From the NCBI RefSeq assembly GCF_006345805.1, contig NC_043010.1:14322001-14386000 (forward strand): a stretch of DNA of 64,000 bases, written 5' to 3'. This stretch comes from Octopus sinensis (lineage: Eukaryota). The notes under the pieces are model-generated. The model had not been told where the DNA came from and did not search any database. It saw only the letters and a list, made by a program, of their open reading frames with translations. Positions 1 to 64,000 of this stretch are shown one piece after another (position 1 is the stretch's first letter; the number at the start of each line of letters is the position of its first letter). The translations under genes and the position numbers were made by a program.

Positions 1-112
1 AGAAATGGCCTGAACTCTTTGTATGACCACCCTCCCTGTACATAACTCCCTGTCCCTCTACATGGCCTTGCTTTTGCTTTTTGAGCCAATAAAAATTGAA
101 TTGAATTGAAAT
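1..112 (+). mobile_element. CR1-type LINE 3' end with (ATTGA)n tail
   Basis: TGGCCTGAACTCTTT...CATGGCCTTGCTTTT...GAGCCAA matches the 3' end of the CR1 fragment at 39768-40202; ends in an ATTGA repeat. Confidence 0.75.
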
Positions 113-350
113 TCTCTTCTGTGTATGACAGACTTGTTGAATGTATTGATTGATATCATCAAGGTAGATTTAGCCCAAGTCAGTCAAGTGGCTCTGTCTG
201 TGACTGTCCTATATTTTTGTATACCTAGCACTACACTGTCCATTGTGTTCTTCCTTATAAGAATACGGGGTGTAATTTGAAGATTTAGCTGTTACTTCTA
301 GGAGGCTGAACCCCTCAAGTCTTCTTTTGTTGGCTTGACAGGAGGTATGG

Positions 351-654
351 AGGCACATGGCCAAGTGGTTAGAGCAGCGGACTTGCAGTTGAGGGATCGC
401 GGGTTCAAATCTCAGACTGGGCTGTGTGTGTGTTTATGAGTGAAACACCTAAGCTCCACGTGGCTCCGGCAGAAGGTAATGGCAAACCTCTGCTGACTCT
501 TTCGCCACAACTTTCTCTCACTCTTTCCTCCTGCATCTTGCAGCTCACCTGCGACGGACCGGCGTCCCGTCCAGGTGGGGAACCTATACGCCAAGGAAAC
601 TGGGAAACTGGCCCTAATGAGCCAGGCATGACTTGAGAAGGAACAAACAAAAAA
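351..654 (+). mobile_element. tRNA-derived SINE, family B, tail type 1
   Basis: A-box TGGCCAAGTGG and B-box GGTTCAAATC; 17-bp TSD CTTGAC(A/C)GGAGGTATGG at 334-350 and 655-671; homologous to 28568-29075. Confidence 0.85.
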
Positions 655-1574
655 CTTGACCGGAGGTATGGTAGTGGTCTGTGTTGTTTAGGAGCCAAGT
701 TTCTTGTTGGTTTATCTAAGATTGGAATTGTCTAGGAGATGTTGAGAGGATGTAACCGACATCATTTGCATGTGAGGTATGTTCTATAACATTTTGTTGA
801 CTGTATACGCTGCAGTAGGAATATCGATGATTGATGGGCTTGAATTTTATGAATCTTAAGTTGGATTCTTGGTATAAGTGGTTCCACAGGGCATTTCAAA
901 ATGCGAAAGTTTTGTTTTTTTTTAGTTCATTGACACGTGTGTTTTGCTGAGGTAATTGGAGATTTGAGCAATTATGTGCCATATTGTGTTAATTAGGTGT
1001 GTAAAGGAAACTGTCTGAAATTCTCACCTTTTCACTAAGCATGTAATTTCCTCCAACTTTAAATACAATGTTTGAATAACCAATAAACACACTCCACAGA
1101 TTTATATCTGCTTATATGAGAGACATGACTTTGGAGTTTAATCCTTATTAATTAATGAATGAATGATTTAAAAAATAAAAATTCATATTAATTCTTTGTG
1201 TTTAGTTTGAAACAGTCGCATACCAAAGAACTAATAAAGAAATATGAAAAATCCTTAATAAAAAAGATTAAATTTGAATACATGTGCTTTCTAATATGCT
1301 TGAAAGAAAAGCTGTTCCCTTTTTACACAGATGTTTCTAATTAAAACAAAAATTGCTTCTAATTAAAGAGTGTGTTATCATTTTTGTTGTCCACTTTCCC
1401 ATCCGTGCATACACATGCATGGATTGGATGGAATTTGCTGAGGCAGATTTTCTGTGACTTGATGCTCTTCCTCTCTCTCACTAATCCTCACCTATTTCCA
1501 GGTAAGGTTTACAATTACCACATGAAAGGAACACTTGTGCACGTGTGTGCACATGAACACATGTGCACACACAC

Positions 1575-1965
1575 TCACAATGGGCTTCTTTCAGGTTTCT
1601 GCCTACCAGATCCATGGCTATTGCAGAAGATTTGTCCAAGGTGCCATGCTGTGGGGATGAACCTGAAACCACGTGGTTGGGAAGCTAGCTTCTTAACCAC
1701 ATAGCCATGCTCGAGTGCATGTGTATGTATGCATATATTTATATTATTTTTTCTTTTACTCTTTTACGAGTTTCAGTCATTTGACTGTGGCCAGGCTGGA
1801 GCACTGCCTTTTAAAGAGTTTTTTTAGTTGAAGAAGTCAACCCCAGGACTTATTCTTGTAAGCCTAGGACTTATTCTATTGGTCTCTTGCTGGACCACTA
1901 AGTTACAAGGATATAAACATTCCAACATCTGTTGTCAAGTGATGATGGGTGGGGGGACACACATG
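1575..1965 (-). mobile_element. Two partial family A SINE fragments (5' half ~1575-1710, 3' half ~1752-1965)
   Basis: Diverged matches to the family A sequence seen at 4683-5098. Confidence 0.7.
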
Positions 1966-1974
1966 CATAAATAT

Positions 1975-2019
<45 letters not shown>

Positions 2020-2435
2020 TACACACATATGTATGTACCTGTCCTTTGGACGGTTTAAGTTGCTTTCGTGGTACTAGCCTCGGTTTGGTTGCCATTAACC
2101 GTCAAAGCGAAACGTGCATACAGTTTTCGTCCAAGGACTGTTTTATAGATATAGATTAGGTATTAAGCATTATCGCTCTTTCATCATATTTCGAAAAGTC
2201 CCCTTGAGTCGATGAAAAATCACTCTTTTTGCCATAGCAACCACATCTTTATAGCTTGCGAACTTTAACCATCGTGCATCTCATCCTCACCACGCATTTA
2301 GGGTTCAGTTTCACTGCCAATTTTCAGCTCGATCCTAGCCTTGGTATGGCTGCCATTAAGTGTCAAAGCAAAATATGCATACAATTTTTGTCCAAGGACT
2401 ATTTTATAGATATAGAAATATATAATATATATAAT

Positions 2436-2830
2436 GTCCGTTGCCAGCCTTGCCTGGCCCCCGTGCCGGTGGCATGTAAAAGCACCATCCGTTCATGTCC
2501 GTTGCCAGCCTCGCCTGGCCCCCGTGCCGGTGGCACGTAAAAGCACCATCCGTTCGTGTCCGTTGCCAGCCTTGCCTGACCCCCCATGCCGGTGGCACGT
2601 AAAAGCACCATCCGTTCGTGGCCGTTTGCCAGCTCTGTCCGGCACCTGTGCGGGTGGCACGTAAAAAGCACCCACTAAACTCATGGAGTGGTTGGCGTTA
2701 GGAAGGGCATCCAGCCGTAGAAACACTGCCAGATCTGACTGGGCCTGATGAAGCCTTCCGGCTTCACAGACCCCAGTTGAACCGTCCAACCCATGCTAGC
2801 ATGGAAAGCGGATGCTAAATGATGATGATG
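2436..2830 (+). mobile_element. Family D SINE-like element with (GAT)n tail and 5' tandem 61-bp units
   Basis: Units start at 2436, 2497, 2558, then GTTGGCGTTAGGAAGGGCATCCAG...CCCATGCTAGCATGGAAAGCGG...GATGATGATG, shared with other copies in the window. Confidence 0.8.
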
Positions 2831-2832
2831 AA

Positions 2833-2985
2833 TGGGCTTCTTTCAGTTTCTCTTTACCAAATCCACTCACAAGGCTTTGGTTGGCCCGAGGCTATAGAAG
2901 ATACTTGCCCCTGGTGTCACACAAAGGGACTAAAGCTGGAACTATATATTTGGGAAGCAAGCTTCTTAACACCCATCCATGTCTG
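2833..2985 (-). mobile_element. Partial family A SINE (5' half)
   Basis: GGGCTTCTTTCAGTTT...CCAAATCCACTCACAAGGC motif. Confidence 0.7.
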
Positions 2986-3783
2986 TGCCTGTATATGAAT
3001 TACTTCTAATTAGAAATTTCATCTGATATCAGTTAATCAGGGTAAGTCCTTGTGTATTTTTAGAGGAGAGAGATATGTATGAAAGACTGATTAGTTCTCA
3101 GCTTAATTCCCATTTTTTGTTCTACCGGTCACTTTGCGTACATTTTGGTTTCTATAAATGAATTCCTTATCACATTTATTGATCTCGCTTCATGATATTT
3201 TCGTACTTTGTGTGTAGATTTACATTTGTTGAGGCAAGATTGCTCAACAAACAAAATATTGGACTTCAATCAGCTTTTGTTTCACTGGTTGAAATCCATT
3301 GCAGGCTTTTACTGTTATCTCTGAGAGGCGTGATACTTTATTTTTTTTTATCGATCCACCTCGTTTAGTTGTTGCGGTTTAAACACTTATCAGTATTGAG
3401 TAAAGTTAGTTGTTGCAAACTGGTATTCCACCGCCAGGGGAAGTCTGTTTTCTCATCCGTTTAATGCCAGAGAATGTAGTTGAAGTTAGTTAAATATTGG
3501 CATCTGTAGATGCTTGGTGGAAAGTTAAGTAAATGCTTTGTAGCTGATTTGTATATTTAATGTTCTCTGATATCGTTGACATTGTTTTAACATCCACTTT
3601 TCCATGCTTGCATGGATTGGATGGAGTTTACTGAGACAGATTTTTCTGTTTCCTGGATACCATTCCGGTTGCCATCCCGTACCCGTTTCGGAGCAAGGTA
3701 ATATTTCCCCTAGGCCAGACATGTTTTCACAGAATATTGGAAATTGACATTCATTTACAACAATCACGTGATGTCAAGACTAG

Positions 3784-3935
3784 GATACCTATTTCTTTAC
3801 TACCCACAAGGGGCTAGACATAAAGGGGACAAACAAGGACAGATAAATGGATCAAGTCGATTACATCGACCCCAGTGCGTAACTGGTACTTAATTTATCG
3901 ACCCTGAAAGGATGAAAGGCAAAGTCGACCTCGGT
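3784..3935 (-). mobile_element. Family C SINE body and tail without tRNA head, fused to U6
   Basis: Reverse complement reads ACCGAGGTCGACTTTGCCTTTCATCCTTTCAGGGTCGATAAA...GGGTAGTAAAGAAATAGG, matching the 3' part of the intact copy at 27521-27752. Confidence 0.9.
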
Positions 3936-4043
3936 AAAAAATATGGAACGCTTCACGAATTTGCGTGTCGTCCTTGCGCAGGGGCCATGCTAATCTTCTC
4001 TGTATCATTCCAATTTTAGAAAAAGTACCGCCGTAGCTAGTAC
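3936..4043 (-). pseudogene. U6: Full-length U6 snRNA retrocopy (108 nt)
   Basis: Reverse complement: GTACTAGCTACGGCGGTACTTTTTCTAAAATTGGAATGATACAGAGAAGATTAGCATGGCCCCTGCGCAAGGACGACACGCAAATTCGTGAAGCGTTCCATATTTTTT. ACAGAGA box, AGC triad and ISL are recognisable. The upstream flank is a decayed SINE rather than PSE/TATA, and there is an internal T5 run. Confidence 0.93.
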
Positions 4044-4682
4044 AAGACTAGAATAACCCCCACACAACTATAGTGGAAGACCCTTGACAAGGTGTCACAC
4101 AGTGAAACTGAACCCTAAACCATGTGATTGAACCCTAAGCTTTTTGTCCACAAAGCTAGGTCTTTATTGTGCTGCTACTGTATAAGTCAGAGATTTAGAA
4201 ATGCAATATTTCTAATATTTTATTTACTTGTCAGAAACTGTCCCTTAACAATAAATGCCCCTATGGCATTTTACTTTATGTATGGATGCAAATACTGACA
4301 GTTAAGATGCCATACATTGGTAGTTAACCTTCCGTATGGTACAAATAACTGGCTGTTGGGATACCAAACTGATTACTCTAATTACTCTAATTTCACCCAG
4401 TGAAGTAAGCATGGTTGGTTTAAAAATCTTGATCTGACTTCTCTAACTTTCCATTGGTTTTGTTCACTGTCACCATACACACGTCTAAATCAACTTTTTC
4501 ATCTCTTTATTTGTTGATTCCATTACAGTTCAGATATGAAGCTCACTGTTTTGTGTTCTCCTAATTTATAGTGTTTTTGGTACAGGCATTGGTACAAATA
4601 TTGAGACAGAGAAGAAGTTAGCAACAGGGTAGATTTAAAAACTTTTTTTTTTTTACATCAGTATCAAAAATGCTATAATTAT

Positions 4683-5098
4683 GGAGTGGCTGTGTGGTAA
4701 GTAGCTTGCTAGCCAACCACATGGTTCCGGGTTCAGTCCCACTGCGTGGCATCTTGGGCAAGTGTCTTCTGCTATAGCCCCGGGCCGACCAATACCTTGT
4801 GAGTGGATTTGATAGACGGAAACTGAAAAAAGCTTGTCGTATATGTGTATATATATATATATATGTGTGTATGTGTGTGTGTGTTTGTGTGTCTGTGTTT
4901 GTCCCCCTAGCATTGCTTGACAACCGATGCTGGTGTGTTTACGTCCCCGTTACTTAGTGGTTCGGCAAAAGAGACCGATAGAATAAGTACTGGGCTTACA
5001 AAGAATAAGTCCCGGGGTCGATTTGCTCGACTAAAGGCGGTGCTCCAGCATGGCCGCAGTCAAATGACTGAAACAAGTAAAGAGAGTAAAGAGAGAGT
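4683..5098 (+). mobile_element. Family A CORE-like tRNA SINE, full length
   Basis: TGGCTGTGTGG A-box, GGTTCAGTCCC B-box, CORE-like TCTTGGGCAAGTGTCTT, internal (TA)n(TG)n tract, GAGTAAA-repeat tail. Confidence 0.9.
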
Positions 5099-5421
5099 AT
5101 TATAACGGTAGCAGTGGTTGTCTGCTATCTTCTGAGTTCCAATCTTTTATCAATCACGAGTTTATATAAACTATCAGACACCTATTTGGCCATGTGCAAA
5201 TTTATGGCCTCATGCCATTGTAAGAAATTCTCAAGCGAAATCTATGGCAACAGAATTTCTGATTAGAAAAAAAAAAAAAACCCATCCTTGTGGAATTTAC
5301 TTTGTTAGACAAATCACACTGAAATGAACCCTGACTTTCTGTACTGGGGCCAATTAAATAGATTATACTCTTCCCTCCAAATCTGTGGTCTTGTGTCATT
5401 ATTGATATATAATTAAAAAGT

Positions 5422-5805
5422 GGAGGCGCAATGGCCCAGTGGTTAGGGCAGCGGACTCGCGGTCATAGGATCGCGGTTTCGATTCCCAGACCGGGCGTTG
5501 TGAGTGTTTATTGAGCGAAAACACCTAAAGCTCCACGAGGCTCCGGCAGGGGATGGTGGTGATCCCTGCTGTATTCTTTCACCACAACTTTCTCTCACTC
5601 TTACTTCCTGTTTCTGTTGTACCTGTATTTCAAAGGGCCGGCCTTGTCACTCTCTGTGTCACGCTGAATATCCCCGAGAACTACGTTAAGGGTACACGTG
5701 TCTGTGGAGTGCTCAGCCACTTACACGTTAATTTCACGAGCAGGCTGTTCCGTTGATTCGGAACAACCGGAACCCTCGTCGTCGTAACCAACGGAGTGCT
5801 TCCAC
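5422..5805 (+). mobile_element. tRNA-derived SINE, family B, tail type 2
   Basis: Same head and body as 351-654 but a different 3' ~190 bp; flanked by ATAATTAAAAA on both sides (TSD). Confidence 0.85.
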
Positions 5806-6004
5806 ATAATTAAAAAAAAAAAAAACAGGTTTTGGCTAAATGAGAAAGCAAACACATCTGCAAATGATATCCAAAGATGCTGTGTATTGTCTAAAAGGTT
5901 GTAGATTTGTCATCTTTTGGTCTCGCACACACATATAACATAAAGATATAGAACCATCCTTATATGATATAATATATGCCATGTAAAATTTTTTTTTCTG
6001 ACAT

Positions 6005-6378
6005 TTACTCTTTTACTCTTTTACTTGTTTCAATCATTTGACTGCGGCCATGCTGGAGCACCGCCTTCTAGTCGAGTAAATCGACCCCGGGACTTATTCT
6101 TTGTAAGCCTAGTACTTATTCTATCAGTCTCTTTTGCTGAACCGCTAAGTTACGGGACGTAAACACACCACCATCGGTTGTCAAGCAATGGTGGGGGATA
6201 AACACAGACACACAAACATATATACAACGGGCTTCTTCCAGTTTCCGTCTACCAAATCCACTCACAAGGCATTGGTTGGCCTGGGGCTATAGCAGAAGAC
6301 ACTTGCCCAAGATGCCACGCAGTGGGACTGAACCTGGAACCATGTGGTTGGTTAGTAAGCTACTTACCACACAGCCAC
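6005..6378 (-). mobile_element. Family A SINE
   Basis: Near full-length reverse match to 4683-5098. Confidence 0.9.
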
Positions 6379-6385
6379 CAATGAC

Positions 6386-6525
6386 TTTCAGTTTCTGTCT
6401 ACCAAATCCTCTCACTAGGCTTTGGTTGGCTTGGAGCAAGACACTAGCCTAAAGTGCCATGCAGTGGGACTGAACCAGAAACCATGTGGTTGGGAAACAA
6501 ACTCTTTTTTTTACCATACAGCCAT
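6386..6525 (-). mobile_element. Partial family A SINE (5' half), tandem to the previous copy
   Basis: TTTCAGTTTCTGTCTACCAAATCC...CCATACAGCC. Confidence 0.75.
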
Positions 6526-7439
6526 AACCTTTAAGAGATTATGACCATGAACTGTGTCCTCATTACATTTGTACACTTGTGTGAATCTGGATTCAATTCT
6601 GTTTTGTTAAGACAAAACCCACCTGAATCCAGAAGCAGACCTGCACATTGATTTGCAAAGTAAAAAAAACCCAAAATCTCCGTTTTGACAGTATGAATGA
6701 GAAGCAGGAACAAAGTCATTGAATTTTATTTACAGTTGGGATAGATTTCACTGTTTAAACTTTTCCTTCAAATTGCTCAATTCATTCACATTTATTCACA
6801 TATATTCACATTTCATGTGCTGAGTGAAGAAAGGCTTACTGTTTGAATTCAGTTTGTTCACTCACAGCACTTATTGTATTAGATTTTAATCAAATATAAA
6901 TTAGCTATTAGAGTATTGATTTTTTTTTTTCCTTCCCATCTTCAAATGTGATATTTTTGTTGGGAGTACCAGAATTTAAAATTCCCTAGGGGTTTAGGGT
7001 TACAGAGAAAGTTTGGGAACCACTGATGTCGAAGCACTGTCCATTTCCTATCTTCTAATGAAAACATGTTTGGATTTGAGGAAATATTACCTTGATGTTT
7101 AGTCCCAGGTCAGTCCTGATACAGACCAAAGCTATTCAAGCCTCGACTATCTAGTCTTTTTCAAGAATAGTGTACTCCAGGCCACATTATCCAAAAGATC
7201 AATGTTGCTGTCACCGTTGATAGTGACAGTGTCGGACAAGTCGAGAAAGTTGATAGGGTTGGTGCTATCAATTCAGTGTCGAAATTCTAATTAACAAGAA
7301 ATCCTGAAAACAAATGAGCAGAGCAAATCCAATGAATTTGAATTCATTCAGATTTTGTTTCACTGAATTTTGATTGAATTTCAAATTAGAATAGGAGTGG
7401 CTATATATATATTTATATATATATATATATATATATTCT

Positions 7440-7782
7440 TTTATTATTTTACTTGTTTCAGTCATTTGACTGCAGCCATGCTGCACCACTGCCTTTAGTC
7501 AAGCAAATTGACCCCAGGACAGCTTCTTTGTAAGCCTAGTACTTATTCTATCGGTCTCTTTTGCTGAACTACTTACTGGGACGTAAACACACCAGCATTG
7601 GTTGTCAAGCGATGTTGTGGGACAAACGTACACATACACATGACAGGCTTCTATCAGTTTGTCTACCAAATCCATTCACAAAGCTTTGGTCAGCCTGAAG
7701 CTATAGTTAGACACATGCCCAAGATGCCATGCAGTAGGACCGAAGCCGGAACCATGTGTTGGTAAGCAAGCCACTTACCACA
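7440..7782 (-). mobile_element. Family A SINE
   Basis: Diverged reverse match to family A. Confidence 0.85.
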
Positions 7783-8396
7783 AAAACAAAATGCCTTTTT
7801 TCCATCTGAGTATTGGATGGTGATGATGGGGGTAAACTGCCTTTTTGTAGGTTTGGAATTTCCATTTCAAAAAGAAAAGTCACATGCAAGAAAAAGAAAC
7901 AAAAAACTTATGGTTTGCCTCCATCCTCTATCTTCAAGTGGGTGAGCTGGTTGGTCCAAGTCAAGAGGGTTGATTGATCTTTGATGTGGCCATAATAACA
8001 TTCATACAAAGTTTTGTATTCAAAATTTCAATAGATGATGTAAACTTATAGGTGTGTATGTGTGTGCATGAAGAGAGAGTGAGAATTACTTATGAGTAAT
8101 CTGTCAGAAATACTAACAGAAAGTGAACCCTATAGCCTATTTATGGATATATATATATAAACACCATTGTTTATCCTCTGTCAGCAAGGTGTGTTCGTGT
8201 TTGCAAGTAGATCACAGCTATTCTACTATAAACTGTTATGCGTAAGTCAAAGGGTTGCTTAAAAAATAGTTGATGTGCTAAGAAAATGTGTTTGATCTGT
8301 GCACTTACGTCACCTGTTATTGTTTATAGCCCTAGACCAGCTTGATTGTGCAGACCTATTATGAACGGCGTTATAGCCTTGACCATCCCGTCTTTT

Positions 8397-8803
8397 GGAT
8401 CTTTTCGGTTTGAACGGCAGTTTTTTAAAAATAATTTCCACGTAACTAAACAGTTTTAAGCTTTGTATACTGGTAGAATGTGTTTATAAAACATCTTTTT
8501 CTCTTGGCTTTATTGAGAAAATTCTATGGTTTGTAAGATATTTGTTGTTTTTTCTTCAATTTCTGCAATTTCAAACAATCAATGTCATCTATTGAGGTAA
8601 AAAAAACATTCTGTGCCGTGTGAATATGTCCCTCGTTTAAGAAACAGATTGAGTTTATTTACATTTGTGAAGAAAAAAAGATACCTTTCCCCCTAACCCT
8701 AAAACAGATTGAAATGCAATAGATCGATACGAGGGTCATAATTATGGGTGACAATTTCATATGACACCGCTAGAAAAAACTGCCATTCAAACCGAAAAGA
8801 TCC
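8397..8803 (+). mobile_element. hAT-type MITE (~410 bp, GGATC termini)
   Basis: TIR GGATCTTTTCGGTTTGAACGGCAGTTTT / AAAACTGCCATTCAAACCGAAAAGATCC; 8-bp TSD CGTCTTTT/CATCTTTT. Confidence 0.88.
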
Positions 8804-8942
8804 CATCTTTTTATCTGATGACAGTGTATTTTAGAATCACATTTTATTCAGTGTCTTTTATTTGTTTCTTTTGATATATTTTTTAATCACTGTATGTATT
8901 GAGGAATATTTCTAGCAAGGTCGGTTTGTTGTCATGTTGGCT

Positions 8943-9258
8943 GGGATCTTTTCACTTTGGCCGGCAGATTTTAAAAATACTTTCTAGGTAACTAAAAAAT
9001 TTTAAACTTCGTATACTGGTAGAATGTGTTTATAAAACACTTTTTTTCTCTTGGCGTTCTTGAGAAAATTCTATAGTTTGTAACATATTTGTTGTTTAAT
9101 TTCTTGCATTTCGGCAATTTCAACCAATCAATGACGTCTCAATAAAGCCAAGAGAAAAAGATGTTTTATAAACGCATTCTACCAGTATACGAAGTTTAAA
9201 ATTTTTTTAGTTACCTAGAAATTATTTTAAAAATCTGCCGGCCAAAGTGAAAAGATCC
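8943..9258. mobile_element. Fold-back derivative of the GGATC hAT MITE (two left ends)
   Basis: ~120-bp inverted arms, both matching the left end of 8397-8803; perfect 8-bp TSD TGTTGGCT. Confidence 0.85.
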
Positions 9259-9399
9259 TGTTGGCTGTGTTTTCTCTCTCTGTCCTGTCTCTGATGCCAC
9301 ACAGATTTTTCTGTTCTTTTATTTTAGTTATTTGAAAGTTACGTAGAATTGTGTGATTATGTTGAGATTAAAACGAAACAATGGCTTGGATAAACACAC

Positions 9400-9720
9400 A
9401 CACACACACACACACACTCACTGACGCACGCTTACTGATAATGTGTGATGAAAAGAATTTATTATTCAACTGTTGATGACTTCAGTTCCGTTACTATATT
9501 GGAATGTCCTGGTTTCAGTTTTGAAATAGTTATTTTCTATATAGCCCCTCCCCCCCCCGAGTTTGTTTGTATGTATGTTTGTGACGTCATTCACTTTCCT
9601 CTGGCGTAAACATTTGAGTGTTTGTGGGTGCGTGGTAGTGGTGGTGGTGAGGGCTTCGGTCTTCTTCATTTATCTCTCGCGTGTCTCCTGACCAGAATAT
9701 TTGGTAGATTATTAACGAAT
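9400..9720. promoter_or_regulatory. CpG-containing promoter-like segment with a CRE palindrome
   Basis: TGACGTCA at 9582-9589, C-rich tract and several CpGs in unique sequence; function not demonstrated. Confidence 0.25.
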
Positions 9721-9721
9721 G

Positions 9722-10143
9722 GGATCTTTTCAGTTTGAACGGTAGTTTTTTTCTAGCGGAGTCATATGAAATTGTCACCCATAATTATGACCCTAGTATT
9801 GATCTATTGCATTTCAATCTGTTTTAGGGTTGGTTAGGGGTGTGGGGTAAGGGTATCTTTTTTTTTCTTCAGAAATGTAAATAAACCCAATCTGTTTCTT
9901 AAATGAGGGACATATTCATACGGCACAGAATGTTTTCACCTCAATAGACGTCATTGATTGGTTGAAATTGCAGAAATTGAATAAAGAAAAAAACAGCAAC
10001 TATCTTACAAACTAAAGAATTTTCTCAATAAAGCCAAGAGAAAAAGATGTTTTATAAACACATTCTACCAGTATACGAAGTTTAAAAGTGTTTAGTTACG
10101 TGGAAATTATTTTAAAAAACTGCCGGTCAAACCGAAGAGATCC
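9722..10143 (-). mobile_element. hAT-type GGATC MITE, inverted relative to 8397-8803
   Basis: Same TIRs; TSD AACGAATG/AATGAATG. Confidence 0.88.
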
Positions 10144-10986
10144 AATGAATGTATGAGAGGATAGGTAAACTCTGGACACCGGCCTGCTTCTCTCTGGTTT
10201 ACTACACCAGCTTTATTTGGTGGGCTACTTGGAGGCTATTTCCACTTAGTAATCTAGCATGACCACCACTCCACCTCTCTTTCATTTTATTTATTGGTAT
10301 AGTGGTTATGGCGAAAATGTTGTCTGTGTGCTGGTGCTGACTGATCTACACCCCTGCTACCGCTCAGTTGTTGACACCGGCTTCTTCTCCCCCACCCCTG
10401 TTGGACCCTAGCACAACCTAGTTTATTTTAAGCTTCACTGGCGTTTTCAGATTAGATCATGTACAGTAATTCAGGATTTGTGTGTGTGCGTGTGTGTGTC
10501 TAGATGCTGGTTTCCACACCAGCTTTTGATTCTTTTGTTCAAAATATATGAAAGTACTGTGTGTGCCTGTGTACATGCTCCCCTCTGTTTCAACGAGCTT
10601 TTGTTCCAAGGTTTGTTTTGCGTTCAACCTGGGGGTCTTTGTTACATTTACTCCTATTATAGCCTTCAAGTTTTACACACTTTTTCATTCGTAAATTTTG
10701 ATTGTAGATTATGTAAACCACCCCATTGATAATAGTTCTTTTGTCTGTCTGTCTTCATAATGTCCTATGATTATAAAATGCTTGATTTTAATTGAAATCT
10801 TAGGTTTGGGATTATCTCAAATATAACAAACTGTATGCACTCTGTACTGAGATTATGGGTATATGAACTGCATACATTTTGTCAATGAAGTTATCTATGG
10901 TCACATTTGCCTATGTTACTTTATGTGGAAGGGTAGTATAGTACCCTATTCATGTATTGGGTACTTTATATTTTCAAAAGCAAAGT

Positions 10987-10990
<4 letters not shown>

Positions 10991-11056
<66 letters not shown>
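10991..11056. repeat. (TA)n microsatellite
   Basis: Pure TA run of about 65 bp. Confidence 0.95.
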
Positions 11057-11058
<2 letters not shown>

Positions 11059-12273
11059 CAAATAAGAAAATGGAGAAACAAATTCATTTCGAGATAAATT
11101 TGTTCCTCCATTTTCTTATTTGTATTATGAACTTACAGTAAAAATATTTTTCACCTTCACCCATTCAATACAATAAATGAATTAATTGCATTGCAATTAA
11201 AAGCATTTATGTATTTAGTATTTGGGTACTTTACCAGCAGTATATTGGATAACTGATATCCCATAGTGGGTTACTTTCATAACCCCTATCTTACTTTGTG
11301 TGTGTGTGTGTGTATGTATATATATATATATGATGATAGTATTATAGCTAAGAAAAAATTTGAAACAAAACTTACTCTAATTATGAAATGGGAATATTTT
11401 TCCGGTGATTAAATCATACTTCTGGGTTGGTCAAGAGAAATATATTAATCTACTTAGCGTTTAATCCGGCATCAATTGATTCCCAGTCTTGTGCATGTCA
11501 AGAGCAAACAGTTGTAGATATTAAGATGTAATAAATAGATTATAATCTAAGTTGATTGCCACTAATATTCTCTTGCACAACTTTCATATGATAGGTTTTA
11601 AGATGGACTGTTTTTTATTAAACGAAGAATAATCATTAGAGATGAGCAGAAGGTAAAGAAATGGCAGTACCAGAGGTATTGGACCATCAGCTGATTAGAT
11701 TGGCTCGTGACATTTGACATCTCGTGTGTAAAGTTTTTTTTTTAATTTGGCAGGGAGAAATAAAATCTGTTTTAACTTAGAGAGATTCAACTGGAATTAA
11801 GTAGTGTTAATCATTAACAATTTATTTACCTGGAACGAGATATAAATAGAATGTAATGGATCCTTCTTTGTTGATGTTACATTACTAATGCTTTTTTATT
11901 AATGAAAATGCTGCTACCAGTTTGTGGATAGTAAGTTCAAAACCGTTGCTCTAAATAATGTCCTTAATTCTATGTATCTCACCTATCTTGGCTGTGCATC
12001 AGTAGGGTGAAATTATCAGATCTCCTGGGAGGGCTATCTGTATAAGACCGGAGTCCACAAAGATATGTCTTATCTATCTAATGCGATTAGATTGGAACTA
12101 AGCTCAGCTCTTATGTTCCCCTCAGGCATTTGGAGATATAGATTTATGTACAATTTTGGGTTTGCTATGAGATGGTAGTATTTAAAGTACATATACTTAT
12201 GGTTGGTATTTAGAATCTGCACCATGCATGTATCCGTGTTTAGTATTTGAATAGTATATTGCACGTGTCCACA

Positions 12274-12697
12274 GTTCATTGAGAAATTGCACTACATGTG
12301 TCCAACTTAATGTATAGAAACTTACTCTAGACACATGTTTATGATTGGTGTATAAAAATTGTGCTATACATACATGTTCATAGTTTCTTTATAGAAACTA
12401 CAGTGTGTTTATGGTTAGAACTGAGAAACTACACATGTGGCCATATTTGATATTTAGAAATTTCACTACATGTTGTGTATCCCCTGGTTCATTGAGAAAT
12501 TACTCTACATGTGTCCATACTTAATGTATAGAAATTTACTCTAGACATGTGTTTATGATTGGTGTATAAAAATTGTGCTATACATACATGTTCATAGTTT
12601 CTTTATAGAAACTACAGTGTGTTTATGGTTTGAACTGAGAAACTACACATGTGGCCATATTTGATACTTAGAAATTTCACTACATGTTGTGTAGCCC
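12274..12697. repeat. Tandem duplication of a ~213-bp unit with internal ~30-bp subrepeats
   Basis: GTTCATTGAGAAATT...TTCACTACATGTTGTGTA occurs at ~12274 and ~12487, nearly identical. Confidence 0.85.
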
Positions 12698-14009
12698 CAT
12701 ATTAGCTCTGATTGTCCAAAGTTACAGCATGCAGTCAGTTGAATGGTTAGGTGTGATACCACTTTTTCCTTTTTTGTAGTTATACGATGTTTCCATGAAG
12801 CTCGGGCCTAACTGTGTTCTCCAACTGCACTGATTCATTAGTAAGGTGTGCAGTGTAACAATCTTGGTATCTTAGCACACTCTCCTGTTTATTTTTCTGT
12901 AAACCATAGATTCTGGTGTTGAGCCTTGTGGAAGCAGGAAAGCAAGGTGGACTCGGGGTGCAACAGCTGCTGTTTCTCTGCACTTATCAGTGGCAGTGTG
13001 CATCCTGGTACAGTATTTGGATTAATGAGTGTATTGATGTTGCAGCTATTTCTGCATATTCTTTTTGCATTTGCCTGAAACTGAGCGAAAGGGAGTTGTA
13101 AACTACACGCTTTCACTAGTCAGTTAAGGTGAGACAGTGTCACATGACAACTTGCTAGGGCTGCCTGCTGGAGCCTAGCGGCAGGTATTTAAAGGGAAAA
13201 ATTTGACAAGTCAGTCAGTCAGTCACCGGCTGACACTCGCTGACGATACATCGAAGAGGCCAGGGAACAGAAGAAAGAAGACATGCACCCAACACCAGAG
13301 CTGAAGACACCTCCAAAAGGGGGAGCCCTGCCACGTCAAAACGGTAGAGGAGTAGGGGCCGAAACCGGACGTGGTTCCTCCTGATGATGTCTTGAGCTAA
13401 CTGGATCCTATAAAGGAGCTGTTGTGGTAGCAGACCACGAAACAGAAACACGGTTGTAATTCCTCAAGGTGTTTGTGTTTGGAAGTGATTTAAAAAAAAA
13501 AAAAATATTTTCAGATAGCGGATGGGACTGGTAACAAACCAATAATCCCTCCATATGCAGGCAGTCTTTCATTTTTACTGTCTTTTTGTTTTTTTTATGT
13601 AGTCTGTGGGTGGTTAGCCGTGTGAAATTTTTAATTGTGACTACTTCATTGTATTGTACTTTGCAGTTTATTGTTGAGGAATTAGTAGTCCAGACAGGAC
13701 TGACATAGTCTGTGATGGCTCAAATGTATTATTTATATACTATTGTTGTTGTTTCTTTGTTGGCAAAATACGGTATCTGTGAGTGCTCTAAGTATGTTTG
13801 TATGTTGTCACTGTTGTGGCGGTATATATATATAATTCTTTGTATTTTTATCCTATGTTTGTGGTATATTGTGTGTGATGGTTGGACGTAGTTAATGTTT
13901 TCTAACGTTGTTAGTATGAGTGTATATTTTGTGGGTGCTATTTCACATCTCTAGTGAAGGGGCCATGTTTCTTGAAAAGATTGAAAAGAGGGTTGGATTA
14001 CTTGTGAAG

Positions 14010-14427
14010 CTGTTTAATATTCAGTTTTGGATGCTGGTAGCGCAGGGCCTGGAATTTTTCAGCATTAAACTGCATTTTATTATCCTCAGCCCATCTGTAG
14101 ATTGAGTCCAACTCCTGCTACAGGTGTGCAACATCGCTGGGGTTCTGTATTTTCTGCGAGACTTTTGTATCGTCTGCATAGCTTGCCAGAGTGGCTATCC
14201 GGGCATTTGAGGGCATATCTGAGAGGGCCACTATAAAAAGCAGTGGTCCCAAGATAGTGCCCTGTGGAACACCGCTCACTATTTGTGTGTTCATAGAGGT
14301 GGCTCCATTAACCACTACTGCCTGACTCCTATCTTTCAGGAAGTCATGTAACCGCACTCCAAGTTTTCCAGCTATGCTGAGGTCACGCAGTTTGTGGCAT
14401 ATCATACCATGATCCACCTTGTCTGGA
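14010..14427 (-). mobile_element. CR1-clade LINE reverse-transcriptase fragment (disrupted)
   Basis: KVDHG...SGVPQGTILGPLLF...SYADDTKV, a stop codon, then QELDSIYRWAEDNKMQFNAEKFQAL in the same frame. Confidence 0.9.
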
Positions 14428-14444
14428 GAATACTTGTAGGATGT

Positions 14445-14575
14445 GAGTGTGATATCATCTGTGTATGAGGCTGTATGTTTTGTAGTGAGGGAAGAACGTG
14501 TAGGTAAATATTGAAAATGGTGGGTGATAGGACAAATCCTTGTGGCACTCCATTTTGCATGATGACAAGGTGGAC
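14445..14575 (-). mobile_element. Second, different non-LTR RT fragment
   Basis: Translates NGVPQGFVLSPTIFNIYL and, after a frameshift, SYTDDITLTS (YADD-like). Confidence 0.7.
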
Positions 14576-14689
14576 TTCAGTATGTGATGGATGGCAGCAT
14601 AGCGGCAGTTTGGAAGAATGAAGGGAAGAGTTGCTGCTCCTCTGCTCACTTGTAGCTGGTGTTGCTTACACTGCTGCTGCATAGTAGCA

Positions 14690-14835
14690 ACTGATGCCGA
14701 TGAGGGGTTGGCATTAGGAAGGGCATCCGGCTGTAAAAACCATGACAAATCAGAGTGAATTCTGGTGCAGCCCCTCAGCTTGCCAGCCCTGGTCAAACCA
14801 TCCAACCCATGCCAGCAATGGACAATGGATGTTAA
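14690..14835 (+). mobile_element. Family D SINE 3' fragment
   Basis: GTTGGCATTAGGAAGGGCATCC...CCAACCCATGCCAGCA. Confidence 0.7.
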
Positions 14836-15303
14836 ATAAGTAGTTTGCCAGGTAATATGTTGTATTGTCGTATAGCCCTTGGTCAGCATTGCAACTGTGA
14901 GCAGACCCCTCTTTTTGTAGTCAGGGTCTGCTATGCTGTCCAGTTTGATCCATCTTTAAAACAGTTGGAGTGTTGTTTGAGGGAGATTTGGCTGCTATTT
15001 TCAGCATGTTGAATGACTCGAGCATTTTGTGATTCTCAAGGTGGGCTTGAGTATTTTGTTTCGGTTGATAGTAGAAGAGTTAAGAATAGGTGGAGTGGCA
15101 TGCAGTGGATGTTTCTGCAGTTAAAGCTGTCATGTATTTCAGTTAGGTTGAGTGCAATCGTGTCATCCCACGTTGTGAGTTGGAGTCAGTGATCTGAGGG
15201 TTAGAAATGTCAAAGATGAGACTTTCTAGAATTTTTGGCGGGGTATCTAGGAGGACAATGGATTTGTATAAGTTTTCGTTGACATTTAGAATTATTTTCC
15301 CAA

Positions 15304-15640
15304 CTTCCAGATGTTTGGAATTTGACAGGGTCGATATATTTTGTTTAGTCCCCGGTCAGCCCCAAGGGATTCTATGCCCATCTTGTTTTTTTTTTCAAAT
15401 ATAAAGGCTAAGGTCTGAGATGCTTGGAATTTGATGGGGTTAATGTTTTGTTTAGCCCCAGGTCAGCCCTAAGGCATTCCAACTATGTCAATCTTGTATT
15501 TTTCAAATATAAGGCTAAGGTCTCAGATGCTTGGAATTTGACAGGGTTAATGTTTTGTTTAGCCCCAGGTCAGCCCTAAGGCATTCCAACTATGTCAATC
15601 TTGTCTTTTTTAAATATAGGGCTAAAGTCTACATTATCCT
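15304..15640 (+). repeat. Three tandem ~108-bp units derived from a SINE-tail-like sequence
   Basis: TTGGAATTTGA...TTTAGCCCCAGGTCAGCCC...GGCTAAGGTCT repeated 3 times; related motifs at ~7100 and ~8325. Confidence 0.8.
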
Positions 15641-15745
15641 TTTTTTTTTCCTTTTGAAGTTAGGGTATATTTTGAAGAGATATTGGTGGAATTTCTAATA
15701 TATAAAGGCACATTTGTTACAAAATGGTAGTGTCATGGTTTAAGC

Positions 15746-15931
15746 CAGTGGAGGTCCACAAAATTTTCTTGCTAAAATTTGTGCAATAAACTAGTCATAC
15801 TTCTACAATACACAAAATATTAAAATTTTTTTTAAAATAGAATTCCTAATAATATTTAATTGCAAAAGTATATGATTTCTTAAATAGGAATCAAAGGGGA
15901 TCCATAGGTAAAAAATGGTTGAGAACTGCTG
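15746..15931. mobile_element. Degenerate hAT-like MITE (CAGTG...CTG termini)
   Basis: CAGTGG start, GGTTGAGAACTGCTG end, imperfect flanks GTTTAAGC/GCCTAAGC. Confidence 0.45.
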
Positions 15932-16775
15932 GCCTAAGCAAAACAATTGTATTTACCTTTTAGTGTTCTTGTTATTTTGTGTAGTTTTTAATTGGCTAAT
16001 TGAGAAATATGTAATAAATGCACTTGTTTGGGTGGATTGAGGTTTATCTTGTATTCTGGCATGAGGTGGTGATGGTGTTTTTGATGTTGCTAATTACTTC
16101 AAATACTGTTTTTTTACCGTTTGTTTTGTGATTTCTGTTCTATTGGATATGACTGTTTGCCAGTTTTTTTTACCCCTTAGTTATTTCCTTGTTTGATGCA
16201 GATTTCTGAGTTTATTTCTGTGGTTCAGGCATACTGTATTTGAGGCTGTCTTTGATTTTTTATGAGGTTTGCTTTTTCGGATGTGTAGTTAGGGTCTGTG
16301 ACGCACACAGCTGTGTGGTTGAGAAAATTGTTTCCTAGGTATGTGGTCTTGGGTTCAGTCCTACTCTGGGGAAAAGCGACTTCCACTATAGCCCCGGGCT
16401 GACCAAAGCCTTGTGAGTGGATTTGGTAGATGGGAACTGAAGGGAGTTCCAAAAATGTGTGTGTACCCTTATCTTGGTGGTTGTAAATGAGCAACCCCTC
16501 ATCATATAAGTAAGGTTATTCATTTCCAGCTTTCCATGAAGCTTTGTGAAAATATTACCTTTGCTTGGAAATGGGTGAGTGTTGGTCACAGAGCATTCTG
16601 TGACAGATCTGTCTCAACAAATTCTGACTCATGTAAGCACAGAAAAGTGAATGGTAAAAGATATGTATGAATAAACACTACACATGTTTATGGTTGCTAT
16701 TTAGGAACCACACTATGAATTAAATTGCAGCTTTTTTTTGTTTGTTAATTATTTAAATTAAGTTTTTAAAGTATA

Positions 16776-17163
16776 GGCGCAGGAGTGGCTGTGTGGTAAG
16801 TAGTTTGTTTACGAACCACATGGTTCCGGGTTCAGTCCCACTGCGTGGCACCTTGGGCAAGTGTCTTCCACTATAGCCTCGGCCCGACCAAAGCCTTGTG
16901 AGTAGATTTGGTAGACAGAAACTGAAAGAATCCCATCGTATATATGTATATATGTGTGTGTGTCTGTGTTTGTCCCCCCAACATCGCTTGACAACCGATG
17001 CTGGTGTGTTTATGTCCCCATAACATAGCAATTCGGCAAAAGACTGATAGAATAAGTACTAGGCTTACAAAGAATAAGTCCTTGGGTCGATTTGCTCGAC
17101 TAAAGGCGGTGCTCCAGCATGGCCACAGTCAAATGACAAACGGGTAAAAGAGTAAAGAGTAAA
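16776..17163 (+). mobile_element. Family A SINE, full length
   Basis: GGCGCAGGAGTGGCTGTGTGG...GTAAAAGAGTAAAGAG. Confidence 0.9.
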
Positions 17164-17252
17164 GCTTTTCTGCAGTTTATTTTAGGGCCCATACTGGAGT
17201 AAGCGGAATTGTAATAGAAGTGGCTATTTTAATGTTATAGCTAAAGTTTCAT

Positions 17253-17501
17253 CAGTGGTCTCAATCGTTTTTTTGCCTGTGGATACCTTTGGTTCTTAAT
17301 TTACTCAGGTGGATCCCCATAGCCATGCGATGTTTGAAAAAATCTTAAATTTTTGTGATGAGACATTAACCGTCCCCCGCCCCCCCCCAATAAAGCTTTT
17401 TGTGTACTGTACAAAGTATGAGCAATTTATTGCACATAAATTCTAACAAGCTCTCAAATGAATTCTCCAAGGGTCATTTGAACCCTGGCTGAGAACTATT
17501 G
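17253..17501. mobile_element. Degenerate hAT-like MITE
   Basis: CAGTGGTCTCAA ... TGAGAACTATTG terminal inverted similarity. Confidence 0.45.
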
Positions 17502-17717
17502 TTCTACATGGAGAAAGAAGAAAGTGAGAGAAAGAAGAGCTTATCTTCATTCTCTGCACTTAGAACTTTGTAATAAGGATATCTTTCATAAGAAAGTTAC
17601 TTGTGAGGGTCTCCTTGGTGTTTGTAAATACCTGTCTTGGATATTTTGTGACATTTAATTTGTTTTTTTGTTTTTCCTTCAGAAATATTAAAAAAAAAAT
17701 TTTTTGGATTAGGGCTT

Positions 17718-17880
17718 ACTCGCAATACCAGAGGGCGCACACTCTCCTACCCTGATGTAATCTCCAGGGATACAGGCATCCAGCATCAGGACCTCCGTAA
17801 TGCCATGATGGACCGTGAAGTCTGGCGTAGCATGGTAAATTCCATTGTCTCGACCACGGTCAAACAATGATGATGATGAT
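17718..17880 (+). mobile_element. RTE-clade LINE 3' end
   Basis: Encodes TRGRTLSYPDVISRDTGIQHQDLRNAMMDREVWRSMVNSIVSTTV, followed by (GAT)n. Confidence 0.85.
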
Positions 17881-18772
17881 CTCTTCTGTTCTCCATCTTA
17901 CTATAATTACTATGACTTAGATGCCTTAATTAGTAAAATGCAGAGCAGAACTACCTTTGTGTTTATGTTGATGTTTAGCCCCCAGATGACTTTGAAGCAG
18001 TATGCCTGTGACAATATATATCCATCATTTCTATCCTGTTTTATATTCAGACTACACGTCTCCTTTATAAATATAGTAAGGTATGATCTTGGAGTTTTGA
18101 CTACTATTTCAAGCTGTCAAGTGACCACAGTGTGGCACAAGGTTCCTTTGTTGTTAAGCCCCGTGCAAGTTTCGAGTGAGTAAACCTACCATCAAAAGCA
18201 TGGACTCTTACACCTTATATTTTGACATTATCTGTCCAGGGCCACATTATGCCATGAGTTCTTCTACGATGGCAGTGTGATTTGAAGAACATTTGACTAC
18301 TTTTTCTTGGAGATTCAGTGACTGTATGGACTATATATTTGTCAAGATCATCATTATCAGTCCTGTTGGGCACCTGTATAACAGTAAGAGATGTCAATAG
18401 ATGGCTTTTATCTTTTATTTTCCATAGAGATAATTAGGCACAGAAAGGGAAAATCTTCAGATTTTTGTAATAATTATTTATAGAAATTGACAATAGGTTG
18501 GGTTGCATGCTTCTCGCTTTTGGCTTCCATATCCACTGGATGGGTATGGATGGAGGTCTCAGGTAAGAGTGTATCCTTACCACAGAGGCTGCCTCTTCGT
18601 CTCTCCCTCTTTTTCTTTCTGTATACAAGTGTATGTATGTGTACACGTGTGTGTATGCATGCGTGTGTGTGTATGTGTGCGTGTGTATACAGACGTGTGT
18701 GCGTGAGTGTGTATACATGTGTGCATATGGATATATGTGTGCGTGTTACATTCTGACAGACATATCTATCTA

Positions 18773-18820
<48 letters not shown>

Positions 18821-19211
18821 ATTTACAAAACTGACAGAATTCCTGACAGGATTAAAATAAATGAAAAAAAGCAGAAACCTATTCCCACTAATTACGCCTC
18901 GTCCTCCCACCACTACCACCATCATCACCACCTCCTCCTCCTCCTTCCTCACTCACCTTACCTGTGCAGTCGCTGATACTTCTTCCATACACGTGACACT
19001 TAAACTCACGGCAAAACTGCCTTGAATGATATTTTCTCTGAAACCGAGCAACACTCACAGGCGGCCAACCTGTTGTTCTAGTTCTTTCCATTGTCTTACT
19101 ATCTATTTTTTCCCCTCCGACTTTAAATAATGCACCCACAAACAACCGACTAAAACAGTTAAATTATTTTTTTCACGCACATTTGTCTTTTTATTTTTTT
19201 TCTCTTACATT

Positions 19212-19248
<37 letters not shown>

Positions 19249-19394
19249 ATAAACCACCCACGTAGAATTCACACTTTTGGTCTTAGATTTATACCCTTTA
19301 CACGCGTATATCTATCTTATGTATTTACACGGTATTGTTTTTTCTTAATTTGGAATGTAATAATTTGGAATGTATTTTAATCGCATTGTTTTAT

Positions 19395-19715
19395 GTGTAT
19401 ATATGTATAGGCGCCTGTATATATATATTCACACACACTCACATATATATCGTATATATATATATATATATATACATGGCATATATATATATATATATAT
19501 ACAAACATATATACACACACATATATACATGGCATATATATATACATATATACAAACATATATACACACACACACATATATATCGTATATATATATATAC
19601 ATGGCATATATATACACACGCATATATATATATATGGCATATATATATACATGCATATATATACATACATATATACATACATATATATACACATACACAC
19701 ATATATCGTATATAC
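19395..19715. repeat. Compound (TA)/(CA) microsatellite-minisatellite
   Basis: Repeating ATATATACATGGC / ACACACATATATATCGT motifs. Confidence 0.9.
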
Positions 19716-19972
19716 ATACATACAGACTGGGGATTTTTTCCTTGTGTGGTGTGTCCTGTACCTTGTTTTTCTGTTGTAAAAAATGTTTTTCCCGTTTTCG
19801 TTTCGTCTGTTTTTTTGTTGTAAAAATATGGCTTGTCCGTTTTCGTTTTTCGTTGAGTTCTACGTCTAGTTGCGGTGTCCTGTACTCACGTATATATATT
19901 TATATATGCATGTATATATACATGTAGATGTAGGTACGTACATATATGTTTGTATGTATGCATATATTTTAT

Positions 19973-20014
<42 letters not shown>

Positions 20015-20204
20015 TCGTGTGTGTATATATATATGTATATATATAAAGTAGAGCTAGCGGTTGGAATGAACGTCTTAGGGATGAGAATATCCGTTCTTAC
20101 TACGGGTATCATTTATCTTTACCATCCCTGGGTATTGGTATGCAAGCATACTCTGCTGGTAGGGTACAGGTAATAATTGAATAAACAAAAGTTCATCCGG
20201 AATG

Positions 20205-20297
20205 AAATTTAAATAAGCAGAAAATGCCCGACGTAGGTGTCAATTTGCGTGTTTGTCGATAAAGGTATTTTTTCTCGTTTTCTGCTTATTTAAATTT
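20205..20297. repeat. Perfect 20-bp inverted repeat with ~53-bp spacer
   Basis: AAATTTAAATAAGCAGAAAA (20205-20224) and TTTTCTGCTTATTTAAATTT (20278-20297). Confidence 0.85.
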
Positions 20298-20308
20298 ACG
20301 TACATATA

Positions 20309-20475
20309 GAGGGTGCGGCAGAAATACCTCCCACATTTGAAAGGTTGACGAAAGGAAAAAGATACAGCATTTATGGAAAATTAATTTTACTGTTGTTTAA
20401 AGAAAGGGCTACAGTTTTTGTTCATTGGCTAACGTCATAGGCACTTGATGTGAAAGGTATTTCTTCCGCATCCTG
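20309..20475. mobile_element. Tc1/mariner-type MITE
   Basis: TA|GAGGGTGCGGCAGAAATACCTCCCACAT ... ATGTGAAAGGTATTTCTTCCGCATCCTG|TA; imperfect ~28-bp TIR, TA flanks. Confidence 0.65.
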
Positions 20476-20479
20476 TATA

Positions 20480-21185
20480 CTCACTCACACACACACACAC
20501 ATATATATAATGTGTGTGTGTGTGTATATACGTAATGTGCGCGTGTGTCTGTATATACGTATATGTGTGTGTGTGTATATACGTATATGTGCGTGTGTGT
20601 ATATACGTATATCTGCGTGTGTATATACGTACATATCCGTGTGTGTGTGTATATACGTACATATGCGTGTGTGTGTGTGTGTATATACGTACATATGCGC
20701 GTGTGTGTATGTGTATATACGTACATATGCGCGTGTGTGTATATATACGTACATATGCGTGTGTGTGTGTATGTATATATATATATACGTACATGTGTAT
20801 ATACGTACATGTGTGTATATACGTACATATGTGTGTGTGTGTGTATATACGTACATATGCGTGTGTGTGTGTGTATATACGTACATATGCGTGTGTGTGT
20901 GTGTGTATATACGTACATATGCGTGTGTGTGTGTGTGTATATACGTACATATGCGTGTGTGTGTGTGTATATACGTACATATGCGTGTGTGTGTATATAT
21001 ACGTACGTGTGTGTGTGTGTATATATACGTACGTGTGTGTGTGTGTATATATACGTACATGTGTGTGTGTATATATACGTACATGTGTGTGTATGTATAT
21101 ATATATATACGTACATGTGTGTGTGTGTATATATATGTCTGTATATACGCGTGTGTATATACGTACGTGCTTTTGTGTGTGTATA
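20480..21185. repeat. ~700-bp purine-pyrimidine alternating minisatellite (GTGTGTGTATATACGTACATATGC)n
   Basis: Variable 20-30 bp units; the source of six spurious ORFs over 190 aa. Confidence 0.95.
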
Positions 21186-21446
21186 TAGTAAATGAAAGGC
21201 AGAAGATGGAATATACGAGACTTATTAATCACGACATTTATTTCGACATATCTAGCATTGATTCCTTTAGGGTGGGACGCTCTATGACTGGCTCAGGAGC
21301 ATCTGGTAGTGCCGATAAATACACAACTTGTTAAGTTATGCAATGTATTTTTCTCATTTCTTAGTAAGAAAAGCAGCAAAAATGAAGGCAATCTCTTCAT
21401 TTACATAGAAGATCAAAAATAAAATCAGATACAAAAAGTGGCTATA

Positions 21447-21609
21447 GGCGCAGGAGTGGCTGTGTGGTAAGTAGCTTGCTAACCAACCACATAGTTCCGG
21501 GTTCAGTCCCAATGCGTGGCATCTTGGGCAAGTGTCTTCTACTATAGCCTCGGGCCGACCAATGCCTTGTGAGTGGATTTGGTAGACGGAAACTGAAAGA
21601 AGCCTGTCG

Positions 21610-21642
<33 letters not shown>

Positions 21643-21869
21643 ATATATGTGTGTGTTTGTGTGTCTGTGTTTGTCCCCCTAGCATTGCTTGACAACCGAT
21701 GCTGGTGTGTTTATGTCCCCGTAACTTAGCGGTTCGGCAAAAGAGACCGATAGGATAAGTACTGGGCTTACAAAGAATAAGTCCCGGGGTCGATTTGCTC
21801 GACTAAAGGCGGTGCTCCAGCATGGCTGCAGTTAAACGACTGAAACAAGTAAGAGTAAAAAGAGAGAGT
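21447..21869 (+). mobile_element. Family A SINE, full length
   Basis: High similarity to 4683-5098. Confidence 0.9.
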
Positions 21870-22539
21870 ATGCAAGACAGCAAGAAAAGTATTAAAAATA
21901 ACTTAAGAATTATGGATGTATAAATGCCCTTGCATAAGCTGCATGGTTTGTGTACACTCACTCATACAAGCATCTGTGAAAATGTAAGCATACATACGTA
22001 TGTGTGTGGCTTGGTGCACTCATGATCACAAAGCGAGTTAGATATCTTCTTAGTTTTTATAAGAATGGGGCAGTTTAAAAGTAAACTTAATTTATCCATA
22101 CCTCAAAGTAAATTGTTAAATTCATTTCCACTGCATTGTGCGAAAGTACATTTATATGCCTGTAGGCATCTTGAGCGTCTCTTAGAAATTCTATTAACGA
22201 TCTTATTTGTCCACAGAGTAAACAGGGATTCCTCAGTGCAGAGTCGGCATCTCCTGGAAATTATGTTGTATGGTTTCGCCTATCTTAATACGGACCAAGT
22301 TATGCTGTACTTAATTTTTATCCTTCTGTTGCCATACAAAATCAGCCAAAGATGTTGAATGTCTCTTGTCTTAAAGCTGGTGACATGGCTGTGATAATGA
22401 TTCTTAAACAAATCAGCTGTCTGCCCAATGTAAACATATGGGCCTCCCCTTGTGTGCACGATACATTATATACAAGATTTGTACTCGTACAGAGGGTCAT
22501 CAATGGGCACTTAGATTTTTCCCTGCATGAGAATTTATA

Positions 22540-22934
22540 TCTTTATATATAAAAGTGAGGTTGTGTGCTGTCTGTTTCCTACGATTTAGATTCCTAACTA
22601 CTCCCACATTTTGCAGTGCAGTTTAACCAAAACCGGGTATCTTATAGTCGTGATTCATATCGAGCCCTTCTGGGTATTAGCGCGCGTCTACGGTGAGTCT
22701 ACGATTTAAAAAAAAATTTACCATCAATTTTTCCCATTTTTAATGCATTTTTGGCATATATAAGGGAAGTAACTCTCTAAAAATTTATTAAATCTCAGAA
22801 CGTAAAAAGCTACAGTAACACCCCGCCCCTTTGTGGTTAGCCATATTGAGATGGCTATTATACTTTACATCTCTAAAAATGCTTATATAGTTATTTCCCT
22901 TACAAACCCGAGCAACGCCGGGTGATACTGCTAG
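22540..22934 (+). mobile_element. Non-autonomous Helitron
   Basis: A|TC 5' end, subterminal hairpin CCCG-AGCAACGC-CGGG, CTAG|T 3' end, no TSD; three copies in the window. Confidence 0.8.
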
Positions 22935-23289
22935 TTGGTATATAAGGCAGTTCTCCATTTTCTGATGTTGTTACCGTGTTAACTGTATCATAAGCATTTC
23001 TACTATTATAATTTGGCTGTAATTGGTGTTTTTCATTGCAGTTTAAATCTTTGTTGGTATTTAGACATGTATGTTTGCTAGATCCAGTAACCTTTGTTGC
23101 ATTTTACTGTTTTTGATGCATAAGCTACTCTAAATTAGTTAGTGTTAGGATACCTTCAGTGTGCCAATTAAAAATGGCATGATACTGATTAAATTTAGGT
23201 AAACATTTGTCCAGAGCAGCAAAATATTTTCCAGCAATCTTGGTTGAAACATGCAAACAAAAAATTGGGTTGAACCAAAGGATATTCTG

Positions 23290-23487
23290 ATTTCTGTGTG
23301 TGTATATGTGTATGTATATATATGTGTGTGTGTGTGTGTGTATGTGTATATATGTGTGTGTATATCTATGTGGGTAAATATATATACGTGTATGTGTATA
23401 TATGTCTGTGCATATGTTTGTGCATATATATGTACATATGTCTGCATATATATGCACACACGTCTGTGCATATATATATACACATAC

Positions 23488-23524
<37 letters not shown>

Positions 23525-23632
23525 CATACATACATACACGTCTGTGCATATGTGTGTATATATGCATATGTGTATATATGCATGTGTGTATATATATGTT
23601 TGTATATATATATGCATATGTGTGTATGTTTG

Positions 23633-23663
<31 letters not shown>

Positions 23664-23780
23664 ATGTTTGTATATATGTTTGTGTGTGTGTGTGTATGTT
23701 TGTATACATGTGTGTGTGTGTTTGTATACATGTGTGTGTGTGTATATATGTATATATGTGTGCGGATGTGTGTGTGTATA

Positions 23781-23829
<49 letters not shown>

Positions 23830-24000
23830 ATATATATATCTATATACATGTGTGTATATATATATATATATATGTATATACATGTGTGTATGTATATCTA
23901 TGTATATTTGTCTATATCAGTGTGGTGTGTGTATATATGTATATATATTTGTGTATGTATATATATATGAGTGTGTGTGTATACACACACACACACACAG
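23290..24000. repeat. Compound (TG)n/(TA)n microsatellite
   Basis: ~700 bp of alternating TG/TA runs. Confidence 0.95.
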
Positions 24001-24230
24001 AAAGAAAAAGCATTTTTATTGTCCACTTCTCCATCGTTGTGTCAGATGACATTGATTGGGAGAGATCTTTCTCTGGTCTGCTTCTCTTCCTCTCACCAAT
24101 CCTGACCTGTTTCCAAGTCGGGTAATAATTCCCCATGACCCTATTTGTTTCCATGGAAGACTGGAAACAAAAGATACAGTTTGCATGATGGTGACTTGTT
24201 TACCATTGTCACATGATGTCATTGTAATGA

Positions 24231-24272
<42 letters not shown>

Positions 24273-24887
24273 AATAGGCTTTCTCACATTTTTAGTCTTC
24301 GAAATTCACTCATAATTTTTTTGTTTGGCCTGGGGCTATAATAGAAGACACTTGCCCAAGGTATCCATATCCTTTTTATTCTGCAAGAGGGCTAAAGATA
24401 AAGTGTGTGATGTGTATGGTATGTGATGTTACTAAGAGCAATATGTAATATTTGAAACAATTTTATTTAAGTATTGCCTGTATTGTTAAGATGGTAATGT
24501 TAGAAAAAAAAATTTGTCCCCTTATAGATTGATATAAAAGAAAAGACAGGGAGGGGAAAAAAAGGAAAAATGTACACGATCGTTGTAATTTACAGGAAAT
24601 CTATTCATAGATATGTGAAAATTAGAATGGAGGTGGGGGAATTTAAAAAAAATGAAAGATATTGATTTTTTAAAAACCAACTAATACCTTATGTTGCGAG
24701 GAAATTGCAAAATTAGCAAAACAATCAACAAATGTGCAAACGAGTAGATTTAAATGGTATGTGCAATTTGTTGGTCTGGCAAATAGCAGCTTAGCTATGT
24801 GAGCATTTGATAATGGTGCACAGTAGGCTGGTGCACAAATAACAGTAATATTTAGAAAAATATGTTAAGTGCAAGAAGTGTGTATGC

Positions 24888-24937
<50 letters not shown>

Positions 24938-24977
24938 GTATGGTGCAAATATGGGTGTGTGTGTGTGTTATATGACA

Positions 24978-25355
24978 TGGCTGTGTAGTAGGTAACTTGC
25001 TTCCCAACCAGATGGTTCCGGGTTCAGTCCCACTGCCTGGCACTTAAGGTAAGTGTCTTCTATATCCTCAGGCTGACCAAAGCCTTGTGAGTGGATTTGG
25101 TAGATGGAAACTGAAAGAAGCCTGCCATGTGTGTGTGTGTGTGTGTCCGTGTGTCCCTCACTGCTGTTTCACAACTGGTGTTGTTGGTGTTTATCTTCCT
25201 GTAACTCAGTACTTTGGCAAATAAGACCAGCAGAGTAAGTACCAGGTTTCACAACAAGTTCTACACTCAATTGTTTTGACTTGAAAATTCGTCAAGGGTA
25301 TGCCTCAGCATGGCTGCAATCTAATGACTGAAACCAGTAGAAGAATAAAAGAATA
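24978..25355 (+). mobile_element. Family A SINE, diverged
   Basis: TGGCTGTGTAGTAGG...TGACTGAAACCAGTAGAAGAATAAAAG. Confidence 0.8.
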
Positions 25356-25761
25356 TATATAGTATTGTTGTATTTAGGAATGGTTATTTTGACAGTTTAG
25401 CCATTAAAAACACCTGCACTCTATATTCAGCGTTATTTATTTTTTACATTAATCTTAATCGTATTTCGGCCAGAGTTCTTTCGTCACACTTCTGTGACCT
25501 CATCAGTGGTCCTTTGCTTTCTTCATTCTTATTTGTGTGTCTCTCTTTACCAACGGTCAGCCATTTTGTATTTTGTATTTCTATTGTATGTGTCTTCATT
25601 TGCGCATGCGTATACCTCTATGTGTGTCTGTTTAGTTGGTGTGTGTGTGTGTGGTGGGAAGTGCCTGTAATATTTGTATCTCCTGTTTATATACATTCGT
25701 GTAATTAATATATATAGTAGATTAATAGATAAGCTGCAAGCACGTGTGTGTGTGTGTGTTA

Positions 25762-25895
25762 TTGTTCCCTTCCTCACCGCATGGCTCTGGATTGAGTGCC
25801 ATTGTGTAGAACTTTGGGCAAGTGTCTGGTACTGTAGCTCCAGGTCAGTCAAAGCCTTGTGAGTGGATTTGGTAGACAGAAACTGAAAGAATGCA
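25762..25895 (+). mobile_element. Partial family A SINE
   Basis: TTTGGGCAAGTGTCT...CCTTGTGAGTGGATTTGGTAGACAGAAACTGAAAG. Confidence 0.7.
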
Positions 25896-26583
25896 TGCAC
25901 GTGTGTGTTACTACCACCCTACTTTGGCATTGCATGATAGTTGCAAATGAGCATCGCTGTTTTGCAAGCAGTGTCTTTCATTACCCCAAACCTTCATGGA
26001 AACATGTCAGGTCATGGGGAAATGAAACCTTCTTTGGAAACAAGGAATGATGATAGGAAGGGCATCTAGCCATAGAAAATTTGTCTCATGCCTAGACATT
26101 TCTGTCCAGTCTTCACGCATCGTCCTTATTTCATGTCTATGTTTCACTATCATGCAACATTGCACTTTGTGCACAAACATCATAAAAATCTACACTTTCA
26201 GGAGAACTCCTTTATTGTCAACAGGAATATTAAGTCCCTAAACTTTTTCCCACCCCGTTGTTTACTCTGGCTACTATGATTTTAGACCACACCCACTGCT
26301 AATTATGTCAATTGGGTAACAAACTGTCAACTACACTAATGCTTTGATATACAAGTTAATTTGCCCCCCAGGGGCTGGGGGGACTGGTTGTAAAGTGAAA
26401 ACTTGTAAAGTAAAGCAATAATTTCCCATAGTAGCAATGTTATAATCGTAATTCATTCTCAGAAAAATATCTTACCCACAAGATTTATAATACTTGTAAA
26501 TAAATGGCAATAAAACAACAATAGAATGTAAAGAATATTTTATGTAAAGTAAAAAGAATGTCAAGATCATCTCTATGTATAAA

Positions 26584-26979
26584 TCTTTATATATAAAAGA
26601 GAGGTTGTGTGTCTGTCTCCTACAATTTAGATTCCTAACTACTCCCACATTTTGCGGTGCAGTTTAACCAAAAGCGGATATCTTATAGTCGTGATTCATA
26701 TCGAGCCCTTCTGGGTATTAGCGCGCGTCTACGATGAGTTTACGATTTTAAAAAAAATTTACCATTTTTTCCATTTTTAATGCATTTTTGTTGCTATTAT
26801 ATAAGGGAAGTAACTCTCTAAAAATGTCTACGATGAGTCAACAATTTAAAAAAAAATTTACCATAATTTCTTTTCCATTTTTAATGCATTTTTTTGCTAT
26901 TTTTTGGCTATAACTCTCTAAAAATGCTTATATAGTTATTTCCCTTACAAACCCGAGCAACGCCGGACGATACTGCTAG
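26584..26979 (+). mobile_element. Non-autonomous Helitron
   Basis: Same family as 22540-22934; TC...CTAG|T ends; internal ~85-bp duplication. Confidence 0.8.
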
Positions 26980-27520
26980 TTTATAATAAAAAATATATTA
27001 TAATCGTTTTCTGAATCACTTTCACTCACACTAGACCATCACTTGCAGATGCGATCACCAATTCTTAAGCGCTCGTAGATGGACTTTTAGATTTCATTTA
27101 AAAAAAAAAAAAAAGTTTGAGTTGTTTGTTTAGAAGAAGCTTTCTTTTTTTTTTGTTCTCTATAAATTTCTTGGTAATATGCAGAAGCACTTGTTATGGG
27201 AGTAGAAACTTTTGCACTTTGTTCAAAATTTGGATAAATGAAACTTGTAAACCTGGGGGTCCTTGTAAAGTGAGATTTTACTGTACATCTTTCGGAGCCT
27301 TCCAAGCATTTTATACAGTATATTTCATTGTTGTTCTTACTACTTTTATGTATCTGCTACATGCAAAATCCTCTTTGTCTTTTATCCTATCTGTAATCCT
27401 TCTCATCTTCCCCTTGTTCATCCATAGTTTACATAGGGTACACTGAATGAAATTCTTATCTGCATTTTTTTTGTCTTGTGTATTTATCACAGCTGCTTCC
27501 AGGTGGCGGTAGTGTCTTCA

Positions 27521-27752
27521 AAGGTGGTGAGCTGGCAGAAACTTTAGCACGCCGGCAAAATGCTTAGCTGTATTTCGTCTGCCGCTACGTTCTGAGTTCA
27601 AATTCCGCCGAGGTCGACTTTGCCTTTCATCCTTTCGGGGTCGATTAAATAAGTACCAGTTATGCACTGGGGTCGATGTAATCGACTTAATCCATTTGTC
27701 TGTCCTTGTTTGTCCACTCTGTGTTTAGCCCCTTGTGGGTAGTAAAGAAATA
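27521..27752 (+). mobile_element. Family C tRNA SINE, intact
   Basis: TGGCAGAA A-box region, GAGTTCAAATTCC B-box, GCCTTTCATCCTTTCGGGGTCGAT body; 13-bp TSD GGTAGTGTCTTCA. Confidence 0.88.
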
Positions 27753-27993
27753 GGTAGTGTCTTCATTACTGCTAACTAAAACTTTTACCTTTGTTTACTT
27801 TAAGATTTCTCAATTCTAAACTTTTCTATGTTTGGAATTTCTTTAAATGTTCGATAGATTCCACTATGCAAACTATGTCGGACTGTCATTAGCTTATAGT
27901 TCTCATAGATGTCAAATTAAAACAAGATGTAAGGAAAGGAAACAAACCCGAATATCAATAATCCCTTAAAATATTCAACTTATAACTGAGTTT

Positions 27994-28397
27994 GGATCTT
28001 TTCGGTTTGAACGGCAGTTTTTAACATAATTTCTAGGTAACTAAAAAATTTTAAGCTTTGTATACTGGTAGAATGTGTTTATAAAACATCTTTTTCTCTT
28101 GGCTTTATTGAGAAAATTCTATGGTTTGTAAGATATTTGTTGTTTTTTTCCTTCAATTTCTGCAATTTCAACCAATCAATGACCGCCTATTGAGGTGAAA
28201 ACATTCTGTGCCATGTGAAAATGTCCCTCGTTTAAGAAACAGATTGGGTTTATTTACATTTCTGAAGAAAAAAGATACCCTTCCCCCTAACCCTAAAAGA
28301 GATTGAAATGCAATAGATCAATACTAGGGTCATAATTATGGGTGACAATTTTATATGACACTGCTAGAAAAAACTGCCATTCAAACCGAAAAGATCC
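27994..28397 (+). mobile_element. hAT-type GGATC MITE
   Basis: Perfect 8-bp TSD CTGAGTTT. Confidence 0.9.
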
Positions 28398-28567
28398 CTG
28401 AGTTTACCTTTCTAAAGCTGGTTTTGTTAGCCACTCGAGGGCTAGGAACCAAACCAAGTCAAAACAAATCTTTGCCAACTGCAAGAACATGTCTGTCAGT
28501 GTAATAAATGCTGTATTTCTTTGAGTGGCCTGAAGAGGGCAATGTCTTTTGTACACAATGCAGAATT

Positions 28568-29075
28568 TGTAGCTTGTTTGTTCCTTCTCGAGCCATGCCT
28601 GGCTCATAAGGGCCGGTTTCCTGGTTTCTTGGCGTATGGGTTCCACACCTGGACGGCACGCCGGTGAGCTGCAAGATGCAGGAGGAAAGAGTGAGAGAAA
28701 GTTGTGGCGAAAGAGTCAGCAGAAGTTCGCCATGACCTTCTGCCGGAGCCGTGTGGAGCTTAGGTGTTTTCGCTCATAAACACACACACATTACCCAGTC
28801 TGAGATTTGAACTCGTGATCCAGTGCTTTTCAACCGTTTTGCTAGAGCGGAACCCCAAGGAAACATTCCACTGGCTCGAGGAACCCCTGTGCAATAATTT
28901 AATAGTCTTATGCACACATATCTGCACAGGAGAATTAAAAATTACTGCCGATTTTAGCAGTTTTGTAACTTCTTGCGGAACCCCTGGACTGTACTGGTAG
29001 AACCCTAGTTGAAAACCACTGCCATGATCCCTTGACCGCGAGTCCGCTACTCTAACCACTAGGCCACGTGCCTCC
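28568..29075 (-). mobile_element. Family B SINE (tail type 1) interrupted by a MITE
   Basis: Reverse match to 351-654; 14-bp TSD ACACAATGCAGAAT. Confidence 0.85.
28821..29021. mobile_element. hAT-type MITE nested in the family B SINE head
   Basis: CAGTGCTTTTCAAC / GTTGAAAACCACTG TIR; flanks TCGTGATC / CCATGATC. Confidence 0.8.
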
Positions 29076-29543
29076 ACACAATGCAGAATCGTGCTCTATA
29101 GTTAACAAATGTCTCATTCATAGAGTATGCATTGTTTGATTTGTGTATTCTTAATACATGTAAAGATGGAAGTATTACTCACACTGCAGCACAATGCTGG
29201 AATGAACATACAGATATACATGTCACAAACAAAGTAAACGTGACTGATGGCATAAATCTAATGATAAGAATTTTAAACGTCTGAAATAACTGCCTTGATG
29301 TTTGCTAACCATGAAAATGAGGCATTGACATGTGCCAATAAGAATTTGCATTGATGACAAGGCTGTGAATGTCTAGTAAATGTTGATTATAATGAATTTA
29401 GGGACTTTAATGTTCGAAATGAACTCTAAGGGATTCATGTGGAGGTAATAAAAAAAGTTATCACTAGAACATCTATGTTTTTAATACACACCTACATACA
29501 TACATATGCGCACACACACATATGTGCATGCCTACTTACATAT

Positions 29544-29877
29544 ACTCTTTTACTTGTTTCAGTCATGTGACTGTGGCCGTGCTGGAGCACCGCATTTGGA
29601 CTTATTCTATCAGTCTCTTTTGCCGAACCGCTAAGTTACAGGAACGTAAACACACCAGCATCGGTTGTCAAGCGATGTTGGGGGGACAAACACAGACACA
29701 AACATATACATATATACAACGGGCTTTTTTCAGTTTCCGTCTACCAAATCCACTCACAAGGCTTTGGTCGGCTTGAGGCTATAGTAGAAGACACTTGCCC
29801 AAGGTGCCACGCAGTGGGACTGAACCCGGAACCATGTGGTTGGTAAGCAAGCTACTTACCACACAGCCACTCCTACG
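29544..29877 (-). mobile_element. Family A SINE
   Basis: Reverse match with a small internal deletion. Confidence 0.88.
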
Positions 29878-29932
29878 CGTATATAAATTTTTTTGTTGTC
29901 TGGGTCTTCAAGTATTGACTAATGGTTTAGAT

Positions 29933-30443
29933 CAAGGGTGGGGAAACTTTTTAGTGCTGTGGGCAAAAATTTCCAAAGAAAAAGGTCTGCAGGTGGATCA
30001 CAAGTTCTAACACTTATACCTGTGTAAATCTTGTATATATCTATGTATAATTTGATATACATTAATAAAGGTAAGTTTAATACATTAATGTGTAACATCT
30101 TCATTAACACCGCCACCGAATTTAGTACGTTTATATTACTTATGATACTATATTTTTCAACTAGAGGGTCTCAAGGGGGTGGTACAAACCTAGCAATGTG
30201 TGTTTTATAGTGAAAACAAAATTTCCATTCAAATGGCTATTACTGGACAATTTTCTATTCAAGTCTGTTTTAAGTTGTAGTGGAAACGTGACCCATGTCG
30301 CAAAGAGGCATATGAGTATTGTATAAATTTTATAATTGAAAAATTGACTATATTTTGTACATACAAGTATACCAGCCTGCGGGCACAATAAAATGGGCCT
30401 GCTGGTGCAATTGTGCCCATAGGCGGGGGTTTCCCCACCCATG
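29933..30443. mobile_element. hAT-type non-autonomous element (~510 bp)
   Basis: CAAGGGTGGGGAAAC / GTTTCCCCACCCATG TIR; TSD GTTTAGAT/CTTTAGAT. Confidence 0.75.
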
Positions 30444-30859
30444 CTTTAGATAATCAAGCTGGTAGAATAGGCCATTAGGTGACATGTGACAGTCTATCAC
30501 TGTCAAAGTGGAATTTACATTAAATTTCAACTCTTTCAATATTGAGTCATCCCACCAGTAAATGTATTGTATTCAAACCAAATTTAAAATAATAACTTTC
30601 ATTTAACATGTACACACACACACACACACACACACACATATTATGCATGATACAATGTAATTGAGAACTGAAATGAATTTAGATATGAAGCCTTGCTATG
30701 GATTAGATAAGAATGTAACAACATGGTACGGATGTTTACCTATTTAAATCATAGTAAGGCTTTATAATGTTTCAATGCACATTTGTGTATTGAAATGTGT
30801 ATGTATATATATAAATATATATATACACATATGATAGATCGTTAGCTCCTACATGCATT

Positions 30860-31004
30860 TTTTTCTGTGTATCTTTCTGACGAAGAGCGTAGGCTCGAAA
30901 CGTAAAAGACTTGTTTTATTTCTATTCCTGAGCGCCATACTAATACATTTGTTTGTTTGTACTCCACCTGCCTTCGTCTTTTGTTTATTTTCGTAAACCT
31001 TCCC

Positions 31005-31008
<4 letters not shown>
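30860..31008 (+). mobile_element. Short hammerhead-bearing repeat (family F), probably Penelope-related
   Basis: ~150-bp unit repeated at 35205-35347; both are followed by a TA-repeat tract. Confidence 0.65.
30872..30909 (+). ncRNA. Minimal type I hammerhead ribozyme motif
   Basis: TCTTT-CTGACGA-A-GAGC(GTAG)GCTC-GAAA-C-G-T-A-AAAGA: 5-bp stem I, 4-bp stem II, loopless palindromic ACGT stem III, GUA cleavage triplet. Confidence 0.7.
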
Positions 31009-31074
<66 letters not shown>

Positions 31075-31425
31075 TACCTACACTTAAATACACATGAATG
31101 TATATGCATTTTACACATTTGTATACTTGTGCCATCAAAAGATGATGGCATTTTAAAAGAAACTAAAGCTATTAATAAATTCACTGACTGTACATACATT
31201 CAATATATTAGAAACTTGTTGACTAAGATTATTTCATTTATTGACAATATTTTGAAGAATTAAATATAAAATTAAATATGAAGAAAAGTTAAATCTTTTA
31301 TTTTGTTTCGATCATTAGGCTGTAACTATGTTGGGGTATCAACTTGAAGAATTATAGTCAAAGGAATCAACTAAAAGGTGGTGCTCCAGCATGGCCGCAG
31401 TCGAATGACTGAAACGAGTAAAAGA

Positions 31426-31604
31426 GTAATATTTTGTCCTTAAGAAGTTTCTTTATTATTTTGTTCATGACTTAGTCCCGTAATGATGTAACTGTGATAC
31501 ATGCATTGACCTGCCACAGGGTTATCATGTTATAAAATGCTTATCTACAAGTATTTACTTAACTCTAAAATATGTCCAGTACATGTAAGTGACACTCCTA
31601 TAAC
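31426..31604 (+). repeat. 179-bp dispersed duplication of 37659-37837
   Basis: Two mismatches by eye; both copies directly follow a family A SINE tail. Confidence 0.9.
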
Positions 31605-31729
31605 TGTTAGCCTGTTTTGCTGAACCGCTGAGTTACGAGGATGTAAACATGCCAACACCGGTTGTCAAGTCAAGTGGTGGTGAGGTACAAACATGGACAC
31701 AAAGATCCACACACAAATATATCTATCCA

Positions 31730-31895
31730 TGTCCTGTGCCAGTATCACATAAAAAGCACCCGGTACACTCTGTAAAGTGGTTGACACTAGGAAGGGCATC
31801 CAGCTGTAAAAATCGTGCCGAGAAACAGACAACTGAAATCTGGTGCAGTCCTCTTGCTTGCCAGCTCCTCTCAGAACTGTTTAATTCATTAGGAT
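31730..31895 (+). mobile_element. Family D SINE fragment
   Basis: AAAAAGCACC...GGAAGGGCATCCAGCTGTAAAAA. Confidence 0.6.
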
Positions 31896-32298
31896 GCAGT
31901 CTGAGGGAAACTCGACTGCTATTTTACTTTGTAGTTAAGTGACCATTGTGGGTTGGCTTGTTGCATTGCTTGGAGCACTTTTTACTATTGTTACTAGCAC
32001 CATCATAGCATTACTTTTATATGGTACCTGTAATACTACCATCATAGTATTACTACTCTGGTACTAGCGTTAGTTTGAACAAGGATTTTATTACATAACA
32101 CAACCTTGGAGAAATTGTTTTCATAACCACTTTACTAATAACGAAAAATGGGCTTTATCGTCATAGGAGGAATATACGGAAGCAAAATCTATGCAGGTGG
32201 ATATTGTTAGAAAGTCAAGGGTAATGTGTGATAAAATGAGAGAAGTGGCTCTGTAGAGTGTGTAGGAAATGTATATTGTACATCATTAAGATGTACAA

Positions 32299-32748
32299 GA
32301 CCTCCCTTTGCAAATACCATAAGGGCACAGAAAGTGTGCCTAAAGCCAGCTGGAGACGATGTTCTCCTGGGGCTATAAGCTACAGTAACACCCACACTTA
32401 GTGGTTAGCCACATTGAGATGGCTAGTCTACCTTACATTGTCGTGCAGTTACTGTTTACATCTCGTTCAGAGATTTATTATTGCTTGCATACAGTTTTTT
32501 GAGATCAGTGACGAAAAGTTACTGGAAAAACGGTGATTGTTGTATGCTGATGACAGATCAAAACCTAGAAACTGCAGTCCGTGCGTATCACTTAGGTTGA
32601 CGAGGGAAGGGTGACCTCCCTTTGCAAATACCATAAGGGCACAGAAAGTGTGCCTAAAGCCAGCTGGAGATGATGATCTCCTGGGGCTACAAGCTACAGT
32701 AACACCCACCCTTAGTGGTTAGCCATATTGAGATGGCAAGTATACCTA
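32299..32748. repeat. Two ~135-bp direct repeats (from 32299 and 32613) with Helitron-related 3' part
   Basis: GACCTCCCTTTGCAAATACC...GGTTAGCCA(C/T)ATTGAGATGGC; the last ~60 bp match 22808-22870. Confidence 0.75.
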
Positions 32749-33554
32749 ATATATATTGGGTAGTTTCACTGAAACTGTGCTGTGAGAGGGTTATTTACTG
32801 ATGTAGCTACTATATTTGAATGTATGTTTGAATGTATGTTTAGTGTGTGGAGAACTGGCGCTTGGAAATGGTGTGAAGTTGGAAGGAAAAGGTGTGTTGC
32901 TATGATTTATGGAAGTGCGATGCGAGGGATGAATATGGAATGGCAAAAAAAGGAAAAATGCTGGGAAGAAGGAATGAGACTGGTCTGGCAGATGTGTAGA
33001 TTTGTTGAGAGAGAGAGAGAGAGAAAGAAAGCCCCCCCCCCCGTGGTGAAGATAATAAATTGCAGGGAATGATAGGGATTGAATTGGTAATGGATACTAC
33101 AAAGAGAAAAGGGATGAAATAGCTGGGGTCATGTACTGAGGAAGGATAAAGTTGACTGGGTGATGGGGAATGATGGAAATGAATGTGGAAGGAAGTGGAT
33201 GAGGATGTGGAGGAGGAGGACTGAGAAAGTCATAGCTAAAGATAATGGAGGTGGAAATAAAGGCAAAGGGATTGGTTAAGGGAGTAGAGGATTGGTAAAG
33301 TGGGTGCCACCAATCCTAAAAGGCTAACTCCTGCTTTAACTGGGGAAATATAGAGATATGTTGTGACATGAGAGGAAAACTAATTGAAGAATCTATAAAA
33401 TTTTGCAAGGAAATATAATGGAGAGCTTTTTGTTTTTATACCTATGGGAACACTAAACTAATTTCTGTGAGCTAAGGGAACGGTATCCTTGGATCCGAGG
33501 TGTTACACTCACAAAATACTGCCTTATGTCCTCTATAAATTAATACCCCACATA

Positions 33555-33955
33555 GGCGCAGGAGTGGCTGTGTGGTAAGTAGCTTGCTAACCAACCACAT
33601 GGTTCCGGGTTCAGTCCCACTGCGTGGCATCTTGGGCAAGTGTCTTCTGCTATAGCCCCGGGCCGACCAATGCCTTGTGAGTGGATTTGGTAGACGGAAA
33701 CTGAAAGAAGCCTGTCGTATATATGTATATGTGTGTGTGTGTGTGTGTTTGTGTGTGTGTTTGTCCCCCTAGCATTGCTTGACAACCGATGCTGGTGTGT
33801 TTACGTCCCCGTCACTTAGCGGTTCAGCAAAAGAGACCGATAGAATAAGTACTGGGCTTACAAAGAATAAGTCCCGGGGTTGATTTGCTCGACTAAAGGT
33901 GGTGCTCCAGCATGGCATCAGTCAAATGGCTGAAACAAGTAAAAGAGTAAAGAGT
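33555..33955 (+). mobile_element. Family A SINE, full length
   Basis: High similarity to 4683-5098. Confidence 0.9.
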
Positions 33956-34169
33956 ATAAAAAGAAGAAAGATTTTAGTACATGTTTAGTGAATTTTTTTC
34001 TCTAAATCTTCTCCTTGAAATCCTCACATTGAAATTGAAGGGATTGACCATCATTCTAGTGAAATGACTTGTATGATTTTTACTATTGCAAACACATTTT
34101 TCAAGAGAGAATAACTAAAGAAAAAAATGTATTTTTGACTGCACCTATGCTAGGGCGTTGCTTTGAAGG

Positions 34170-34298
34170 TTTTAAGCTGAACAAAGTGATCCTGGTATTT
34201 CTTTACGTTTGGTACTAAGTACTGTTGATCATTTTTGCTGAACTGTTAAGTTACAGGGACATAAACAAACCAACACTTGTCAAGTGATGGAGGTGCAT

Positions 34299-34339
<41 letters not shown>

Positions 34340-34505
34340 TGCACGGAGTGGGCTTTCATAGGGTTATTCTCTGCCAAATTCATTCTCAAGGCATTAGCTA
34401 GCTCAAGGCTATAATAGAAGACACTTGCTCAAGATGCCGTGCAGAGAGACTGAACCCCAAATCCTTTGGTTGTAAAGTGAACTTAACTGCAAAGCCATGC
34501 TCGTG
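34170..34505 (-). mobile_element. Old diverged family A SINE
   Basis: Degenerate match with an internal (CA)n tract. Confidence 0.6.
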
Positions 34506-34644
34506 CCAAATGGTGGAGGATTATGGGTAAAAGAAATGTTTATATAAACATAATGTTCAGTTGTTTTTCCTCCTACAGTACTCCTAGATACTCTTAGGCA
34601 GTTGAGTCTATTTCCTCTTGCTCATAAGCATAGACGCTCAATCA

Positions 34645-34705
<61 letters not shown>

Positions 34706-34724
34706 CCTCCTCCAAATTTGGGCA

Positions 34725-34875
34725 GCATGGCTGTGTGGCAGGAAGCTTGCTTCCCAACCACATAGTTTCTAGATCAGTCCTACTATGTGGTACCTTGGGC
34801 AAGTGTCCTCTGCTATATCCTCTAGCTGAACAAAGCCTTAAGTGGATTTGTTAGACAGGATCTGAAAGAAGCTTG
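34725..34875 (+). mobile_element. Partial family A SINE (5' half)
   Basis: TGGCTGTGTGG...CCTTGGGCAAGTGTCC. Confidence 0.7.
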
Positions 34876-34904
34876 GTGTGGTCCAGCATGACCACAACCT
34901 CTGG

Positions 34905-35095
34905 GATCATCATCATTTAACGTCCGCTTTCCATGCTAGCATGGGTTGGACGGTTCAACTGGGGTCTGGGGAGCCCGAAAGCTGCACCAGTCCAGTCAGA
35001 TCTGGCAGTGTTTCTACAGCTGGATGCCCTTCCTAACGCCAACCCCTTCCTAACGCCAACCGACCCTTCCTAACGCCAACCCCTTCCTAACGCCA
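34905..35095 (-). mobile_element. Family D SINE 3' part with a 4x CCCTTCCTAACGCCAAC slippage repeat
   Basis: CATCATCATTTAACGTCCGCTTTCCATGCTAGCATGGG...; ~17-bp tandem units at the truncation point. Confidence 0.8.
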
Positions 35096-35126
35096 AAAAA
35101 TAAAATAAAATGCGTGTGTGTGTGTG

Positions 35127-35182
<56 letters not shown>

Positions 35183-35204
35183 TCTCCTTGTTTCTCTTGT
35201 TTTT

Positions 35205-35346
35205 TTTTCTGTGTATCTTTGTCGAAGAGCGTAGGCTTGAAACGTAAAAGACTTGTTCTTTTTCTATTCCCGACTCCATACTAATACATTTGTTTGTTTG
35301 TACTCCACCTGCCTTCGTCTTTTGTTTATTTTCGTAAACCTTCCCG

Positions 35347-35347
<1 letters not shown>
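35205..35347 (+). mobile_element. Family F repeat, hammerhead core mutated
   Basis: TCTTTGTCGAAGAGCGTAGGCTTGAAACGTAAAAGAC; the CTGA core is lost. Confidence 0.65.
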
Positions 35348-35364
<17 letters not shown>

Positions 35365-35384
<20 letters not shown>

Positions 35385-35577
35385 TTGTGTTTGGACCCCA
35401 CCACTGTGTTTATGTTCCTGTAACTTAGCGCTTTGGCAAAAGAGACTGATAGAATAAGCACCAGTCTAAAAGGAAAAAAAAAAAGATACGGGGTTTGATT
35501 CATTTGATAAAAAGATTTCTTCGAGGCACTTCCCCAGCATGGTTGCAGTCTAATGACTGAAATGCGTAAAAGATAAA
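35365..35577 (+). mobile_element. Family A SINE 3' half, diverged
   Basis: GTAACTTAGCG...CCAGCATGGTTGCAGTCTAATGACTGAAA. Confidence 0.65.
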
Positions 35578-35949
35578 TCTGCTAAAGTAATATTTCTAGG
35601 GTGAGGATTAATGTGAAATCCTGTGGCTGACATGTGTGACTGTGTTAAAGCTAGTTGATTAAGAAAGTATTAATAAAAATACTTGGTTTCTTTCGGTAGC
35701 TAGCTGAATATTAATCCTTATAAATATTGTCCTTGTTCTTAGTTGTAGACTGTTGGTTTGTATTTATAAAGCTGAAATAGTAATTTATCAAGTCAGTATA
35801 TTTTAATGAATTACAAATGATTATAGAGCCAGTGAGCATTGTGTGGAAGTGAGATTGATCTGAATGGGAGGTGAGTTTGTTGTGTGTAACTTCTCTTTCC
35901 CTTGCCATAAGTGATGGTCCCTTGCTGTGTGTATTTCATTTGAATGAAG

Positions 35950-36364
35950 GGATCTTTTCGGTTTGAACGGCAGTTTTTTTCTAGCGGTGTCATATGAAAT
36001 TGTCACCCATAATTATGACCCTAGAATCGATCTATTGCATTTCAATCTGTTTTAGGGTTAGGGTTGGTTAGAGGTGGGGGGAAAGGTATCTATTTTTCTT
36101 CACAAATGTAAATAAACCCAATCTGTTTCTTAAACGAGGGATATATTCATATGGCACAGAATGCTTTTTAACTCAATAGACATCAGTGATTGGTTGAAAT
36201 TGCAGAAATTGAAGAAAAAAATATCTTACAAACTACAGAATTTTCTCAATAAAACCAAAAGAAAAAGATGTTTCATAAACACATTCTACCAGTATACGAA
36301 GTTTAAAAGTGTTTAGTTATGTGGAAATTATTTTAAAAAACTGCCGTTCAGACTGAAAAGATCC
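35950..36364 (-). mobile_element. hAT-type GGATC MITE
   Basis: Perfect 8-bp TSD GAATGAAG. Confidence 0.9.
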
Positions 36365-36785
36365 GAATGAAGTGTTCCTGTCCCAGAAGCTGAATGCCTG
36401 CCAGTGTATGTTTTGAACTCATGAAGCTGTTAGCTTCGCTACTTTTCTCTGTTCAGTCAGTTGAACTAGCAAACTTTCTGGTCTCTTGAAGAAAGACATT
36501 AAAAAAATCTTTTGTGTGCGTGCGTGCGTGCGTGCGTGTGTGTGTGTGCATGTGTATGTGTGTTTGTATTAATGAGGAAAAAAGCGGTGGTTGTGTGTTT
36601 CACTGTCACGTGTGAGCATTTGTTTATTGAGGGGAGTGCATTGTGTGAGAAGTGTCTGGAGGGCAGTGTGTGTGTGTGTGTGTGTGTATTTTTGTTGAAG
36701 TGTAATCAGGTTGTTTGACATAATTCACAGGATTTAATATTTCAGTGGTTCACATGTCAACATCATGCAGTAGAGATGTGGTTGC

Positions 36786-36819
<34 letters not shown>

Positions 36820-37208
36820 CTGGTGGTGGTGGTCTTTTTTGAAATTCCTGTTTATATTTATAGAAACAACATAAAATCAATATAGGTTTGGCTGTTTATC
36901 AACCTGGAACTTGCTGTTGCCATAAACTATTCGTACGGTATTGTTGTAGGTACCACCACAACTACCGTTGACATTATCCAGTACTGCTGATGGTCCCAAT
37001 ACTACTTGGTACTTTCATGACCTCTACCTACTGTTCATGGTGTTGTAGGTACCACTGTCAGTTGTTAGTAACACCATAGCTACGACAGCCACAGTCTAGT
37101 ACTGCTACAGGTTCCACTGTCACTTTGTTAGCTTTACTGTAGCAACCATACTACAATTTGCTATAGGTGTGGGTGTGTGTGTGTGTGTGTGTGTGTGAAA
37201 AGATGGAG

Positions 37209-37378
37209 TGCAGGAGTGGCTGTGTGGTAAGTAGCTTGCTTACAAACCACATGGTCCCGGGTTCAGTCCCACTGCGTGGCACCTTGGGCAAGTGTCTTCT
37301 GCTATAGCCTCGGGCCGACCAAAGCCATGGGAGTGGATTTGGTAGACAGAAACTGAAAGAAGCCCGTCGTATATATGG

Positions 37379-37432
<54 letters not shown>

Positions 37433-37660
37433 ATATATGTGTGTATACGTTTGTGTATCTGTTCATCCCCCCCAACATCGCTTGACAACCAATGGTGGTG
37501 TGTTTACATCCCCGTAACTTAGCGGTTCGGCAAAAGACACCGATAGAATAAGTACTAGGCTTACAAAGAATAAGTCTTGGGGTTGATTTGCTTGACCAGA
37601 AGGCGGTGCTCCAGCATGGCCACAGTCAAATGACTGAAACAAGTAAAAGGGTAAAAGAGT
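37209..37660 (+). mobile_element. Family A SINE, full length
   Basis: Subfamily with CCCCAACATCGC and GTACTAGGC variants. Confidence 0.9.
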
Positions 37661-38037
37661 AATATTTTGTCCTTAAGAAGTTTCTTTATTATTTTGTTCA
37701 TGACTTAGTCCCGTAATGATGTAACTGTGATACATGCATTGACCTGCCACAGGGTTATCACGTTATAAAATGCTTATCTACAAGTATTTACCTAACTCTA
37801 AAATATGTCCAGTACATGTAAGTGACACTCCTATAACAAGATTAAAGAAATATAAATTTGAACACGCCAGGTTAGCAGTCACTGACACTAGAATAATGGA
37901 ATAACACTTCTGACTTTTTTTCCAATTTTTTGGCCAGCCATTAGAATTGGTGATAAATGATCCCAGCATGAATGCTTGAAGCAGTGTGCTCAACTAAACA
38001 CACTTGAAGGTTAGGCGGTGGCTTTTTAGCCCTTTAG

Positions 38038-38202
38038 CCCTTTAGCATTTAAACTGACCAGGTCTGGCCTTTCACACCTTTCACGCAATGCCATTCACAG
38101 CAGCAATCATCATCAATATCTCAGTTACAGTATAATGCATGATTAATTCAAAACACTGAATAAATAAGCTATACGTACGACAGTGATGTGAATGCTAAAG
38201 GG
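38038..38202. mobile_element. piggyBac-like MITE, subfamily 2, degenerate
   Basis: CCCTTTAGCATT ... AATGCTAAAGGG termini. Confidence 0.55.
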
Positions 38203-38451
38203 TTAGAGCCAGGCGAGGGATTAAATCTGCTCTCCAGTATAGATTCCTCCATACAGTTTTTGCCTATCAAATTTTAAACAAGTACACATTAGGGTGATGT
38301 TCTAAATGTTCATGGCTGGAATGTTTAACATTCATTTTTCTCAATGAAGGTTGATCTGAGTCTAAGAAATGACTATGTAAACACACACACACTTTGTAGT
38401 ATCCAAACCTGTCAAAAAAATGCTTACTGCCATCTTAAAAAGTACCAATCC

Positions 38452-38672
38452 GATTGTGGCTGTTTGCCAGCCTGCTCTGGCCCCTGTGCCAGTAGCACAT
38501 AAAAAGCACCCACTACACTCACGGAGTGGTTGGTGTTAGGAAGGGCATCCAGCTGTAGAAACACTGCCAGATCAGACTGGAGCCTGGTGCAGCCTCCTGG
38601 CTTCCCATTTCCCCGGTCGAACCGTCCAACCCGTGCTAGCACGGAAAACAGACATTAAACGATGATGATGAT
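38452..38672 (+). mobile_element. Family D SINE 3' part
   Basis: Body and (GAT)n tail as at 2436-2830. Confidence 0.8.
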
Positions 38673-39244
38673 CCACATCCTTCACCATAGCAACTATCAC
38701 TATGTTGTATACTTAGATGTGTGTGTCTACATACTTATACATTTATGTGTTGGTTTATACATGCAGTTGTGTGCGCGCGTGCACAGCTGCACTCTATGAA
38801 CTATTTAATAATTCAAGAATGGCTGTGTAGTTAAAACGTTCTCTTTACAGCTATACAGTTTTATGTTCAATCCCATTGTGTGGCATTATGGGTCAGTGAC
38901 TTCTAACCGCAGCCTCAAGTTAATCCATGTCTTGTGAGCGAAATTTTGTATGTAAAGATTGTATGGAAGTCTGTTGGAGGGATCCGGTTTTGAACGGCAG
39001 ATTTAATCCGTCACCTTGTTTTGCACAACCCCCACCCTAGCTCTTGGGTGACTTTAGCGAAGCACACACTTGCAAGAATTTGGGTTAAGTCTTCAGTCTA
39101 ACATCTTCTCACCAATGTTGGAGTCTTGGTAAATTTTTAAGTTGTGTCCTTTGGTGTTTAACTATGTCAGTGGTGGCAAACCTTTTAGTTTGCTGTGTCT
39201 TGATTTTAGTTTCTTTAATAATCCTGTTATTGAAGTGTTATGTA

Positions 39245-39620
39245 TCATCATCATCATCATTGTTCGACCGTGGTCGAGACAATGGAATTTACTATGCTAC
39301 GCCAGACTTCACGGTCCATCGTAGCATTACGGAGGTCCTGTTGCTGGATGCCTGTATCTCTGGAGATTACATCAGGGTAGCAGAGTGTGTGCCCTCTGGT
39401 ATCGCGAGCAGATGGCTTCCAGAGGAGAAGAGTAGAAATTGCCTCGTTTTCAGCTCTTGTCAACAATGTCCAGCAAACTGGACTCACCTACCTTTCACGA
39501 GATGACACAGATGGTAGTTTCCCATATATTTGCATTTTGGTTGGATGACGCTTCCACGAGAGATTTTGAGCTCTCATAAGGAGGCGAGTGTAGGTTCCAT
39601 CCACATATACTCTCTGAAGG
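39245..39620 (-). mobile_element. RTE-clade LINE 3' fragment
   Basis: DGTYTRLLMRAQNLSWKRHPTKMQIYG...FAGHC...LLLWKPSARDTRGHTLCYPDVISRDTG...WRSIVNSIVSTTVEQ with frameshifts, then (GAT)n. Confidence 0.88.
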
Positions 39621-39767
39621 TAGTTTCATTTTAACTGTTTTCCTGTCCCCTATCATGTGTGATACTCAGGATATATTTCCCTGGCAACCATGCATCATGT
39701 GATATATATTCCTGATTTTTGAATCATTGCAGTGATTTGAAACTTGAGAAAGGAAACTTTGTTACTC

Positions 39768-40202
39768 AGAATGTATGAAAGAAAGGCTAAATGGTCTCAA
39801 AAATTTGTCTTGTGAAGAAAGGCTGAGGACGCTTGACTTTTATTCTCTAGAAAAACGCCGCCGCCGTGGTGATCTCATTCTCGCTCACAACATCATAAGC
39901 GGAAAGTGTAACCTCTCGAAAGAGCTGTTCTTCACTCCTGCTCCGGAGCGTCGGCTGCGGGGTCATTCCGAAAAGCTCTACCTGCGACGAAGGAATCGAA
40001 GGAGAGGAGCTTTCTCCATCTGGGTTGCGGATCCGTGGAACAAGCTGCCAGACGAGATGAAGATGCTGACGACCGCTTTGTTCAAAGTCTCCCTTGACCT
40101 CAAGTGGCCTGAACTCTTTACATGAACACCACCCTGTACTTAACTCCATGTCCCCCTACATGGCCTTGCTTTTTGCTTTTGAGCCAAAAATTAACTAACT
40201 AA
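39768..40202 (+). mobile_element. CR1-clade LINE ORF2 C-terminus and 3' UTR
   Basis: EERLRTLDFYSLEKRRRRGDLI...LRGHSEKL...WNKLPD, typical CR1 C-terminal motifs; (AACT)n tail. Confidence 0.9.
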
Positions 40203-40378
40203 AAGTTTAAAATCAAGCATGGTCATTGAGGACAAACTCAACAAAATGCTTTGGCCAGGCAAAGGCTTAGGTAAACACCTATAGATCAGCTTCTTGATTG
40301 AAGGGTGATTTGGTTGTTATTTCTAATAGGTTGTGATAATGGAGGTGTTGGTGCTGGCTTGTGCAGTATTGTTGTTTT

Positions 40379-40780
40379 GGATCTTTTCAGTTTGAACAGC
40401 AGTTTTTTCTAGCGGTGTCATATGAAATTGTCACCCATAATTATGACCCTAGAATCGATCTATTGCATTTCAATCTGTTTTAGGGGTGGGGGAAGGGTAT
40501 CTTTTTTTCTTCAGAAATGTAAATAAACCCAATCTGTTTCTTAAACGAGGAACATATTCATACGGCACAGAATGTTTTCACCTCAATAGACATCATTGAT
40601 TGGTTGAAATTGCAGAAATTGAAGGAAAAAAACAACAAATATCTTACAAACTATAGAATTTTCTCAATAAAGCCAAGAGAAAAAGATGTTATAAACACAT
40701 TCTACCAGTATACGAAGTTTAAAAGTTTTTAGTTCTCTAAAAAATATTGTTAAAACTGCCGTTCAAACCGAAAAAGATCC
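40379..40780 (-). mobile_element. hAT-type GGATC MITE
   Basis: TIRs present; TSD GTTGTTTT/GTTTTTTT. Confidence 0.88.
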
Positions 40781-41360
40781 GTTTTTTTTTTTGTTATTGT
40801 TTGTTACATAAGAAATTTAGAATTACAGAGTAGATTTGTTTTTGATCCACTTTATACAACAGAAAACAAAAATGTGGTCCTAATGAATCTCTAGAAGAAT
40901 TAACTTCTTTACTCTTGTGTCGAGAAGTGTGGAGGGTTTGATTTGGGATTCCAGATGGCTCTTGTAATTTTATTTCGTAATTAGGGGACAGTTTTTTTTT
41001 TTTTTCACTCACTTTTGCTTGATCAAGAATGTTTTTGTGTGTGTGTTGGTAGGCTTTATTTACTTAATGCTTTCCCTGTTTTTTAATAAATGTGATTTAT
41101 TGAAAATTATAGTAAATGCCATATTTTAATTTTTTATTTTATTGATATTTGGTGATTTTTAAACAATGTGCAGTTGAAAGCTACGGTTGATTGAATCAAT
41201 ATGATGGCCTCTGGCCAACAGTAATCATTGTTGCCATCATCATCATCATCAAGATTATCTTCGATGCAGCTTAGACCCAAGTCAGTCTTAATTAAAATTA
41301 AGCAGAGCTATGATCAAAACCATTCAAAAGATAATTCTTTTTTTGTTTTTTAGATACTGT

Positions 41361-41751
41361 TTTACTCTTTTACTTGTTTCAGTCATTTGACTGCGGCCAT
41401 GCTGGAGCACCGCCTTTTAGTCGAGCAACTCGACCCCGGGACTTATTCTTTTGTAAGCCCAGTACTTATTCTATCGGTCACTTTTGCCGACTGCTAAGTA
41501 ACGGGGACATAAACACACCAGCATCGGTTGTCAAGCAATGCTAGGGGGACACACACACACACACACGCATATATATATATACATATATACGACAGGCTTC
41601 TTTCAGTTTCCGTCTACCAAATCCACTCACAAGGCTTTGGTCGGCCCGAGACTATAGTAGAAGACACTTGCCCAAGGTGCCACGCAGTGGGACTGAACCC
41701 GGAACCATGTGGTTGGTAAACAATCTACTTACCACACAGCCACTCCTGCGC
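41361..41751 (-). mobile_element. Family A SINE, full length
   Basis: Reverse match. Confidence 0.9.
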
Positions 41752-42067
41752 TATAGTGTACTCTGGACTACATTACCCAGTTTTTTTTTTAAAGACAGTG
41801 ATGGGATTTGTGGGAGATATTGCAGCTATTTCTAGCAAGTTATGTGACTATGGAAAGGCTTCCTCATTGGCTTGTCTAGAGGTTCCTATTGCTGCCATCA
41901 TAATGAGCATTGGGGGCATAGCCAACATTTCTGTCATTACTGTTCTCATTATTGCTTTTTGCATCATCATCGATGACCTCATAAACCACATGGTCAGTAC
42001 TGCACTAACTTGACCTCATTCTTTGTGATTTGCCATAAATTTGTACTTTATAGTAAGAATTTTTTAA

Positions 42068-42235
42068 CCCTGAAGCATTCACATTACTCTGTTAAATGTA
42101 ATGCTTATTTCTCCACATTGTTTTGAATTAATCGTGCATTATCTTGTAATTGAGATTTTGATGACATAACTGTAATTTTTTAGAACGATATCGTAGATTT
42201 GGTGTGAGAAACCACATCTAGCCTGTTTGAACATT
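42068..42235. mobile_element. piggyBac-like MITE, subfamily 2 fragment
   Basis: TTAA|CCCT start; body similar to 49344-49595. Confidence 0.55.
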
Positions 42236-42386
42236 AACCCATTCGTTACTATATTTATTTTGAGATGCTCTGTGTTTCTTTAGAAACACTTCATTAGAAA
42301 ACACTTCATTATGGCTGTTTAATGCACCAGGTTTCTTCTAGTCCTTAAGAATTTTGGCTCTCTCTATGATGCAGATCTTTTGTTAA

Positions 42387-42606
42387 CCCTTTCATTACTG
42401 TATTTATTTTGAGATGCTCTGTGTTTCTTTCAATTACTTTAAATATAACAAAGAATTGAGTAAAATAACTTAGTTATCATTAAGCTAGTGTTAGGAACAT
42501 AAATTGTGACTAACGTTTGGTGGAAGATTTTAATTCAAAACTTATGTAAACAAGACATTTGTACTCAGAGCCAGAGCCGGTTTCAGCAGGGTTGGTAACG
42601 AAAGGG
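42387..42606 (-). mobile_element. piggyBac-like MITE, subfamily 1 (~220 bp)
   Basis: TTAA|CCCTTTC ... GAAAGGG|TTAA. Confidence 0.85.
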
Positions 42607-42724
42607 TTAAACAGGTAGAATGCTGAAGGGTTAAACTTCTGATTTCCAGTTTAATCCCAATTTCTCATTGTTTAATTCTAATTTCCCACTGTTATGGGCT
42701 AATACTAATTTCTCATTCTCTTAA

Positions 42725-42943
42725 CCCTTTCGTTACCAACCCGGCTGAAACCGGCACTGGCCCTGTAGTACAAATGTCTTGTTGCCATAAGTTCTGAATT
42801 AAAATCTTCCACCAAACCTTAGTCACAATTTATGTTCCTAACACTAGCTTAATGATAATTAAGTTATTTTACTAAATTCTTTGTTATATTTAAAGTAATC
42901 GAAAGAAACACAGCATCTCAAAATAAATACAGTAACGAAAGGG
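42725..42943 (+). mobile_element. piggyBac-like MITE, subfamily 1, inverted relative to 42387-42606
   Basis: TTAA flanks; near-identical reverse complement of its neighbour. Confidence 0.85.
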
Positions 42944-43587
42944 TTAAACTCTTCTCTCTGTATGGCGCATAGGCCATCGACTACTTTTCTCCATTGTTAA
43001 CCCTAGGCTGTTTTTTCTGTCTCTTTCCTGTTGGATCTTTGCTTTTTCAGCTATTCCTTTTGGATTTTACTGCACTGTCAGCTGTTTCCTTAAGAGTAGG
43101 CCTTCCTCTCCCAGGTTTTGTTGGTTTTGAATTGTCATCGATGCTTTTGTAATTTTGTTACTTTTCTAGATAAGGGTGTTGGCCCTATGCAAATTGTTTT
43201 ACCTCAGGGAAGAGGTGATCAATATTAGTCTGGTCTCTATCCTTTGATCTGCCCATCATGGAAGGTTCTATCAGGAGCTTGCACTCAACTAGTGTAGATC
43301 TCTCTGGGTTTATAGAGGTAAATAAGCTATTTATTTAGGACTAGACCTTTTGGTGGAATTTGTCATGGATTAATACTAATTTCTAATTAATTCTCATTAA
43401 TTATTATTAATTAGCAGGACTAGTGAATAGTTCATGGAATTAATGGTAAACTGATCGGGTTATTTTTGAAGACTTTATCCAAAAGACCCGAAAGCGTAGC
43501 CTTTGTCGTGTCTGTATCAAAAGGCAGTCGTTCGTTTGCTGATCATTGAAAAGTGAAGGAAATCGGAATACGATGATTACTTAATGC

Positions 43588-43637
<50 letters not shown>

Positions 43638-43825
43638 TGCATACACACACACCTTTCCCTTCAGCTAATTACGTGAAAGCGTTACAGATGGGCTAAGTAA
43701 TGGAAGGAAAAAAAAACTTAAAAACTACACATTTCACTCACCACGTCTCCCTCCCTCCTCCTACTCCATCCCTGCCATGCCCCTCCTCCTCAACTAATTA
43801 CATAGAAGTGTTACAGACGAGCTCA

Positions 43826-43868
<43 letters not shown>

Positions 43869-44226
43869 TTATTCCCCATGGCTTAATTCTAATTTGTCGT
43901 GGTTTGATTCTAATTTCTCAGTTTTAGTACAGAGCTTTTAAAATTTAATTTTCAAAGATAATTTTCAACAACTTGCATTGAGCTGTTGCATTACTGACTG
44001 CATGTTTATGAGTTCAAATCTTTCAATCGATCTCCAATCCTGGGACTGACAAATCAGATTGGCAGCCTCACAATGGTATGGGTTAGAATGTAAAGAAAAG
44101 AGTGTGTTTCAGGCTTTACAACAGTCATGGTGTTGTTTAACTTGCTGCAAAAGGTCAATTCTCAAATCACACCCAAACTGACTGTTGGACCTGGAGAAAA
44201 TAAAAAAAAAAAAAAAAAAAAAACAG

Positions 44227-44390
44227 GGGCAGGAGTAGCTGTGTGGTAAGTAGCTTGCTAACCAACCACATGGTTCCGGGTTCAGTCCCACTGTGTGGCA
44301 TCTTGGGCAAGTGTCTTCTGCTATAGCCCCGGGCCGACCAATGCCTTGTGAGTGGATTTGGTAGACAGAAACTGAAAGAAGCCTGTCGTA

Positions 44391-44435
<45 letters not shown>

Positions 44436-44648
44436 TTGTGTGTCTGTGTTTGTCCCCCTAGCATTGCTTGACAACCGATGCTGGTGTGTTTACGTCCCCG
44501 TCACCTAGCGGTTCGGCAAAAGAGAACCGATAGAATAAGTACTGGGCTTACAAAGAATAAGTCCCGGGGTCGATTTGTTCGATTAAAGGTGGTGCTCCAG
44601 CATGGCCGCAGTCAAATGACTGAAACAAGTAAAAGAGTAAAAGAGAGT
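44227..44648 (+). mobile_element. Family A SINE, full length
   Basis: High similarity to 4683-5098. Confidence 0.9.
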
Positions 44649-46196
44649 AAGGTCATAGGTGGAATTGCCTTTTTGATCACAGGACTGTCTTACCTGGGGC
44701 TAAATAACTAGAACATGATGCATAAACCCTGCTTGTCTCTGTTTGCATGCCTGGCACCTACTTGATTGCTGGTTAGTAGTAGAAAGGCAGCAGCAGACTT
44801 GCAGCAGTCACAACAATATGCCACTCTGCAAATTTATCCACACTGACTGTCCCACCCATGCAAAATATATAGAACATGAAAAATCAGAAACCAAATGTAA
44901 ATTTCTTGTACGAATGCCAAAACATTGAACAAACAAAAGATGAGAAAAGAAATTTCCTTATTTTGCCAATTCTTCATTGAGTTTGGCACAGGAAGCTGGT
45001 TTGCTTTCTCAGCAACAGATGATTATTTTTGTTTGTTTTTTATTTTGCTTCAGTTGTTGTTGTTGTTGTTGTTGTTGTTGAAGTTGATGACTTGTACAGT
45101 GTTCAGTTGTTTCAATGTTTAGAATGTAATGTGAAACTGCCATCTTTTAAACATCATTTAAAGCATAATTGATGAATGTGATAACCTGTTAAGTGGGAGG
45201 TCCACGTCGGATGGGATTTTGTTTCCAGGTTTTATATATATAATCTAGCATTCAATTTGGGGGTGGCCACGCTCCTCTTTCTGCGAGGGACAAACATTTG
45301 AGCTGAACACATTGTAACTTAACAAAATGCACCTACAGTGTTGCTGCTAGAGCCATTGAAAGAGCCTATGAATACTCTCTCATTGGCTCAACCGGCTAGA
45401 AATAGCAGCTAAATCTCCCTTAGATCAGACCTTATAGCCTTACAAAAGGATACATTAGATAATATTCTGGGTAAACTATTCCAGAAGAAAATTTGGTCCA
45501 AACCGTAATGGCCTTTGATTGTAGGATTGTCCACCCTTATGGGAGCTGTTGTGTTTGTGTGTATGTGTGTGTGTGTGTGTGGGGGGGCTAAACAACAGCG
45601 ATATAACAATGTTGTTGCTGTATTTGTTGGTATATTGTTTTTTCTAAGAGATACTTTGGTGTTATTTCTGTTTGATGGCATATTGTAATAGCTTAGTTGG
45701 GCTGCATTGATGATAGAAAAAGGACCTTTGTCATGAAATATAATGCTAACACTGGTGACAAGATAGAATTACCAAACCCTTTTAGTATTGCAACAGTCTT
45801 TACATGCATTCCTATGATACTGTTCACTTGAAACCGGTTCAAGCCAAAGGGGAAGCTTCTACATTGTTGCTTGTTCTGTCAGAATTAGCAGCCAAATCTC
45901 CTGCAAATCACAACCTACTGTTTTTACAAATGCAAGGACACAAATAGTTCCTCAAATAAACTGCCTGGTCATGGCTGGAATGCTTCTGATTGCAGAACTG
46001 CTTGATCAGGATACTTGTTTGCGAAAGTGTTGTAAATCTGGTTGGGTGTTTAGTTCAAGTGACTTTTCATTAGATCATTTTTGTTTATGTTGGTAATTGA
46101 TGGATATGGACTGTAGTCTATGTACAACTTATGATGATGCAAAAGTGTCCTTTTATTTATCTGTGTAGTCTTTGATTTTTTTTTTTTTTATAGCGC

Positions 46197-46532
46197 TGCC
46201 ATGACTGGCTTCTGTGCCGGTGGCATGTAAAAAGCACCATCCGAACATGGCTGATGCCAGTGCCGCCTTGACTGGCTTCCATGCCGGTGGTACGTAAAAA
46301 GCACCGATCTGATTATGGCCGTTGCCAGCCTTGCCTGGCACCTGTGACGGTGGCACGTAAATAGCACCCACTACACTCACAGAGTGGTTAGCATTAGGAA
46401 GGGCATCCAGCTGTAGAAACACTGCCAGATCAGACTGGAGCCTGGTGCAGCCTTCTGGCTTCCCAGATCCCGGTCGAACCGTCCAACCCATGCTAGCACG
46501 GAGAATGGACATTAAACGATGATGATGATGAT
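46197..46532 (+). mobile_element. Family D SINE with diverged 5' tandem units
   Basis: Three GGTGGCACGTAAAAAGCACC-type units, then body and (GAT)n tail. Confidence 0.8.
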
Positions 46533-47075
46533 GTTAAGACATTGGGGACCCAGAGCAGTACTGGAATAGACCATGAGTGAATGTGCAAATTTGCTTGACC
46601 TAGAAAAAATATCAGTGTTTCTCTCATCTCTACTGTTTTAAGAAAATAGTATGTTTTTGTTGAATGTGATGGTTTGTTGTACTTTGGTGTTACTTCTTAG
46701 GTGGGATATGATAGAGGTGATCCCTTTAGTCTGTCTGGCTTGTTGGTTGTATTACTGCTTTGCTTTCATTTGTATCCTGTAACAGACAAAAGCTTAGTAC
46801 TGCCAATGAAACTCTTGTTGACTATATAGTATTCTTAGTGTTTCGAAGCACACCCACCTTGGGTCTTGTTTTACCTTCAAAGGAGGTTAAAAAAAAAAAA
46901 AAATTAGAGTTGCTAGTAGCGCTTTGTTACCATTGCTACTAACATTTTAACCACGAGAAACTAAAGTCAAATGGGGCGTTGCTGTGTTGGGTGGTGGTTG
47001 TGATGTCTTTGATGCTATTGGATCTTGTCGTGAATGGAGTATTTTTTCCACCTGTATATGAAATTCAATCTTTAA

Positions 47076-47296
47076 CCCTTTTGTTACTGTATTTATTTTG
47101 AGATGCTCTGTGTTTCTTACAACTACTTTAAATATAACAAAGAATTTAGTAAATTAACTTCGTTATCATTAAAGCTAGTGTTAGGAACATAAATTTTAAC
47201 TAAGATTTGGTGGAAGATTTGAATTCAAAACTTACGAAAACAAGACATTTATACTAAAGGGCCAGAGCCGGTTTCAGCCGGGTTGGTATCGAAAGG
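47076..47296 (-). mobile_element. piggyBac-like MITE, subfamily 1
   Basis: TTAA|CCCTTT...GAAAGGG; matches 42387-42606. Confidence 0.8.
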
Positions 47297-47695
47297 GTTT
47301 TAAACCAGTCTTATTTTTCTTTTCATTGAATTGACAATGTTAAAGAAGGGTGTTTAAATTGAAAGCATTGCTATCTTGGCTGTTTCATGGCCTGTACTAG
47401 AAGCAGAATGAGATGTCTGCAGTTGTTATTGTCACATTACTGCAACTTAGATATTTATTGAATCAAGAAAGCGGGATGGGGGGGAGGTTTATGTAAAAAT
47501 AGCCCCCCCCCCCCCCTCATCCTTCCCGAAGCTCAACTCCACTTTCAATGTATAAAGCAGATGAGATAAAGCTTCTCCTGAAAGTAACCCTGATCCATTG
47601 CAGGTAACACTCATTTGACCAAGTAGTTCGTTGGAATGTTGAGAATAACTGAGACAATGCAGAATATAGTATTTTGCTCATAAAACACAACAAAA

Positions 47696-48070
47696 GGATC
47701 TTTTCGGTTTGAACGGCAGATTCTTCTAGCAGTGTCATATGAAATTGTCACCCATAATTATGACCCTAGAATCGATCTATTGCATGTCAATCTCTTTTAG
47801 GGTTAGGGGTGGGGGGAGGGTATCTTTTTTTCTTCACAAATGTAAATAAACCCAATCTGTTTCTTAAACAAGGGACATATTCATACGGCACAGAATGTTT
47901 TTGACCTCAATAGACGTCACTGATTGGTTGAAATTGCAGAAATTGAAGAAAAAACAAACAACAAATATCTTACAAACTATATAGAATTTTCTCAATAAAG
48001 CCAAGACAAAAAAGATGTTTTATAAACACATTCTACCAGTATATGAAGTTTAAAATCTTTTAGTTACCTG
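47696..48070 (-). mobile_element. hAT-type GGATC MITE, one end truncated
   Basis: One TIR present; the match stops at TAGTTACCT ~48070. Confidence 0.85.
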
Positions 48071-48119
48071 GGAAGAAGGCAGTGGATTGGGGGACGTTAT
48101 GAATTTATTATATTAGTAT

Positions 48120-48750
48120 TGTACCCGGCAAGACTAGTGAAGCCATAACCCGTGGCCCCTACCTGGGACGTAGTCAGTCCACCTGTGCATACCTTCCTTC
48201 TTGTGACACTTGTGAAGACCTGTTGAGGCAAGTGAGAATCGAATCAAATCAAATCAAATCGAACCAAATCAAAATAGATGAACATCAATGGAATTTGTAT
48301 CCTTGTGGTACCAGTGCCGGTGGCACATAAGAAAACCATCCGAACGTGACCGTAGCCAGTACCGCAACGACTGGCCTCCGTGCTGAGGGCACGTAACAAA
48401 CACCATCCGAGCGTGGCCGTCCGCCAGCCTCGTCTGGCACCTGTGTCGGTGACACATAAGAAAACACCATCCGAGCGTGGCCGTCAGCCAGCCTCGTCTG
48501 GCACCTGTGTCGGTGGCACATAAAAAACACCATCCGAGCGTGGCCGTCTGCCAGCCTCGTCTGGCACCTGTGTCGGTGGCACATAAAATCACCCACTACA
48601 CTCTCGGAGTGGTTGGCGTTAGGAAGGGCATCCAGCTGTAGAAACACTGCCAGATCTGACTGGCCTGGTGCAGCCTTCGGGCTTGCCAGACTCCAGTTGA
48701 ACCGTCCAACCCATGCTAGCATGGAAAGCGGACGTTAAACGATGATGATG
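48120..48750 (+). mobile_element. Longest family D copy (upstream segment, (AATCA)n linker, tandem ~62-66 bp units, tail)
   Basis: Tandem units at 48310-48595 and (GAT)n end; assignment of 48120-48300 to the element is inferred. Confidence 0.7.
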
Positions 48751-49343
48751 TATACAAGTTATATATTAAATATCAAATGATTCACAGTATATATAAATTA
48801 GTAAAATACATATTATTTATAAATAAAAATAGGGGTGGGGGTGCCAAGGGTATTATGTGGACATGAGGGGGCAGTATTCCAAAACGTTTGAGAACCTGAT
48901 GTAGGATAACAGTATCTAGTGTATTCTTTCTAAGAAATAAGGTATGATTTGAGAGAGAATTGACTATTATGCTTAGCAGTTTGAGAAACCCTGCAGAGAC
49001 ATGCTAGTGTTGTCTATCAATGTATTTAGCTGGTGTTTTGAAGCAACAAAATCTCTTTAAAGAAGGAAATGATGGTACTTCCATTGTCTGAAATCATTGA
49101 GATGAACATTCCAGTATATTTTGCATATGGGGAATATTACCTTGTTTTGGAATCATTGGTGGTGGTGGTGGGGTAGTTGGTGATGGGAAAGGCATCTGGC
49201 TGTAGAAAATCTTCCTCAGTAAATTCTGTCTGGCCCATGGAGAAGTGGGTGTTACAATAATGCTATAAAAGGACAGTCTTGTGAGTTGAAAGTATGGAGA
49301 GCAAGGGTGATTTCAGACTGGTTCTTACCTAAAGGTCATTTAA

Positions 49344-49595
49344 CCCTTTAGTGTTCAGATTATTCTGTCAAATGTGATGTTTGTTTTGAATTAATATATT
49401 GTTGAATTATATATTTGAATTAATATATTGTTTTGAATTAATCCTGCATTATCTTGTTTAGAGATTTCAGTGATGCTATTTTTTTAGTTTTAGAATGACA
49501 TGGTAGGGCTGAGGTGAGAGGTGAGAGCTGGTCAGTTTCAATATAAAACAGGTTAAATATTTTGGCCGGATATGGCCGGTTTGAATGCTAAAGGG
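49344..49595. mobile_element. piggyBac-like MITE, subfamily 2
   Basis: TTAA|CCCTTT ... AAAGGG|TTAA. Confidence 0.75.
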
Positions 49596-49677
49596 TTAAT
49601 GTGGTTGCAAAGGGAACTTCTTAATCACACACCCATGCTACTGATAATTTTTTTAATTTTTTTTAAATATAATCAAG

Positions 49678-49776
49678 ATTGGAGCCTGGTGCAACCATCT
49701 GGTTCGCCTGCCCTCAGTCAAAATCGTCCAACCCATGCTAGCATGGAAAGCGGACGTTAAACGATGATGATGATGA
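49678..49776 (+). mobile_element. Family D SINE extreme 3' end
   Basis: CCAACCCATGCTAGCATGGAAAGCGGACGTTAAACGATGATGATG. Confidence 0.75.
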
Positions 49777-50578
49777 ACGAAGAAAAATTTCTCATTACAG
49801 CATAACCTCAACAATATTTTAATTATTGATAAAATGATGACTTCAAAAAACATGGTTAGGGGCTTGTTAGCTTCCAGCTCGGCAATCTTGTGACGGTCCC
49901 ATTTTCTATTTGGGCATTCTCCCTGACATGGTACCTTCATGTAATCAATGCATTTATCCTCGTACTAGGGTTAACCCTAACCAACACAAATGTGAGCAGT
50001 GCTCAAATGTAAGATGCTCTTGTACGTTTATAAAGAATCAGTAACTGTTAAGAGCTTGAAGTAATTCTAGCATAATGACCTGCAACAAAAACCTTGAGAT
50101 GAAGAATAGTGCTTATATATTAAACTTCTTTAACCTCACAGCTTAAACAAAGCAGTGCTGAATGTAGAAGGATAGTGTCTTGTTTTTTTGCTAATGGAAT
50201 TCTGAGGTAAACACTGGCTTAATAAGAATTAATTGCAATATGGTCTAATGTAAAGTACTTGATGCTTCTGGAGAGAAAATGCAATATCCTTGATGTGGAA
50301 TTATGTTAATGGTATAAAGATTTGATATTATTTGTGTGAAAAGTATTGGCAGTTTCGTTCAAATCTAGAAAAGAACACATTTGAACTGATACAAGTTAGC
50401 CAAGTTAATTGTAGGGCCACTTTTTAATGAATGGGGACACAGTGGTAAAACTCAGTTCAGGTATTGGGTTATTTAGTTATATCTTGCAAGCTTTTTCAGG
50501 GTTTCTGCACAAGGTAAAAATCAAAGAATTTTTTACAATGCTGACAAGGAAAGGCACCATGTTTTCTTGGGGTTATTG

Positions 50579-50810
50579 CCTATTTCTTTACTACCAACAA
50601 GGGGCTAAACACAGAGAGCACAAACAAGGACAGACAAACGGATTAAGTCGATTATATCGACCCCAGTGTGTAACTGGTACTTATTTAATCGACCCTGAAA
50701 GGTTGAAAAGCAAAGTCAACCTCGGTGGAATTTGAACTCAGAACGTAGCGGCAGGCGAAATACCGCAAATATTTCGCCTGGCGTGCTAACGTTTCTTCCA
50801 GCTCGCCGCC
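50579..50810 (-). mobile_element. Family C SINE, full length
   Basis: Reverse match to 27521-27752. Confidence 0.85.
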
Positions 50811-51128
50811 TTGGGGATATTACCTGATGTTGAATAGTGGGTTATCTAGCAGTTGATTTTTGCTATGGAAACGAGTTGTGAGCTCCTTACTATTTGAGTT
50901 TTTTTTTGTTTTTAACATGGTAGAAAGTGACTTCAGTTAATGTGAAAAGATTTGTTTTTCTAGCGTTGGTGGTGTTTAGAATCTATGGTAGTAACTATGG
51001 TGCTGGCAGTGGTGGTGTCAGGGTCTATGGTGGCTTTGGCATTAGAATCAACAGTGGTGATGGTAGCAGTGATGTTTGAATCTGTGGTAGTGTTTGTGGC
51101 ATAAGGTTGCATAAACAACTGAAATAAT

Positions 51129-51494
51129 TCTCTTTTACTAGTTTGTCATTTGACTGCGGCCATGCTGGAGCACCACCTTTAGTCGAGCATATCGACCCCA
51201 AGACTTATTCTTTGTAAGCCTAGTACTTATTCTATCGGTCACTTTTACGTAAATACACCAGCATCGGTTGTCAAGCGATGTTGTGGGGACAAACACAAAC
51301 ATACATACACACATATATATATACATATATACGATTGGCTTCTTTCAGTTTCCGTGTACCAAATCCACTCACAAGGCTTTGGTCGGCCCGAGGCTATAGT
51401 AGAAGACACTTACCCAAAGTGCCACGCAGTGGGACTGAACCCGGAACCATGTGGTTGGTAAGCAAGCTACTTACCACACAGCCACTCCTGCGCC
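51129..51494 (-). mobile_element. Family A SINE
   Basis: Reverse match with a small deletion. Confidence 0.88.
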
Positions 51495-51911
51495 TAATTG
51501 TTGAAGATCCGTGTAGTTTGTCGTGGCATGGATAGATGTGTTTGATTTGTGCATTTTGATTGTCACGATTGCATTATCTCTGCAACTGGAAGTGACCGGC
51601 CACACAAGTCGGTGGTGTTTGTCATTTGTACTTGATAGGTGCAATAAATTGAGATCCTGTTTTGAGTGATTTGTTACTTGGCAAGAGATTTCAGCTGAGG
51701 GTGTGTTTAAGGCGAGGAAGTTTTATTTATCGTGTAAGTGGAAGTCTTCGTTGTCAACACACAGGTACTATTAAGGTAATTTATTTCAAATTGGAAATGA
51801 AGGAAATAAAGACCTCCCCCCCCCCCAAAAAAAAAAGAAAATGACTTGCACAAAAAACTGCAACAGCAAATAACAGCAGTGGTTTAATTTCTTTTGATTG
51901 GGCAGGAACGA

Positions 51912-53001
51912 TCACAGCTACCTGCTGAACTGCCATGTATGTAGTTTTCATCTCCCCGAGTACTTTTAAAGGTCTGGATTGACCTTAGTAAGTAGATTGA
52001 ACCAGGGACCCTGTGATTGTTCACAGCTACCTGCTGAACTGCCATGTATGTAGTTTTCATCTCTCCGAGTACTTTTAAAGGTCTGGATTGACCTTAGTAA
52101 GTGGATTGAACCAGGGACCCTGTGATTGCTCACAGCTACCTGCTGAACTGCCATGTATGTGGTTTTCATCTCCCCGAGTACTTTTAAAGGTCTGGATTGA
52201 CCTTAGTAAGTGGATTGAACCAGGGACCCTGTGATTGCTCACAGCTACCTGCTGAACTGCCATGTATGTAGTTTTCATCTCCCCGAGTACTTTTAAAGGT
52301 CTGGATTGACCTTAGTAAGTGGATTGAACCAGGGACCCTGTGATTGTTCACAGCTACCTGCTGAACTGCCATGTATGTGGTTTTCATCTCCCCGAGTACT
52401 TTTAAAGGTCTGGATTGACCTTAGTAAGTGGATTGAACCAGGGACCCTGTGATTGCTCACAGCTACCTGCTGAACTGCCATGTATGTGGTTTTCATCTCC
52501 CCGAGTACTTTTAAAGGTCTGGATTGACCTTAGTAAGTAGATTGAACCAGGGACCCTGTGATTGTTCACAGCTACCTGCTGAACTGCCATGTATGTAGTT
52601 TTCATCTCCCCGAGTACTTTTAAAGGTCTGGATTGACCTTAGTAAGTAGATTGAACCAGGGACCCTGTGATTGTTCACAGCTACCTGCTGAACTGCCATG
52701 TATGTAGTTTTCATCTCCCCGAGTACTTTTAAAGGTCTGGATTGACCTTAGTAAGTGGATTGAACCAGGGACCCTGTGATTGCTCACAGCTACCTGCTGA
52801 ACTGCCATGTATCTAGTTTTCGTCTCCCCGAGTACTTTTAAAGGTCTGGATTGACCTTAGTAAGTGGATTGAACCAGGGACCCTGTGATTGCTCACAGCT
52901 ACCTGCTGAACTGCCATGTATGTGGTTTTCATCTCCCCGAGTACTTTTAAAGGTCTGGATTGACCTTAGTAAGTGGATTGAACCAGGGACCCTGTGATTG
53001 C
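51912..53001. repeat. Tandem array of ten 109-bp units
   Basis: Units start at 51912, 52021 ... 52893; they differ mainly at three transition sites. Confidence 0.97.
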
Positions 53002-53299
53002 TAAGTGAACTTGTTGAGCATTTAGTCATACCTGTGTCATCACACAATCCATGCGCATAATACAGACATGCCGGTACACACCCTCACTCTTGCTATACAA
53101 ACCGTGCTTGTTTCAATTTGCTTGATTAATGGAAAAACAGGTTCCACACCCCACTTCATGACTGAGTGGTTTACTCTGAATTCAGTTGCTTCAACAAACA
53201 CTTCCCATCTATTCAAACAGAGAAATGACAGCGTAAAAATAGGAAAACAAAGAAGACAAAAAAAAAAAACAATCCCTTTTTTTTTTTTTTGCTGTCGCC

Positions 53300-53675
53300 T
53301 TTACCTTTTATCTTGTTTCAGTCACTGGATTTTACGGTCATACTGGAGCACTGCCTTGAAGAGTTTAGTTGAACACATCAAACCCAGTGCTTTTTTTTTT
53401 AAAGCTGGGTGCTTATTCTATTTGTCTCTTTTGCTTAGCAGCTAAGTTATGGGGATGTAAACAAACCAACATAGTTGTCAAGCAGTGGTGGGGTCAAGCA
53501 CAGACACATACACGATGGGCTTCGACACAGTTTCTGTCTACCTACCGAATCCACTCACAAGGCATTGGTTGGCCTAGGGCTATAACAGAAGCTACTTGAC
53601 CAATGTGCTGTGCTGTGAGATTGAGCCAAAACTGTGGTTTGCAAAGCAAGTTTCTAACTACACAGTTGTGCCTGC
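53300..53675 (-). mobile_element. Old diverged family A SINE
   Basis: Recognisable head, body and tail. Confidence 0.7.
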
Positions 53676-53686
53676 TCCTGTTAATT

Positions 53687-54278
53687 TATTTCTTTACTAC
53701 CCACAAGGGGCTAAACACAGGGGACAAACAAGGACAGACAAACGGATTAAGTTAACATCGACCCCCAGTGCGTAACTGGTACTTAGTTTATCGACCTTGA
53801 AAGGATGAAAGGCAAAGTCGACCTCGGAGGAATTTGAACTCAGAACGTAGCGACGGGCGAAATACCTATTTCTTTACTACCCACAAGGGGCTAAACACAG
53901 AGGGGACAAACAAGGACAGACAAACAGATTAAGTTGATTACATCGACCCCAGTGCTTAAATGGTACTTAATTTATCGACCCCGAAAGGATGAAAGGCAAA
54001 GTCGACCTCGGCGGAATTTGAACCCAGAACGTAGCGATGGGCGAAATACCTATTTCTTTACTACCCGCAAGGGGCTAAACACAGAGGGGACAAACAAGGA
54101 CAGACAAACGGATTAAGTTGATTACATTGACCCCAGTGCTTAAATGGTACTTACTTTATCGACCCCGAAAGGATGAAAGGCATAGTCGACCTCGGCGGAA
54201 TTTGAACCCAGAACGTAACAGCAGACAAAATACGGCTACACATTTCGCCCGGTGTGCTAACGGTTCTGCCAGGTCACC
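53687..54278 (-). mobile_element. Family C SINE head-to-tail trimer
   Basis: Units begin at 53687, 53867 and 54051; only the 54051-54278 unit has the full head. Confidence 0.9.
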
Positions 54279-54822
54279 GAGTCTATTTTGTTATCCATTT
54301 CTGATCTGGTTTTTGATAATCCATTTCACTGTATCATGAATGAGTGTTATGAAGGACTGACATATAATCAGTGATATCAAATTTCATTAATGAAATATAG
54401 CCAGGTATTGTTGTGAGTCCAAGGCGTTTGCTTCACAATTATGCAGTTTAGTTTGATTCTATCATAGAAGATTCTATGCCAATGACCTCTCTGAATGAAA
54501 CGTGAACTTGTGTTTGTTTATTGGCGTAAAAACTTTATGAAAATAATGTTCGTAAAGGGACATAACTCAGATGAACTTAAACAATTTGCTAATAGATGTG
54601 GATAAAATGAATAGCAGACTAAGATCTAGGGTTGTTGAAATTGGTGCTTGAAGGTTGTGCTCCAGTGTTTCCGCAGTCCAATGGTTGAAACTGGTAAAAA
54701 AAAGAATGAGATATTGTTCTGGTGCAAAAATCACTGAATAAATTTTGAAACTTCAAATGGAAAAAAAACAAACAAAAAAAAAACAAAAAAAACAAAACAA
54801 AAAAAAAAACAAAACAAAAAAA

Positions 54823-54987
54823 GGCGCAGGAGTGGCTGTGTGGTAAGTAGCTTGCTAACCAACCACATGGTTCCGGGTTCAGTCCCACTGCGTGGCATCT
54901 TGGGCAAGTGTCTTCTGCTATAGCCCTGGGCCGACCAATGCCTTGTGAGTGGATTTGGTAGACGGAAACTGAAAGAAGCCTGTCGTA

Positions 54988-55053
<66 letters not shown>

Positions 55054-55270
55054 TGTGTGTTTGTGTGTCTGTGTTTGTCCCCCTAGCATTGCTTGACAAC
55101 CGATGCTGGTGTGTTTACGTCACCATCACTTAGCGGTTCGGCAAAAGAGACCGATAGGATAAGTACTGGGCTTACAAAGAATAAGTCCCGGGGTCGATTT
55201 GCTTGACTAAAGGCGGTGCTCCAGCGTGGCCGCAGTCAAATGACTGAAAGAAGTAAAAGAGTATAAAGAG
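54823..55270 (+). mobile_element. Family A SINE with an expanded internal (TA)n
   Basis: High similarity to 4683-5098. Confidence 0.9.
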
Positions 55271-55694
55271 AGTTAAGAATTTTGCTAAATTTATACAGTA
55301 GCAGCAACATCAGTGACTAGGAAACTTCTAAAGCTATTCATTTTGGCTTGGAATAGCAACCAAATATCTCGCCTCACACACACACCCTACCATTTTAAGA
55401 TAGGACACTTAGGCAAATGGCCTCGATTCACTTTGATCATGGGTGTGGTCGAGCAAGGCTGTCTGAGAATTAACAACGGCCTATGTGAGGCCTATGAGAA
55501 ATCTGACCTTGATGAACTAGCTAAGGGGATGACTGGGATAAGGTTAAAATGGAAATAATTGGAAGCTGGAAACTAAAGATAAGGAGACACAAGTGATCCC
55601 TATGTGACATGTATGTGTTGGTGTAGTAACAGATATTACAACTGACATAAAGCAGAACAGGTCCATGTTCAACTATCTGTAAATTTTATTGCTT

Positions 55695-55738
55695 CTGCTC
55701 TCTCTCTTATCTCCCTCTTCTCTCTCATTCTCTCTCTT

Positions 55739-55789
<51 letters not shown>

Positions 55790-55805
55790 CTCTCTGTCTT
55801 TCTCC
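55695..55805. repeat. (CT)n microsatellite
   Basis: Interrupted CT run. Confidence 0.9.
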
Positions 55806-56014
55806 CCCCCCAGGTCAGCTCTGATTGACCAAACCCAGTAATGTAGGGTATGCATAATACTTATAAAAGTTGATCTAAAAGTAACGCCCTATTTTTTTTG
55901 TATCTATTAAACCAAAAAAAACAAAACAGGATTTTGTTCTCTTTCTGAGAGAGAAAAAAAATAAAAATAAAGCCTTTATAAGTATTTTAATATTCAAATA
56001 TATTTTTTGCTTAA

Positions 56015-56235
56015 CCCTTTCGATACCAACCCGGCTGAAACCGACTCTGGCTCTGAGTACAAATGTCTTGTTTCCATAAGTTTTGAATTAAAATCTTCCA
56101 CCAAACCTTAGAAACAATTTATTTTCCTAACACTAGCTTAATGATAACTAAGTTATTTTACTAAATTCTTTATCATATTTAAAACTAATTGAAAGAAAAA
56201 CAGAGCATCTCAAAATAAATACAGTAACAAAAGGG
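56015..56235 (+). mobile_element. piggyBac-like MITE, subfamily 1
   Basis: TTAA flanks; matches 42725-42943. Confidence 0.85.
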
Positions 56236-57049
56236 TTAAGCTCCAGTATAGAATCTTAGAATAATTTTCCAAATTTCAAATCCTGACATAAGAAAAAGCT
56301 GTTAGGCACTAAAATTACACACACACTCTCTCATGTACACATATAGTTACAATAAAATAAAAATATTAAAAATGAAGTTATTTTAAAGTGTTTGCTGACT
56401 AGTCTAAGACAAATTCATTCTATGCGAGAAAGTATTTTTAGCCCTGCTTAAAATAATTTTCCAGGTTAGTATTTGTAAATTTCCAAAGGGAACATTTTTG
56501 CATAACCACCAAAATGCTTCAGAATTTGTGCTCATTACCTTTGGCATAGTTAGACTCCTGTGTCTTAGGTTTATACTTTGCATAATATCTACGAATAAAT
56601 CATGTCATCTGGAGGTCTAAACTTGGCAGTTAGTGTTTGAAAAAAAATTACATGACGCATCGTAAAACATAAATGAATGAAATCTGTATGAGTATTTTAT
56701 GTCTTGTTGTAAAAACATTTTTGTTTGGCTCACATGTTTCTAAGGGTTGTAACAATTATATTTGTTTTAGATTGATGCTAGAAATATTTTCTTATATAGA
56801 ATTAAATCACATGCTCTATAGAGTGTTATGCTTTTAATCCGGGAGTGCTTGAAGAATTCTTTTTGTAAAATTGTGTGTGCTAGCTGAAATAGCCTATAGA
56901 AAAGGTAGAGAATTTAAATGGGTTGGTTTTTAAAATTTTTTTTTTTAAATAACCACTGTGTATCTGTACATATATACTTAGTACCTTCTTTGTCCGTTAC
57001 CACTTGTAAAAAAAAAAGCCCTGCAAACCAAAGCTAAGAGAATAGATCT

Positions 57050-57310
57050 TACAGGTCTATATTTAAGAGATGAGGAATTATGTATATTATTTTACATTTG
57101 ACGGATATTTGTCCTCATCTTGTTTGTTCTTAACACGTTTCGGCTGATATACCCTCCAGCCTTCATCAGGTGTCTTGGGGGAAATTTTGAACCTGGGTTC
57201 TCATTCGTAAGGTATTTTTCAATGTTGTTGTTGTTCAGGTCACTGCCTGGAATCGAACTCGGAATCTTGGGGTTAATAGCCTGCGCTCTTAACCACTATG
57301 CTGTATGCCT
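57050..57310 (-). mobile_element. Family E: tRNA(Asn)-like-headed SINE with a hammerhead-like tail
   Basis: Reverse complement: AGCATAGTGGTTAAGAGCGCAGGCTATTAACCCCAAGATTCCGAGTTCGATTCC ... GACACCTGATGAAGGCTGGAGGGTATATCAGCCGAAACGTGTT. Confidence 0.75.
57132..57174 (-). ncRNA. Hammerhead-like motif, probably damaged at the cleavage site
   Basis: GACAC-CTGATGA-A-GGCTG(10 nt)CAGCC-GAAAC-GTGTT; core and 5-bp stem II intact, but there is no room for an NUH triplet before the stem I partner. Confidence 0.5.
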
Positions 57311-57510
57311 GTGGGCAATTATGGAGTGAATTTTTAGGGCTTATAAATCTATTTTCCTGTCCTTCCTTAATACCGGTTTCCATATACTATTCATGTCTGC
57401 ACTCGATCTACTTAGGAGGTTGCTGTGTCCTAGCATATGTGCTGCTTCTTTTAGTTTTCCTATTTTCCAGCTGTGTTCTCTGTCTTATTTTAAAATTATT
57501 ATTTAAAATA

Positions 57511-57628
57511 ATATGGCGTAGTGGTTAAGAGTGCAGGCTACTAACCCCAAGATTCCGAGTTCAATTCCAGGCAGTGACTTAATAATAATATCGAAAAATA
57601 GCTTAGGAATGAGAACCCAGGTTCGAAA
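57511..57628 (+). mobile_element. Family E SINE, 3'-truncated, inverted relative to 57050-57310
   Basis: TGGCGTAGTGG A-box, GAGTTCAATTCC B-box; stops before the hammerhead. Confidence 0.75.
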
Positions 57629-58077
57629 GTGAATAATGTAGAATAGATCTTGATAAAGCCTAGGATAGTACAGAAAGTTTGTGATAACCTTGCTGCAGTT
57701 CCTCGGGTGAAACTAATGCTGAACCTAGTGCTATTATACGATAGTGAAGTTAAGAGGTAGAACATGATTTCACTGCAAGCCAAGCTTGTACACTGATTGC
57801 CTGATGGCCAGGAATCTCCGTGTAAAATGTCTATGCTTGCATCTGAGTGGATTGGTCCCATTTAAGTAAAGTCTATGATGCTAGAACTAAGGGCTAGTTG
57901 TTGTAAGTGTATTGAGATTTTGAGTCCTGAACTTCTACGTCCCCACCACATCAGTGGCTGTTAATTAGTACTAGTGTTGCTTGCTGAATTAATCTTCTGT
58001 GTCGATGGTCATGGTCACTTGGGTCTCCACAGTAAATATAAGTTGTAGAGGACATACAGCTTCCCATAGTAAATGAT

Positions 58078-58348
58078 GATGATGATCATCATCTTTTGAC
58101 ATCATCATCATCATTGTTCGACCGTGGTCAAGACAATGGAATTTACTATGTCAGGCCAGACTTCACGGTCCATCATAGCATTACGGAGGTCCTGTTGCTG
58201 GATGCTTGTATCCCTGGAGATTACATCAGGGTAGGAGAGTGTGCGCCCTCTGGTATCGCGAGCAGATGGCTTCCAGAGGAGAAGAGTAGAAATTACCTCG
58301 TTTTCAGCTCTACAACAATGTCCAGCAAACTGGACTCTTCTACCTTTC
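58078..58348 (-). mobile_element. RTE-clade LINE 3' fragment
   Basis: KGRRVQFAGHCCRAENEVISTLLLWKPSARDTRGRTLSYPDVISRDT...TTVEQ plus (GAT)n. Confidence 0.88.
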
Positions 58349-59610
58349 TTTTGACATAGTTGAACAACCAATTCCAACCAGTCTAGATTTACGGTATATT
58401 TGACTTTCACACCCAACCCTGGTGCTTGATTCAGTTGCATTATTCCTCCTTTCAATCAGTGAATACAAAAACGTGGATCATGAGAGCTCCTTTCAAGGGA
58501 TTATCCCTGAATCATCATCTCACCCTTGTAACTCCCTTTCATTCCATTGATCTTTGCACGTACAGGAGAGTCATCCCCTTTCCCTTTTTGCTTTAACACA
58601 ATATTGGATGGCCTTTGGCTCTCTGGAGTTCTGCTCTTGGTCAGGTTTTGGTTTTTTATCCTGCAGAATGTCCAATAATCCACCCTCCTTACGAAGCAAA
58701 CTTGGTGGGGTTGCTGATTTAGCCACCGATAACCTGACCATGCTCCAGGTTGTACTTAGTAGTGCACAAGAGTGACCTGACAGTAAACCGTGGGAGTTTT
58801 TGTACAACTACTGAAGGGGTCGTAGGATAACGGGACACAGCTGATCTTAAGTTGTATCATGTGAGCTTGGCTTTGATGGTCTTCCTCACAAAACTAATAA
58901 TTCATTTATCTATTTTGGAAAGACTGACTAATGAGAGAAAAAAAAAATCTGAAATTGTACTTGAATACAGGGATGAGAGTTCGTTATACATTTTCCCCAT
59001 TCTTCCTTCATTTGTCTCAATTCTGATATTATCAATCTTAGAAAATTCAACTCCTAAACAGTTAAAATATCCAGCCTGGACAGGAAGAAAAGCAAAATTG
59101 ATCTTGGCAGAATTTGAACTCAGATATAATAATGCTTCTAATTCAGGGGTAAGATTGGTATTTTGAGGGAAGGGGATTAGTTGAGCCCATTGATCTCAGT
59201 ATTTGACTTTTTATTTATTTATTTATTTTTGACTCTGGGGGGATGAAATGCAAAGTTGACCTTGGTGGGATCTGAACACAAAATGTAATGAACTACAAGA
59301 GACACTCAAAGTATATTTGTTGGTTGCTGTAACATTTTTGCCAATCCAGCTCCTAAAATCCTATCCTCTACTGGCACGAGGCCTGAAATTTTGTGGGGAG
59401 AGAGCTAGTTGATTACATCGACCCCCAGTGTCCAACTGGTATTTATTTTATTGATACTGCAAAGATAGAGCTGGAAGAAATGCTGCTTAGCACATTGTCT
59501 GGTGTGCTAACAATTCTGCCAGCTTGCTTTGTAATGGTGATATTTGCCACTAGGGCCTATTCATGTGTATTTAAATTACAATAAACATACTACAAAAAAT
59601 ATATATATAT

Positions 59611-59990
59611 GGCTGTGTGGTAAGTAGCTTGCTAACCAATCACATGGTTCTGGGTTCAGTCCCACTGCGTGTCATCTTGGGCAAGTGTCTTCTGCTATAG
59701 CCCCGGGCCGACCAATGCCTTGTGAGTGGATTTGGTAGACGGAAACTGAAAGAAGCCTGTCGTATATATGTGTGTGTTTATGTGTCTGTGTTTGTCCCCC
59801 TAGCATTGCTTGACAACCGATGCTGGTGTGTTTATGTCCCCGTTACTTAGCGGTTTGGCAAAACAGACCGATAGAATAAGTACTGGGCTTACAAAAGAAT
59901 AAGTCCCGGGGTCGATTTGCTCGACTAAAGGCGGTGCTCCAGCATGGCCGCAGTCAAATGACTGAAACAAGTAAAAGAATATAAAGAATA
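59611..59990 (+). mobile_element. Family A SINE
   Basis: High similarity to 4683-5098. Confidence 0.9.
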
Positions 59991-60438
59991 TAAAAGGGGG
60001 GGGGGCTGCAGACAACTATATGAGGAATGAGGTAAGACAGATTTATGTTTCACAGTATATTAGGACAGACTAAAAATGTTTTAAATTGCTCGGTAATTAC
60101 ACCAATTAGGCATAACAGGGACATAATTGAGAAAAAGGATATAATTTAAAAGCAACAGGGCAGTTTAACTACATGCTCAGCATGAGCTACAAATTTTGAC
60201 TGAGGAGCAGGGTATATAGTCACATTTCTTCGATTTTACATTCCTCTGTATTGCTTGGAAGGGATCCAGTTGGTTCATTTATCTCAATAGGTGGAGTTTA
60301 CCATCATTGGCCCTAAGACGGAACTGGTGTGAAATTGTTTGCACCGTGGCTTTTTTTTTCTTTTTTTTCGGGGAGAAAGTAGGTATAATATAGCCGAATG
60401 GTTAAGAAGTTTGCTTTGCTATAGCCTTGCATTTACTA

Positions 60439-60840
60439 CTAGCAAGCAGTATCGCCCGGTGTTGCTCGGGTTTGTAAGGGAAATAACTATATATGCATTT
60501 TTAGAGAGATATAGCCAAAAAATAGCAAAAAAATGCATTAAAAATGGGAAAAAAATTATGGTAAATTTTTTTAAAAATCGTTGACTCATCGTAGACATTT
60601 TTAGAGAGTTACTTCCCTTATATAATAGGGAAAAAATGCATTAAAATGGAAAAAAATTATGGTAAATTTTTTTTTAAATTGTAGACTCATTGTAGACGCG
60701 CGCTAATACTCAGAAGGGCTCGATATGAATCACGACTATAAGATATCCAGTTTTGGTTAAACTGCACCACAAAATGTGGGAGTAGTTAGGAATCTAAATC
60801 GTAGGAGACAGACACACAACTTCACTTTTATATATAAAGA
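60439..60840 (-). mobile_element. Non-autonomous Helitron
   Basis: Reverse complement of the 26584-26979 family; A|CTAG...AAAGA|T ends. Confidence 0.8.
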
Positions 60841-60987
60841 TAAGCCTTGTGTTGACCCATTCCCTGGAAGTGAAATTGGGTTACTGGAAACGGTATTGAA
60901 GGCTGTTTGGTTGGTATGTACCTATAATTCAAAAAAGAACAGCCTCGTCAAACGGTCATGCTGATTCTACTTGAGAATTACATTGAG

Positions 60988-61200
60988 TACTCTCTCTTTT
61001 ACTCTTTTACTTGTTTCAGTCATTTGACTGCGGCCATGCTGGAGCACCGCCTTTAGTCAAGCAAATCGACCCCAGGACTTATTCTTTGTAAGCCCAGTAC
61101 TTATTCTATCGGTCTCTTTTGCTGAACCACTAAGTGACGGGGACGTAAACACACCAGCATCGGTTGTCAAGCAATGCTAGGGAGACACACAAACACATGT

Positions 61201-61245
<45 letters not shown>

Positions 61246-61366
61246 CATATATACGACAGGCTTCTTTCAGTTTCCATCTACCAAATCAACTCACAAGGCA
61301 TTGGTCGGCCCAGGGCTATAGCAGAAGACACTTGTTCAAGGTGCCACGCAGTGGGACTGAACCCGG
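60988..61366 (-). mobile_element. Family A SINE, head truncated
   Basis: Reverse match ending at GACTGAACCCGG. Confidence 0.88.
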
Positions 61367-61836
61367 TTCCGGAATATTTATATTACACATGCCCAGAATG
61401 CTCATGTTAATTCTGCAGTGGGTAATCTAGCTGATTTGAACAACTGAATCCTCATCGCCAAAGAACAGATCCATCGCCACCACATGGAGAGAAATAATTG
61501 TAAATGCTTAGAGGACGTTCTCTTTGAATGTCTGTTTAGGACGAGATTCATATTACGACACCTGCATGGCTTCTGTTGGCTTGGTTATATTTCTCCCATC
61601 TCGGCACTGTCTCAAAAGATCATCTTGCCATTCAGGACACCATATCGTCTTTCCAATTATTAAATAGCTGGAAATGAAGACAAATGAGAGTATTCTTTTT
61701 ACTCTGTTGCCCCCACCCCCACCCTGCCAATTAAACATTTCTACTAAATATCAAAGCAGCTTCTATGTGGTCACTTAACTTGCAAGTAATGGCAATTACA
61801 TCCCTCTCGCACATATCAAACCCGACCATCTTTAAA

Positions 61837-62150
61837 CCCTTTAATGTTCAGGTTACTCTGTTAAATGCAATACTTTTTCACTCAAGTTGTTTTGAATTAA
61901 TCATGCATTATCTCATAGCTTGAAATCTCAATGATGTACTCTTTTACTCTCTTTACTTGTTTCAGTCATTTGACTGCGGCCATGCTGGAGCACCGCCTTT
62001 AGTTGAGCAAATCGACCCTGGGACTTATTCTTTTTGTAAGCCCAGTACTTATTCTATCGGTCTCTTTTGCCGAACCGCTAAGTAACGGGGACGTAAACAC
62101 AACAGCATCGGTTGTCAAGCAATGCTAGAGGGACAAACACAGACACACAA

Positions 62151-62181
<31 letters not shown>

Positions 62182-62473
62182 CATATATACGACAGGCTTC
62201 TTTCAGTGTCCGTCTACCAAATCCACTCACAAGGCATTGGTCGGCCCGGGGCTATAGCAGAAGACACTTGCCCAAGATGTCACGCAGTGGGACTGAACCC
62301 GGAACCATGTGGCTGGTTAGCAAGCTACTTACCACACAGCCACTCCTGCGCCTATGTGAATATTTATTTTTAGAATGTCAATGTAGGTTAGGTGCGAGAG
62401 GCTAGATATGGCCAGTTGAAATGTAAAACACAGAATATTTGGGCCGGATGTGGCCCGTTTAAACACTAAAGGG
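61837..62473. mobile_element. piggyBac-like MITE, subfamily 2, split by a family A SINE
   Basis: Halves at 61837-61937 and 62355-62473 together resemble 49344-49595. Confidence 0.65.
61938..62354 (-). mobile_element. Family A SINE, full length
   Basis: Reverse match. Confidence 0.9.
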
Positions 62474-63622
62474 CTAAACATGGGCATGTTAGATAACGCA
62501 GTTCTAGTTGCATTTGGGGTGGGGTGGGTGCGGGGGTTGGAGAGGGAGGACAGGGTGGTCATAGGTCTATAGTGCTATGTGACACTCCCTCCTAATTGTT
62601 GTCTGGAGTTTCACCTGCTGCTGAATCTAGTCTGTATTTCCTCATTTCTGTGAGTCATTGTTGTTTGTCAGTCAGCCAGTCATCTTCACTTGTAAATATT
62701 ATGGCCCGGGGAGAGAGAAAGAGCAAGCGCTGGAGTGTCCTTCAATTTTGGCTTGTATAAACATTAGATTGTGTTTTCTCTCATTGCTGTTCTTACCTTC
62801 GTTTGGACCTTAGATTCAAAGTTTTTTTATTTTGTGAAGATTAAAAAACATACCATTTTTTGGGGGGGGAAATTTTAGGCTTTATGATGTAATGCTTGTG
62901 TATCCTGTATATATGTGTGTGTGTGTATAACCTGTTACTAATTCTCTATTGTATATGTATTTGTTACACAAACACCAGTTTTTACAACCACTTTTGAATA
63001 TCCTGTTATACACCAAATTCTACCACACACACACACACACTCTCTCTCTCTCTCTGTCGCTCGCACACACTTTACATTGTTAGCTTAAGTCCGCTTTGCT
63101 TTTCATACTCCAGGATCAATAAAATAAGTCCTGGTATTGATGTAACTGGCTTGACCTTAAAAGGCAGTGCAATAGCATGGCAACAGCCCAATGGCCAAAC
63201 CCACTGAATACTCATACTCAATAAAATTTGTTTTCATTGTGTTTATTACAAAATTTGAATTGTTATTTTAAACTCCTATGTTACTTATGGCCCATCCTAT
63301 TTAAATTACATTTTTCCTCATTGTTAATTTGATCTCCAGAGTATTTTTTTTTTTTATATAATTCACTATGTTTCAGTTGGTTTAATTTCCAATCACCATG
63401 TGTCTGATTCCTTGATGTGTGTGTAACTCTTACGTTAGATTTAATCCAGAAACTTCTATTGCTTAATTAAAGATAGTTCTTACCCAAGCAGTCACCAGTG
63501 TGTACAGTCTGGGATTATATCCATATACACATTCAGGAATGAGACTTGATAATGGTTGTAAATGAAACTGATTGAAATATGTGGATCTAAGCATACACAC
63601 ACATGGACACGCACGCGTGCGC

Positions 63623-63785
63623 GACGGGCTTCTTTCAGTTTCCGTCTACCAAATCCACTCACAAGGCTTTGGTCGGCCCGAGGCTATAGTAGAAGACACT
63701 TGCCCAAGGTGCCACGCAGTGGTACTGAACCCGGAACCATGTGGTTGGTAAGCAAGCTACTTACCACACAGCCAATCCTACGCCT
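63623..63785 (-). mobile_element. Family A SINE 5' half
   Basis: Head and CORE-like region only. Confidence 0.85.
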
Positions 63786-64000
63786 ATGCAGATAAGAAAA
63801 ATTCAAAGAATTGTATAAGACAAATGCTCACTCTGTGTGTATGTATATTTGTGTATACACCATAAGTATGCACACACATGTATGTTTATATGTGTACATG
63901 TTTACATTCCTGTGTACATGTGTAATATATAGTTTATAGATTAGAGACAGGTATTCTTCGTAGAGAATTCACTTTGTAGTGCTCAAGAAATTTAAACTTG

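Follow-up and report, generated by a model that had tools for sequence, protein, structure and literature searches.

A probable single-event U6 snRNA–SINE chimeric retropseudogene in an octopus genome

Organization of the locus

The window analysed here, a stretch of 64 kb of octopus DNA, contains on its minus strand a complete U6 snRNA sequence followed head to tail, and in the same orientation, by a 5′-truncated SINE of a family referred to as C, with no genomic DNA between the two parts and with a short direct repeat at the outer ends of the composite unit. The U6 sequence is the sole Rfam match at gathering level within the window, and open reading frames of at least 50 amino acids, inspected by eye, are TE fragments and low-complexity frames only. 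The features of the unit and of its upstream flank are the following.

4068–4156, minus strand: upstream flank, made up of an aged and degraded copy of family A, an abundant SINE
4043–4058, minus strand: upstream copy of the target-site duplication (TSD), core CTAGTCTTG at 4051–4043, extended GGTTATTCTAGTCTTG
3936–4043, minus strand: retrocopy of the entire U6 snRNA, 108 nt with the terminal T6 counted in, matching RF00026
4020–4024, minus strand: internal T5 at U6 positions 20–24 (ATATA in other U6 genes), resembling a Pol III terminator
3936–3941, minus strand: terminal oligo-T tract of U6 (T6), at the junction
3935, minus strand: junction A, either untemplated or SINE position 87
3786–3934, minus strand: body and tail of the family C SINE, equivalent to reference positions 88–236, lacking the head and B-box
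3775–3789, minus strand: downstream copy of the TSD, core CTAGTCTTG at 3783–3775, extended GGTATCCTAGTCTTG

The U6 part

The match to RF00026 runs from 4043 to 3937 on the minus strand, covers model positions 1–105 without truncation and scores 107 bits, the gathering threshold being 44. A complete minus-strand U6 had been proposed at this place in the first-pass annotation, and the match bears this out, with the coordinates slightly refined to 4043–3936. The ACAGAGA box and the AGC triad are intact, GATACAGAGAAGATTAGC and the terminal T6 are both seen, and conserved positions are altered in two motifs, AACG having become AATG and GGATGAC having become GGACGAC (GGAUGAC to GGACGAC in the RNA). 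The 5′ hairpin, said earlier to differ from that of human U6 and still to pair, indeed folds with the human architecture of five base pairs, a one-nucleotide bulge and two base pairs, closed by a UNCG-type tetraloop.

Natural U6 genes for comparison were taken from metagenome contigs via their spurious ORFs. One of them (L003, positions 369–475) has its own TATA-like box and a GTAC…GGTAC 5′ stem like that of the window copy, which differs from it at seven of 107 positions (6.5%), namely C6A, T10A, A20T, A22T, A24T, C38T and T72C. Since the GTAC stem is also present in a natural U6 gene, the change from G3–C17 in human U6 to A3–U17 represents a natural variant class and not decay. The stem is thus common to the window copy and this natural gene; the T5 is absent from the latter, which reads ATATA at this point. 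The C38T substitution, which underlies the change from AACG to AATG, is a CpG transition; the corresponding Thr codon is kept in 102 of 112 U6-derived ORFs and is changed to Met in seven of them, and a C-to-T change at a CpG that recurs elsewhere as Thr to Met is compatible with the decay of a pseudogene.

The T5 was made by three A-to-T transversions within 5 nt (ATATAC to TTTTTC), a variant that occurs in none of the 112 U6-derived ORFs, and may come either from a variant source gene predating the insertion or from clustered mutation. As a separate observation, such a clustered trio is unlike scattered neutral decay.

The SINE part and its family

Two full-length copies of family C lie elsewhere in the window.

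27521–27752, plus strand: reference full-length family C copy, with a 13-nt TSD, GGTAGTGTCTTCA, at 27508–27520 and 27753–27765
50579–50812, minus strand: second full-length family C copy, with the TSD GGTAATATCCCCAAG / GGCAATAACCCCAAG and an A at position 87

From 3934 onward the chimera (CCGAGGTCGAC…) corresponds to the reference SINE (27521–27756) from position 88, with 93.3% identity over 149 nt, and it reaches the normal 3′ end of the family, …GTAGTAAAGAAATA(GGTA), at 3790 (3786). In the full-length copies a B-box-like motif, GAGTTCAAATTCC, occupies positions 74–86, directly 5′ of the breakpoint. U6 had been described as joined to the SINE just past the family C B-box, and this holds, the SINE starting at its position 88 after one A (3935) at the junction. 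As U6 stands in for positions 1–87, including the B-box-like motif, the whole promoter-bearing head of the SINE has been replaced. Against a majority consensus built from the other five family C copies of the window, the SINE part shows nine differences in 145 positions (6.2%), and ordinary copies show 4–10%.

The head that was replaced had been taken for a tRNA. The B-box-like motif agrees with this view, but the window yields no tRNA with ARAGORN and the reference copy has no Rfam tRNA match at E ≤ 10; this motif is the single feature by which family C might be labelled 'tRNA-derived'.

Antisense ORFs of family C match only three database proteins, two of which, the only named ones, are from Octopus bimaculoides (LOC106868243 and A0A0L8HB77_OCTBM), pointing to a host that is an octopus or closely related to one. 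A 76-kb locus of that species (L001; CM046612.1) contains related SINEs in about 20 copies. The majority have positions 1–167 in common and then continue into another tail, and one has a C-type tail; judged from these copies, the SINE is built of modules that meet near position 167. No U6, no Rfam match and no second chimera were found in these 76 kb. Two candidate explanations for the position of the breakpoint were considered and rejected. It does not mark a boundary between SINE modules, since the O. bimaculoides relatives diverge after about position 167 and the breakpoint lies at 88, and it does not mark a stop of the reverse transcriptase at an m1A58-like position of the T-loop, since by sequence reasoning it lies 5–6 nt 3′ of the expected stop.

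Junction and target-site duplication

Read on the minus strand, the junction consists of the T6, the A at 3935 and the SINE from 3934 (T6-A-CCGAGG), so that at most one nucleotide separates the two parts. SINE position 87 varies between G, A and T among the copies and is A in the copy ending at 50812; for this reason the junction A may be either the first base of the SINE or an untemplated nucleotide, and its presence would not be proof of non-templated addition.

An exact 9-nt direct repeat, CAAGACTAG (the TSD core in plus-strand reading), is present at 3775–3783 and 4043–4051. Upstream, the core abuts U6 nucleotide 1, and the downstream copy lies just past the end of the SINE; the G at 4043 is the final base of the duplication or possibly the first nucleotide of U6. 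The match can be extended to about 15 nt (GGTTATTCTAGTCTTG against GGTAT-CCTAGTCTTG). No repeat brackets the U6 part alone or the SINE part alone, the whole unit being the only segment so flanked. In a random-placement control within the window, which is rich in repeats, 0.4% of the placements were flanked by a repeat of 9 nt or more whose copies lay no further than ±3 nt from the two ends, the expectation in random sequence being about 2 × 10⁻⁴. The duplication around the chimera starts with GGT(T)A, and those of the two canonical family C copies, GGTAGTGTCTTCA and GGTAATATCCCCAAG, start with GGTA. This common GGT(A/T) start suggests that the chimera and the canonical copies were integrated by the same machinery, with the same target or priming preference.

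Flanking sequence, promoter and age

The SINE in the upstream flank belongs to a family, A, of which the window contains 18 copies or more. A CTATAG found approximately 25–31 nt upstream of U6 is part of the conserved core of family A and is not a U6 TATA box. No type-3 promoter, with a TATA box at about −30 and a PSE at about −55, is recognizable, the 90 nt upstream of the TSD being family A sequence. The A and B boxes of the SINE are missing from the chimera, and two T-runs, the T5 (4024–4020) and the T6 (3941–3936), precede the SINE tail. With no independent promoter, mutated conserved U6 positions and an internal T5, the U6 copy is not a functional U6 gene. Other copies of family A, used as a paralogous empty site, could be aligned clearly to 16 nt before the insertion point, with 47% identity beyond it.

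The divergence of the U6 part (6.5%, from the natural gene) and that of the SINE part (6.2%, from its consensus) make the two halves look to be of the same age, which is consistent with their having been inserted together; the chimera appears to have decayed by about 6% since its insertion. A repeat analysis of O. vulgaris placed a burst of SINEs and LINEs at a Jukes–Cantor distance of 0.065, about 18 My (PMC13282606). The 6.2% of the SINE half converts to a distance of about 0.065 and, if it may be read as a date, the insertion would match that burst.

Origin of the chimera

The unit is probably a processed chimeric retropseudogene, a one-off product of a single event. This reading is carried by the anatomy of the unit, the TSD around it, the equal divergence of its halves and its lack of a promoter. 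The claim that a repeat at 3775–3783 and 4043–4051 surrounds the whole chimera and marks a single insertion had been made before; the repeat is exact, it encloses only the whole unit and the enclosed halves are equally diverged. The presence of the T5, also reported earlier, together with the external promoter of U6 and the T-runs, favours a one-off product over an amplified family.

Formation of the chimera would have proceeded through one cDNA, with U6 snRNA at the 5′ side and the 3′ 149 nt of a family C SINE RNA at the 3′ side, integrated in a single TPRT event by the LINE that normally mobilizes family C. The reverse transcriptase of this LINE would bind the specific, non-poly(A) 3′ tail of the SINE and nick a GGT(A/T)-type target within the old family A SINE. 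Copying of the SINE RNA would then start at its 3′ end and proceed to position 87/88, next to the B-box-like motif on its 3′ side, and would go on with U6 snRNA, entered at the oligo-U 3′ end and read as far as nucleotide 1; second-strand synthesis would finally give rise to the TSD of about 9–15 nt. Since the SINE partner has a specific tail, we infer that the machinery was a stringent LINE and not L1 ORF2p; no LINE with a family C tail was found in the window or in the O. bimaculoides locus. The product would have been dead on arrival, as it lacks both a U6 promoter and the A and B boxes of the SINE and carries oligo-T terminators before its tail. As a single decayed copy, it has no evident function.

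Two routes could have joined the RNAs. In the first, template switching, the reverse transcriptase, having reached or stalled at the 5′ terminus of a SINE RNA that had been truncated, would jump to the U-tail of U6, maybe adding one non-templated nucleotide. Non-LTR retrotransposons in general have been described as switching templates to U6, and this includes the 'stringent' ones, which require a specific 3′ tail (Doucet et al., 2015; PMC4476161). In the second, the RNAs would be ligated before reverse transcription, an RtcB-type ligase joining the 2′,3′-cyclic phosphate of U6 to the 5′-OH of a SINE fragment cut at 87/88; the resulting chimeric RNA would retain the SINE tail and would then be retrotransposed. 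Human-cell RtcB can indeed ligate the U6 2′,3′-cyclic phosphate to 5′-OH RNAs, L1 and others, before retrotransposition, as seen in vitro and in HeLa extracts, and U6/L1 chimeric RNAs occur independently of retrotransposition (Moldovan et al., 2019; PMC6789731). Ligation would also explain why U6, an snRNA with a cyclic phosphate, is the usual 5′ partner, and it accords with the intact length of the octopus U6 and with its attachment precisely at the U-tract; should the A at 3935 be base 87 of the SINE, the junction would contain no extra nucleotide. On the other hand, the tract has six T compared with five U in the major mature form of human U6, a human reference from which the octopus form may differ, no source of a 5′-OH cut at SINE position 87/88 is evident, and involvement of RtcB has been demonstrated only for the U6/LINE-1 case in human cells. 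Among all of the explanations considered, ligation is a serious contender, with a probability of roughly one in three. Once a single-event chimera is granted, template switching is placed somewhat above an even chance and ligation somewhat below it, the slight lean to the former resting on the precedent of stringent partners and on the possibility of one untemplated nucleotide. The sequence alone appears to fit template switching and ligation equally and would not discriminate between them.

A different possibility, which we consider unlikely, is that the unit belongs to a U6-headed retroposon family in octopods, in which a master locus with a fixed junction supplies transcripts that are amplified by a LINE. 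Such a master might consist of a true U6 gene from which Pol III reads through into a truncated SINE lying just downstream, or of a chimera within a Pol II transcript. SINEs with snRNA heads do exist, as exemplified by SINEU, whose U1 or U2 heads are accompanied by oligo-T and whose mode of transcription is not known (Kojima, 2015; PMC4494074). The occurrence of one chimera among only six family C copies in 64 kb would be in keeping with a family, for which the clustered T5 change could be diagnostic. The classifier label 'SINE/U' normally signifies similarity to U1 or U2, not to U6. A lead in favour of a family comes from O. vulgaris, for which an automated repeat annotation includes, without further discussion, a 'SINE/U' family (369,490 bp, with 19 insertions classed as young) and a 'U-L1' family (PMC13282606). 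Against amplification, the head with the A and B boxes is gone and the promoter of U6 is external, and since the T5 and T6 precede the tail, Pol III transcripts would be without the tail that a stringent LINE requires. No second copy is present in the 64-kb window or in the 76 kb of O. bimaculoides. The junction pattern gave no matches in JGI metagenome contigs, collections that, like IMG/VR, are without host DNA and in which a SINE-tail control also gave none. When five junction-spanning frames were compared with a protein database, all 120 matches listed, which came from various eukaryotes, were ORFs confined to U6, without any extension into the SINE, in a database with almost no octopus ORFs in which the SINE control matched only three proteins. 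An exact look-up of the window ORFs in a contig index, including the 37-amino-acid ORF across the junction, found none on record.

It is highly improbable that two independent events built the unit, either a 5′-truncated SINE inserting precisely at the T-tract end of a genuine U6 gene or older U6 pseudogene, or U6 inserting precisely at the 5′ edge of a truncated SINE already in place. Insertions do cluster in this repeat-dense region, and oligo-T/A tracts can be targets of some LINE endonucleases, but neither part has a flanking repeat of its own, and what follows the SINE (GGTATCCTAG…) matches what precedes U6 and not the U6 3′ end. Moreover, the upstream sequence is a family A SINE without a promoter of its own, whereas the natural U6 genes recovered have a TATA-like box, and independent insertions are at odds with halves that are equally diverged. 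An assembly or sequencing chimera of a U6 locus and a SINE copy, of a kind commonly caused by repeats, can be set aside almost entirely, since a misjoin would neither give a matching 9–15-nt duplication at the outer ends nor fall exactly at the U6 3′ end, and the window contains no N.

Comparison with known systems

The single-event chimera has close counterparts in vertebrates. TSD-flanked chimeras of U6 with L2 and with the SINE Mon-1 occur in platypus, and in Anolis U6 is found joined to L1, L2 and RTE LINEs and, in six cases, to AnolisSINE2 (Doucet et al., 2015; PMC4476161). Among U6 chimeras, the first-pass annotation had cited only those with LINE1 and thereby overrated the novelty of the locus, the Mon-1, L2 and AnolisSINE2 cases having already been described (PMC4476161). 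As in U6/Mon-1 and U6/AnolisSINE2 ('Group IV' of Doucet and coworkers), the 3′ end of a sense U6 is continuous with a 5′-truncated, non-poly(A) SINE that has a LINE-recognized tail, and a short TSD surrounds a promoterless unit that is a pseudogene dead on arrival. The host, however, is a mollusc rather than a vertebrate, and the SINE family and the partner LINE are others. The octopus U6 is full-length, in contrast to almost all platypus U6/L2 chimeras, which are 5′-truncated (PMC4476161), and its TSD is 9–15 nt, compared with 1–9 nt in platypus.

Mammalian U6/LINE-1 chimeras (Buzdin, 2002; Gilbert, 2005; Garcia-Perez, 2007; Moldovan, 2019) resemble the octopus unit in their full-length U6, in the joining of the poly-T to a variably 5′-truncated retroelement and in the TSDs that surround a unit formed in one event. 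They differ from it in their 3′ partner, which is a poly(A) L1 and not a SINE with a specific tail.

Crocodilian SINEU likewise has an snRNA-derived 5′ part on a LINE-recognized 3′ part, its internal oligo-T argues against Pol III transcription and template switching has been suggested as its source (Kojima, 2015; PMC4494074). True snRNA-headed families are recognized by shared junctions, subfamilies and master copies (PMC4494074). SINEU comprises multicopy families with subfamilies and master copies, whereas a single copy is known here, and its heads are U1 or U2, unlike U6, which derives from a type-3 Pol III gene. Outside vertebrates, MINE/WEIRD-MGL of Magnaporthe grisea offers a parallel in which a LINE mediates the joining of a small noncoding RNA to a 5′-truncated retroelement, in a fungal host, with another RNA partner and with a LINE instead of a SINE as the 3′ partner (Gogvadze et al., 2007; PMC2104539).

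Significance

Chimeras of this kind are already known from mammals, platypus and a lizard, so that the octopus unit is real but fairly ordinary, the phylum being what is new, and its interest is modest unless a genome-wide search shows a family. Should such a family exist, it would be without precedent among SINE-like families in combining a U6 head with a master driven by an external promoter, and it may be related to the 'SINE/U' of O. vulgaris. A census of U6 chimeras in octopus could mark active LINE/SINE pairs and their timing, as has been done in mammals, and could also provide natural junctions that separate template switching from RNA ligation. As a probable one-off, single-event retropseudogene, the chimera takes the capture of U6 by non-LTR machinery beyond mammals, monotremes and a lizard, where it had been documented, into the lophotrochozoans, the partner here being a SINE whose tail is specific and not poly(A). 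It supports the view that the joining of U6 and retroelement RNAs may be inherent in LINE reverse transcription generally or in the chemistry of the U6 3′ end.

Target sites of family C and LINE fragments of the window

The three family-C-type target-site duplications of the window all begin with GGT(A/T):
27508-27520/27753-27765, flanking the reference copy
50813-50827/50564-50578, flanking the second full-length copy
4043-4058/3775-3789, flanking the U6-SINE chimera

This common start hints at one of two causes: the partner endonuclease prefers such targets, or priming relies on microhomology with an RNA end ...AAAUAGGUA. LINE ORF fragments, recognized by eye rather than by profile search, comprise C-termini of RTE-like type, an ORF resembling a reverse transcriptase and one more C-terminus of a LINE:
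58111-58455 (-)
about 17.3 kb
14455-14889 (-)
39775-40125 (+)

Since none of those noted in the window carries the family-C tail, the partner LINE is likely to lie outside it.

U6 sequence of the chimera

In the U6 copy of the chimera, three clustered A>T changes convert the usual ATATAC to TTTTTC (4020-4024, minus strand), a variant found in none of 112 other U6-derived ORFs and in neither of two natural U6 genes. Several closely spaced U6 genes occur on metagenome contigs of unknown eukaryotes (ENA ERZ27264515 k141_849355, 37-144 and 1655-1761; also P0001/P0002); prokaryote-style gene callers translate right across them, so that spurious 'proteins' carrying the motif KIGTIQRRLAWPLRKDDTQIREAFHIF number in the hundreds in protein databases.

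Other repeats of the window

SINE family A is very abundant (18 copies or more across the 64-kb window), with A- and B-box-like motifs, a core, ...GGCACCTTGGGCAAGTGTCTTCTACTATAGCC..., that may resemble the Deu domain, and a TA/TG microsatellite after each copy. Example copies are:
16770-16990
29700-29890
33550-33760
41580-41760
63600-63790

Internal tandem repeats of 61-63 bp (2435-2672 and 48306-48588; about four copies, 83-88% identity) sit within another dispersed family, from which ORFs derive at 2399-2789, 46153-46512 and 48285-48722.

Tandem and modular forms of family C

Family C also forms a head-to-tail array, detected by TRF:
53687-54278 (-), period 184, 2.9 copies, 94% identity

One near-full copy is followed by two that start again at SINE position 50, with GTA shared at the unit junction, where ...AAATAG meets GTATTTCG; the array is a SINE on its way to becoming a small satellite. 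About 700 bp separate it from a 109-bp satellite (51912-53002; ten copies, 98% identity).

In the O. bimaculoides locus (L001, CM046612.1:3410827-3487124), relatives of family C have positions 1-167 in common and then a different 3' tail, for example:
66042-66209
12928-13085
69437-69604

Only the copy at 40605-40784 carries the C-type tail. The common positions and switched 3' tails indicate a SINE superfamily of modular build, in which tails can be exchanged.
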